28,444 nt of DNA, taken from positions 1 through 28,444 of the forward strand of contig CAZALK010000028.1 in assembly GCA_964486045.1 (NCBI GenBank), written 5' to 3'. Origin of the DNA: an uncultured archaeon (GTDB lineage: Archaea; Asgardarchaeota; Lokiarchaeia; Sigyniarchaeales; SOKP01). Positions 1-28,444 of this stretch are shown piece by piece (position 1 is the stretch's first letter; each line of letters begins with the position of its first letter). Below the pieces are notes generated by a model that saw only the letters and a program-made list of their open reading frames with translations, had not been told where the DNA came from and made no database searches. Position numbers and translations under genes: made by a program.

Positions 1-233
1 TAATCAATTATTCACTGACTTATAAGGTTTGAGCTATTACTTTCCTTTAAAATCTAGCCACTTCTTTCGTTAATTATAAATCATTCTGTAAACTCTTTCA
101 TAATTTCTGTATTGTTTAAGGCTAAATGTAATTTAAATAGTAATGAAACCTCATTAACTTGAAAGGTTTAAGCTAGTAATTTCATTATATTGAAATTTTT
201 AATGACTAAATATGAAAAAAAGAAAAAAAAGCG

Positions 234-495
234 TTATTTTTTAAAAAGTCTAATTTTAAACTCACATCCTTTATTTCTTCCTTCGGATTCTATTAAAATT
301 TGCCCTCCATGCAAGTCAACGATCTTTTTCGAAATATACAACCCCAAACCTGCCCCTTCTATATCAAGATTCAAGCCCATTCCATATCGCTCAATCTTTC
401 CAAACTTTTGAAATAATTTAGTTTTCTCATTGTCGGTGATGCCAACCCCCGTATCCTTCACACTTAATTCTACATTTTTTTGGGATTCGCTAAGA
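234..495 (-). pseudogene. C-terminal fragment of a sensor histidine kinase (HATPase_c domain only)
   Basis: Reads ...LSESQKNVELSVKDTGVGI (G1 box), KLFQKF (F box), GAGLGLYISKKIVDLHGG (G2 box), GCEF. The N box, HisKA and sensor regions are missing, and similarity stops near 495. Confidence 0.85.
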
Positions 496-833
496 CGTAC
501 AAATTTTCCTCAGAAATATTATAATAGTAAATTTAAACAAATTTTTGAAGAAAGGGAAGATTTTATTTCTTATTATGGTAAGGATGTTAACATCTGGAAT
601 GAGTTTTACGATAATATAACAGGTAAAACAAATTTGTTAGACGTTGGATAGATTCTAAAAGAATGGATGAACAATCTTGGTACACGAAATACTACGAGGA
701 ATTTTATGCTCAAAAATACCTTGTTTTTTTACAGAGATTGGAGAGATATAAAGAAAATAGATGCGAATCCGCTATTAAACCTTTCTATGAATGGTTTTTA
801 GATGAATATTTAGATAATGAGAGATTTCCATAG
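496..833 (+). pseudogene. Frameshifted 3' remnant of an unknown gene
   Basis: One frame reads NFPQKYYNSKFKQIFEEREDFISYYGKDVNIWNEFYDNITGK. The adjacent frame is open 627-833 (NKFVRRWIDSKRMDEQSWYTKYYEEFYAQKYLVFLQRLERYKENRCESAIKPFYEWFLDEYLDNERFP*). Adding one A at GGTAAAACA (~625) joins them. No 5' part is present. Confidence 0.5.
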
Positions 834-950
834 AGTTTCAGAAATCTTTCTAAATCCTTTTTATCTTTATTATTATTTTATATGTTTTTTGGTTATTTAT
901 TACAATTCATTTCTGTTTTTAGATTTTTTTATATTTACCGAATTATTACC

Positions 951-1371
951 TTATACTACTATAAGGTTTCTCTATTTATTCATTTTTAATTTCTTTTTAA
1001 ATCCTATTAACATTTATCACAAATCTCTTATTGTATTATATTTTTAATTTGTCTAAACACCAAATTCCCAAAAACTTGTTTTTTTGCTCATATTTTTTTT
1101 ATAACTTTTATATCAGAAACATTTTTTTTCGTTATTAAATTGTCTAAAAAATAGTTGTTTTCTATAATATGAACTAGACTAATATAATCTTGTTTCTATA
1201 AATTTCAATTCTTTCCTAAAGTAATAGAGATTGATTTATTTTATACTACTATAAGGTTTTAATTTTTTATTTAATTATACTATAAATATATTCTAAACTA
1301 ATTTAAATAGCTTACTTTACAATTCTCATACAAGAGGAAGAAAAAATATTATTTTATACTTCTATAAGGTT
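951..1371. repeat. Three dispersed direct copies of TTATACT(A/T)CTATAAGGTT in a long AT-rich intergenic region
   Basis: Copies at 951-968, 1241-1258 and 1354-1371 (one mismatch in the last). A partial TATAAGGTTT is at 21-30. Confidence 0.85.
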
Positions 1372-1571
1372 ATAAATTATTTTTATTCTTATATTTTTAA
1401 TAATCAGAAACGCATTTTAAAGTCTTTTTTTTATAATTAATAATTATTAAATTATTATATTGGATATTTTTTATGCCTTAAAAATGCTTAAAAATTCGCT
1501 ATAAATTATTCTTATTTTCATTTATTAAACTAACTTTTTTTTGAGTTTTCTTCGTTTTTATTTTTAGTTTT

Positions 1572-2762
1572 TTATCCAATCCAATCTCCCGTCGTCAATT
1601 TTTCCGGTAGGTATTCATCTGTTAGAAATTTAAACCCATGTGCAGATAAGGCTTGTATCTCTGCCTTTATTTTGAGCTTTAATGAAAGTCTTATATCATC
1701 TGACCATTCTTTATTTTTTAATACATAACCTTCATTGAGAAGCTCTTTAGATCGTTTAATATCTTGAGCTGTCATTGGAATTCTTACTTCTTTTGGAATG
1801 TTATATTTATCGAGATCACGGGTTAAAAGTCCAAGTAATTTGATGTCGGGAGTAGCCAAGAAAGGAGATTCATAACTTAATCTTTTTGAGCCACGCAAAT
1901 AAACCGAAAATATGTACATTCCATACGGATCTGCATCCACAAGTGCAAAGACTGGCAAAGATAATTCTTTACTTAATCTTTTCAAAAACATTCGAACAGC
2001 AACATTTCCAACACCTTGAGCTGTCAACAGTATACAAGGATATTTCCTCCAAAATCTTGCTTCTGCTAAACGCATCATTGCAGCATCCTTTTCAATTACA
2101 AGGATAAACTCCGCGTCAGACTCAATTATGTCAATGTTGTCTAGCATTGGTGAAATGGTCCAACCCCCACTTCCTAGTCCTTCTAGATCGATTATGTCAT
2201 TCCTATCCCGAATTCTTAATCTTCCAACACAAGTACCCTTTGGAGCAGCTACTACGTGTGTTGAGTTTCTAGTTGCATAAAGCATTGTTGCAACATCTTC
2301 AATACTTTTATCACTATTCTTTTGTTCTTGAAATAAATTAACATCAGTATAGAAAACCTCCCTTTTTGTAGCGTGAATATCTTCATTAAGTAATTCATTT
2401 ACTACTTCCAGCACTCGCATTAATCTTGTAATATCAGCTACACTCGTTAGAGTATGAAATTGTTTTTCCATTATTTGTTTGCCAAGTAGTAATAAATCGT
2501 TTTCTTCATCCCACATTATATTTGTCGCTGATCTAGATGGTAACTCGATTGAGGGTCTCCCAGATTTATAAATTTTTTCAAGAATATCATCAACTAATTT
2601 ATATAATCGATTAAGAGTATCTCTCCGGTTAAGATCATCAATTTTTACAGTATTGGGGGGGAGAGAAATACTTTTTTTTACTTTTCCCTTTTCTAAATAT
2701 TCTATTAATAGCTCTTTCGCTGCCTGTAAATTATAATTATTGCTTTTTTGCTTTTTTGACAT
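1572..2762 (-). CDS. top6A: DNA topoisomerase VI subunit A (Spo11 family)
   Basis: TKREVFY with the catalytic Tyr in the WHD, TOPRIM motifs IEKDA and DADPYG, C-terminal KAEIQAL. Directly downstream of top6B. Start taken at ATG 2762 (MSKKQK). Confidence 0.96.
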   Translation of the reverse strand: MSKKQKSNNYNLQAAKELLIEYLEKGKVKKSISLPPNTVKIDDLNRRDTLNRLYKLVDDILEKIYKSGRPSIELPSRSATNIMWDEENDLLLLGKQIMEKQFHTLTSVADITRLMRVLEVVNELLNEDIHATKREVFYTDVNLFQEQKNSDKSIEDVATMLYATRNSTHVVAAPKGTCVGRLRIRDRNDIIDLEGLGSGGWTISPMLDNIDIIESDAEFILVIEKDAAMMRLAEARFWRKYPCILLTAQGVGNVAVRMFLKRLSKELSLPVFALVDADPYGMYIFSVYLRGSKRLSYESPFLATPDIKLLGLLTRDLDKYNIPKEVRIPMTAQDIKRSKELLNEGYVLKNKEWSDDIRLSLKLKIKAEIQALSAHGFKFLTDEYLPEKLTTGDWIG

Positions 2763-2775
2763 TTTTCTTCTCACT

Positions 2776-5700
2776 TTATTTTAATTTCCAATGTTTTCTT
2801 CCCATCTTAACTTCTACTAACACTTCTCCTTTTCGTTCTAATTCTTTGAGTTTCAGTTGAAGATATCTCGCATCCATCATATCTTTAATTTTTAGTTTAA
2901 AAATAAGATGTTTAATTGTCTGCAAATCAGTAGATAATGCTTTGAGGATTCCATCGGTAGTTATTATTGGTAAGGTTGTTTGAGTGGATTTTGGTTTTGA
3001 AGGTAGTAGCTTGGATTTAACCTTACTTGGAATTTTCTTTACAGATAATTCGACTTTTTTTAATTTTACCACTTTTGTTAGTTGCGCTAAAGGTTCTACT
3101 ATTTCTGTTTTTTTATAGGTTTTTAATTCAGGCTTCTTAGTACCATCTTTAATTCCTAAAGAGTCAAGAATTTGATCAATTATATCAGGTTTCTTTGTTT
3201 TTGAGAGAATATGAATATTTTTTCTATTACAATAATCCTTAAGCTCTTTTACGGACCAATTAAGCAATGTTGTTTTAGAAATAATTTCTTTTTCAATTGG
3301 TTTCTCTCTCTTTTTAATCTCTATTTCTGACTTTTTTTCTATAATTTGATCTTTTTCTTTAATTTCAACAACTTGAGGTGTTTTGGGTTTTAAATCATTA
3401 ATGGTAGTAGGAGCAGGCTTTTTGTCTATCGCTTCCTTCATTAAAGTTTCAATTTCTTTAAGATCTAACATTGCTTTAAATTTACTCTCCCCTTTAGATG
3501 CAATATTATATACACTTTCAGCGAATAGTGGGATATATTTTGCTATTAAACTTGATCTTTTTTCATTTCTATAAATACTCTCTTTCCTGTTAATGTAAAC
3601 TCTTAATCTTCTTCCTATTGCTTCAAGGCAAAATTTAATTTCTTTTATTAAATCACCATCATCTGCTAAGGCGTTTTTTGATTGAGATTTAAACATTAAA
3701 TGTACAAATGGTCCAGAAATGTTTACGAGTAATTTTATTGGACCTTTCGGTAAACCATTATCGTATCTCTCAAGATTGTAGTTTTTCCAGTTAACTGACT
3801 GAACTGCTTTTGTGATTGCACAATCAGCACTATCTCTTAACTTAGGTGTTCTATTCACAAATCTAGATAATACATCTCTTGAACGTTTAGGAACTTCTAT
3901 ATTTCTTGAATAAGCCAAAACGGCTTCTACAATATATGCTAATCCCTTTCCACTCGTAGGTGCTCTAGTCTCTGCTGATACGAAGTCATCATCTTTTGTG
4001 TAATTTTCAATAAAATATTCAAATACTTTACTATAATTTTCAATTGATTCAACTTCAGAATATGCAAATAGTTCATCAATAGCTTGCTTAATTTGTTGAT
4101 CTTCAAGTTTTTGATTTTCATCAATGTAATTGATATTTCTTAAAATAGCATAACTTAGATTGATGACTTCTTCTGATTCTACAGAAACATTATTATTAAT
4201 TTCAGAATGATTATTGATATCTTTATTTAATATATCAACTGTCTGATTTATAGTTTCGATTGGTGGATCAAAATCATCAACACCTTCTGAAATTTTGAGC
4301 CCAATTTCTTTTATTAGTGTGTTTTCTAAAATTGATTCACCAACAGGTATCGCTGTATCCGTTGGAGGTGCCATATATTTAATAGATTTAAATGCTAAGA
4401 ATAATGAATTAAATTGTTCTTTAGTAATATCACTTGGCTTTACATTTGACAGCTGAACTTTCCTAATTAAATCCTCGAAATCACTTCGATTTGTTATTTT
4501 TTTTAATTCAATTAACCCATTTAAGTTTCTTTGAATTAAATTGTTTAGTTCCTGTTTGATTTTTTCTTTATCTTTTTTGATTTTATCAATATTTTTAATT
4601 AATGCTTTTATTTCCTTTTCCAGCTTCTTCTTTTCCTTTTGGGTATCAACCTTTTCAACACGATTATTTATTTTTTTAATTTCTTTATTAATTTTTTCTG
4701 AACTCTTCTCAATCAGAATATAATTCGAGATTAACATCCAATATTTTTCTATGAGATCCTCAGAGTCTACCCGATAAATTATTAGTTTATCCCTCGGTTT
4801 AGTTGAACGACCAAAAATTCTTTTTTCAACTTTTAGATAATGGATTTTTTCTTCTTTTTTTTTAATCTTACTAATATACCCTTCCTTGAGAATCAGAAAA
4901 TTAAATTTATCCTGAAGGTTTCTTTCAGCCAATTTAATAATTTGATTGGCAGTTTTTGAGCTAATTCGAACAAAATTTTCTTTTAAGAATGATAAAATTG
5001 ATTTATTTTCAGATTTTGTAATTAAATCCTGGAGATCGCCAATATTAGCTGAAGAAGGATGAGGTTTTGCATATTTAGGCTCTTGTGGAAAATAAGATGC
5101 TAATCGACGGTAAATTTTTTCTTTTCCATAAGGATCAGTGTAAATTACTGTAATGTGAGGATTCATAAAAGCAGTTTCTTCAACATATTTTTCTACGTAA
5201 CCCCTTACATATTTAACGTTTAAATAATTCAATTTAATATAGGTTCCGTGTAAAAATGGGCTATCAATATCGGTTGGATGAATTAAATATTTCTTCTCAT
5301 TTTTAGACGTAGTAAAAAATTCACTAACTGTAGCATAGACATTATCAACAGTCTTTGATACAGCTATAATGGGTTTTCCCGTCGTGTTTTGTGCATCACT
5401 AAAAGCACTTGGTGATCCGAATCCTTGACTCCCTCTTGTTTGTTTTAATTCCATTGATTTAGATGAAGCTAGATACTTTCCGAATTTTCTTAAATCAATT
5501 TTTGACATTCCTGTTCCGTTATCAAATATTTCAAAAGTAAAACTCATGACATTTTTCTGACTTATTTCAGATGTCAAATATGAAGGAGCTTCAAATTCTC
5601 TTATACGGACTATAGCAATCGGTTCCACATCTATAATATTTTCAACCGATTCTATGATCTCTTGCATATCATCAATTATTCTTTTAACTTCCTCCTCCAC

Positions 5701-6108
5701 TTCTAATTTAGTTTGACCAATAACATCCCCAGATTCTTCTTCTTTTATTTCGAGTTTAAAAATGGCAGATTCCTCCAACTTAGGTGATTCTATGCCAAAT
5801 TCTTGCATGAGTGTGTGTTTGGCCTCGTTATCTAATTGCTGGGTCTTTTTTTCCTCATTTGCAGCTTCTAAAATTGAAAACTTTTCTAGAAATAAATCTT
5901 GATCCAAAGAAAATTTAAATTTTGAATCAGTTTTTCTTAATTCTTTCCATTGGAAGCTTTCAATAGCATCAAGTGCATTATCAATAAATTCTGCACAATA
6001 TTGAACATGTTTCCAATATCCAAATTCAAAACCTACTAATTGGGTGCGTTTTCGCATAAATTCTGCGATTGTACCTTGCTTTATTTTTCCTTCCTCTTCA
6101 GTTGAAAT
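2776..6108 (-). CDS. top6B: DNA topoisomerase VI subunit B, greatly expanded (~1100 aa)
   Basis: GHKL motifs EFIDNALDA, DNGTGM, SSK..QTRGSQGFG, HGT; KPHP before the H2TH domain; transducer RFVNRTP, VNWKNY, FKSQSK. The conserved N-terminal AEF strap lies upstream of the ORF-track ATG (6057), so the start is placed tentatively at ATT 6108. Confidence 0.93.
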   Translation of the reverse strand: MSTEEEGKIKQGTIAEFMRKRTQLVGFEFGYWKHVQYCAEFIDNALDAIESFQWKELRKTDSKFKFSLDQDLFLEKFSILEAANEEKKTQQLDNEAKHTLMQEFGIESPKLEESAIFKLEIKEEESGDVIGQTKLEVEEEVKRIIDDMQEIIESVENIIDVEPIAIVRIREFEAPSYLTSEISQKNVMSFTFEIFDNGTGMSKIDLRKFGKYLASSKSMELKQTRGSQGFGSPSAFSDAQNTTGKPIIAVSKTVDNVYATVSEFFTTSKNEKKYLIHPTDIDSPFLHGTYIKLNYLNVKYVRGYVEKYVEETAFMNPHITVIYTDPYGKEKIYRRLASYFPQEPKYAKPHPSSANIGDLQDLITKSENKSILSFLKENFVRISSKTANQIIKLAERNLQDKFNFLILKEGYISKIKKKEEKIHYLKVEKRIFGRSTKPRDKLIIYRVDSEDLIEKYWMLISNYILIEKSSEKINKEIKKINNRVEKVDTQKEKKKLEKEIKALIKNIDKIKKDKEKIKQELNNLIQRNLNGLIELKKITNRSDFEDLIRKVQLSNVKPSDITKEQFNSLFLAFKSIKYMAPPTDTAIPVGESILENTLIKEIGLKISEGVDDFDPPIETINQTVDILNKDINNHSEINNNVSVESEEVINLSYAILRNINYIDENQKLEDQQIKQAIDELFAYSEVESIENYSKVFEYFIENYTKDDDFVSAETRAPTSGKGLAYIVEAVLAYSRNIEVPKRSRDVLSRFVNRTPKLRDSADCAITKAVQSVNWKNYNLERYDNGLPKGPIKLLVNISGPFVHLMFKSQSKNALADDGDLIKEIKFCLEAIGRRLRVYINRKESIYRNEKRSSLIAKYIPLFAESVYNIASKGESKFKAMLDLKEIETLMKEAIDKKPAPTTINDLKPKTPQVVEIKEKDQIIEKKSEIEIKKREKPIEKEIISKTTLLNWSVKELKDYCNRKNIHILSKTKKPDIIDQILDSLGIKDGTKKPELKTYKKTEIVEPLAQLTKVVKLKKVELSVKKIPSKVKSKLLPSKPKSTQTTLPIITTDGILKALSTDLQTIKHLIFKLKIKDMMDARYLQLKLKELERKGEVLVEVKMGRKHWKLK

Positions 6109-6377
6109 TTTAAACGCGCTCTTTTACTTTTTTACTCATCTATCTTTATAATATACTAGAAAATTAAATTCATTTATTCCCAAATTTTTAATATTGACAT
6201 AAATTGAAGGATTGAAAAACTAATATTGAAATCATTAATACTAGTATTAATTTACTTACTGCTTCACATCTAACTGTAATTAAATTAGTATATAAATATT
6301 TTCATGAATCCGAAAACCTTAAAACGATTTTATTTTAAATAAGGGAAGAAGAAAAATGGCTTTAATTCAAGGTATAG

Positions 6378-7658
6378 TTAATTTTTTTTTGCTTGATATA
6401 CCTCTAAAGCAACATCAAGGATTTTGGATGCAATATATCTTTTCGTATTACGCTCAACATGAGTAACATGTTTCTTTTTATCGATAATATAAACTTCATT
6501 GTATTTACTGGCAAATCCTATATCATCCCTGCCGATATCATTTGCTACAATCAAATTCACTTCAGATTTAATGAGTCTATTATAAGCTCTATTGATTAAT
6601 TCTGTTCGAGATATGTTAGTTTCTGCTTTAAATGCAATAATAAATAAGTTATAATCTTTTTTCCTTGCGACATTTATTATTTTAGGAGTCAATTTCATAT
6701 TGAGATGTATTTCTTTTATGTTATCAGAAGAGATTTTACCTTCGATGCATTTAATTGGTTTATAATCACTAATAGCTGCCGCAGATATAAAAAAATCATA
6801 GTTTTTATTTGAGATTTCATCCTTAACTGTTGTAATGAAATTATCTGTAGAAACAACGTGAATAGTCTCTATATACTCAGGAAGTTTAACGTTACATTTT
6901 CCTGCTATTAATAATACTTCAGCTCCTCTAGCTGCCGCTTCTTTAGCTATTTCTATTCCCATTTTTCCAGATGATTTATTCGAAACAAAACGAACTGAAT
7001 CGATTGCTTCTCTGGTTGGTCCAGCAGTGATAAGTATCCGTTTGCCTTCTAAATCTTTTTTAGAGACTATTATATCAATAACTTTATCAATAATATCATC
7101 AATGCGTGCAATCTTAGCTTTACCTTCTGAAATCCTTGGACCTAATATATCAATTCCACATTCTTTTAATCTTCTTTCGTTTTCTTGCAATATTGGATGC
7201 TTATACATGCTTTCGTGCATTGCAGGTACAATAACAATTGGTATAGAGGAACCGAAAGATGTGGTAACCACAGTTGTTACAGGGGTGTCATCAATTCCAC
7301 ACGCAATTTTGGATATAGTATTTGCGGTAGCTGGACATATCAAAATTAAATCCGCTTTCCCCGCTGTTTTTGGTCTATCGCCAGCTAAATAAACATGTTC
7401 AACAGCCCCAGTTAATTTAGTAATCACCTTATTTCCTGTTGCCCATTCCATTAATGCGGGTTTAATTAATTCAGTAGCAGCTTTTGACATAACGCAAATC
7501 ACTTCGGCACCTAACCTCATAAGTTCTCTTGCAACAATTGGAGAAGAAATAACTGCCACCGAGCCAGTTAAACACATACAGATAGTTTTTCCCTTTAAAA
7601 TTGTCCCTTTGCTTTCTATTATATCTTTGCTAGGGTGCTGGAAATTATTGTTTTTCAT
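6378..7658 (-). CDS. coaBC: Bifunctional phosphopantothenoylcysteine decarboxylase / phosphopantothenate-cysteine ligase
   Basis: TGSVA, PATANTISKIACGIDD, PAMHESM (CoaC); ITAGPTREAIDSVRFVSNKSSGKMG, AAAISDY, FKAET, VAND (CoaB). Confidence 0.96.
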   Translation of the reverse strand: MKNNNFQHPSKDIIESKGTILKGKTICMCLTGSVAVISSPIVARELMRLGAEVICVMSKAATELIKPALMEWATGNKVITKLTGAVEHVYLAGDRPKTAGKADLILICPATANTISKIACGIDDTPVTTVVTTSFGSSIPIVIVPAMHESMYKHPILQENERRLKECGIDILGPRISEGKAKIARIDDIIDKVIDIIVSKKDLEGKRILITAGPTREAIDSVRFVSNKSSGKMGIEIAKEAAARGAEVLLIAGKCNVKLPEYIETIHVVSTDNFITTVKDEISNKNYDFFISAAAISDYKPIKCIEGKISSDNIKEIHLNMKLTPKIINVARKKDYNLFIIAFKAETNISRTELINRAYNRLIKSEVNLIVANDIGRDDIGFASKYNEVYIIDKKKHVTHVERNTKRYIASKILDVALEVYQAKKN

Positions 7659-7819
7659 CTTTAGAGAGTTTTATTTGCTAATTTTCAATTTAACTTACAG
7701 AATCTATTTAAAATAAAATTTATGCAAAATAAAAACATATTCATATCTCATAACCAAAATTTCTAAATTAAATTTCAAGAGGAGTTGATTTGAAACTCAT
7801 TCTTTCTATTATTATAATG

Positions 7820-10168
7820 TTATGGATTTAAATCTATAATTTTTAAACTCAAATTCAATTTTAATGCAAAATTATGGAATTTTTTGAATTTTTCTGGGTT
7901 AAGAGATAAATCCGGTGATTGCAGAATTTCCATAAATTTTTTTCCATAATATGTTTTGTTAATTTCTGATAGATCATACCTAAGTTCATCATCTTCAAAA
8001 AATCGAGTAATTTTTGCAAATTCAAATTCATCTTTTCTTAGGTTTAAAATTGTATTAGCATATTTAAAAAAAGAAGTATTTCTTAGTTTTTTTAAATTAA
8101 ATATCTCAGTACTTCCGGGAACTCGTTTACTTAAGATCTTTTTTATGAATGAGTGGATTTTGTTTAAAAATTCTTTTTTAGATTCGTTTAAATTAAGATC
8201 AAGACTAAGAATGTCTCTCAGGATTTCAGAATAATGCAAATTTATTCCATTTAATTCATTAGTTAAATCCAATAATAATAGAAGTTGATCAGATCTTGAA
8301 TCAAAATCTAATTTAAGGTCTTCAAAAATAAATTCTTTTTCTTTAAAAATAAAATCAAATAAAAACTCTCTAAAAGTTTGAACGAATTGGGGGTAATTCG
8401 GGAGATAAATTTTGTTGGGATTATTTAAAACTAATTCATTCGCTTGAAATGGATTTATCTCTTTATCTAGAACTGCTTTTGCTAGAGATAAAGGATAGAA
8501 ACCTTCGATAAAGGTCATTCCTAAAGAAATACTTCTTAGTGCATCCTTAAATGAGCATTTTGCAATAACATTAACATTTTTAATAATATTACTTTCGATT
8601 TTAATAGGAGTTTTTTTACAATAGCAAAGATCAAATGGTTTTAAGTCATGAAATAAGGAATTATTTTGATCAGGAATAATTATTTGAGAGCCGTAAGCAC
8701 TTACTATACTACCCTGAATTGGCTTATTTGCTAAATCCCATTCAATAATATTTATATCTTCAGAATCTTTCTGTTCACCTTCATAACTATATTCAACATT
8801 TTTACTTAATAAGGAGAATCCATCTATTGATTTAATAGAAAAATCATCTTCCCCCCAAAACTGTGTTTTGTAGTAATTTACGTCCTGAAAAGCACTTAAA
8901 TCATCTAAAAACAATTCTTTAATTATAAAATAATTGGTTCCAATTTCAGAGGATTTTATAGTTTGTTCATTTATACCATAAAAACCAATATGAGAAATAA
9001 TGTAACTGTAAACTGGATTTTTTAAGTTATCTTCAGCATGTTTTACAATATATGCGTTTCTTTTTTTTCTGAGTTCCCCTTTGGTGATTTTTATGCCATT
9101 CTTTTCTATTAATAATTTCAGAAAAGCGAATTTTTTTAAATATACTTTTTTCTCTAATTGCTTTATTTCTAGCTTATATTCCTTATATTCACTATCATAC
9201 CCCTCTTCAGGAATTTCTAACACTCTAAAATGTTTTTTTAACATTTTTAATTTATCTATTAAACAAAAATTATCGATTTCTGATATGAAATAATGCCCCA
9301 ATTTCTCTCTAAGTGAAATTAGCTTTTCACTAGGTATAATCTCCTTAAAATCAGGATTAAGTTTTATTAATTCCTCTTTATTTTTTAGTATAAGATATAT
9401 CGAGAAATAATTATCATTAAAATTTGTGCTTTTTATCATTGACCTCAACTTATTAATAAAGGATGCAATAATTCTGATTTCTTTAAATTCTAATATTTTG
9501 TTAATTGACTCAATGATTTTTAGTAGATTGTAAAATGAAAATTCATGGATTGTTTTTAAGAATTTTTGGAATCCTACTTTAATAATATCATCAAATTTAG
9601 CGAAATACTCGAGCAATTTGTTGACGTATCCATATTCTAAGAATTCAAAGAATTCATTAAACAAATTATTATCAATTGCGATTGTTAGAAAATCCTCAAT
9701 GATTGGTTCATTATTATGTTGATTAACGATTGCTTTGTTCAAATAATTAAGAGTTTCGACACAATTTTTCCTATCAAAACAATTATTGGCCAATAGTTGA
9801 AAATTTTTGCTTTTTTTTCTAGAACCTAAATCATCGGAAGTAAGAGAATATTTATTTAAATTCATTAAAATTTTATTTGAATGCTGATACTTAACGATCA
9901 TTAGCAATTTAATAAAATGAACACAGATTTTTTTGTCCCTTTCTGAATGGATTAAAAATAAGGGGCAATCGTGAAAAATTTCATAGTTTTTTTCGTCTAT
10001 AATAAGGTGATATTCGCGATCGTTATCTAAAATGATGCTTCTAATCTTCAATGGTTCTTTCCGAGTAGAAAAAATGTTAATCTTATTGCTGGGGAATTTA
10101 AGAGATTTCTGATAAAAGTTTAGACCAAATTTTTCGATTATAAAATCTGATATAGATTTTTCCGTCAT
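7820..10168 (-). CDS. 782-aa protein with an N-terminal SWIM-like zinc finger and a long helical body
   Basis: YHLII...IFHDCPLF-x9-ICVHFIKLLM fits SWIM (CxC...CxH) with His in place of the first Cys. Starts 7 bp after the vWA stop. Confidence 0.7.
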   Translation of the reverse strand: MTEKSISDFIIEKFGLNFYQKSLKFPSNKINIFSTRKEPLKIRSIILDNDREYHLIIDEKNYEIFHDCPLFLIHSERDKKICVHFIKLLMIVKYQHSNKILMNLNKYSLTSDDLGSRKKSKNFQLLANNCFDRKNCVETLNYLNKAIVNQHNNEPIIEDFLTIAIDNNLFNEFFEFLEYGYVNKLLEYFAKFDDIIKVGFQKFLKTIHEFSFYNLLKIIESINKILEFKEIRIIASFINKLRSMIKSTNFNDNYFSIYLILKNKEELIKLNPDFKEIIPSEKLISLREKLGHYFISEIDNFCLIDKLKMLKKHFRVLEIPEEGYDSEYKEYKLEIKQLEKKVYLKKFAFLKLLIEKNGIKITKGELRKKRNAYIVKHAEDNLKNPVYSYIISHIGFYGINEQTIKSSEIGTNYFIIKELFLDDLSAFQDVNYYKTQFWGEDDFSIKSIDGFSLLSKNVEYSYEGEQKDSEDINIIEWDLANKPIQGSIVSAYGSQIIIPDQNNSLFHDLKPFDLCYCKKTPIKIESNIIKNVNVIAKCSFKDALRSISLGMTFIEGFYPLSLAKAVLDKEINPFQANELVLNNPNKIYLPNYPQFVQTFREFLFDFIFKEKEFIFEDLKLDFDSRSDQLLLLLDLTNELNGINLHYSEILRDILSLDLNLNESKKEFLNKIHSFIKKILSKRVPGSTEIFNLKKLRNTSFFKYANTILNLRKDEFEFAKITRFFEDDELRYDLSEINKTYYGKKFMEILQSPDLSLNPEKFKKFHNFALKLNLSLKIIDLNP

Positions 10169-10175
10169 TTTTATT

Positions 10176-12677
10176 TCAAAATCTTGATTTAATGATTTCG
10201 GAAATTAATTTTGGAAACTCATCCCAATTTTTTATAGTAAGTAATTGGCCTCCTGCAACTTTTACCATTTTATTGGCTTCCTTTAAGTTGTAAGAAGATT
10301 CGGGGCAGACTAAAATGAAATCTACTCCTAATGAACGCATAATTCTGAACTCTTCTATTGCATCTTTAAGATCAAAAATTTCTGCATCCGTGAATAAAAC
10401 ATTTAATTTTTCCCGTGAATATGAATGTTCCTTAAATTGTTTGTTTGCCCATTCTAGAGTCTTTTGCATTTTTGTTCCGCCTCGAGCAGAAACAGAAAGA
10501 AGATCATCTGCTAATTTTTCTAAATCAATTTTTTGATTTAAATTTTTTAGCACATGAGTATCGGATTCAAAAAATGAAATACCTAGTTCATCCTTACGCA
10601 TGCCATAACAAAGCATAGTTACACAAATACTCATGTAGGCAAGTTTTTCACCACTCATACTTCCTGATATATCGAGTTCGAAACACGCTGTCCTGAGACC
10701 TTTTGCGGTTTCAAAAACGAAGAAATCGTCATATTGTATATGTTCTAGTTTTTTTCCCTTTTCTAATATGTTAAAAATTGTCTCTTCAAGGTCTATATTT
10801 TCAAAATCATCCCCTATTGTATAAGGTCTTACAATATTTATTGGAATCGGACCTGTGGTGGAACTACCTAAGCGAGCGCGGGAATAATATATACCTAATT
10901 CAATTAAGACTTTTTTTGCTAATTCTTTCACTTTTTGCTTCGCTGTAGCAGGTAAATTCTCTCTATGCATAAACCATTGTTTAAGTAAATTTTCTCCACT
11001 ACCTGCATGTAGGCAAGATATCATCATATCTTGCGCTTCTTTACCACCAATTTGTTGAGCTCCTTTTAAAGCCTCGCTTAAGTTAAAATTACCTAAAGCA
11101 CCTAATGCTTCTCTATTATCTGAGGCTAAAGCACTAGCTATCAATTCGTTAAACCTTTCAGGGTTTAGCTGATCACTTATTTGATTCATTAAACTACTTA
11201 ATCGTTGAAAATCAGCTGATTTTTTATCAATTAATTTTTTCAATAATTGATAATTTGGTTCAATTAATTCATAGATCTCTTCCTCTGGCATATCAAGTTT
11301 TTTACCAACTCTATTTATATCCTCCGCTGACGGAGTTAATCCGATCTTTCTTAAAAATTCTGTAATATCCTTTAATTGATAAGCTGCTTCACTCGACTCT
11401 AAAGTCATTTTAGTAAGATCAGGAAGGTTTTGTGCTATTTTTTGGCTACAATGTAAATTTTGACAACTATTAGCAAGTTGCTGTATTTGATGAGAAAGAG
11501 ATTTGAATCCCTCAAACTTCTTGTTTTGGTTCATAGCTTCTTTTATAGCATTTTGAAGTGCTTGATTGAAAAGAGAATTCCAGGACTTGTTTGCATATGC
11601 TGTTTTAGTTAATGATTCCAATGAAAGATTCATTTTAGAAGAAGATTTTTGTTGATTAAACTTATCAAACAATGAAGCTCTTAGATCAGTTCCATAAAAT
11701 TGATCTAGTGAGTTTGCTAAATTAAAGTTATGCTCAAACGAAGAATTTTGTAATGAATTATTTAAGATCTTCTCTGAATCAAAATTAGGAGCTTCTCCTA
11801 ATGTTTTTGCAGCATTAAACAATTGATTTAAATTATCTATATGATTTTGCAGATCTTTCTTTAGATCTTGAAGAATATCTTTAGAAACAGCTTTTGTTTT
11901 ATCAAGGTATTTAATGGTCTGAATTAAATCTTCAATTTTCCCAGATTTAACTAAATTATCTAAATCTTTGGAAATATTTTTATTATTAAGAGCATTACTT
12001 GCTATTTTTTCCCAAGATCGAATAGATCTTTTTTGAATTAAATTATCTAGACCTAATAAATGACCTGCTTTTAGATCTTCAGGATCTAAGGAGTTTATTC
12101 TATTGGTTAACCTCTTTTTTGCTTCCTCAAGTAATTTATTAAACGAATTTATTTCCTCTTTATATAATTCAGAATCATCATTAAAAAAGTTCATGGCAGC
12201 TTCAATTTGTTCCTCCCCTCTTTTCCGACTTAAAGCTTCCATAAAATTTTCCATTTGTTCAATAAGATTTGTATCGATTGATTTAGATACTTCAATTTCA
12301 TCGATTAATTCTTGTAGTTGGTCTAATTCAGACATTAATTCTGATTTTTCTGCCTTATCCTCAAGCTCAGAAATTTCTCCATCATTAAAAAAAGAATTCA
12401 TCATATTTTTCTTATAATTTGGAAACAAAACTTCAAACGAGATTTCTTTTGCTAAGTGTTGATTATCTGGGAATGAGGTAACTGTACTAATTTCAATAAA
12501 ATCATTTGGAGTTACATAACCCTTCCGGTAATATCTTGAGACAATTAATTTTGGAATTGATAACACTTGTCGTGAAGATGGAATTTGAATTGTATCTGGA
12601 TGATTTCTCATCCTCCTAATAAATTCAACAGCAAAATCACATGGATTTTCAGGAAAGACTCCCAAAAGATTATCCAC
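10176..12677 (-). CDS. vWA (MIDAS) domain protein, MoxR partner, with N-terminal AAA+ lid-like domain
   Basis: C-terminal vWA with DISGS (DxSxS), GGT and FTDA, preceded by RPYTIGDD..IDLEETI. Overlaps the MoxR stop. The true start may be TTG a few codons in, after AGGTGG. Confidence 0.88.
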   Translation of the reverse strand: MDNLLGVFPENPCDFAVEFIRRMRNHPDTIQIPSSRQVLSIPKLIVSRYYRKGYVTPNDFIEISTVTSFPDNQHLAKEISFEVLFPNYKKNMMNSFFNDGEISELEDKAEKSELMSELDQLQELIDEIEVSKSIDTNLIEQMENFMEALSRKRGEEQIEAAMNFFNDDSELYKEEINSFNKLLEEAKKRLTNRINSLDPEDLKAGHLLGLDNLIQKRSIRSWEKIASNALNNKNISKDLDNLVKSGKIEDLIQTIKYLDKTKAVSKDILQDLKKDLQNHIDNLNQLFNAAKTLGEAPNFDSEKILNNSLQNSSFEHNFNLANSLDQFYGTDLRASLFDKFNQQKSSSKMNLSLESLTKTAYANKSWNSLFNQALQNAIKEAMNQNKKFEGFKSLSHQIQQLANSCQNLHCSQKIAQNLPDLTKMTLESSEAAYQLKDITEFLRKIGLTPSAEDINRVGKKLDMPEEEIYELIEPNYQLLKKLIDKKSADFQRLSSLMNQISDQLNPERFNELIASALASDNREALGALGNFNLSEALKGAQQIGGKEAQDMMISCLHAGSGENLLKQWFMHRENLPATAKQKVKELAKKVLIELGIYYSRARLGSSTTGPIPINIVRPYTIGDDFENIDLEETIFNILEKGKKLEHIQYDDFFVFETAKGLRTACFELDISGSMSGEKLAYMSICVTMLCYGMRKDELGISFFESDTHVLKNLNQKIDLEKLADDLLSVSARGGTKMQKTLEWANKQFKEHSYSREKLNVLFTDAEIFDLKDAIEEFRIMRSLGVDFILVCPESSYNLKEANKMVKVAGGQLLTIKNWDEFPKLISEIIKSRF

Positions 12678-13617
12678 CTAAGGTTTTATGTATGATATTC
12701 TCAATAACATTTTCTACTTTTACACCGGGTTTAGGTTTGATACTTCCTAATAAAACATTTTTAGCAATCTCAGATAGAAAGATATATACAGATTCTTTTT
12801 CTCCTGTTTTTTTCTTCTTTTCCATCAACCGTTTCCTTCCTAATAATTTTGCCATGGCAATTCCTGCTCTTACAGAAGCGGGTATATCAATATCGACCTT
12901 ATTTTGCCTTGTTTCTTTTATAACTGAGTATATTAATTCTAATTCAGATTCCTCTATAAGAAAGTGTTCAGGTAAATTAATTCTTATTATATCTAGCTCA
13001 GTTGATTTATCAGGGTAAGTCAATTTTATCCACACTTTTATTCTATCTTTTAGTGCTTCAGATAAACGATGAGTTCCTGATAGTTCCTCAGGGTTCATTG
13101 CACATATGAAAAAGAAATCCTTATCTGCTTTTATCCTCCCTAAATGAGGTATTGCTATTGAGGCTTCTTCTAAAGGCTCTAATAAAGTATTTTGAGAATA
13201 TTCTGTTGACCTGTTAATTTCATTTGCTAAGAACGTTCCACCCTCTAGCATCGCATTCAATAATGGTCCAGGGTTAAATGCTTCTAATACAAAACCCTTT
13301 TTCAACGTGATAGCAGGATCAAATGACCCAATAAAATGTGATGGTTTGATGCTTTCATCCATGGTAAGCCAATTGAAGCTTCTATTTTTGTTTTCTTTCG
13401 CTCTAAGACTAGCGAAATATCTACATAAAATAGTCTTTCCAACTCCGGGTGGACCTACTAGGGAGGGAAATAATCCAGTCGCCTCTGCGTCTCTTAGTAA
13501 TTCGAGTGCTTTGCCATATTGTCCTGAAAGAACTATTTCAATTTGTTCTTCGGTAATATCTTTAATGAGATGTTGATTAAATAATTCTTCAAAATGTTGT
13601 TTATTTATCATTCTCAA
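12670..13617 (-). CDS. MoxR-family AAA+ ATPase
   Basis: Walker A GPPGVGKT, GPLLNAM, Walker B variant FLANEINR, QNTLL, AMNP (sensor I), LSEALKDR (Arg finger), PASVRA (sensor II). Confidence 0.92.
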   Translation of the reverse strand: MRMINKQHFEELFNQHLIKDITEEQIEIVLSGQYGKALELLRDAEATGLFPSLVGPPGVGKTILCRYFASLRAKENKNRSFNWLTMDESIKPSHFIGSFDPAITLKKGFVLEAFNPGPLLNAMLEGGTFLANEINRSTEYSQNTLLEPLEEASIAIPHLGRIKADKDFFFICAMNPEELSGTHRLSEALKDRIKVWIKLTYPDKSTELDIIRINLPEHFLIEESELELIYSVIKETRQNKVDIDIPASVRAGIAMAKLLGRKRLMEKKKKTGEKESVYIFLSEIAKNVLLGSIKPKPGVKVENVIENIIHKTLGG

Positions 13618-13777
13618 TTCTCTTTTGTAACGGAAAAATTTGATACTCTTCTACTTATATATTAATTACTAGATAACATAAAACTTTAAAGTTATTAATT
13701 AAAGGGTATGATAATTTCCTTTACGAATTGATTGAATAAAATCAGATATAAATAATTTTAGCTAGAGGAATAGATTA

Positions 13778-14116
13778 CTAAGTCATTTTTTCATATATTT
13801 TGGTCCTTTTATCACCTTTTAAATTCTTATTTTTTCTGATATATTTATTTTTCCATAATTCGCTAATATAATTCTGGATTGTACTTTTCTTCTTATCAGT
13901 TTCTTCCATAATTTCATAAATTGAAATTTTTTCTTGTACTTCAAACAAAGGAATTAAAGTTTCTTCAAAAAATCTATGTGAACATTCTCTGATTTCAGGC
14001 TTAAATTCATATAATTTCAGTTTTTTTTTTAATTTATTTATTTCTTTTTGAAATTCTTCTGAGATTCTGTCTAATGTATACAAAATTTCATAAGATTCGT
14101 TTTTGTCGGTATTCAC
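13778..14116 (-). CDS. Small winged-helix DNA-binding protein with N-terminal coiled coil
   Basis: ISIYEIMEETDKKKSTIQNYISELWKNKYI...GDKRTKIY resembles MarR/ArsR-type wHTH with a DxR wing. Divergent from the methyltransferase. Confidence 0.65.
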   Translation of the reverse strand: MNTDKNESYEILYTLDRISEEFQKEINKLKKKLKLYEFKPEIRECSHRFFEETLIPLFEVQEKISIYEIMEETDKKKSTIQNYISELWKNKYIRKNKNLKGDKRTKIYEKMT

Positions 14117-14134
14117 ATAGATTATTAAATATTA

Positions 14135-14270
14135 ATTATATATAATATTATCCATTTTGATTACTGTTATTTTTTAGAGTTTAAATAGGAGTTTATTTAT
14201 ATATAATTCTATATTAAGATTTGAATGCAATAATATTTTATAGTTCTACATAATATTATTATATATAATA
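14135..14270. promoter_or_regulatory. Three TTATATATAA palindromes in the divergent wHTH/dam intergenic region (TATA boxes or operators)
   Basis: Cores at 14136, 14197 and 14259, spaced 61 and 62 bp. Confidence 0.35.
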
Positions 14271-14361
14271 TATATTTAATAAAAATTTTTTAATAAAATA
14301 TTCGTTTATATAGATTCGATTCAAATACTTAGCGATTGATAAATAAAATGGAGGAAAAAAA

Positions 14362-15285
14362 TTGTCAGAGAAGGAAAAATTAGCTTTTAGAGATATTAGT
14401 CAGGATTTTTCCAAGAATACTGGGAATTATACTACTATTCTCCAAAAAAAGAATGGAAATCTTAAAAATGAAATACCACACCCATTTTTAAAATGGGCTG
14501 GAGGAAAAAGACAATTAATATCACAGATGCATAGATATTTTCCAAAAAACTTTAAGAAATATATTGAACCCTTTATAGGTGGTGGGGCAGTTCTTTTTTA
14601 TTTAAAACCAAAACTTTCTATTATCATTGATATAAATAAAGAATTAATCAATTGTTACAAAGTTATAAAAAACAACGTAGAAGAATTGATAGAATTATTA
14701 AAAATCCATAAGAATGAAAAAGGTTATTATTACAGAATAAGAGAAATAGACAGGGATGATGAAAAGTTCGCCAATTTAACTAATATAGAAAAAGCTTCCA
14801 GAATGATTTATATGAATAGATGTTGTTATAACGGCTTATATAGAGTAAATAGTAGAGGTCAATTCAATGTACCTTTTGGTAAATATAAAAATCCTAATTT
14901 CTGTGATGAAGAAAATTTATTAGTCGTAAGTAAAACATTAGAAAATGTGAAGATTGTTCATGGTTCTTTTGAGGTTAGTTTAGATTATGCTGAAAAAGAT
15001 GATTTTATTTATTTCGACCCTCCATATTATCCTATTTCAAAAACTTCATCCTTTACTAGTTATACAAAAGAAAGTTTCGGAGAAGCTTCTCAAATGAAAT
15101 TACTCCGTGTTTTTAAAAAGCTGGATGAACTTGATTGTAAACTTATGTTAAGTAATTCATATAATGAGTATATTAAAGAATTATATAAAGATTTCAAAAT
15201 TATAACGCTAGATGCGAGAAGAGTTATTAATTGCAATGCTGCGAAAAGGGGAAACATCAAGGTTTTACTTATAAAAAATTATTAA
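14362..15285 (+). CDS. dam: Dam/DpnM-like alpha-class N6-adenine DNA methyltransferase
   Basis: PFLKWAGGKRQL, EPFIGGGAV (SAM binding), YNGLYRVN..GQFNVPFG, catalytic DPPY, MLSNS. GGAGG ribosome-binding site 7 nt before TTG. Confidence 0.93.
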   Translation: MSEKEKLAFRDISQDFSKNTGNYTTILQKKNGNLKNEIPHPFLKWAGGKRQLISQMHRYFPKNFKKYIEPFIGGGAVLFYLKPKLSIIIDINKELINCYKVIKNNVEELIELLKIHKNEKGYYYRIREIDRDDEKFANLTNIEKASRMIYMNRCCYNGLYRVNSRGQFNVPFGKYKNPNFCDEENLLVVSKTLENVKIVHGSFEVSLDYAEKDDFIYFDPPYYPISKTSSFTSYTKESFGEASQMKLLRVFKKLDELDCKLMLSNSYNEYIKELYKDFKIITLDARRVINCNAAKRGNIKVLLIKNY

Positions 15286-15400
15286 CAAGATTATTTTGGG
15301 TTTTATTGAAAATTAGGATTCCAGAAATTGAATCGAAAAAATTTATTACTCTTAGAGATCCAATAAATAGTTAAGGCCATTAAAAATCATAAAAAATAAA

Positions 15401-16297
15401 ATGCAAGAAGACAGCAACATTGAGAATTCAGAACAATCTGTAAGAAATGCCTATATTTTTTTATTAAGTCATTCAAGATCGCCTGAAGCATTTTCTAAAG
15501 AAGAATTTAAGATATTTGCTAGTTATACTAATCCAGATAATTTTGATACTTATTTTTCAAAGAAATTTAGACATTTTTTAGATGAATCCCCGAACAATCC
15601 AGGTAAATACTTAATTTCGGGTATATTTAAAAAATATTCTAAATGGGAAAAATTTAGAGCATATTACTCACAAAGTTCGAAGATAAAAGCAAGCTATATA
15701 GAAGAATCTTATAAAAATCTAATGATATTTGAATTTTTCATGCCTTTAACTAATGAACATGACTTAAAATCAGCATTAGACGAAGTTTTTTATAAAGATA
15801 CAGTAAAATTGTCGTTAAATAGAATTCCGAAACAAGAGTTATTTAAGGCTATTCCAAAAGAGGAGGAAGAGTCTGAAGTTCAATATACCGAAAGAATTTG
15901 TAATTGGATCTCTAAAAGATTTGATGGGTACTCTATCGGGACAGTTAGAGGTAGGTTTAAAATAGCAGATTTAAGAACGTTTTCTGAAATTGCTCTTGTT
16001 AGAGAAAGAGGAATGGACTACTTAATCGATGAAACTACTGCTATGGTTCGCTTCATATTTCATATTGGTATCCCCTCAAAAAATCAATTATTATTTAATA
16101 TTGAGCAGTTTAATGGGAACATAGATGAAGATATTCTCAACGCAGATATAATGAAAGAAGTAAATCAAATAAGATTTTTTTTTAAAAATCTATTTGTAAG
16201 AAATATATTAGACCTTGTTAATGGGGAAGATGAAATCTGGATGCTTGAAAGTGGTATAAGAAATCACTTATATATTTGGAAAAATGAGATGGTTTAA
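15401..16297 (+). CDS. Hypothetical protein (298 aa); possible N-terminal wHTH and C-terminal alpha/beta domain
   Basis: Long ORF with typical composition and no certain family match. Confidence 0.75.
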   Translation: MQEDSNIENSEQSVRNAYIFLLSHSRSPEAFSKEEFKIFASYTNPDNFDTYFSKKFRHFLDESPNNPGKYLISGIFKKYSKWEKFRAYYSQSSKIKASYIEESYKNLMIFEFFMPLTNEHDLKSALDEVFYKDTVKLSLNRIPKQELFKAIPKEEEESEVQYTERICNWISKRFDGYSIGTVRGRFKIADLRTFSEIALVRERGMDYLIDETTAMVRFIFHIGIPSKNQLLFNIEQFNGNIDEDILNADIMKEVNQIRFFFKNLFVRNILDLVNGEDEIWMLESGIRNHLYIWKNEMV

Positions 16298-16314
16298 CAA
16301 TAAGAATTTATCTT

Positions 16315-16884
16315 TTAAAGACGGTTATTTTCTTGAGGAGTAGCTTCAAAACTTTTATCTATAAAATTTTTTAACTTTGAACGACCACTAAAATTCCAAT
16401 ACCTTATATCTTGCTCAATAAACATCCATTTTATAATTTTTAACAAAACCTTGATGTCTTCCCCACAAGAAAAAACTATATTTTTTGCCGTTAACCAATC
16501 TATTATACGATCGTCATCTTCGCAAATAAAAATTTTATTTACACTCATAAGAAGAATATTTAAATTGTATTGGTTTTCAACCTCTTTTAATTTTAAATCT
16601 TGAATTATATCTTTATAGCTTGGCATTTTATTAATATTATTTTTATTCCAATTCTCCATCCATATTTGGAAATCAAATCCCATTTTGTATTGAGCTGGTC
16701 TAATTAAATGTAGTTTTCTTCCATCTGAAAACTCTTCAACTATATATTTATATCGAGACACAAATTTTCCAGTGCCTCGTCCGGGGTTTTCTTCCATAAA
16801 TTTAATTACCACACTTTTTCTCAAATCGTTTCTAGAGAAAAGTTTAGGAAGTCTCCAATTAAGGGTTATATAGGAATAAGGCAT
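16315..16884 (-). CDS. Hypothetical protein (189 aa); candidate restriction-system effector
   Basis: Clean ORF with motif-like blocks PGRGTG..SRYKYIVE, RPA....GFDF and KWMFIEQDIRYWNFSGR. Convergent with the dam transcription unit. The function is inferred from context only. Confidence 0.7.
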   Translation of the reverse strand: MPYSYITLNWRLPKLFSRNDLRKSVVIKFMEENPGRGTGKFVSRYKYIVEEFSDGRKLHLIRPAQYKMGFDFQIWMENWNKNNINKMPSYKDIIQDLKLKEVENQYNLNILLMSVNKIFICEDDDRIIDWLTAKNIVFSCGEDIKVLLKIIKWMFIEQDIRYWNFSGRSKLKNFIDKSFEATPQENNRL

Positions 16885-17171
16885 ATTTTTTTCTCTTACT
16901 TAGTGATCAAAACTTTTATTTTAGTTAATTCTATTATAATCCAATTAATAAAGAATTAAGGATTTGTATTTCTTTTATATGATAAATTAGAATTTATAAC
17001 GAAATTAAAGATTATCTCTGTTGCTGCTTCCAATTTTTTTTAAACAATTTGCATTAAAAACTATTAATATTTTTTAAGGTAAAATGTTATCATCATACTA
17101 TAGCTAAATTAAATAAAGGTTTAGAGTATAATTTATTTTAGATATTTATCTTAGTTCAAAGAGAAAATATA

Positions 17172-17399
17172 AATTACTCTAATGTCCATCGAACTTCAGT
17201 GGTCATAAGAGAATTTTCTCAACAAGCACAATTTTTAGTAATCAACCACCGCGAAGAAAATATTGTAAATTCTGATAGAATTTATGGCGTATCTATGCAA
17301 CAAAGTGGAATAACAGATATATTTAGTGTCGATTTGGAGGAAGAAGCTAAAAGACTATTAGAACTTGAAGAAATCGAATCCACAATTACTGAAAATTAA
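17172..17399 (+). pseudogene. smc: Extreme C-terminal remnant of chromosome segregation ATPase Smc
   Basis: (N)YSNVHRTSVVIREFSQQAQFLVINHR...SDRIYGVSMQQSGITDIFSVDL matches the Smc C-terminus after the D-loop, including the H-loop. In-frame TAG at 17139-17141. No Walker B, signature motif, hinge or N-head. Directly upstream of scpA-scpB. Confidence 0.88.
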
Positions 17400-17421
17400 A
17401 AACAAAAAAGGTGAAAAAAAA

Positions 17422-18414
17422 ATATCTGAGGAAAATAATTCAAGTAATAATTACAATTTTCATCAATGGACTGTAAAACAGTTGAAGGAGTTTGCTAAAA
17501 AGAATAGCATCAAACTCCCAACAAAATCAAAGAAAAAAGACATTATTGAATTACTTAAGAAGGTTGTAACACATGATGGATTTGTCAATAAAACTCAAGA
17601 AGTCGAAGAAGAATTAGTAGCTGGTTTTGATGATGATGAAGATTTTGCTTTAATGAGAAAAGAAAAGATGGAATTGAAATTTTGGCAAAAACCACCCTTT
17701 TCAAGCCTATTAGATTCAGAATTAGCTAAAGAGTCTGAAATAGCGTTTTACGACCTATCAAGTTTAGTTGATGAATTTTTTGATAAAATGCTTCATGAAG
17801 ATTTAATCAATTATAAGATATCTGGTATTGCTCTTAAAACTTCAGCTTCATTACATCATTATAAAATATCGAGTATAATACGACAAGAAGAACAAATTCA
17901 AAAAAAAGAAGAACTGGAGCTATTTCGACGACGACATTCACGATCAATCCCAAAAGCCCTACCTCAACCTATACAACCTAAAATGCAAATTGCTACTAAG
18001 GATGAATTATTTGATGCAATGAGATCAGCAATAATTGAAGTTATGCAAAATAAAGAAAAATTAAAAAGAAGAAGAATACGACGTGAAGAATTGAAGGAAC
18101 ACAAAATACAAATGAAATCTAAAGCCCGATTACCAAAAGAACTTCTGAAACATATTAGTGGAAAAGAACAAACAGTTCAGGAATTACATGAATCATGGTA
18201 TAATCGAATAAAGGGCACTATTAACTTAAATAATAAAGAATCTAGCTTCTATGATTTAACCCGCATAATAAAAGATGAAGAAGATAGTGGTATTGGCAGG
18301 AAATTTTCTCTAGTAAGAATGTTTTTAGCATTGATGTTTCTATCTACTGGGAATAAACTGAACTTGGCTCAAGATGAAGATTTCAAAGATATTTCCATAA
18401 ATATTCGACAATAA
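17422..18414 (+). CDS. scpA: Kleisin ScpA with an N-terminal HeH (SAP/Rho-N-like) extension
   Basis: N-kleisin block YDLSSLVDEF...INYKISGIALKTSASLHHYK and C-terminal WHD LVRMFLALMFL..NKLNLAQDEDFKDISI; smc-scpA-scpB order. Start placed at ATA 17422 behind GGTGA; the ORF track gives TTG 17365. Confidence 0.85.
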   Translation: MSEENNSSNNYNFHQWTVKQLKEFAKKNSIKLPTKSKKKDIIELLKKVVTHDGFVNKTQEVEEELVAGFDDDEDFALMRKEKMELKFWQKPPFSSLLDSELAKESEIAFYDLSSLVDEFFDKMLHEDLINYKISGIALKTSASLHHYKISSIIRQEEQIQKKEELELFRRRHSRSIPKALPQPIQPKMQIATKDELFDAMRSAIIEVMQNKEKLKRRRIRREELKEHKIQMKSKARLPKELLKHISGKEQTVQELHESWYNRIKGTINLNNKESSFYDLTRIIKDEEDSGIGRKFSLVRMFLALMFLSTGNKLNLAQDEDFKDISINIRQ

Positions 18415-18422
18415 AAATAATT

Positions 18423-19181
18423 ATGAATGAAAATTTGAATAATTCAAATGACAATTTAGAAGAAGGTTCAGAGGAAGAGTTAAAGGAGGAGTTTGGGAAA
18501 ATCACCGAAGATCTTCCAGACAAAGAAATTGATTTAAATAAGACAATTGAAACTAAAGGGGATTTTACTATTCCTTCGAATGAAAAAACAGAGGAGAGTA
18601 TGAAAATTGGAGATGATGTTAGCGAAAAAGTTGAAGTAGAATCTGTAGATAGACAGATGAGAGAAGTGCACAAAAATTTGGTTGAAGCATCGTTATATGC
18701 TTCAGGTAGGCCTTTAACGATAGAAGAAATATCAAATAAATTAGAATTTCCTAAAAAAGAAGTAGAAGAACTTATCAACGAGGTTGCTTTTGAGTACCTT
18801 GAGCGTTCAACAGCATTGATAATCGCCCAAATAGGAGAAAAATATCAAATGCAGATTAAACCGGAATACACGGAAAAAGTGGCTAAATTTGCTAAAGGGG
18901 GGGCTATAGCAGAGCGATACTTGAGAACCTTAACAATTATCGCTTTAAAACAACCAATTTTAAAATCCACAGTTATTAAATTAAGAGGATCTGGGGCTTA
19001 TGAACACGTTAAATATCTCTTAGATAACGGATTTATAGACGCAATGAAAAAAGGGAGAACTCATGAATTAAGTACTACAGATAAATATGCTGATATGTTT
19101 GGATTACCTAAAGATAAAACTGAGTTGAAGCGTGCTATGGTTAATCAATTAGGAATAAGCGATAACGGAAATCCCAAGTAA
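18423..19181 (+). CDS. scpB: SMC-Scp complex subunit ScpB with acidic N-terminal extension
   Basis: VEASLYASGRPL, YQMQIKPEY, LRTLTIIALKQPI, RGSGAYEHVKYL, TTDKYADMFGL. Confidence 0.93.
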   Translation: MNENLNNSNDNLEEGSEEELKEEFGKITEDLPDKEIDLNKTIETKGDFTIPSNEKTEESMKIGDDVSEKVEVESVDRQMREVHKNLVEASLYASGRPLTIEEISNKLEFPKKEVEELINEVAFEYLERSTALIIAQIGEKYQMQIKPEYTEKVAKFAKGGAIAERYLRTLTIIALKQPILKSTVIKLRGSGAYEHVKYLLDNGFIDAMKKGRTHELSTTDKYADMFGLPKDKTELKRAMVNQLGISDNGNPK

Positions 19182-19221
19182 TCAAGGGAAAGTGAGGAAT
19201 AACTAAGGAAAGTCTTTATCT

Positions 19222-21822
19222 TTATTTATAAATATAAATCGTGATATTTAGATCCTCAATATGTTGTTTTAAATCTGGTTTTTCCATTATTTTGTTCGCC
19301 TCTGATAAATTATGCATATCTAAATTCTCAGTTCGAACAGTTTTTTTAATGTCTTTTTTTAAATTTTCAAGGTTTTTCAATTCATTTTCTTTTGCCAAAA
19401 TAATCAGTTTTGTTATTTCTTGATTTAATGGTATTTGAAGTTTTGATTTAATAGTTCTTAGGATTTTTATAATTTCTATACATAATTTACCGTCTCTTAC
19501 TAGATCTTCAGAAATCTCTTGATAAGGATTAGGCCAACTTTCCAAATGTATCGATTTCAAATTTATGAATTTTTTGTAAATAATGGAATAAATTTCTTCA
19601 GATATAAAAGGCATTGTAATAGCAGAAATTATTAAAATTTTATAAAATAAATTTAACGCAATTTTTAAAGAGGTTTTTCTAATCTGATCGTCATCTGAAT
19701 AGAATTTATACTTTATTGCTTCAATATAGTTATCACATATATCACCCCAAAAAAAAGATCGTAAGCTCAGAATAGCTCCATGCCAATTACAATCATTAAA
19801 ATATTTCATAATTTTTTCTAAATTATTGTTAAATTCAGAGTAATAGAAACAATCTATTGCCGATAAATCCTCATTTTTAATATTTAGATTAGAAATTTCG
19901 ATCTTATTCAAATTTAAAAATAAAAATCTATAAGCATTCCATATTTTAGTAATGAATCTTGAAGTTCCAACTAATTGATCACACCTAATTCTATATTTTT
20001 TATTAAATTTATCTTCTGGAAGATTTGCTATTTCTTCTAAAATAATTGAGTTTGGAATAATTTGTTTAGTTTGAAGGTTTATCCACGCAAATTCAAAAGG
20101 ATAATCATCTCCTAAAGAACCCATTGCTGCCCATAACCTAATAGCATCACTACCATATAATGGCATAATATCATCAGGCGAAATTGAGTTTCCAAGACTT
20201 TTTGACATATGTCGACCATCTGGACCAGCAACCATCCCATTTATCATAGTTTCATAAAAAGGATCTTTTCCAGTCAATTTTTTACAACGGAATAAGGTAT
20301 AAAATAACCAAGTACGAATGATTTCATACCCCTGTGGCCTATGAACTTTAGCATTTAAGTAAGTTCTTTCATAAAAACCTAAATCTTCCTCCCATTTTGC
20401 TATTTCAAGTGGAGATATGCTTGAATCAATCCAACAGTCGCAAACATCTTTCTCTCCAATAATTTTGTTACTTTTGCATTTAGGGCATTCTTTTACAGGT
20501 GGAGTTGTTTTAACAGGATCTAATGGTAGATTTTCTTTTATAGGAGGAATAATTTCTCCACATTCGATACAATACCAAAAAGGAATCGGTGTTCCAAAAA
20601 CTCGTTGTCGTGAAATTACCCAATTCCAATCTAAACCTTTAGCCCAATCTAATAATCTTTGCTTTTGCTTCTCCGGATGCCACTTCATCTTTTCAGCAGA
20701 TTCAATTATATCCTGAGTAAAATCCTTTACGTTAATAAACCACTGATAAACTGGAAGATATTCGATTGGTTTTCTACAAGATGAGCGTTCTGAGTGAATA
20801 ATAATACTGTGCTTGTAATCTTCTATTTTTTCAATTAATCCCAAAGTATCAAGATCTTTTACAATTTGTTTTCGTGCTTCAGGTATAGTTAATCCTTTGT
20901 ATTTAGAATTTTCATTCATATGGCCATCTTCGGTGAATATCTGAATTTCATCAAGATTATACTGTAATTTCCATTTTATGTCCATTTCATCCCCATATGT
21001 ACAAACATACACAATTCCAGTTCCAAAATTCATATCCACATTCTTGTCCATATAAATACGTACTGTTCTATTAGTAATAGGTACCTTAACCTCAATAGCA
21101 GAGAAATCATAATATCTTTCATCATTTGGGTTAATTAAAATAGCAACACATGCCTCCATATATTCTGGACGTGTTGTGGCAATTGAGATGAATTCATTCG
21201 CCCTCCCAACAATGGGTAACTTCAAAAACCATAAATTACCCTCTTCTTCCATATACCCTACTTCTGCTTTTGCTAACGATGTTTCACAATTCATACAATA
21301 ATGTATTGGAAATTTCTCACGATATAACCATCCATTATCAAAGAATTGAAGAAGCGATAACTGAACTTTATACTTATAATCATCATTCATTGTTCGATAT
21401 GTATAGTCCCAATCTGAAGAATATCCCAAATCATCGTATTGTCTCTTCATATTTCTAATATTATTATTAACCCACTCAACACATTTTTCCAGGAATTCAT
21501 CTCGTTGATGTTGAGAGATTCCATATTCCTTTTGTACAGCTAGTTCCACTGGAAGACCGTGACAATCAAATCCTTGTGGGAAATACACATTATCTCCTAT
21601 CATTTTATGATATCTTGCAACAAAATCTATCCAAGAATGATTTAAAATATGTCCCATATGGAGATCTCCACTTACAAAAGGGGGAGGGGTATCTATAGAA
21701 AATATCTCACCTTTTTGATTTATATCAAAAGAGTAAATTTTCTCTTCGCGCCAATATTGCATCCATATTTTTTGGACTTTCTTAAAGTTAAACCGCTTTG
21801 GATATGACATTTCTTTCAACAT
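19222..21822 (-). CDS. valS: Valine-tRNA ligase (archaeal type)
   Basis: IDTPPPFVSGDLHMGH (HIGH), GFDCHGLP, ATTRPE editing domain, WVISRQRVFGTPIP, RPQGYEIIRTW, HMSKSLGN (KMSKS). Confidence 0.94.
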   Translation of the reverse strand: MLKEMSYPKRFNFKKVQKIWMQYWREEKIYSFDINQKGEIFSIDTPPPFVSGDLHMGHILNHSWIDFVARYHKMIGDNVYFPQGFDCHGLPVELAVQKEYGISQHQRDEFLEKCVEWVNNNIRNMKRQYDDLGYSSDWDYTYRTMNDDYKYKVQLSLLQFFDNGWLYREKFPIHYCMNCETSLAKAEVGYMEEEGNLWFLKLPIVGRANEFISIATTRPEYMEACVAILINPNDERYYDFSAIEVKVPITNRTVRIYMDKNVDMNFGTGIVYVCTYGDEMDIKWKLQYNLDEIQIFTEDGHMNENSKYKGLTIPEARKQIVKDLDTLGLIEKIEDYKHSIIIHSERSSCRKPIEYLPVYQWFINVKDFTQDIIESAEKMKWHPEKQKQRLLDWAKGLDWNWVISRQRVFGTPIPFWYCIECGEIIPPIKENLPLDPVKTTPPVKECPKCKSNKIIGEKDVCDCWIDSSISPLEIAKWEEDLGFYERTYLNAKVHRPQGYEIIRTWLFYTLFRCKKLTGKDPFYETMINGMVAGPDGRHMSKSLGNSISPDDIMPLYGSDAIRLWAAMGSLGDDYPFEFAWINLQTKQIIPNSIILEEIANLPEDKFNKKYRIRCDQLVGTSRFITKIWNAYRFLFLNLNKIEISNLNIKNEDLSAIDCFYYSEFNNNLEKIMKYFNDCNWHGAILSLRSFFWGDICDNYIEAIKYKFYSDDDQIRKTSLKIALNLFYKILIISAITMPFISEEIYSIIYKKFINLKSIHLESWPNPYQEISEDLVRDGKLCIEIIKILRTIKSKLQIPLNQEITKLIILAKENELKNLENLKKDIKKTVRTENLDMHNLSEANKIMEKPDLKQHIEDLNITIYIYK

Positions 21823-21945
21823 TTCAAATTCTTTTAAAATGGGCTTTTAGTATAAATATGTATAATATTTGATAAATTTATAAGATCTATTCAAACTTGA
21901 GCTTTTTCCGATTATTTTTCACTACTATGCATTGATACGTAATAA

Positions 21946-22047
21946 TGGACCTGACGGGAATTGAACCCGTGACCTCTTGAATGCGATTCATGTTACTAAG
22001 CGTTCTGCTTAATGATATCAAGCAATCTTCCACTGATCTACAGGCCC
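21946..22047 (-). tRNA. tRNA-Ala(CGC) with a 30-nt intron
   Basis: Acceptor GGGCCTG/CAGGTCC-A with G3:U70 (Ala identity), D arm GATC/GATT, anticodon stem CTTGA/TCAAG, T arm ACGGG-TTCAATT-CCCGT. Removing 30 nt gives the loop TTCGCAT. CCA is not encoded. Confidence 0.93.
21987..22016 (-). other. Non-canonical tRNA intron at position 32/33 with a relaxed bulge-helix-bulge motif
   Basis: Intron ATCATTAAGCAGAACGCTTAGTAACATGAA forms a hairpin. The central 4-bp helix CUUG/CAUG has one U-U mismatch and is flanked by 3-nt bulges AU^A and AA^U. Confidence 0.8.
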
Positions 22048-22172
22048 TTTTTTTTCATGTTAAGCTTAATATTTTAAAAATTAGAATAACTAAAATTCTT
22101 TATGATTATTTAACCCAAAATACCATCAAGATAAGGGAGTTTAAAATTAAACATTTGATGTTAAAGAATAGA

Positions 22173-24551
22173 TTAGAATTCTGTTCTGGCAATTATACTA
22201 TCCTGTGCACTTTTTGACAATTCATTAAAAAGAACGGGGTACCCTGCGATTCTGACAACTAATCCAGGATTCTTTTTAGGATTCTTTTGGGCATCACATA
22301 AAGCTTCTTTCCCCACTACGTTAAATTGAACATGAAAACCTCCATTTTCTTTAAAATAAGACCTAATTAAAGGTAAAAAAAGTTCGAGCTTCAATACATT
22401 CGGATGGAAATCTAGTGTAACAGAATTCCCATTAGTCATCAATTCATTTTCAAGTTTCATGATTGAGTTTAGTATTGCTGTAGGACCATTTTTTTCATTC
22501 CCGATTGTTGGTCCAACTCCATTTGAAAGTGGATCTCTTGATTTTCTACCATCAGCGGAAGCCGCTGTAAAATACCCAAATGCTAAATGAAAGGATGTAG
22601 AATATATTCCAGGATTATAATTTCCCCCGCGATAATTTTTATATTTTAATATCTCTTCACAAAACAATTTTGCAATATCATGAGCAAATGAATCCGTATA
22701 ATCATCATCATTACCAAATTTAGGAACCCTATTAATAAAAATCTGGCGCCATTCTTCACCCTTTTTTTCTCTATAAGTACCTCGATAATTCTTTTTAAGC
22801 ATTTGGACTAATTCTTCATAAGAGAGTAATTTTTCCTCGAAAATTATTTTTTTAATGACGGCTAAACTATCTGCTACTGTAGCTAAGCCAATTAGTTGAG
22901 TTGTAGTAAAATCATAAATCGCTCCTCCATTTGTGATATCACACCCCTTCTCAAGACAATTATCTGTTGTCGCTGATAAAAACGGGTGAGGTGTTAGTTC
23001 TGCTATTGCTCTTTCTAAAGATTTCATAGTATCTACTAAATTACTTATAAAAAATCTGAGCTGATTAGTAAATTCCTCCAAGAGATCCATATAAGAAGTT
23101 ATTTTCTTCGAATTTTCAACCCCGTATTTTTTTTTGGTAAACATATCAGTGCCATTATTAAGAGTTAACTCTAAAATTTTCATAGCATTTAACTGAGTTG
23201 CATTAGTGCATCCAAATGATTTACATGGGTGGACTGGCTCAACACAGCCAATCAGTGCATATTCTCGGGCATCTTCTAAAGAATAACCAAGTTTAATTAG
23301 ACCTGGAATTATAACCAAATCATTAAATAGGGCAATACTAGTTCCCGATTTTATTGCTTCTCCAGTTTTCGTAATTAAATCATCTGGGGTTTGTTCATGA
23401 ATACGTACTGAAAAAGCTGGTTGAACTGTTTTCAGATGATTATAAGATTCAAGAAGAAGATATGATAACTCATTGATTGTATCATTTCCATTTCTATCAA
23501 TTCCCCCAATAGTTAAATTTTGCGAGATTGGTGGACCTTCAGCTGCGACTATACCTTTATTTAAAACATAGTTCCATAAAGTATTGAGTTTCAAATAAAA
23601 ACATTGAATGAGGAATTTTACTTCTTTATCATCAATTTTACCTTCTTGTTTATCTTTAGTATAAAATGGGTAAAGAACCTGATCCAAACGCCCAATACTT
23701 ATAGCAAAACCACCATCTTCCAGTCCAGTTATAACATGTGTGAAAAAGACTAATTGTAAAGCTTCTTTAAAATTTCTTGGAGGGTTTATAGAAATGTTAT
23801 CACAAATAGCTGCTATTTCAAGTAACTCAAGTCTTCGTTTAGAATTTAATTGATTTTTAGCCGTCTCCTTGGCTAAATCTGAAAATCTTTCTATATAGGA
23901 TTTCGCGCCATTTAAAACAATTATTACAGAATTTAAAAAAGTGGTTTTCTCATGATCTAGTGCAAATTCCTTCGCTTTACGTTCTGTAATTTGAATTAAC
24001 CCACCGATTCCTTTTTTTAAGACATTTTCATATCCAGGGAAAAAATGTCCTACTCCATTTGTAAGATGTGTATCTACGATATATAGAAGCATCAATATAA
24101 GCTCTTTTAATTTAGGACTCAGGTATGAATAAAATCTTGATCTAACAGTATCTTCCTCATTTATCCAGTATGGAATAATTTCTTGTTTTAAAATCCGTTT
24201 ATCTTCTTCTGACATTAGGAATTTTTGCACATTTCTGGTAGAATAAAGATCTATATCTTGCTCAATAGTATCAACACGAACCTCCGGATATAACGGTGTT
24301 CCTACAAATTTGGTACACCGGTTTCCTATGATAAATTCATCATCCCAGATTTTTAAAGTCATATTTGCCAATAAATAGTTTATTGCCTTCGCGTAGCGTA
24401 TTATAGGATTCTCCATTTTAGTTTTTTTAAACGAATCTGTAATCAGTCTAGCTCTTTCAACACAAATTTCATGTGGTTGTGAAATAACATTGTTTTTCAT
24501 TCTTTCTATGCGATCGATATTATTTTGAGGGTTAGTTTGTTTTAATTGCAT
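22173..24551 (-). CDS. Glycyl radical enzyme (PFL2 / dehydratase-eliminase type), substrate unknown
   Basis: ERARLIT, SIGRLDQ, QNLTIGG, Cys loop IGCVEP, PKFGNDD, ASADGR, HVQFNVV, Gly loop VRIAGY. Confidence 0.92.
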   Translation of the reverse strand: MQLKQTNPQNNIDRIERMKNNVISQPHEICVERARLITDSFKKTKMENPIIRYAKAINYLLANMTLKIWDDEFIIGNRCTKFVGTPLYPEVRVDTIEQDIDLYSTRNVQKFLMSEEDKRILKQEIIPYWINEEDTVRSRFYSYLSPKLKELILMLLYIVDTHLTNGVGHFFPGYENVLKKGIGGLIQITERKAKEFALDHEKTTFLNSVIIVLNGAKSYIERFSDLAKETAKNQLNSKRRLELLEIAAICDNISINPPRNFKEALQLVFFTHVITGLEDGGFAISIGRLDQVLYPFYTKDKQEGKIDDKEVKFLIQCFYLKLNTLWNYVLNKGIVAAEGPPISQNLTIGGIDRNGNDTINELSYLLLESYNHLKTVQPAFSVRIHEQTPDDLITKTGEAIKSGTSIALFNDLVIIPGLIKLGYSLEDAREYALIGCVEPVHPCKSFGCTNATQLNAMKILELTLNNGTDMFTKKKYGVENSKKITSYMDLLEEFTNQLRFFISNLVDTMKSLERAIAELTPHPFLSATTDNCLEKGCDITNGGAIYDFTTTQLIGLATVADSLAVIKKIIFEEKLLSYEELVQMLKKNYRGTYREKKGEEWRQIFINRVPKFGNDDDYTDSFAHDIAKLFCEEILKYKNYRGGNYNPGIYSTSFHLAFGYFTAASADGRKSRDPLSNGVGPTIGNEKNGPTAILNSIMKLENELMTNGNSVTLDFHPNVLKLELFLPLIRSYFKENGGFHVQFNVVGKEALCDAQKNPKKNPGLVVRIAGYPVLFNELSKSAQDSIIARTEF

Positions 24552-24701
24552 TTTTATCCCTTAGTATTTCTATCCTAATACTTTAATTTTGTTTAAATAA
24601 AATTATGATAATAAGTATTAAAAAAAATTGGGATTTAAACTTATTATTTAGATTCTTAAATTGTTGACTATTTTATATATTTCATTAACTCCGGATTAAT
24701 T

Positions 24702-25000
24702 CTAGGAGAAAATAATAATTTTCCTTTTCTTTGGTCTCTAAATCGTTTAATAGCAATATTCAAGTATTCTGCTCTCGAATCAATTCCATTAAATTTACGA
24801 TTTAGAATACTACATACAATTCCAGTTGTACCAGAACCTACAAAGGGATCTAAAATAAAATCTCCTTCGTTTGATGATGCTAAAATTATTCTGTTTAAAA
24901 GTTCAAGAGGTTTTTGAGTGGGATGTTTACCAAATTTTTTTCACCTTTTGGGATTAACGGAATAACCATACACTCCTCATTTGTTTGTCATTATCATTTT
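24702..25000 (-). pseudogene. C-terminal relic of a beta-class (DpnA-like) N6/N4 DNA methyltransferase
   Basis: Not in the ORF track. Reads NDKQMRSVW / IPLIPKGEK / FGKHPTQKPLELLNRIILASSNEGDFILDPFVGSGTTG...GIDSRAEYLNIAIKR with two single-base frameshifts (~24963, ~24935). The DPPY half is absent. Confidence 0.88.
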
Positions 25001-25017
25001 TCGGTATTTCGGAAAAA

Positions 25018-25260
25018 TTAAAGAAACATTGGGATTTTGAAGATCACAAATTTAAACACGGCAAACTCAGAAAGAAATCCATAGAATATAATTAAAAACA
25101 TGCTAGCTAAAATACATTTAAATGCATCTTTGCGTGGTGTTTTGGAGCTAAAAAGTAATACATACACACTTGTAATTAGGAGAAAAATCCCGATCATAGA
25201 AGAGATTGCCGAAAAAGGTTTTAATGTCTCGAGAGTATCTACTAAATTTAATATTGTCAT
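25018..25260 (-). CDS. Small protein with two predicted transmembrane helices
   Basis: Hydrophobic segments AISSMIGIFLLITSVYVLLF and CILASMFLIIFYGFL separated by a basic loop SSKTPRK. Divergent from the peptidase gene. Confidence 0.65.
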   Translation of the reverse strand: MTILNLVDTLETLKPFSAISSMIGIFLLITSVYVLLFSSKTPRKDAFKCILASMFLIIFYGFLSEFAVFKFVIFKIPMFL

Positions 25261-25394
25261 TTTATTTTTATTGATTTTTTTTTATTATCCTTATTTTTTC
25301 GAGTATTTAAAAGAAAATTTTCGATCAACTTTTTCTTTATATACTTACATTGCATTTTCATTTAACCTTAAAAATTTTAAATAAATGACGTTAA

Positions 25395-26156
25395 ATGTTT
25401 GAAGAATTACCATATATAATCGGATTTATGATATTTTCAGTGATCTTTTCTTATCTAGCTTTTAAATATGTGCCTCCACCATTTTCTGACATTATTAAGG
25501 TTTTAGCAGTGGCAGGAATTGTCATCCATGAATTATGCCACTATCTTATGTGTATAATAACTCGTTCTCCTATAGAAAATGTAACTTTTGTTAAGAAATT
25601 AGATTTTAAGGAAGAAGGAAGGCTTGGATACTATGGAGAAGTAGAGGTTCAAGCACATAGAATTTCATTTTTACAAGCAGTTCTGATAGGGTTAGCTCCG
25701 CTTTATATCTTATTTTGGCTTTTTTTCTTTTTACTTGAAACTCTTCTATATTCCCAAGTAGAACCAGTATTTTTCTTTGTTTTTATTTTTATAATGATTT
25801 CTATTTCACTTTCTGCGGCTCCCTCATTTACGGATTTCTTAATTATTCCCAAAACATTTCTAAATAATTTCAATCATTCAATGTATCAGATTTTATTAAT
25901 TGGATTATCAATTCTATTAACGTTTATAAGTGTTACTGTATTTTATTTACAAGGGTTTCATGAATTCCTTATATATTTAATAGTTACAGGATTTTATTTT
26001 GTGTTTAAGTACGGATTTCATTTCGTTGGTAATTTGTTCTATAAAAATATATATGCTGCAGAAAAGCTATCAAATAGAAATAATTTTAAAAGATATTCAC
26101 GCCGTAGACATAATCCTGAAAAAGAAAGACATTCATATTACAATACAAACAAATAG
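25395..26156 (+). CDS. Multi-pass membrane zinc metalloprotease (M50B-like)
   Basis: GIVIHELCH (HExxH), GYYGEV, IGLAPL, APSFTD (candidate third ligand Asp), about 6 hydrophobic segments and a basic tail. Confidence 0.82.
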   Translation: MFEELPYIIGFMIFSVIFSYLAFKYVPPPFSDIIKVLAVAGIVIHELCHYLMCIITRSPIENVTFVKKLDFKEEGRLGYYGEVEVQAHRISFLQAVLIGLAPLYILFWLFFFLLETLLYSQVEPVFFFVFIFIMISISLSAAPSFTDFLIIPKTFLNNFNHSMYQILLIGLSILLTFISVTVFYLQGFHEFLIYLIVTGFYFVFKYGFHFVGNLFYKNIYAAEKLSNRNNFKRYSRRRHNPEKERHSYYNTNK

Positions 26157-26169
26157 AGGGGAAAATTTG

Positions 26170-28161
26170 ATGGAAACAAAATTTTGGCAAGCACGAGTAA
26201 AAATTACGCAAATCCCAACTAAATTAGAAACGCAAGAATTCGTAAACCCTAGAACTCACAACGGTGCTAAAATCGACATGTCGTGGCTTTTTGATCCTTT
26301 TCTAGACCAAACTGTATATGGTTTGGAACTCACACTGAACAAGACCTTTTCATTCATCTTTATTATGTATGCTGAAACCGAATCAAAAGCCCTAAAAAGG
26401 GGGTATTCGTTCCTTATGAATTTAGAAGAAAGATTCCTTGGACTTTCGGGTGAAGTCTCAGCTCTACCAATTGGTCTATTTATTTTAAAACAAGAATTCC
26501 CCACTTATGAACTAGTTCTCCCTCGAATTCCATTTTTAAAGGGAGATAAATTTCATATCATCAAGAAGATTATCCAATTATTTAAAATGCGGGACACTAA
26601 CGTATTTCAATTCTATATATTCTGGCAAAAGGATGATTCAATTCATATTCACAAATATGACAAGGTTTCTGTATTTGAAATGTATAAACTCAAGATCTTT
26701 ATTAGAATTATACAAGATAATAAGCTTGATAATAATAAGTTAAAGACGGTACAACTTGAGGCTAAATTGGAGTATTTAACTATGGGTATAAGAAATTTAA
26801 TAGGAGAGCGTGCTTGCATTAAAAAAACTCGTCTTAACACTTGGGAAAAAATAATGAGTTCTAACGTCTTTTGGATTAATGATAAAAATCAAAATACTGG
26901 CGCTTATTATTGTTATATTTATGGCAAATTACCTGAAGAGAGAGTTCCGGCATTTATTAGCCCTGATGAGGTTGACTTCACTTTCTCAGATGATTTACCA
27001 TTACAAAAATCATATAGTCCCCCTCTCGTTAATATTAATTATTCCTCTATTAGTGATAAGAATTCCATCTCAATTGGTAATATTGTAGTTAATGGAGTAG
27101 AAACTAAGATAATCAAATCTCTGCCGACAACTCATTTTGCAAATAGTGTTTTTATTGGAGGTCAAACGGGTGCAGGAAAGACTTATCTATTAGGTCATAT
27201 TTGCAATCAATTTTATAATAATGCTCCTGATATTGGGATTCTAATCTTGAACCTGGGGAAAGGTAAACAAGAGGGATTCTATACTACCGATAAAATTCTT
27301 AAGTATGGATCTTCAGATTTACATTTAAGTTATTTTTATGAAGGAGAATATTTAAACAAGTCACTTCAAGAAACTGCGACGTATTTGGCATCATCTCTTG
27401 GGCTTGGAAGTCCTTCTGATAAGATATTGTATGTTGTAATGAAAGCTTTCATAAAAGTAAATGGATCTTTACCACGATCATTAAAGACTTTGTTTAATGG
27501 GTTGAAAAAATATTTCATAGAACACCCATATCATAAGAAATATCAGACCTATATTCTAAGAGCTCTACAAAATCGGATTCCTTCCCTTCTCTCTGATCCT
27601 ATTCTGAAGAAGACCTTAGAATTATTACAGATTAACAATATCCCTAAATGGTTTAATGATTGGAGAAATGGAAAAACAATTTTTATTGATTTATCCATGT
27701 GTGATATTTATGTTAAAAGATTATTGTCTAATGCGATTTTTCAAATGGTCAAAACCCTTATTCCTGATGTGGAAGCAGGTAAACTTCAAAACATAATAGT
27801 GATTGAAGAAGCCTACCAAATATTAGAATTACCAATCACGACAAACCCTAATGCGGATGATTTTATCTCACGAGAGCAATTGGAATTAATATTTAACAAT
27901 TTAATAAGAGAGTTTCGGAGTAAAGGATTATCATTCTTCATTTCAGATAATGCTCCCCATCGGTTATTTAGATGTAGTTTAAGCTTACCAAGCCTTAAAA
28001 TACTATTCAGCCTTAGCCATTTAGATAGCAATCTATTTACTAACAATTTAAAAACACAAGAGTACCTTATTCTCCAAAATCCCCGTTATGCGCTTATTTT
28101 AAATGGGGGTAATCAAGAAATTTTTGTAGTTAAAACTCCTGATTATACTTATTCTAGGTGA
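26170..28161 (+). CDS. HerA/VirB4/FtsK-superfamily P-loop ATPase with large N-terminal domain
   Basis: VFIGGQTGAGKT (Walker A), IFIDLS, IIVIEEAYQI (Walker B), IREFRSKGL (equivalent of HerA REGRKFG). Start set at ATG 26170 after GAGGGG, just past the peptidase stop. Confidence 0.85.
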   Translation: METKFWQARVKITQIPTKLETQEFVNPRTHNGAKIDMSWLFDPFLDQTVYGLELTLNKTFSFIFIMYAETESKALKRGYSFLMNLEERFLGLSGEVSALPIGLFILKQEFPTYELVLPRIPFLKGDKFHIIKKIIQLFKMRDTNVFQFYIFWQKDDSIHIHKYDKVSVFEMYKLKIFIRIIQDNKLDNNKLKTVQLEAKLEYLTMGIRNLIGERACIKKTRLNTWEKIMSSNVFWINDKNQNTGAYYCYIYGKLPEERVPAFISPDEVDFTFSDDLPLQKSYSPPLVNINYSSISDKNSISIGNIVVNGVETKIIKSLPTTHFANSVFIGGQTGAGKTYLLGHICNQFYNNAPDIGILILNLGKGKQEGFYTTDKILKYGSSDLHLSYFYEGEYLNKSLQETATYLASSLGLGSPSDKILYVVMKAFIKVNGSLPRSLKTLFNGLKKYFIEHPYHKKYQTYILRALQNRIPSLLSDPILKKTLELLQINNIPKWFNDWRNGKTIFIDLSMCDIYVKRLLSNAIFQMVKTLIPDVEAGKLQNIIVIEEAYQILELPITTNPNADDFISREQLELIFNNLIREFRSKGLSFFISDNAPHRLFRCSLSLPSLKILFSLSHLDSNLFTNNLKTQEYLILQNPRYALILNGGNQEIFVVKTPDYTYSR

Positions 28162-28167
28162 TTGTTT

Positions 28168-28444
28168 TTGTCTGGGGAAAGTCCTGGTGATCAAACTCCT
28201 GATGAGATTCCGGAGGAAGAGAGTTTTAATCCAAATGATGAGAAACCTGATGAGATTCCGGAGGAAGAGAGCTTCAACCCAAATTATGATGAATCAGATG
28301 AGATTCCGGAGGAAGAGAGTTTCAACCCAAATTATGATGAATCAGATGAAATTCCAGATGAGGATGATTTTAATCCAAATGTAGATGAGTCAGATGAGAT
28401 TCCAGAGGAAGAGAGCTTCAACCCAAATTATGATGAATCAGATG
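28168..28444 (+). CDS. N-terminus of a highly acidic tandem-repeat protein (runs off the window)
   Basis: AGGTGA (overlapping the ATPase stop), 6 nt, then TTG TCT. Frame open to the end: MSGESPGDQTP(DEIPEEESFNPNYDES)n. Not in the ORF track. Confidence 0.8.
   Translation, partial: MSGESPGDQTPDEIPEEESFNPNDEKPDEIPEEESFNPNYDESDEIPEEESFNPNYDESDEIPDEDDFNPNVDESDEIPEEESFNPNYDESD
28201..28444 (+). repeat. 48-bp coding tandem repeat, five full units and the start of a sixth
   Basis: Units start at 28201, 28249, 28297, 28345, 28393 and 28441 (GATGAGATTCCGGAGGAAGAGAG...). Many differences are synonymous or conservative in the DEIPEEESFNPN frame. Confidence 0.93.

Follow-up and report, generated by a model that had tools for sequence, protein, structure and literature searches.

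Topoisomerase VI (Topo VI), from which the meiotic Spo11 complex descends, is the main archaeal decatenase, and the way in which its Top6B subunit recognizes DNA crossings and bends is currently being studied in Methanosarcina mazei. Canonical archaeal Top6Bs, such as those of M. mazei (2q2e_B, 621 aa; DNA complexes 9o0g/9o8p) and Saccharolobus shibatae (2zbk_B, 530 aa), share their domain order, their motifs and their pairing with Top6A with the protein analyzed in this work. A folded, lineage-specific insert in the ATPase subunit of a type II topoisomerase has a precedent in Escherichia coli GyrB, in which a 170-aa insertion in the Toprim domain contributes to DNA binding; that enzyme, however, belongs to the type IIA family, and its insertion lies in another domain and has another fold. 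Plant Topo VI works together with the extra DNA-binding factors RHL1 and BIN4/MID (PMC9665070). For Asgard Top6B, our literature searches yielded notes on C-terminal extensions and on an extra transducer helix, and no account of the three inserts presented below.

In this work, we analyzed a Top6B encoded on a 28,444-nucleotide stretch of contig CAZALK010000028.1 of a Lokiarchaeial genome (referred to as the window). Compared with canonical archaeal Top6Bs it carries three extra insertions of about 105-160 aa each and is nearly twice as long, and the Ig-like domain at the M. mazei C-terminus is replaced by a tail that bears an HeH/SAP-like motif and a winged-helix-like module. We class the protein as a variant, particular to its lineage, of a known enzyme.

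An intact Top6B with a complete core

Judged by its profile matches and motifs, the frame at 2776-6108 is an intact Top6B, the ATPase (B) subunit of Topo VI. The encoded protein scored 304 bits against PRK04184 (NCBIfam; cut-off 274) and 97 bits against the Pfam family Topo-VIb_trans (PF09239; cut-off 24), while its 283 bits against TIGR01052 stay under the cut-off of 381 because the inserts split the match. The best Foldseek matches were the M. mazei Top6B structures 9o0g/2q2e. It is the sole Top6B of its genome, which is 99% complete, and the gene lies directly upstream of top6A, which begins one base past the top6B stop (Table 1).

The open reading frame list gives top6B from the first ATG (2776..6057, minus strand; 1093 aa), yet the open frame runs further upstream, to 6123. 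The first-pass annotation had placed the 5' end at 6108, where the codon is ATT and a start would yield 1110 aa. This ATT is probably the true start. The peptide upstream of the annotated ATG is in frame, shows synonymous changes and is conserved at 10 same-genus loci; moreover, the N-terminal strap (KIKQGTIAEF) is encoded 5' of the annotated ATG, so that a non-canonical ATT start is needed to include it.

The Top6B core is complete and comprises the strap, the GHKL fold, the H2TH domain and a transducer with the WKxY motif and the switch lysine. Alignments with canonical Top6Bs showed that the catalytic motifs E23/N27 (N-box), D179-N-G-T-G183 (G1) and G209/G212/G214 (G2) are kept, the N-box being invariant and the GHKL motifs as a whole invariant or nearly so. 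The WKxY motif (W757-K758-x-Y760) and the switch lysine (K794) are also kept, with W757, Y760 and K794 invariant. In the phmmer alignment with M. mazei 2q2e_B, query residues 3-34, 174-377, 539-584 and 690-856 correspond to residues 24-55, 75-281, 287-332 and 335-497, respectively; residues 334-377 and 539-584 are the two separate stretches that match the M. mazei H2TH domain (235-311). The H2TH residues R263, K268 and K308, which are DNA-arm contacts of M. mazei Top6B (PMC13040014), are retained as K359, R364 and K560.

These profile scores and invariant motifs confirm the initial description of a Top6B of about 1100 aa with intact catalytic motifs. The size of 530-620 aa then taken as the archaeal baseline is indeed typical but not universal, as many representatives at the 50%-identity level reach 780-1570 aa owing to inteins or other insertions. 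Inteins do enlarge other Top6Bs, and in some representatives the GHKL fold or the transducer shows spacings of 340-740 residues; inteins in Top6B are also recorded in PMC9348778. On this basis, the extra length might be an artefact here too (an intein, an inserted mobile element, a frameshifted fusion or an assembly error). We regard the probability of this explanation as negligible, given that the insert sites differ from those of the long GHKL and transducer insertions of other Top6Bs. An intein or mobile insertion was rejected because neither the protein nor the inserts scanned separately matched a Hint or homing-endonuclease Pfam family, and an assembly or frameshift artefact because the same unbroken frame occurs in more than 120 homologues from about 50 genomes.

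Table 1 Features of the top6B-top6A locus, ordered from the 5' end of top6B, with positions in the window.
Feature	Residues	Position	Strand	Remarks
top6B gene		2776..6108	-	probable ATT start 6108-6106; annotated ATG 6057-6055; stop 2778-2776
Strap (GTIAEF) and N-box helix (E23, N27)		5953..6108	-	10 same-genus loci; invariant N-box
Insert 1 (I1)	36-146	5620..5952	-	acidic, net -15; between N-box helix and first beta strand
Rest of GHKL fold (G1 D179-G183, G2 G209-G214) and first H2TH half (K359, R364)		4927..5619	-	
Insert 2 (I2)	378-538	4444..4926	-	basic, net +16; inside H2TH domain
Second H2TH half (K560; APPTD motif)		4306..4443	-	
Insert 3 (I3)	585-689	3991..4305	-	acidic, net -16; four predicted helices, low to moderate confidence
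Transducer		3427..3990	-	WKxY 757-760, K794, stalk helix 801-855, extra helix 866-877
Linker 1	878-925	3283..3426	-	Lys/Glu-rich, disordered; pLDDT 32-35; identity 0.23-0.36
HeH/SAP-like motif	926-968	3154..3282	-	three short helices, pLDDT 94-96
Linker 2	969-1029	2971..3153	-	Lys-rich, disordered, net +12
Winged-helix-like module	1030-1093	2779..2970	-	H-H-H-E-E, pLDDT 90-95
top6A (Spo11-type A subunit)		1572..2774	-	PF21180 197 bits, PF04406 66 bits

Three inserts and a basic C-terminal tail

The inserts show up as widened distances between conserved positions: 151 residues instead of the canonical 31 from the N-box to G1, 230 instead of 74 from H333 to P564, and 133 instead of 30 from P564 to R698. 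The positions first assigned to them (~5620-5955, ~4450-4920 and ~3990-4300) agree within a few codons with the M. mazei alignment, and the net charges fit the original portrayal of acidic inserts 1 and 3, a charged insert 2 and a long basic tail; the latter, estimated then at ~215 residues, spans 237 (857-1093) and has a net charge of +23. When each insert was scanned by itself against Pfam nothing significant was obtained, only sub-threshold coiled-coil noise.

In the AlphaFold2 monomer model, I2 consists of a small beta sheet (387-430) followed by an antiparallel helical hairpin (433-469, 473-510), with pLDDT values of 87-95 (83.5 when I2 was modelled alone). The insert falls at M. mazei residues 281/287 and is thus flanked by the DNA contacts R263/K268 on one side and K308 on the other. 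Foldseek and VIA-align searches with the I2 model returned generic helical hairpins only (ESCRT-III, ING4 and the arms of SMC/Rad50 and seryl-tRNA synthetase) and barely covered the beta part, and an ESM Atlas look-up of I2 gave no usable lead, with a score of at most 0.77. I1 and I3 are mostly of low confidence in the AlphaFold2 model; within I1, low pLDDT was obtained for residues 42-113, and the helix 114-138 is conserved and confidently predicted.

In the tail, two disordered linkers alternate with two compact modules. The HeH/SAP-like motif of the query itself remained sub-threshold (SAP, E = 0.21), and among 44 homologues matches to HeH-clan families were found with Rho_N (14, best 3.4e-11), Ish1 (8), SAP_new25 (8), HeH (4) and SAP (3). 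[quoted passage not shown] The winged-helix-like module is strongly conserved (identity 0.78, dN/dS 0.09) and had no Pfam match; a PDB profile search with its alignment was empty up to E = 10, and in the ESM Atlas it matched unnamed small proteins only (0.92), the nearest named cluster, BlaI/MecI (0.88), being a mere lead. Copies of this winged helix with 65-83% identity are found fused to SLFN_AlbA_2, HEPN_Swt1, TPR and Topo-I-type zinc-ribbon proteins and also in small stand-alone proteins. As far as can be read from these sequences, such sharing would suit a protein-docking adaptor as well as a DNA binder.

Conservation and distribution of the added parts

More than 120 homologues align with the query over its full length at 59-84% identity, and all four added parts are kept in them and in every Lokiarchaeales genome sampled. 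In 120 of these homologues, the inserts are nearly gap-free, the charge sign of each added part is constant (120/120) and I2 varies in length only between 160 and 165 aa. Identity to the query is 0.85-0.95 in the core, 0.63 and 0.78 in the two parts of I1, 0.56-0.60 in I2 and 0.46 in I3. The dN/dS ratios are 0.06 for the core, 0.15 for I1, 0.17 for I2, 0.29 for I3 and 0.53 for both linkers together. The four lineage-specific additions are thus maintained by purifying selection across Lokiarchaeales. The first-pass annotation had allowed for inserts that are unconserved and disordered in close relatives; what we found is conservation of length and charge and dN/dS well below 1, together with a predicted fold for I2.

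A related reading takes the inserts as tolerated, largely disordered and functionless growth of surface loops, driven by an AT-rich genome towards Lys, Glu, Asn and Ile. The GC content of 25-33% is in line with it, and so are the lowest identities and low pLDDT of I1 42-113, I3 and both linkers and the high dN/dS of the latter. Besides, these three loop sites are permissive hotspots, since unrelated insertions occupy them in other Top6B lineages. Nevertheless, we consider it improbable for the added parts as a whole: I2, the HeH motif and the winged helix are confidently folded in the models, all inserts and modules have dN/dS values of 0.09-0.29, the 120 homologues show conserved length and charge sign, and the inserts are still present at 44% overall identity, as in the same-order family f2 (44-45% over residues 2-1092). 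Tolerated growth is a probable explanation only of the linkers and of some segments of I1 and I3.

The first-pass annotation had also considered that this architecture might already be common in archaea. I2, I3 and the tail turned out to occur only in Lokiarchaeales or Lokiarchaeia, and Thorarchaeia share I1 alone. The long Thorarchaeial Top6B (~673 aa, cluster P0140), the closest relative outside Lokiarchaeia (43-45% identity in aligned blocks), has an I1 with the Trp right after the N-box, the variable loop and the conserved helix before the first strand, but lacks I2, I3 and the HeH/winged-helix tail. In other lineages, insertions between the N-box and G1 follow the first strand and fail to align with I1; on this sequence comparison, they represent events independent of it. 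The Top6Bs of Helarchaeales (1250-1350 aa; L019, P0137 and P0375), which belong to the same class, carry an insert 1 that is short and, exactly at the I2 site, a large insertion; unlike I2, however, this insertion consists of tandem copies of the H2TH unit, and I3 is absent. Their N-terminal extension begins with a possible winged helix, as read from the sequence, followed by a Lys/Pro-rich linker. The giant Top6Bs of Heimdallarchaeia (Hod-, Kari- and Heimdall-type, 2200-4300 aa), likewise Asgard proteins from gyrase-bearing lineages with presumed DNA-binding modules, have in contrast a compact core (GHKL ~35-165, transducer ~340-540), and all their extra mass is a C-terminal helix-hairpin-helix (HhH) array of 2200-3900 aa or more, unrelated in sequence to the Loki inserts.

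This distribution bears on the suggestion that the inserts are in-cis counterparts of plant RHL1/BIN4 and a step towards the Spo11/TOPOVIBL machinery. Additional DNA-binding modules on Topo VI do resemble the presumed role of RHL1/BIN4 (PMC9665070), and the long Thorarchaeial copy, which we assume to be the conserved Asgard copy placed nearest to eukaryotic Top6B (PMC12680538), is the one that the query resembles most. RHL1 and BIN4/MID are, however, separate proteins, and their likeness to the Loki inserts is an idea only. Several observations make this reading very unlikely. I2, I3 and the tail have the restricted distribution given above, the compact-cored Hodarchaeales and Heimdall Top6Bs have unrelated HhH tails, and Pfam finds no RHL1/BIN4-like family in the inserts. 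TOPOVIBL has a degenerate GHKL fold and a linker in place of the lost H2TH domain (PMC9665070), whereas the H2TH domain of the query is enlarged; a TOPOVIBL-type assignment was rejected, the GHKL motifs being intact and the H2TH domain present. Eukaryotic Top6B was also sought among the representative matches, where the named clusters were only Thorarchaeota, Planctomycetota, Diapherotrites and Marine Group III. The relevance to the origin of Spo11/TOPOVIBL claimed at first is therefore not sustained: these proteins have no direct bearing on it because the Loki-specific parts are absent from the Asgard lineages nearest to eukaryotes.

Possible roles of the added parts and the link with gyrase

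The first-pass annotation had proposed that accessory functions are built into this Top6B. At least three module-like extras (I2, the HeH/SAP-like motif and the winged helix) speak for it, and sister lineages add nucleic-acid-binding modules to Top6B, which makes built-in accessory functions a reasonable reading; a separate small gene also follows top6A, so that not all functions would be built in. We consider built-in accessory modules plausible. This gene, of 172 aa, is present in 51 of 53 other genomes of the order and was not found in 7 genomes of other orders, none of which has I3 or the C-terminal winged helix; it may encode an extra Topo VI subunit.

With somewhat better than even confidence, we propose the following division of roles. 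I2, a basic beta platform with a hairpin of ~37 residues per arm set between the H2TH residues that correspond to those gripping the DNA arms in M. mazei, most likely extends the surface that senses DNA bends and crossings. The tail, by way of its flexible linkers, HeH/SAP-like motif and winged helix, most likely anchors the enzyme on DNA or on a partner bound to the chromosome. Acidic I1, in the GHKL domain, and I3, at the H2TH-transducer junction, most likely counterbalance the charge of the basic parts or regulate them. With all these parts, Topo VI would work as a chromosome-tethered decatenase or relaxase alongside the gyrase of the same cells, and other gyrase-bearing Asgard lineages would reach a similar end through H2TH repeats or HhH arrays. 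A folded basic arm in the DNA-contacting H2TH domain throughout an order, together with a tethered HeH motif and winged helix, provides a natural experiment on crossing and bend sensing.

The added parts might instead be mainly protein-protein modules, the winged helix being a lineage-specific docking adaptor that brings several different enzymes to one partner, and the hairpin or the acidic inserts binding the 172-aa protein or SMC-ScpAB, or making contacts between holoenzymes. The recurrence of the winged helix on different enzymes and stand-alone proteins points in this direction, as do the distribution of the small gene, an HeH motif in common with ScpA and the frequent use of antiparallel hairpins as protein-interaction elements. 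I2 is nonetheless basic in 120/120 homologues and lies inside the domain that binds the DNA arm, HeH/SAP motifs are mostly DNA binders, and sister lineages place clear nucleic-acid-binding folds at the same sites. We regard docking as a possible explanation, although not a probable one, and prefer the DNA-surface and tethering roles.

A link between Top6B expansion and gyrase emerged from the family comparison. GyrA was found in families f1, f2, f5, f14, f22, f24 and f25, all of which have an expanded Top6B, and was not found in most families with a compact Top6B; in the Thor-type family f7, whose three Top6B copies lead us to equate it with Thorarchaeia, a search of 43 genomes found GyrA in only 1. 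Families f16 and f27 are exceptions, with HhH-tailed Top6Bs and no GyrA found. Expanded forms thus largely coincide with gyrase, an association behind which stand few independent lineages. It fits Villain et al. 2022 (PMC9348778), whose idea of a Topo VI-gyrase co-evolution would be extended by the Loki inserts from C-terminal domains to internal inserts. The Loki, Helarchaeales and Heimdallarchaeia designs together suggest repeated re-tooling of Topo VI, largely where gyrase is present. It is tempting to go further, though we think it rather unlikely, and to speculate that gyrase-bearing Asgard archaea enlarged Top6B at least three separate times with different modules, and that in Loki the HeH motif (common to the kleisin ScpA) and the winged-helix tag (on nucleases, AlbA_2 and zinc-ribbon proteins) form a chromosome-targeting code placing Topo VI, perhaps with the 172-aa protein as third subunit, at defined sites. 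In some Heimdallarchaeia-type genomes, gyrB, gyrA and top6B are adjacent, in the order gyrB-gyrA-top6B.

Architecture, start codon and conservation

The protein under study is the only Top6B of its source genome, a 5.18 Mb assembly (99% complete, contamination 7.8%) of which the window is the entire contig C28. Judged by the names of its homologues, the organism belongs to Lokiarchaeia (Promethearchaeota in NCBI naming). Its open frame on the minus strand runs from 6123 down to the stop at 2776-2778 and encodes 1093 aa from the first ATG, at 6057; top6A starts one base past this stop. The protein was identified as Top6B by NCBIfam PRK04184 (304 bits, cut-off 274) and Pfam Topo-VIb_trans (97 bits), and the Top6B proteins of M. 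mazei and S. shibatae were its top matches by sequence and by fold. We aligned it to M. mazei Top6B (2q2e_B) in four blocks, taking the unmatched query segments as additions, and measured the distances between invariant residues in 148 Top6Bs (see table). Both the alignment gaps and the anchor spacings bear out the first-pass annotation, which had described a giant Top6B with three inserts (I1, I2 and I3) and a long tail; its insert coordinates agree with the measured ones to a few codons, the composition it gave to the additions (two acidic inserts, one Lys/Glu-rich insert and a basic tail) fits the net charges, and the catalytic motifs are intact as it had claimed, the catalytic and DNA-sensing set being complete (E23/N27, G1 and G2 boxes, W757-K-x-Y760 and switch lysine K794).

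Features of Top6B and related loci. Identity is to the query in 120 aligned homologues; dN/dS is by Nei-Gojobori on 47 pairs with dS < 1.5, and the ratios are only rough because dS is near saturation in these pairs.
Feature	Location	In 2q2e_B alignment	Net charge	Identity	dN/dS	Anchor spacing, here vs canonical
Core				0.85-0.95	0.06	
I1	residues 36-146	unmatched	-15			
I1, first part	residues 36-124 (identity), 36-113 (dN/dS)			0.63	0.15	
I1, second part	residues 125-171 (identity), helix 114-146 (dN/dS)			0.78	0.085	
I2	residues 378-538	unmatched	+16	0.56-0.60	0.17	
I3	residues 585-689	unmatched	-16	0.46	0.29	
Tail	residues 857-1093	unmatched	+23			
Tail linkers				0.29-0.36	0.53	
HeH motif				0.51	0.24	
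Terminal winged helix				0.78	0.09	
N-box to G1						151 vs 31
H333 to P564						230 vs 74
P564 to R698						133 vs 30
HeH motif in ScpA (Ish1 and Rho_N matches)	window 17458-17556 (+), inside scpA 17365-18414					
172-aa gene copies	L046:39-557 (relative G210); G000:C15:2330-2845 (source genome)					

The true start of top6B is probably the ATT at 6108-6106 (-). In the stretch 6058-6126 (-) of the window, the 17 codons 5' of the annotated ATG encode the conserved strap KIKQGTIAEF, which is kept with synonymous changes in ten same-genus loci, and ATG, GTG and TTG are all absent between the strap codons and the upstream stop of the frame. At one locus (L005) the frame opens at ATT immediately after a TAA stop. 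Database gene calls of the family mostly begin at MRKRTQL and are therefore probably truncated.

More than 120 full-length database homologues of 1050-1180 aa are 59-84% identical to the query, and the architecture is present in every Lokiarchaeales family in our sample of the class; for the Top6B of family f2 the match spans residues 2-1092 at only 44-45% identity. Across the 120 aligned homologues the inserts are nearly gap-free, I2 is held to 160-165 aa, and the sign of the insert charges never flips (120/120).

The H2TH insert and the tail modules

An AlphaFold2 model built from an 88-sequence alignment reached a mean pLDDT of 78.5. I1 is modelled as a low-confidence loop (42-113) followed by a confident helix (114-138), and I3 as four helices with pLDDT of 42-70. 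The best-defined addition is I2 (pLDDT 87-95), whose model comprises a small beta sheet at 387-430 and two helices, each of about 37 residues (433-469 and 473-510), that pack as an antiparallel hairpin; modelled in isolation it kept a pLDDT of 83.5, its structure matches were generic helical hairpins only, and it was assigned to no fold family. In cryo-EM structures of M. mazei Topo VI with DNA, the arms of the bent duplex are held by H2TH residues R263, K268 and K308 (PMC13040014). Their aligned counterparts in the Loki Top6B are K359, R364 and K560, and the insertion point of I2 (M. mazei 281/287) falls between these contact residues. I2 is accordingly a probable DNA arm. The sister order Helarchaeales has at this site a tandem array built from the H2TH unit itself; at locus L019, two further copies of unit 545-619 were found, one at 853-924 (E = 1e-14) and one at 780-843. 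Thus, two lineages have enlarged the same DNA-contact domain in different ways. The Helarchaeales-type Top6B of L019 (3227-6973 (-), genome G205, same class but another order) has 1248 aa and is extended at its N-terminus by a segment that includes a Lys/Pro-rich linker.

The tail is modelled as a disordered linker, a three-helix HeH motif (pLDDT 94-96), a second disordered linker and a winged helix of H-H-H-E-E order (pLDDT 90-95). The HeH motif of the query scored below Pfam thresholds; of 44 homologues, 14 match Rho_N (best 3.4e-11) and some others match Ish1, SAP_new25, HeH or SAP. The motif is also found on a 319-aa SAP-bearing protein, and at the N-terminus of the kleisin ScpA encoded in the same window (38% identity over 39 residues).

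The winged helix had no match in Pfam or PDB sequence searches. Copies at 65-83% identity, which is unusually high for a module common to unrelated proteins, occur on SLFN_AlbA_2, HEPN_Swt1 and TPR proteins and as small stand-alone proteins of 74-90 aa (proteins P0462, P0421, P0459, P0420 and P0458; Loki-type metagenome contigs). In the source genome, a related winged helix (G000:C4:126352-126525; 34% identity over 58 aa, E = 1e-5) forms the end of a protein of 221 aa that bears three C4 zinc ribbons of the Topo I type (L041:1477-2142 (-)). The spread of the winged helix over such varied proteins suggests an address or docking module, whose target may be DNA or protein. We consider it moderately plausible that I2, the HeH motif and the winged helix are built-in accessory modules, and weakly so for the acidic I1 and I3.

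Distribution across Asgard archaea and association with gyrase

The additions are distributed unevenly. I1 is shared with the long (about 673 aa) Thorarchaeial Top6B copy, which, unlike the Loki protein, lacks I2, I3 and the tail; insertions at the I2 site are seen throughout the class; and I3 and the C-terminal winged helix were found in Lokiarchaeales. One protein of 987 aa lacks I2 but possesses I1, I3 and the winged helix. The Heimdall/Hod/Kari enzymes differ in having a compact core followed by HhH arrays, in proteins of 2200-3900 aa, with frames of this type ranging from about 1100 to about 4300 aa (L016 on G026:C1, L017:5741-12757 and L018:1574-4915). Independent insertions at the same three loops in other lineages indicate that these loops are permissive hotspots. 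This distribution of inserts and tail does not support the link that the earlier proposal drew to RHL1/BIN4, the separate subunits of plants, and to the origin of Spo11/TOPOVIBL. The giant Loki Top6B represents a known enzyme in a lineage-specific form, with a putative function. C-terminal extensions of Asgard Top6B (PMC9348778), an extra helix in the transducer, shared with eukaryotes (PMC9665070), and multiple Top6A/B pairs (PMC12680538) have been noted before, and no description of the three Loki inserts was found in the literature searched.

GyrA matches came from families f1, f2, f5, f14, f22, f24 and f25, all with expanded Top6B. Of the 43 Thor-type genomes only one gave a GyrA match, and most families with a compact Top6B gave none; the exceptions are f16 and f27, whose Top6B is HhH-tailed and where GyrA was not found. 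With few independent lineages behind it, this association broadens the idea of co-evolving gyrase and Topo VI put forward by Villain et al. 2022 (PMC9348778). At L017, ORFs of 668 aa, taken to be a putative GyrB, and 827 aa, overlapping a GyrA match, lie immediately upstream of the 2338-aa Top6B. Several Asgard GyrA frames (e.g. on G159:C41, G186:C10 and G157:C15) reach 1266-1738 aa with the Pfam match in split pieces, which together suggest inteins in gyrA.

A 172-aa gene downstream of top6A

Of the 53 other Lokiarchaeales genomes, 51 have a gene of 172 aa following top6A; in the 36 genomes checked this gene is located on the contig of top6B, about 1.2 kb past it, and in G104 4.9 kb past it. 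In a search with this query, the gene was found only in the order having I3 and the winged-helix tail (0/7 genomes of other orders), and its product, with no significant Pfam match, is a candidate third subunit of Topo VI. In the source genome it is found on a different contig, right after a 101-codon remnant of the top6A 3'-end (remnant and gene at G000:C15:2010-2845; L003, L047). The remnant is 77% identical to the window Top6A and 94% to that of the relative G210. In the window, the place of the gene downstream of top6A is taken by 740 bp of AT-rich non-coding DNA (window 834-1571). Operon breakage, replacement or a mixed bin, given the contamination of 7.8%, are possible explanations. One family member, genome G183, carries two complete top6B operons (C91:4684-8043 and C29:16547-20044), and a separate copy of the 172-aa gene follows each of them.

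Follow-up and report, generated by a model that had tools for sequence, protein, structure and literature searches.

Three genes on the minus strand of the 28,444-nucleotide stretch of Asgard archaeal DNA analysed here (the window) were studied, and all features given below lie on this strand. The gene at 10176-12677 (stop codon at 10176-10178), assigned from the ORF and its translation, codes for the putative VWA adaptor P0001. These limits, already given in the preliminary description, were found to be correct, with the gene on the minus strand. Translation from the GTG at 12677 yields 833 aa including this start, and a longer start is common to some homologs. Most homologs start 4 codons downstream, which corresponds to the TTG at 12663-12665 that is preceded by GGTGG. 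The adjacent upstream gene (12670..13617) encodes the MoxR-type AAA+ ATPase P0002 of 315 aa, the presumed partner motor (Pfam AAA_5, 1e-16; AAA_3, 6e-13). The third gene (7820..10168) lies behind the VWA gene after a gap of 7 nt, and its 782-aa product P0003 carries a SWIM-like H-x-C...C-x-H finger at residues 66-84 (9917-9973) and gave zero Pfam matches.

P0002 has a Walker A at residue 55 and, as had been remarked before, a lid of its own (residues ~200-315; 12673..13020), which was recognized by its P-A-S-I-R motif in an alignment of 17 partner MoxRs. The sensor-2 arginine R250 (12868-12870) is invariant in the partner MoxRs. The Walker B of P0002 is the variant F-L-A-N-E (13219..13233), in which Asn replaces the usual Asp; this hhhANE form was present in 46 of the 48 partner MoxR ORFs, archaeal as well as bacterial.

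P0001 begins with a lid-like domain (residues 1-95; 12393..12677) that was delineated by hhalign, HMM, AF2, VIA-align and Atlas comparisons. It is followed by the acidic stretch that had been described earlier (residues 96-135; 12273..12392), of which 35% is D+E and which is poorly conserved (0.22) and modelled with a pLDDT below 40. Between this stretch and the VWA domain a helical linker of about 500 aa had been proposed. Residues 136-590 (10908..12272) are indeed predicted to be helical, but they consist largely of a folded helical-repeat-like domain at residues ~216-590. In the full-length AF2 model, which was built on 24 close homologs and is poor outside residues 220-590, these residues reached a pLDDT of 77-91 despite the shallow alignment, which indicates a folded helical domain and not a plain linker. 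A fold search with this model returned generic helical repeats only (Z at most 8.1). The VWA part of the same model, in which an adaptor of the NorD/CobT/CbbO kind would be expected to have a finger entering the pore of the ATPase, had a pLDDT below 50. A conserved segment of the CoxE type precedes the VWA domain (residues 591-664; 10686..10907); conservation over residues 555-664 is 0.45, and this segment is also matched in fused actinobacterial proteins. PF27098, which is assigned to some homologs, appears to span this pre-VWA region and not the N-terminus. The VWA domain itself (10179..10685; Pfam VWA_2, 1e-8; VWA, 8e-8) is covered by Pfam VWA_CoxE at residues 664-796. Its MIDAS is intact, as had been stated: of the 57-59 homologs extending this far, 56-58 retain D669, S671, S673, T735 and D764.

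Altogether 370 homologs of P0001 were found, with an identity of 74-90% across Loki-type genomes. At E<=1e-10 the family was matched in 259 of the 301 Asgard genomes, and about 150 matches were full-length. Records that bear the names Promethearchaeum syntrophicum MK-D1 and Ca. Lokiarchaeum ossiferum are among the hits of the family, and the source genome contains a single copy with the N-terminal domain. Bacterial members include Myxococcota and Planctomycetota. In 16/16 diverse Asgard loci the gene immediately preceding the VWA gene is a MoxR ortholog, and MoxR adjoins the VWA gene in most of 64 further loci, including most of the bacterial ones; these related loci were searched for with a 12-sequence subset of the homolog alignment. 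In the Gemmataceae the MoxR and VWA genes are unlinked, yet the MoxR ortholog was present in 4/4 genomes. In most loci a homolog of P0003 either follows the VWA gene or precedes the MoxR gene.

The N-terminal domain of P0001 and AAA+ lids

Residues ~13-85 of P0001 had been reported to follow the lid pattern of MoxR proteins and chelatases, sensor-II Arg included. An alignment of 65 diverse homologs (20-66% identity) showed that this pattern is real and conserved. R36 (12570-12572) is the sole invariant column (65/65), and F15, R24, A76 and A80 are conserved in at least 90% of the sequences. The best-conserved part of the protein is residues ~8-90: the mean majority-residue fraction is 0.49 here, 0.41 in the VWA domain and 0.22 in the acidic stretch. 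The absence of a Walker A was confirmed, as none occurs anywhere in P0001. This implies that, with the P-loop core missing, the N-terminal domain is a homolog of a lid and not part of an AAA+ module.

The HMM of the N-terminal domain was run on the 1773 ORFs of the 64 related loci at E<=0.01. It matched 57 VWA proteins and 44 partner MoxRs and no other ORF, and every MoxR match fell in the lid with the same register. In the source genome (13453 ORFs), the lid of the adjacent MoxR was the top non-self match to the domain. In profile comparisons with hhalign the domain matched the partner MoxR lid with a probability of 90-92% (P 6e-7 to 2e-6) and the lid of MRP-type MoxRs in the same register (P 3e-4). 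The scores were 45 for the partner lid and 30 for the MRP-type lid, and 150 column shuffles reached 22.6 at most. With both profiles R36 was paired with the sensor-2 Arg of MoxR, where the third lid helix begins, and the alignment was colinear up to the very C-terminus of MoxR. These results support the view that the P0001 N-terminus is homologous to the AAA+ lid of MoxR-type proteins and lacks the P-loop core.

The domain was modelled by AF2 as five helices with a pLDDT of 90.9. A VIA-align search over 48,161 chains placed the BchI lid (residues 267-350) at the top, with Z 6.8 and an rmsd of 3.1 over 69 residues, and the top 50 also contained lids of dynein, midasin, MCM and CbbQ. In a second VIA-align search the CbbQ lid ranked 1 (Z 6.0) and NorQ lids ranked 3 and 6 (Z 5.6). 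Lid Z values of 5.3-6.8 are modest and within the chance range for helical bundles, as cyclin boxes and bromodomains scored equally. In the ESM Atlas the closest named clusters were AAA_lid_8, AAA_lid_2 and CbbQ_C, with scores below 0.9. The N-terminus was compared with AAA-lid profiles and by Foldseek, as had been suggested: hhalign matched MoxR lids, but Foldseek against the PDB gave nothing significant, just bromodomains and globins at E ~0.5, and the curated lid models of Pfam had zero matches, even at E<=10. The N-terminus alone likewise retrieved nothing in Pfam, NCBIfam and PDB sequence searches. When shorter relatives were sought, solely fragments of the P0001 family were recovered. 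In five bacterial genomes AAA_lid_2 had about 40 listed matches, most of them in frames as long as a normal MoxR, and no lid-plus-VWA protein was identified among these. The ESM Atlas points to candidate bacterial proteins of 413-511 aa that would combine AAA_lid_2 with a VWA domain.

Relation to known MoxR/VWA and chelatase systems

MoxR/VWA pairs are widespread and poorly understood remodellers. As in NorQ/NorD, CobS/CobT and CbbQ/CbbO, the gene of a MoxR/AAA_5-type ATPase adjoins the VWA gene here, and P0001 resembles NorD, CobT and CbbO in having an N-terminal helical domain, a linker and a C-terminal VWA domain with a MIDAS. NorQ and CbbQ are also among the top PDB sequence matches of the partner MoxR profile. 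That the VWA partner docks with its N-terminal domain on the small subdomain (lid) of the ATPase was first shown by cryo-EM in 2026; in the NorQD and CobST complexes the N-terminal domain sits at the periphery, outside the active site, and CobT makes the contact via a conserved Arg in helix 2 (PMC13036017; bioRxiv 10.64898/2026.10.09.757910). Unlike NorD and CobT as published, P0001 has an N-terminal domain that detectably copies the ATPase lid, and its middle part is a folded helical domain of ~375 residues instead of a disordered linker of the NorD/CobT/CbbO kind. No sequence similarity of P0001 to the CobT or NorD N-terminal domain was detected, and the analogy in docking mode may therefore fail. 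A search for CobT in five Myxococcota genomes did not find it.

The comparison with chelatase D subunits made in the preliminary description is apt, considering that the BchI lid was the top structural match and that fused AAA_5-lid-linker-VWA relatives exist. BchI/BchD (ChlI/ChlD) likewise combine a motor AAA+ protein with an adaptor whose AAA-derived part is joined by an acidic linker to a MIDAS/VWA domain. BchD, however, retains a whole, albeit degenerate, AAA module, whereas P0001 has just the last lid helices: an N-terminal AAA+ module of the BchD/ChlD type with an alpha/beta core is absent, since the sequence ahead of the acidic stretch is just ~90 residues long and contains no P-loop. 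The system also differs from Mg-chelatase in that its VWA domain is CoxE-like and that a catalytic partner of the ChlH/CobN type was not seen in the window.

The fused MoxR-VWA proteins are found in Actinomycetota, where they are ~630-660 aa long and annotated 'MoxR-like ATPase/Mg-chelatase subunit ChlD'. Those of ~648 aa match both halves of the pair. The AAA_5 part of the fused proteins matched the partner MoxR HMM at 1e-42 and their CoxE-like VWA domain matched the family HMM at 1e-27. They form one chain with a single lid directly before the linker and VWA domain, and the long helical domain is absent. In the Asgard pair, by contrast, the two proteins are split and the lid is present twice. 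The same combination of parts (MoxR, VWA and SWIM proteins) is encoded by the E. coli YehL-YehM-YehP-YehQ operon. Orthology to YehLMPQ was rejected, as the similarity was that of generic domains only (YehL, 1e-13; YehP VWA, 3e-7); YehM and YehQ showed zero similarity, and YehP is without a lid-like N-terminus.

Possible roles of the lid copy

The reading to which we assign a probability of roughly 0.6 is that P0001 is a VWA/MIDAS adaptor of the NorD/CobT/CbbO type that serves the adjacent MoxR, and that its lid-derived N-terminal domain docks on the ring. By analogy with the cryo-EM complexes the lid copy probably anchors P0001 to the ATPase ring. In this reading the N-terminal ~90 residues are a paralogous copy of the last four lid helices of MoxR in which the sensor-2 Arg has been retained. 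This copy would pack on the small subdomain of one of the subunits and so anchor the adaptor at the periphery of the MoxR hexamer, with R36 acting as an interface residue and not as an ATP sensor. The arm would then consist of the acidic stretch plus the helical domain, and the VWA/MIDAS end would contact the ring and a client. With the N-terminus anchored, ATP hydrolysis could move the VWA domain against it and thereby remodel the client; the SWIM-like third protein is likely to be this client or a specificity factor. The copy may have originated by a partial duplication at the junction of the MoxR and VWA genes, or a ChlD-like AAA-lid-linker-VWA fusion may have lost its core. In either case the predicted anchor would be a copy of the very subdomain to which it binds, which offers an evolutionary rationale for adaptor docking, centred on one invariant Arg.

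The existence of the fused AAA_5-lid-linker-VWA proteins is also compatible with the lid copy being the leftover of a ChlD/BchD-like AAA module that mainly recognizes the client or SWIM protein, while the ring is contacted by the VWA end alone. [quoted passage not shown] The later cryo-EM work nevertheless puts the N-terminal domains of NorD and CobT on the ATPase small subdomain. Moreover, the N-terminal domain is the most conserved part of P0001 and is closest to the lid of its own partner (45 versus 30), which is more readily explained by co-evolution with the ATPase than with a client that varies. This reading is therefore considered rather unlikely.

The invariance of R36 and its alignment with the sensor-2 Arg could suggest instead, in line with the docking or capping proposed in the preliminary description, that the orphan lid enters the interface or seam between MoxR subunits, provides R36 in trans to the nucleotide site, caps or gates the ring and regulates the ATPase. 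The Asn-for-Asp exchange in the Walker B of 46/48 partner MoxR ORFs hints at an atypical handling of nucleotide, which would agree with such a role. However, MoxR retains its own invariant sensor-2 Arg R250, so that no Arg needs to be supplied, and in the NorQD and CobST structures the N-terminal domain is peripheral and not in the active site. A function of R36 in trans is accordingly quite improbable.

It is just as doubtful that the MoxR, VWA and SWIM proteins together serve in conflict or defence, as the ternary MoxR-vWA systems of multicellular bacteria do, and not as a housekeeping chaperone. The module does comprise three genes, of which the third varies in position, and it occurs in Myxococcota and Planctomycetota, lineages that Kaur et al. 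(2020; PMC7159879) emphasized. PADLOC, on the other hand, was blank for the VWA and SWIM-like proteins and gave just marginal generic AAA hits for MoxR (TRIP13, IetA; E ~0.002-0.005), and effector domains are absent. The 74-90% identity in Loki-type genomes, the matches in 259/301 Asgard genomes and the one copy with the N-terminal domain in the source genome form a pattern unlike that of sporadic, fast-evolving defence islands. The high conservation of the family in Asgard archaea implies that it probably serves a core cellular process, which now becomes approachable biochemically.

The preliminary description had further seen a midasin-like remodeller in the pair. Midasin/Rea1 indeed combines modules of the AAA_5 type with an acidic region and carries a C-terminal MIDAS on a long arm, but it contains six AAA modules in one chain, whereas the Asgard ATPase is a separate single-module protein. 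With the MoxR profile the best midasin module scored 45 bits versus 76 for MoxR 2R44, 53 for CbbQ and 52 for NorQ, and the high overall score of midasin is the sum over its six modules. The VWA profile of P0001 retrieved no midasin MIDAS domain at E<=10. Judged from these sequence profiles, the likeness is an analogy in architecture only and P0001 is not a midasin precursor. That the Asgard MoxR and lid-VWA proteins, with or without the SWIM protein, are the closest prokaryotic relative of the eukaryotic AAA-MIDAS remodellers (midasin, VWA8), and that the duplicated lid is the trace of a first step in AAA-MIDAS concatenation, is very unlikely; neither the single-module scores, nor the VWA profile, nor the presence of the family in bacteria supports it.

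Finally, an unrelated small helical bundle that resembles a lid by convergence or chance would account for the silent Pfam lid models, the insignificant Foldseek result, the middling structural Z and the Atlas scores below 0.9, but it is scarcely credible given that four independent methods agree on family and register, that the HMM matched zero unrelated ORFs and that the scores exceeded those of all 150 shuffles. The lid copy of P0001 belongs to the lid-only remnants that are missed by curated lid models, which suggests that similar anchors may hide in other adaptors.

The lid-VWA gene and its neighbours

The VWA adaptor protein P0001 (833 aa) is encoded, as described previously, by one ORF at 10176-12677 (-). 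Pfam recognized in it only the VWA domain (residues 664-825), together with a marginal VWA_CoxE match. From the sequence it had been proposed that P0001 combines a lid-like N-terminal pattern, in the absence of a Walker A motif, with an acidic stretch, a helical linker of about 500 aa and an intact MIDAS. The lid-like pattern is indeed present and recurs across the relatives, which shows that it is not peculiar to P0001, and a Walker A motif was not found in the protein. Residues 96-135 consist for 35% of Asp and Glu, and almost every homolog retains the MIDAS residues D669, S671, S673, T735 and D764. The linker is helical as proposed, but only a short part of it appears flexible. Residues 96-215 are poorly conserved and were modelled with low confidence. 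In the predicted structure residues 220-590 adopt a confident helical fold despite a shallow alignment, with matches to generic helical repeats only (Z <=8.1). The 'linker' is therefore made up of two parts, a short acidic segment that is flexible and a helical domain that is folded. The observation on P0001 is confirmed and its interpretation is in part supported: P0001 is a variant of the known MoxR/VWA adaptors, in which the proposed anchor domain is a copy of the lid of the motor.

Among 1.84 billion representative proteins, 117 relatives of P0001 were found at E<1e-30; many of these are full-length proteins that share 23-40% identity with it. When 65 of the relatives were aligned, R36 was the sole invariant column of the whole protein, and F15, R24, A76 and A80 were each at least 90% conserved. 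Residues 8-90 form the best conserved region, with a score of 0.49, compared with 0.41 in the VWA domain and 0.22 in the acidic stretch; when Loki-type sequences were considered alone, the N-terminal region reached 0.94.

Directly upstream of the VWA gene lies the gene of the MoxR-type AAA+ ATPase P0002 (315 aa; 12670-13617, -; Pfam AAA_5 1e-16, AAA_3 6e-13). Two alternative starts of the VWA gene are found at 12663-12677 (-): a GTG that overlaps the MoxR stop, in which case the genes share 8 nt, or a TTG four codons later that is preceded by GGTGG. Both start lengths occur among the homologs. The third gene (7820-10168, -), 7 nt downstream of the VWA gene, encodes P0003, a protein of 782 aa without Pfam match that carries a SWIM-like H-x-C-P-D-F...C-K-H motif (the H-x-C...C-x-H finger, 9917-9973, -). 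In Loki-type loci this gene follows the VWA gene, and in many other loci (bacterial and other Asgard) a related ORF precedes MoxR. The source names given for homologs assign the organism to the Loki-type Asgard archaea (Promethearchaeota). The window has a G+C content of 29% and also contains the genes for topoisomerase VI A and B (Pfam). The latter (2776-6057, -) encodes 1093 aa, with an ATPase motif near residue 172-226 and a transducer domain at 689-833. Topoisomerase VI B usually has roughly half this length, and the gene may contain large insertions.

Relationship of the N-terminal domain to the AAA+ lid

Pfam gave no match at E<=10 for the first 110 residues of P0001, and phmmer with the N-terminus found nothing among the PDB sequences. 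Profiles built from the family itself were clearer. An HMM made from residues 8-92 and run on the 13453 ORFs of the window's genome had the lid of the adjoining MoxR as its best non-self match (E 0.19), with R36 falling on the sensor-2 Arg. That this MoxR has a lid of its own, as claimed before, is borne out by a conserved P-A-S-x-R motif and R250. Among 1773 ORFs of 64 related loci the N-terminal HMM matched, at E<=0.01, 57 VWA proteins, 44 partner MoxRs and no other ORF; all 44 MoxR matches were in the lid and in one HMM register (best E 2e-6). Comparison of the N-terminal profile with MoxR profiles, a check of the kind suggested before, likewise returned the lid. Against 17 partner MoxRs the probability was 90-92% (P 6e-7 to 2e-6). 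An independent profile of 30 Asgard MRP-type MoxRs gave P 3e-4 in an unchanged register, with V-T-P-N-D of the N-terminus aligned to the canonical V-x-P-D-D-V. The profile scores of 45 and 30 exceeded all of 150 column shuffles (mean 13, sd 2.3, maximum 22.6), and reversed profiles scored 10 and 17. At relaxed settings P0001 was colinear from residue ~7 to ~86 with the last ~96 residues of MoxR, reaching its C-terminus.

AlphaFold2 modelled residues 1-100 (71-sequence alignment) with pLDDT 90.9 and pTM 0.79, as helices 12-25, 35-52, 57-66, 70-84 and 88-98. Foldseek, the other suggested check, gave no significant match for this domain. VIA-align, a structure comparison against 48,161 representative chains, placed the BchI lid first (1g8p 267-350; Z 6.8, rmsd 3.1, 69 residues), and roughly one in three of the 50 best matches was a lid, from dynein, midasin, MCM, CbbQ or ORC1. 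In a second-look search (pdb_via) the CbbQ lid ranked 1 (Z 6.0) and NorQ lids 3 and 6. Because cyclin boxes and bromodomains score as high as the lids, these Z values are by themselves not decisive. The nearest named ESM Atlas clusters for residues 1-100 were AAA_lid_8, AAA_lid_2, AAA_5 and CbbQ_C (0.82-0.88), which serve as leads only. [quoted passage not shown]

Distribution and possible origins

Conservation of the lid-copy adaptor extends across Asgard archaea, and two bacterial phyla have it as well. Matches at E<=1e-10 were found in 259 of 301 genomes of the same phylum; the best 150 match places all had E<=4e-183 and nearly all covered the whole profile. Matches in several related genomes (among them G300, G174, G249 and G267) contain one in-frame TGA or TAA, which may come from matches that overhang the gene, from broken genes or from another cause. 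When one genome per species was scanned, the full-length family occurred in Loki-, Thor-, Heimdall- and Kari-type Asgard records, including Promethearchaeum syntrophicum MK-D1 and Ca. Lokiarchaeum ossiferum. A MoxR ortholog was immediately upstream of the VWA gene in all 16 loci chosen from different families. The bacterial members, in Myxococcota and Planctomycetota, share the lid-like N-terminus and likewise have MoxR upstream. In Gemmataceae an ABC-transporter ATPase gene precedes the lid-VWA gene (L091:3816-4772, and loci L165-L168), and the MoxR ortholog (41-47% identity) is on another contig (4/4 genomes checked).

In actinobacterial proteins of ~648 aa from Acidimicrobiaceae (L159:3669-5612, L163:3672-5612), one chain carries AAA_5 with its lid, then a linker and a VWA domain that is CoxE-like. 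It matches the MoxR HMM (1e-42) as well as the family HMM in its VWA part (1e-27). These fused relatives suggest two candidate origins of the lid-VWA adaptor: a duplication followed by core loss in a fusion of this kind, or a duplication of part of the sequence at the gene junction. The N-termini of some 392-395-aa actinobacterial relatives fall within the final helices of the lid of the fused form, which hints that breakpoints near the lid are recurrent. AAA_lid_2 together with VWA is also annotated in ESM Atlas clusters of bacterial proteins of 413-511 aa (Actinomycetota, Verrucomicrobiota, Chloroflexota, Pseudomonadota). Proteins that combine a lid with VWA but have no recognized core may be common, and these clusters, known by annotation alone, temper the novelty of the adaptor. 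A literature search returned no paper on this Asgard family and none tying AAA+ lids to adaptor N-termini.

Comparison with known AAA+/VWA systems

Recent cryo-EM of NorQ/NorD and CobS/CobT revealed adaptors whose N-terminal domain attaches to the ATPase at its small helical subdomain (for CobT, via a conserved Arg of helix 2) and is connected by a long linker to a VWA domain, from which a finger inserts into the pore (PMC13036017, PMC9976466, bioRxiv 10.64898/2026.10.09.757910). Since P0001 matches this build and R36 is at the start of its helix 2, its N-terminal domain would, by analogy, dock on the small subdomain of MoxR. A lid likeness such as that of the P0001 N-terminus is absent from the cryo-EM papers on NorD and CobT. 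The comparison with chelatase D subunits is apt for the architecture, but P0001 lacks their AAA core.

The likeness to a midasin-type remodeller holds as analogy and not as kinship. Midasin ranked first when the partner-MoxR profile was compared with the PDB (E 4e-56), but as a sum over several modules; its best single module scored 45 bits versus 76 for MoxR 2R44, 53 for CbbQ and 52 for NorQ. The VWA profile matched the VWA domains of calcium-channel alpha2delta, CobT and CLCA, and midasin was absent among its matches. The low single-module score, the missing VWA match and the fact that the family is common to bacteria thus limit the resemblance to an analogy. In 46 of 48 partner MoxRs, archaeal as well as bacterial, the Walker B motif has Asn in place of the Mg-binding Asp (hhhANE; in P0002 at 13219-13233, -).

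Follow-up and report, generated by a model that had tools for sequence, protein, structure and literature searches.

A membrane protease, VirB4-like ATPase and giant modular protein in an Asgard archaeon: probable motor arm of an integrase-free homing element

The right-hand end of a contig from an uncultured Asgard archaeon carries genes for a membrane protease, an ATPase of the HerA/VirB4 type and an acidic-repeat protein, next to a truncated DNA methyltransferase (MTase) gene. Does this block specify a secretion or DNA-transfer apparatus, as an earlier sequence-only reading had suggested, or is it part of something else? The window, i.e. the whole stretch of DNA that was analyzed, comprises 28,444 nt and is an entire contig (C28).

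Gene order and recurrence of the module

Four ORFs were verified at this end of the window, encoding an 80-aa protein with two transmembrane (TM) segments, an HExxH membrane protein, a P-loop ATPase and an acidic-repeat protein. Together with the region upstream of the protease gene they are as follows:

25018-25260, minus strand: 80-aa two-TM ORF, hydrophobic segments at aa 19-37 and 50-73
25330..25394, plus strand: region 5' of the core operon, conserved; TTTATATA box some 50 nt ahead of the protease start
25395-26156, plus strand: polytopic membrane metalloprotease-like protein of 253 aa, of distant M50B/site-2-protease type, with HELCH at aa 45-49
26170-28161, plus strand: VirB4-like two-domain P-loop ATPase of 663 aa, predicted to be soluble (AlphaFold model, motifs)
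28168-28444, plus strand: N-terminus of a giant modular protein with acidic 16-aa repeats (DESDEIPEEESFNPNY), TTG start at 28168, open to the contig end

The tight coupling proposed for the last three genes was borne out, the gaps being 13 and 6 nt. The protease stop codon (26154-26156) is followed by 13 nt including GAGGGG and then by the ATG of the ATPase (26170), while 6 nt separate the ATPase stop codon (28159-28161), which is overlapped by AGGTGA, from the TTG of the repeat ORF. An identical AGGTGA-6 nt-TTG arrangement was found in the paralogue on C1. When copies A, B and C were aligned, similarity set in at about 25330, with TTTTTCTTTATATACT; the TTTATATA box upstream of the protease gene is, based on its sequence, a putative archaeal TATA box. 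Tandem repeats (TRF: 28201-28444, with a 48-nt period, 5.1 copies and 84% matches) are present in the giant protein gene, which can be read for 92 aa up to the contig end. Since the window is a whole contig, this end is an assembly cut and not a biological one.

About eight paralogous loci of the protease/ATPase/giant operon were identified in the same genome. Protease and ATPase paralogues occur together at C1:705k, C41, C1:262k and C16, and the ATPase and giant on C14; three further Asgard contigs (L019, L020 and L021) carry the complete triad. The ATPase gene lies directly downstream of a protease relative in 47 of 53 metagenome protease loci (median distance 52 nt), and the ATPase and giant genes also adjoin each other at C14 and G018:C35, which have no protease gene. 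The ATPase family was detected in nine of the 18 genomes of the genus (0-9 copies each, with stop-containing fragments) and in 15 of the 40 genomes of its own family, while it was absent from all 160 genomes searched in 26 further families of the same phylum. Tracts of 100% identity extend over 2.4 kb between copies A and B and over 1 kb among A, B and C. The earlier proposals of a module recurring in Asgard genomes and of an inserted, previously undescribed mobile unit are both supported, and protease, ATPase and giant are best read as the core that is conserved in a selfish element, present in multiple copies, of one family of Loki-type Asgard archaea.

The 80-aa ORF does not share in this recurrence. 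Two homologues were found (each 80 aa, 86% identity), one of which adjoins the protease gene on the metagenome contig L053, and a homologue stands beside just one of 54 related loci. The DNA common to three close paralogues begins at 25247 or 25330, so that the ORF falls outside it, and copies B and C lack it. Its substitutions by codon position (4/7/9) are weak evidence of coding. The ORF is a lineage-specific gene of a variable left arm, outside the conserved core; of the four-gene neighborhood expected to recur, the triad does so and the 80-aa ORF does not. The pilin-like role once assigned to it as a core part is unsupported because of this single recurrence.

Nuclease ends, duplicated host-gene tails and an inversion

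The nature of the giant protein was established from complete copies, which encode proteins of 1100-1460 aa (1461 aa on C1 and 1421 aa on C14) composed of acidic [FWY][DN]PN repeats, a helical "carrier" region common to them, and a C-terminal module that is exchangeable. The repeats are present in 14 of 17 downstream giants on other contigs, and the 92 aa of the window fit the N-terminus of such a large modular protein, in keeping with the idea that the repeat protein is cargo or scaffold. The search for downstream nucleases that had been recommended was carried out on these paralogues and was positive: the C-terminal modules are LAGLIDADG-type or phage-endonuclease-like, and vary among copies from a significant LAGLIDADG_3 match (C14 giant, E 2.5e-15) through a phage-endonuclease-like treble clef to a weak HNH-like module. 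The C1 giant matches phrog_559, "HNH endonuclease" (E 1e-48). Based on these matches, the modules are predicted nucleases. No Hint or intein domain was found in any giant examined. Because a 2.4-kb exact repeat is common to the window and the C1 copy, the giant of the window may join either the smc-adjacent nuclease end on C1 or that on C31, and its own end is not assignable from the assembly.

At all four loci examined, the stop codon of the giant adjoins a host gene, and the 3' tail of this gene exists in two copies, the new one on the host gene and the old, diverged one on the far side of the element. On C1, 72 nt separate the stop codons of the giant and of smc; the C31, C20 and C14 giants likewise adjoin a host gene. 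The second duplication involves 432-aa and 133-aa genes on C31 and C1:714689-715716, the third a 250-aa gene on C20 and C2:12684-13361 (93%), with relics at C2:20070 and C2:22564, and the fourth the tail of a 563-aa gene on C14 and C14:51214-51363. Empty sites were recognized in relatives, smc-scpA-scpB being unbroken in G002 and G006, and the 432/131-aa locus in G006, G002 and G018.

The window itself holds the old smc tail, together with other parts of the element and a broken host gene:

13778..16884: cargo island of the element, now apart from the core through inversion
13778-14116, minus strand: wHTH gene, cargo island
14362-15285, plus strand: D12/Dam-type DNA MTase gene (PF02086, E 6e-70), cargo island
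15401-16297, plus strand: 298-aa ORF with no assigned identity, cargo island
16315-16884, minus strand: 189-aa ORF with no assigned identity, cargo island
17058..17168: left-terminal segment of the element, adjoining the old smc tail
17169-17396, plus strand: orphan ("old") smc 3' tail, last 76 codons, 5' of scpA
17365-18414: scpA, 3' of the old smc tail
18423-19181: scpB (PF04079, E 1e-33)
24674-24976, minus strand: frameshifted 3' part, all that is left here of a host gene for a DNA MTase; marks an inversion breakpoint

The old tail and the terminal part of the intact smc gene (C1:696061-700488) are 83% identical at the amino acid and 80% at the nucleotide level. Comparison with relatives and with L053 identifies the 3' end of smc as the primary target of this element. 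Window positions 17058-17228 are 88% identical, in opposite orientation, to L053:1-171, the far-left element end. The cargo island occupies the position taken on L053 by DarT/ADP-ribosylglycohydrolase cargo, and G002, G006 and G012 lack the island both between smc and scpA and between MTase and MoxR. In these same three genomes of the genus an MTase gene (278-291 aa) lies upstream of a PFL-like gene; the remnant in the window matches aa 191-291 (or 178-278) of this syntenic MTase with 65-70% amino acid identity, and no counterpart of the first 160-190 codons turned up in any part of the assembly. Homology with L053 begins at 24997, and one inversion breakpoint lies between 24976 and 24997. Because L053 displays the unrearranged order (old smc tail, DarT cargo, 80-aa ORF, protease, ATPase, giant), a single inversion of about 13.7-25.0 kb explains both the layout of the window and the truncation of the MTase. 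The truncation, which had been taken as a sign of insertion, is therefore real, but it is not the primary insertion mark, the gene having been broken by a later inversion, one breakpoint of which falls inside the element. The sequence-only reading had included neither the C-terminal nucleases, nor the duplicated host-gene tails, nor the element parts at 13.8-17.4 kb.

This arrangement recalls the WHO elements of Torulaspora and Lachancea yeasts, in which a free-standing nuclease gene lies just 3' of a housekeeping gene, integration replaces the 3' end of that gene, and old 3' fragments pile up beyond the element (Coughlan et al. 2020, eLife, PMC7282813). The Asgard element shares with them a nuclease gene at the end of a host gene (directly downstream of the target in complete copies, the copy of the window ending with the contig), a replaced 3' end with a diverged duplicate beyond the element, empty sites in relatives, and no integrase seen; the relic tails at C2:20070 and C2:22564 may be compared with the old fragments in yeasts. 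WHO proteins are intein-derived Hint-LAGLIDADG-zinc finger products of single genes in eukaryotes (PMC7282813). In the Asgard element, by contrast, the nuclease is an exchangeable module of a protein with acidic repeats and carrier, and the element also encodes a VirB4-like ATPase and a membrane protease besides variable cargo (Dam-type MTase island; DarT plus ADP-ribosylglycohydrolase). It resides in archaea, and smc is among its targets. Membership of the WHO/HO family was rejected, given the lack of Hint/intein domains in the giants and the different nuclease modules of the copies. By analogy, the element would work like a WHO element without being one.

On balance, the element is probably a WHO-like, integrase-free homing element, with its motor arm at the right-hand end of the window, parted from the rest by inversion. 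It would spread by nuclease-triggered gene conversion (homing), in which the 3' end of the target might be replaced with a cleavage-resistant one, as in the yeasts. Positions 24997-28444 are best read as the conserved motor arm of a family of 11-12-kb mobile elements, containing the lineage-specific 80-aa membrane ORF, the putative promoter, the M50B-like protease, the VirB4-like ATPase and the start of the giant. No capsid, relaxase or integrase genes were seen in the element, and no integrase or transposase domain was found in the cargo ORFs scanned; several of these ORFs are without a recognizable domain, so that a recombinase of unrecognized type may be among them, which counts against the integrase-free reading. 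Phages 21 and e14 also bring a substitute 3' end, of icd, but do so by means of an integrase. In favor of homing, G018 also carries, at this position next to smc, a 694-aa protein homologous to the same giant (58% identity), with cargo and a 76-aa old tail. A point against is that no ATPase or protease adjoins this G018 copy; the nuclease part can thus persist without the motor.

The patchy, multi-copy distribution and the neighboring genes (the Dam-type MTase island, and in L053 DarT and ADP-ribosylglycohydrolase) could also suit an anti-virus defense system of HerA-type ATPase, nuclease effector and protease, the tail duplications then stemming from an unrelated integration mechanism. PADLOC gave HerA (E 7e-06) and mad8 (E 1e-11) matches, both weak. 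We regard such a system as very unlikely: all complete copies examined have their nuclease end next to a host-gene tail that is duplicated, the same nuclease type is found at smc in two genomes, the nuclease types match HNH-annotated phage endonuclease families or LAGLIDADG, and the defense-type genes are variable cargo outside the conserved core.

Fold and affinities of the ATPase

The ATPase carries a Walker A motif (GQTGAGKT), a Walker B motif (IVIEEA) and an arginine motif (FRSKG), and a search for TM segments in it gave none. Its sub-clade has EE in place of DE in Walker B, which was counted against the homing-element reading. Profile matches were limited to DUF87 over 40 residues (25 bits) and SXT_TraD (E 0.063); the VirB4/CagE/TrbE profiles of Pfam and NCBIfam gave no match at E<=0.1, nor did a profile of 35 relatives retrieve any PDB sequence at E<=0.01. 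An AlphaFold model (pLDDT 87.6) was the basis of structural comparison. The C-domain (aa 285-663) matched DndH-C (Z 25.6), the HerA trimer 8yhx (Z 23.2), VirB4 (Z 22.5), TrwB (Z 20), and FtsK and EccC (Z 14); with the C-domain of T. pseudethanolicus VirB4, 331 aa were aligned at an rmsd of 3.7. It has the features of a VirB4-type C-terminal RecA-type ATPase domain, with DndH-C and HerA scoring equally or higher. When the N-domain was folded alone, TrwK/VirB4 ranked first among 48,161 chains, a match of middling strength (Z 9.9, 222 aa, rmsd 4.3), followed by an ESX-3 chain (Z 8.6), the remaining chains being at Z 7 or below; Foldseek gave a suggestive E of 2e-3, and no HerA chain was among the best 50 matches listed. 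As modeled, the ATPase appears to resemble VirB4 in both domains, with a C-domain at least as close to DndH and defense-type HerA as to VirB4, the latter point counting against the homing-element reading.

With VirB4/TrwK of T4SS and conjugation the ATPase has in common the two-domain architecture, these structural matches and linkage to a membrane protein. It differs in its lack of a sequence-profile match, in having an M50B-like protease as partner and in a C-domain equally near DndH-C and HerA. No VirB3, VirB6, VirB8, VirB10, VirD4 or other coupling protein, relaxase or pilin gene was found in the scanned neighbors of the window, the paralogous loci or L053.

The earlier view that this is not a housekeeping or repair HerA was upheld: nurA, mre11 and rad50 were absent near the ATPase gene in every locus examined, on which ground repair-type HerA was rejected, and the distribution is patchy and multi-copy, with a VirB4-like N-domain. 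HerA could nevertheless serve as a model of another kind, in which the ATPase, like HerA with NurA, is a hexameric DNA translocase that works at the cleaved target together with the nuclease of the giant to drive resection and gene conversion, and nothing crosses the membrane. The C-domain matches to HerA of HerA-NurA and defense complexes (Z 20-23), the PADLOC matches, the lack of a TM segment and the adjacency of ATPase and giant where the protease is missing would all agree with this. The linkage to a polytopic membrane protein in those 47 of 53 loci and the N-domain matches to VirB4 and ESX-3 speak against it, and we consider it distinctly unlikely. The module resembles HerA-effector complexes (HerA-NurA; Sir2-HerA, DUF4297-HerA) in placing a HerA-type ATPase domain beside a nuclease-bearing protein; it differs from them in the best matches of its N-domain, which are VirB4 and an ESX-3 chain, in having no NurA, Mre11, Rad50, Sir2 or DUF4297, in the tie to a membrane protease and in a nuclease partner that is a giant modular protein at host-gene ends.

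Membership of the FtsK/HerA superfamily and the patchy, multi-copy occurrence might equally suggest a provirus remnant with a genome-packaging ATPase. This is extremely improbable. ATPase, protease and 80-aa ORF were all without a PHROG match, capsid, portal and integrase domains were absent among the scanned neighbors, and packaging ATPases of the A32 type are short, in contrast to this protein of 663 aa with its VirB4-like N-domain. The crenarchaeal Ced/Ted DNA importers, to which the sequence-only reading had likened the module, likewise have small membrane proteins near an ATPase of the HerA/VirB4 superfamily from archaea. CedB is membrane-anchored. A Ced/Ted transporter was rejected, as the ATPase of the window has no TM segment and the two-TM ORF occurs at one of 54 loci; in the ORFs read, a 6-TM protein resembling CedA was not noticed either.

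The membrane protease and a possible transport role

The protease has about 5-6 hydrophobic segments, with the HExxH and PSxxD motifs both inside such segments, and H45, E46, H49, P143, S144 and D147 are invariant across 38 relatives. PF13398 was matched by 21 of these 38 (best E 6e-07) and PF02163 by 19, while the protease of the window gave no Pfam match at E<=0.1; the nearest named clusters in a protein atlas are M50B/DUF3267. HExxH in a TM helix, the Asp of a later TM helix (D147 in PSxxD) and the polytopic topology are shared with site-2-protease-like M50/M50B enzymes. Unlike these, the protein lacks PDZ and CBS domains and has a conserved basic C-terminal tail. The invariant HExxH...D marks it as M50B-like and a putative enzyme.

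A membrane-embedded protease next to an ATPase of the secretion-ATPase fold group, with an N-domain closest to VirB4 and an ESX-3 chain, invites the view that the two export the giant as a polymorphic nuclease toxin in cell-cell competition. The nuclease would cut an essential gene (smc and others) in neighbors, and the resistant substitute tail would be the producer's immunity determinant. Exchangeable C-terminal nuclease modules on a common N-terminal/central carrier are a hallmark of polymorphic toxins, and the N-terminal repeat motif is conserved among otherwise unrelated giants. Other observations fit this view poorly: neither a signal peptide nor a TM segment was apparent when the two complete giants were inspected by eye, and Pfam revealed no known trafficking domain; no small immunity gene was seen 3' of the nuclease, where the target gene itself comes next; domains of the LAGLIDADG type usually belong to site-specific homing enzymes and not to toxins; and the duplicated tails and empty sites represent DNA insertion events, which toxin delivery alone leaves unexplained. 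The toxin-export view is possible but unlikely.

If the element is a homing element, a transport role of motor and protease can be sketched tentatively. The protease might anchor the ATPase hexamer at the membrane, or carry out processing for it, and the ATPase might handle the giant protein, perhaps recognized via its multivalent acidic repeats, and/or the DNA of the element. Such handling could conceivably provide a between-cell route that the element otherwise lacks. A sister subfamily of the protease was also observed in the same genus, as a syntenic single-copy gene without the ATPase.

The window ORFs, the protease-like protein and the ATPase

The window is C28, a complete contig of 28,444 bp in a genome of 5.18 Mb (45 contigs, ~30% G+C). 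The named relatives of its proteins are all from Asgard archaea (Promethearchaeota), some labelled Thor-, Odin-, Hel- or Hodarchaeales. Each of the four ORFs claimed in the sequence-only reading was recovered:

25018-25260, minus strand: 80-aa ORF with two hydrophobic segments
25395-26156, plus strand: polytopic protease-like protein of 253 aa, containing HELCH
26170-28161, plus strand: ATPase of 663 aa
28168 (TTG start) to contig end, plus strand: acidic-repeat ORF, 48-nt unit in 5.1 copies

The acidic repeat unit is DESDEIPEEESFNPNY. The intergenic gaps of 13 and 6 nt, carrying GAGGGG and AGGTGA, were as that reading had described them, and the AGGTGA-6 nt-TTG spacing is kept in the paralogue on C1, another contig of the same genome. 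No terminators were found in the operon interior. A scan for sigma-70 promoters, a model irrelevant to archaea, gave no enrichment. As to whether the block is a provirus remnant, which is one rival explanation, a PHROG scan of the four window proteins returned zero matches.

Residues H45, E46, H49, P143, S144 and D147 of the protease are invariant in an alignment of 38 relatives, and the catalytic residues of this putative enzyme look intact. The window protein itself had no Pfam match; 21 of the 38 relatives reached Peptidase_M50B (best E 6e-07), 19 reached Peptidase_M50, and the nearest named clusters in the protein atlas were M50B/DUF3267. Based on these matches and the invariant residues, it is a predicted distant member of the site-2-protease-like clan. 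A second M50B-like subfamily, syntenic and mostly single-copy, occurs without the ATPase in genomes of the same genus, so that the ATPase linkage is true of one subfamily only. The element-borne protease may have descended from this second subfamily as a cellular ancestor. Conserved genes of 105 and 240 aa lie downstream of the second-subfamily gene (loci L032-L036; in this genome C1:196920-197654 and C23:54079-54810).

The ATPase has intact Walker A and arginine motifs and lacks a TM segment. Its AlphaFold model was confident (pLDDT 87.6), and comparison with known families was made through structural Z-scores. The C-domain (aa 285-663) matched DndH-C (Z 25.6), a HerA trimer (8yhx; Z 23.2) and the VirB4 C-domain (Z 22.5), with TrwB (Z 20) and FtsK/EccC (just Z 14) lower. 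The N-domain (aa 1-295) was folded alone and compared against 48,161 representative chains; the best match was TrwK/VirB4 (Z 9.9, 222 residues aligned), followed by a chain of the ESX-3 secretion complex (Z 8.6), all others being at or below 7. Based on the matches of both domains, the modelled two-domain architecture appears VirB4-like. VirB4 sequence profiles did not match the ATPase, PDB sequence searches with the ATPase and with its family profile returned nothing, and no further T4SS genes were seen near it. At Walker B (aa 546-547) the window ATPase shares IVIEEA (Glu-Glu) with the two database proteins most similar to it, where nearly all remaining members of the family have IDEA; the D-to-E change is kept within the window sub-clade.

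Recurrence of the module and the giant modular protein

The protease-ATPase pair was also identified in the same genome on C1 at 705 kb (99% aa), on C41 (84-94%), on C1 at 262 kb and on C16, with additional ATPase paralogues on C14, C12 and C1 at 505 kb. Three other Asgard contigs (L019, L020 and L021) have the window order of protease, ATPase and large downstream gene. A metagenome survey gave 80 loci encoding a protease relative, 53 of them with sufficient downstream sequence; the ATPase was immediately 3' of the protease relative in 47 of these 53 (median gap 52 nt). Of the four-gene neighbourhood whose recurrence was to be checked, protease, ATPase and giant gene recur together, and the 80-aa ORF was present at one of 54 related loci. 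The DNA that the window shares with its two close paralogues does not begin until 25247 in the C1 comparison and 25330 in the C41 comparison, which leaves the 80-aa ORF outside it. The proposal that it is a pilin (VirB2/VirB3/CedA1) forming a core part of the module was therefore abandoned. Two metagenome homologues are 86% identical, one of them in the same divergent position on L053, a metagenome contig with a sister element; on this conservation (86-88%) the ORF may be a real lineage-specific gene. In the C16 copy (L012), ORFs of 414 and 129 aa sit between the protease and ATPase genes, probably as an insertion sequence; the former has a 412-aa homologue at 197 kb on C1, beside an unrelated protease paralogue.

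The suggestion that the repeat protein is cargo or scaffold held: its ORF encodes the N-terminal part of a giant modular protein. The complete paralogues, of 1461 aa (C1) and 1421 aa (C14), consist of acidic N-terminal repeats, a long charged region, a common helical "carrier" region and a C-terminal end that differs. This end matched LAGLIDADG_3 in the C14 giant (E 2.5e-15), while in the C1 giant treble-clef zinc fingers accompany a region matching the phage families phrog_559 ("HNH endonuclease", E 1e-48) and phrog_681. The C-termini of the giants on C31 and C20 gave weak matches to HNH-type (E 0.0016) and LAGLIDADG nucleases, respectively; as whole proteins these two gave nothing in Pfam, and PDB sequence searches with carrier or C-terminal parts of the giants gave nothing. 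An acidic N-terminus was found in 14 of 17 downstream giants on other contigs, the repeats having an aromatic residue plus (D/N)PN as core (FNPN, WDPN, FDPN) and varying in the remainder. Such a pattern suggests that [FWY][DN]PN may be a short linear motif recognised by some conserved partner. One family branch (L071, L082 and L093) differs: there the downstream protein opens with basic proline-rich repeats (PRHKIEPRK-like), without acidic [FWY][DN]PN.

Invaded gene ends, rearrangement of the window and candidate mechanism

The tail of the host gene was duplicated in all four elements examined. On C1 the giant and smc are convergent with stops 72 nt apart, and a second copy of the last 76 smc codons (83% aa) was found in the window at 17169-17396, directly before scpA and ScpB. 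The neighbours of the C31 giant (genes of 432 and 133 aa) have an old partial copy at C1:714689-715716, and the neighbour of the C14 giant has its tail repeated at C14:51214-51363. For the gene abutting the C20 giant, a 93% copy (C2:12684-13361) is accompanied by two older relics (C2:20070-20165, 69%; C2:22564-22695, 51%); the three look like a graveyard of successive invasions, comparable to yeast WHO clusters.

Empty sites were identified in related genomes. The smc-scpA-scpB operon is unbroken in G002 and G006, and the 432/131-aa locus in G006, G002 and G018. The smc site of G018 is filled, in the order smc, a 694-aa homologue (58%) of the C1 giant, six cargo genes, a 76-aa old smc tail and scpA. 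In the genome of the window the operon is split: the old smc remnant precedes scpA/scpB (17365-19181) and the intact smc is on C1, adjoining the giant nuclease gene. Owing to this split, scpA and scpB may have lost their native promoter context.

The ATPase family was found in 9 of 18 genomes of the same genus, some copies being fragments with stops, and many lie at contig ends. At E<=1e-40 it turned up in 15 of the 40 genomes examined from its own family; 160 genomes representing 26 other families of the phylum gave no match. That a family so distributed is a defence system is another rival explanation.

Gene orders of the window, its relatives and the sister element; (+) and (-) give the direction of reading.
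Ancestral (G002, G006, G012): smc(+), scpA(+), scpB(+), aaRS(-), PFL-like(-), MTase(-), MoxR(+)
Window, left: VWA(-), MoxR(-), wHTH(-), Dam(+), 298 aa(+), 189 aa(-), old smc tail(+), scpA(+), scpB(+)
Window, right: aaRS(-), PFL-like(-), MTase 3' remnant(-), 80-aa ORF(-), protease(+), ATPase(+), giant(+)
L053, left: old smc tail (reversed), 110 nt in common with window 17058-17168
L053, right: ADP-ribosylglycohydrolase(-), DarT(-), 80-aa ORF(-), protease(+), ATPase(+), giant(+)

L053 is similar to the window over 24997-28444 (82%) and, in opposite orientation, over 17058-17228 (88%), and is the unrearranged form of the element. Judged from these orders, a single inversion of ~11 kb (~13.7-25.0 kb) reproduces the window order exactly, with the breakpoints:

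24976-24997: within the element, between cargo and 80-aa ORF
13618-13777: in the host MTase gene, the 5' half of which is lost

Under this model the island 13778-16884 is cargo of the window element, and the smc remnant, the MTase island and the motor arm are joined as one element. The truncated MTase gene, earlier read as the insertion site, would mark a secondary rearrangement; comparison with relatives and L053 favours the inversion. The Dam-type MTase island has the same element position as the cargo of L053 (Ga0209976_10004401, 207-2636), which encodes a DarT ssDNA ADP-ribosyltransferase (PF14487, E 1e-31) and an ADP-ribosylglycohydrolase (PF03747, E 9e-41).

The comparative evidence from these sequences supports an element which invades the 3' end of a host gene and supplies a substitute end, the invasions being matched in site to the type of nuclease. 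The WHO elements of yeast behave in the same way, invading the 3' end of a gene and bringing a substitute end (PMC7282813). Homing by 3'-end replacement is a eukaryote-style strategy so far described in these WHO/HO elements; the present family differs from them in having a membrane protease and a secretion-type ATPase as well. Homing elements that replace a gene end are a known kind, to which the family adds an unprecedented motor arm; should the arm turn out to be a device for transfer, the element would be categorically new. Full-text literature searches on Asgard mobile elements/HerA/LAGLIDADG and on Asgard VirB4 gave no account of the module. From the sequence-only reading, the mobile unit and the cargo or scaffold are retained, and the pilin and the insertion at the MTase are given up.

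For the protease-ATPase pair, membrane translocation of protein and/or DNA is the favoured candidate role: a soluble VirB4-like ATPase is almost always coupled to a polytopic membrane protein, other transfer or integration genes are lacking, and the giant bears a multivalent N-terminal motif. No integrase or transposase domains were found in the scanned cargo ORFs. A rival explanation, against which the link to a membrane protein speaks, is that the ATPase acts in HerA-like processing of the cut, purely within the cell. In a further rival the giant is an exported nuclease toxin and the resistant tail its immunity. An extension of the translocation reading, which we consider rather improbable, is a self-transmissible homing element without integrase, relaxase or capsid, acting as a protein-piloted gene drive between archaeal cells. 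The M50B-like protease and VirB4-like ATPase would then be a minimal membrane apparatus exporting the giant, recognised via its multivalent acidic [FWY][DN]PN repeats and possibly accompanied by element DNA, to neighbouring Asgard cells. Inside the recipient, the nuclease end of the giant would cleave an essential gene, e.g. smc, and repair would copy in the element plus a resistant gene end.

Of all prokaryotes the Asgard archaea are most closely related to eukaryotes, and almost nothing is known of DNA movement among them; the family offers a concrete candidate for a route of transfer from cell to cell. It also reshapes the genome, with the smc-scpAB operon split, an MTase gene broken and an 11-kb inversion alongside. 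The exchangeable nucleases, predicted to be site-specific and aimed at conserved genes, could give new rare-cutting enzymes, and the repeated short acidic motif a new recognition signal.

Exact repeats and continuation of the contig

The window copy and the C1 copy at 705 kb are 100% identical over 25474-27867 (2.4 kb) and diverge on both flanks; these two and the C41 copy are identical over 25974-26973. Exact repeats of 2.4 kb break or confuse assemblies, and the identical tracts imply that gene conversion was recent, unless the assembly path is untrustworthy across the repeat. By synteny the flanks are reciprocally mismatched: the left flank of the window belongs to the smc-targeting element, and on C1 the flank past the protease has the old tail that came from the C31 target. 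This leaves two possibilities: genomic recombination between the two copies, or a window that really runs on into the smc-adjacent giant on C1. Under the inversion model the right end of the window would lead into the giant at C1:704943-700561 and from there into smc, and the C1 flank from 707865 onwards would go with the C31 giant.

Joins of C28 to C31 and to C18 were considered and set aside, neither being provable. C31 begins within a giant 95% identical to the C1 copy. The repeats of the window also open C18, where the frame runs into a stop at 304; the sequence after it resembles a decayed giant, in which repeats are fused to a wHTH-like C-terminal end. At the other end of the contig, window 1-55 is identical to the reverse complement of the C17 end, probably an overlap in the assembly graph, tying C28 to C17. 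In C18 (L016) the acidic repeats, 92% identical in nucleotides to those of the window, lie within positions 1-716; after the stop at 304 comes an ORF that terminates in a region similar to the wHTH-like C-terminus of the giant on C31. Either the L016 giant is a relic, or the window contig truly continues into it.
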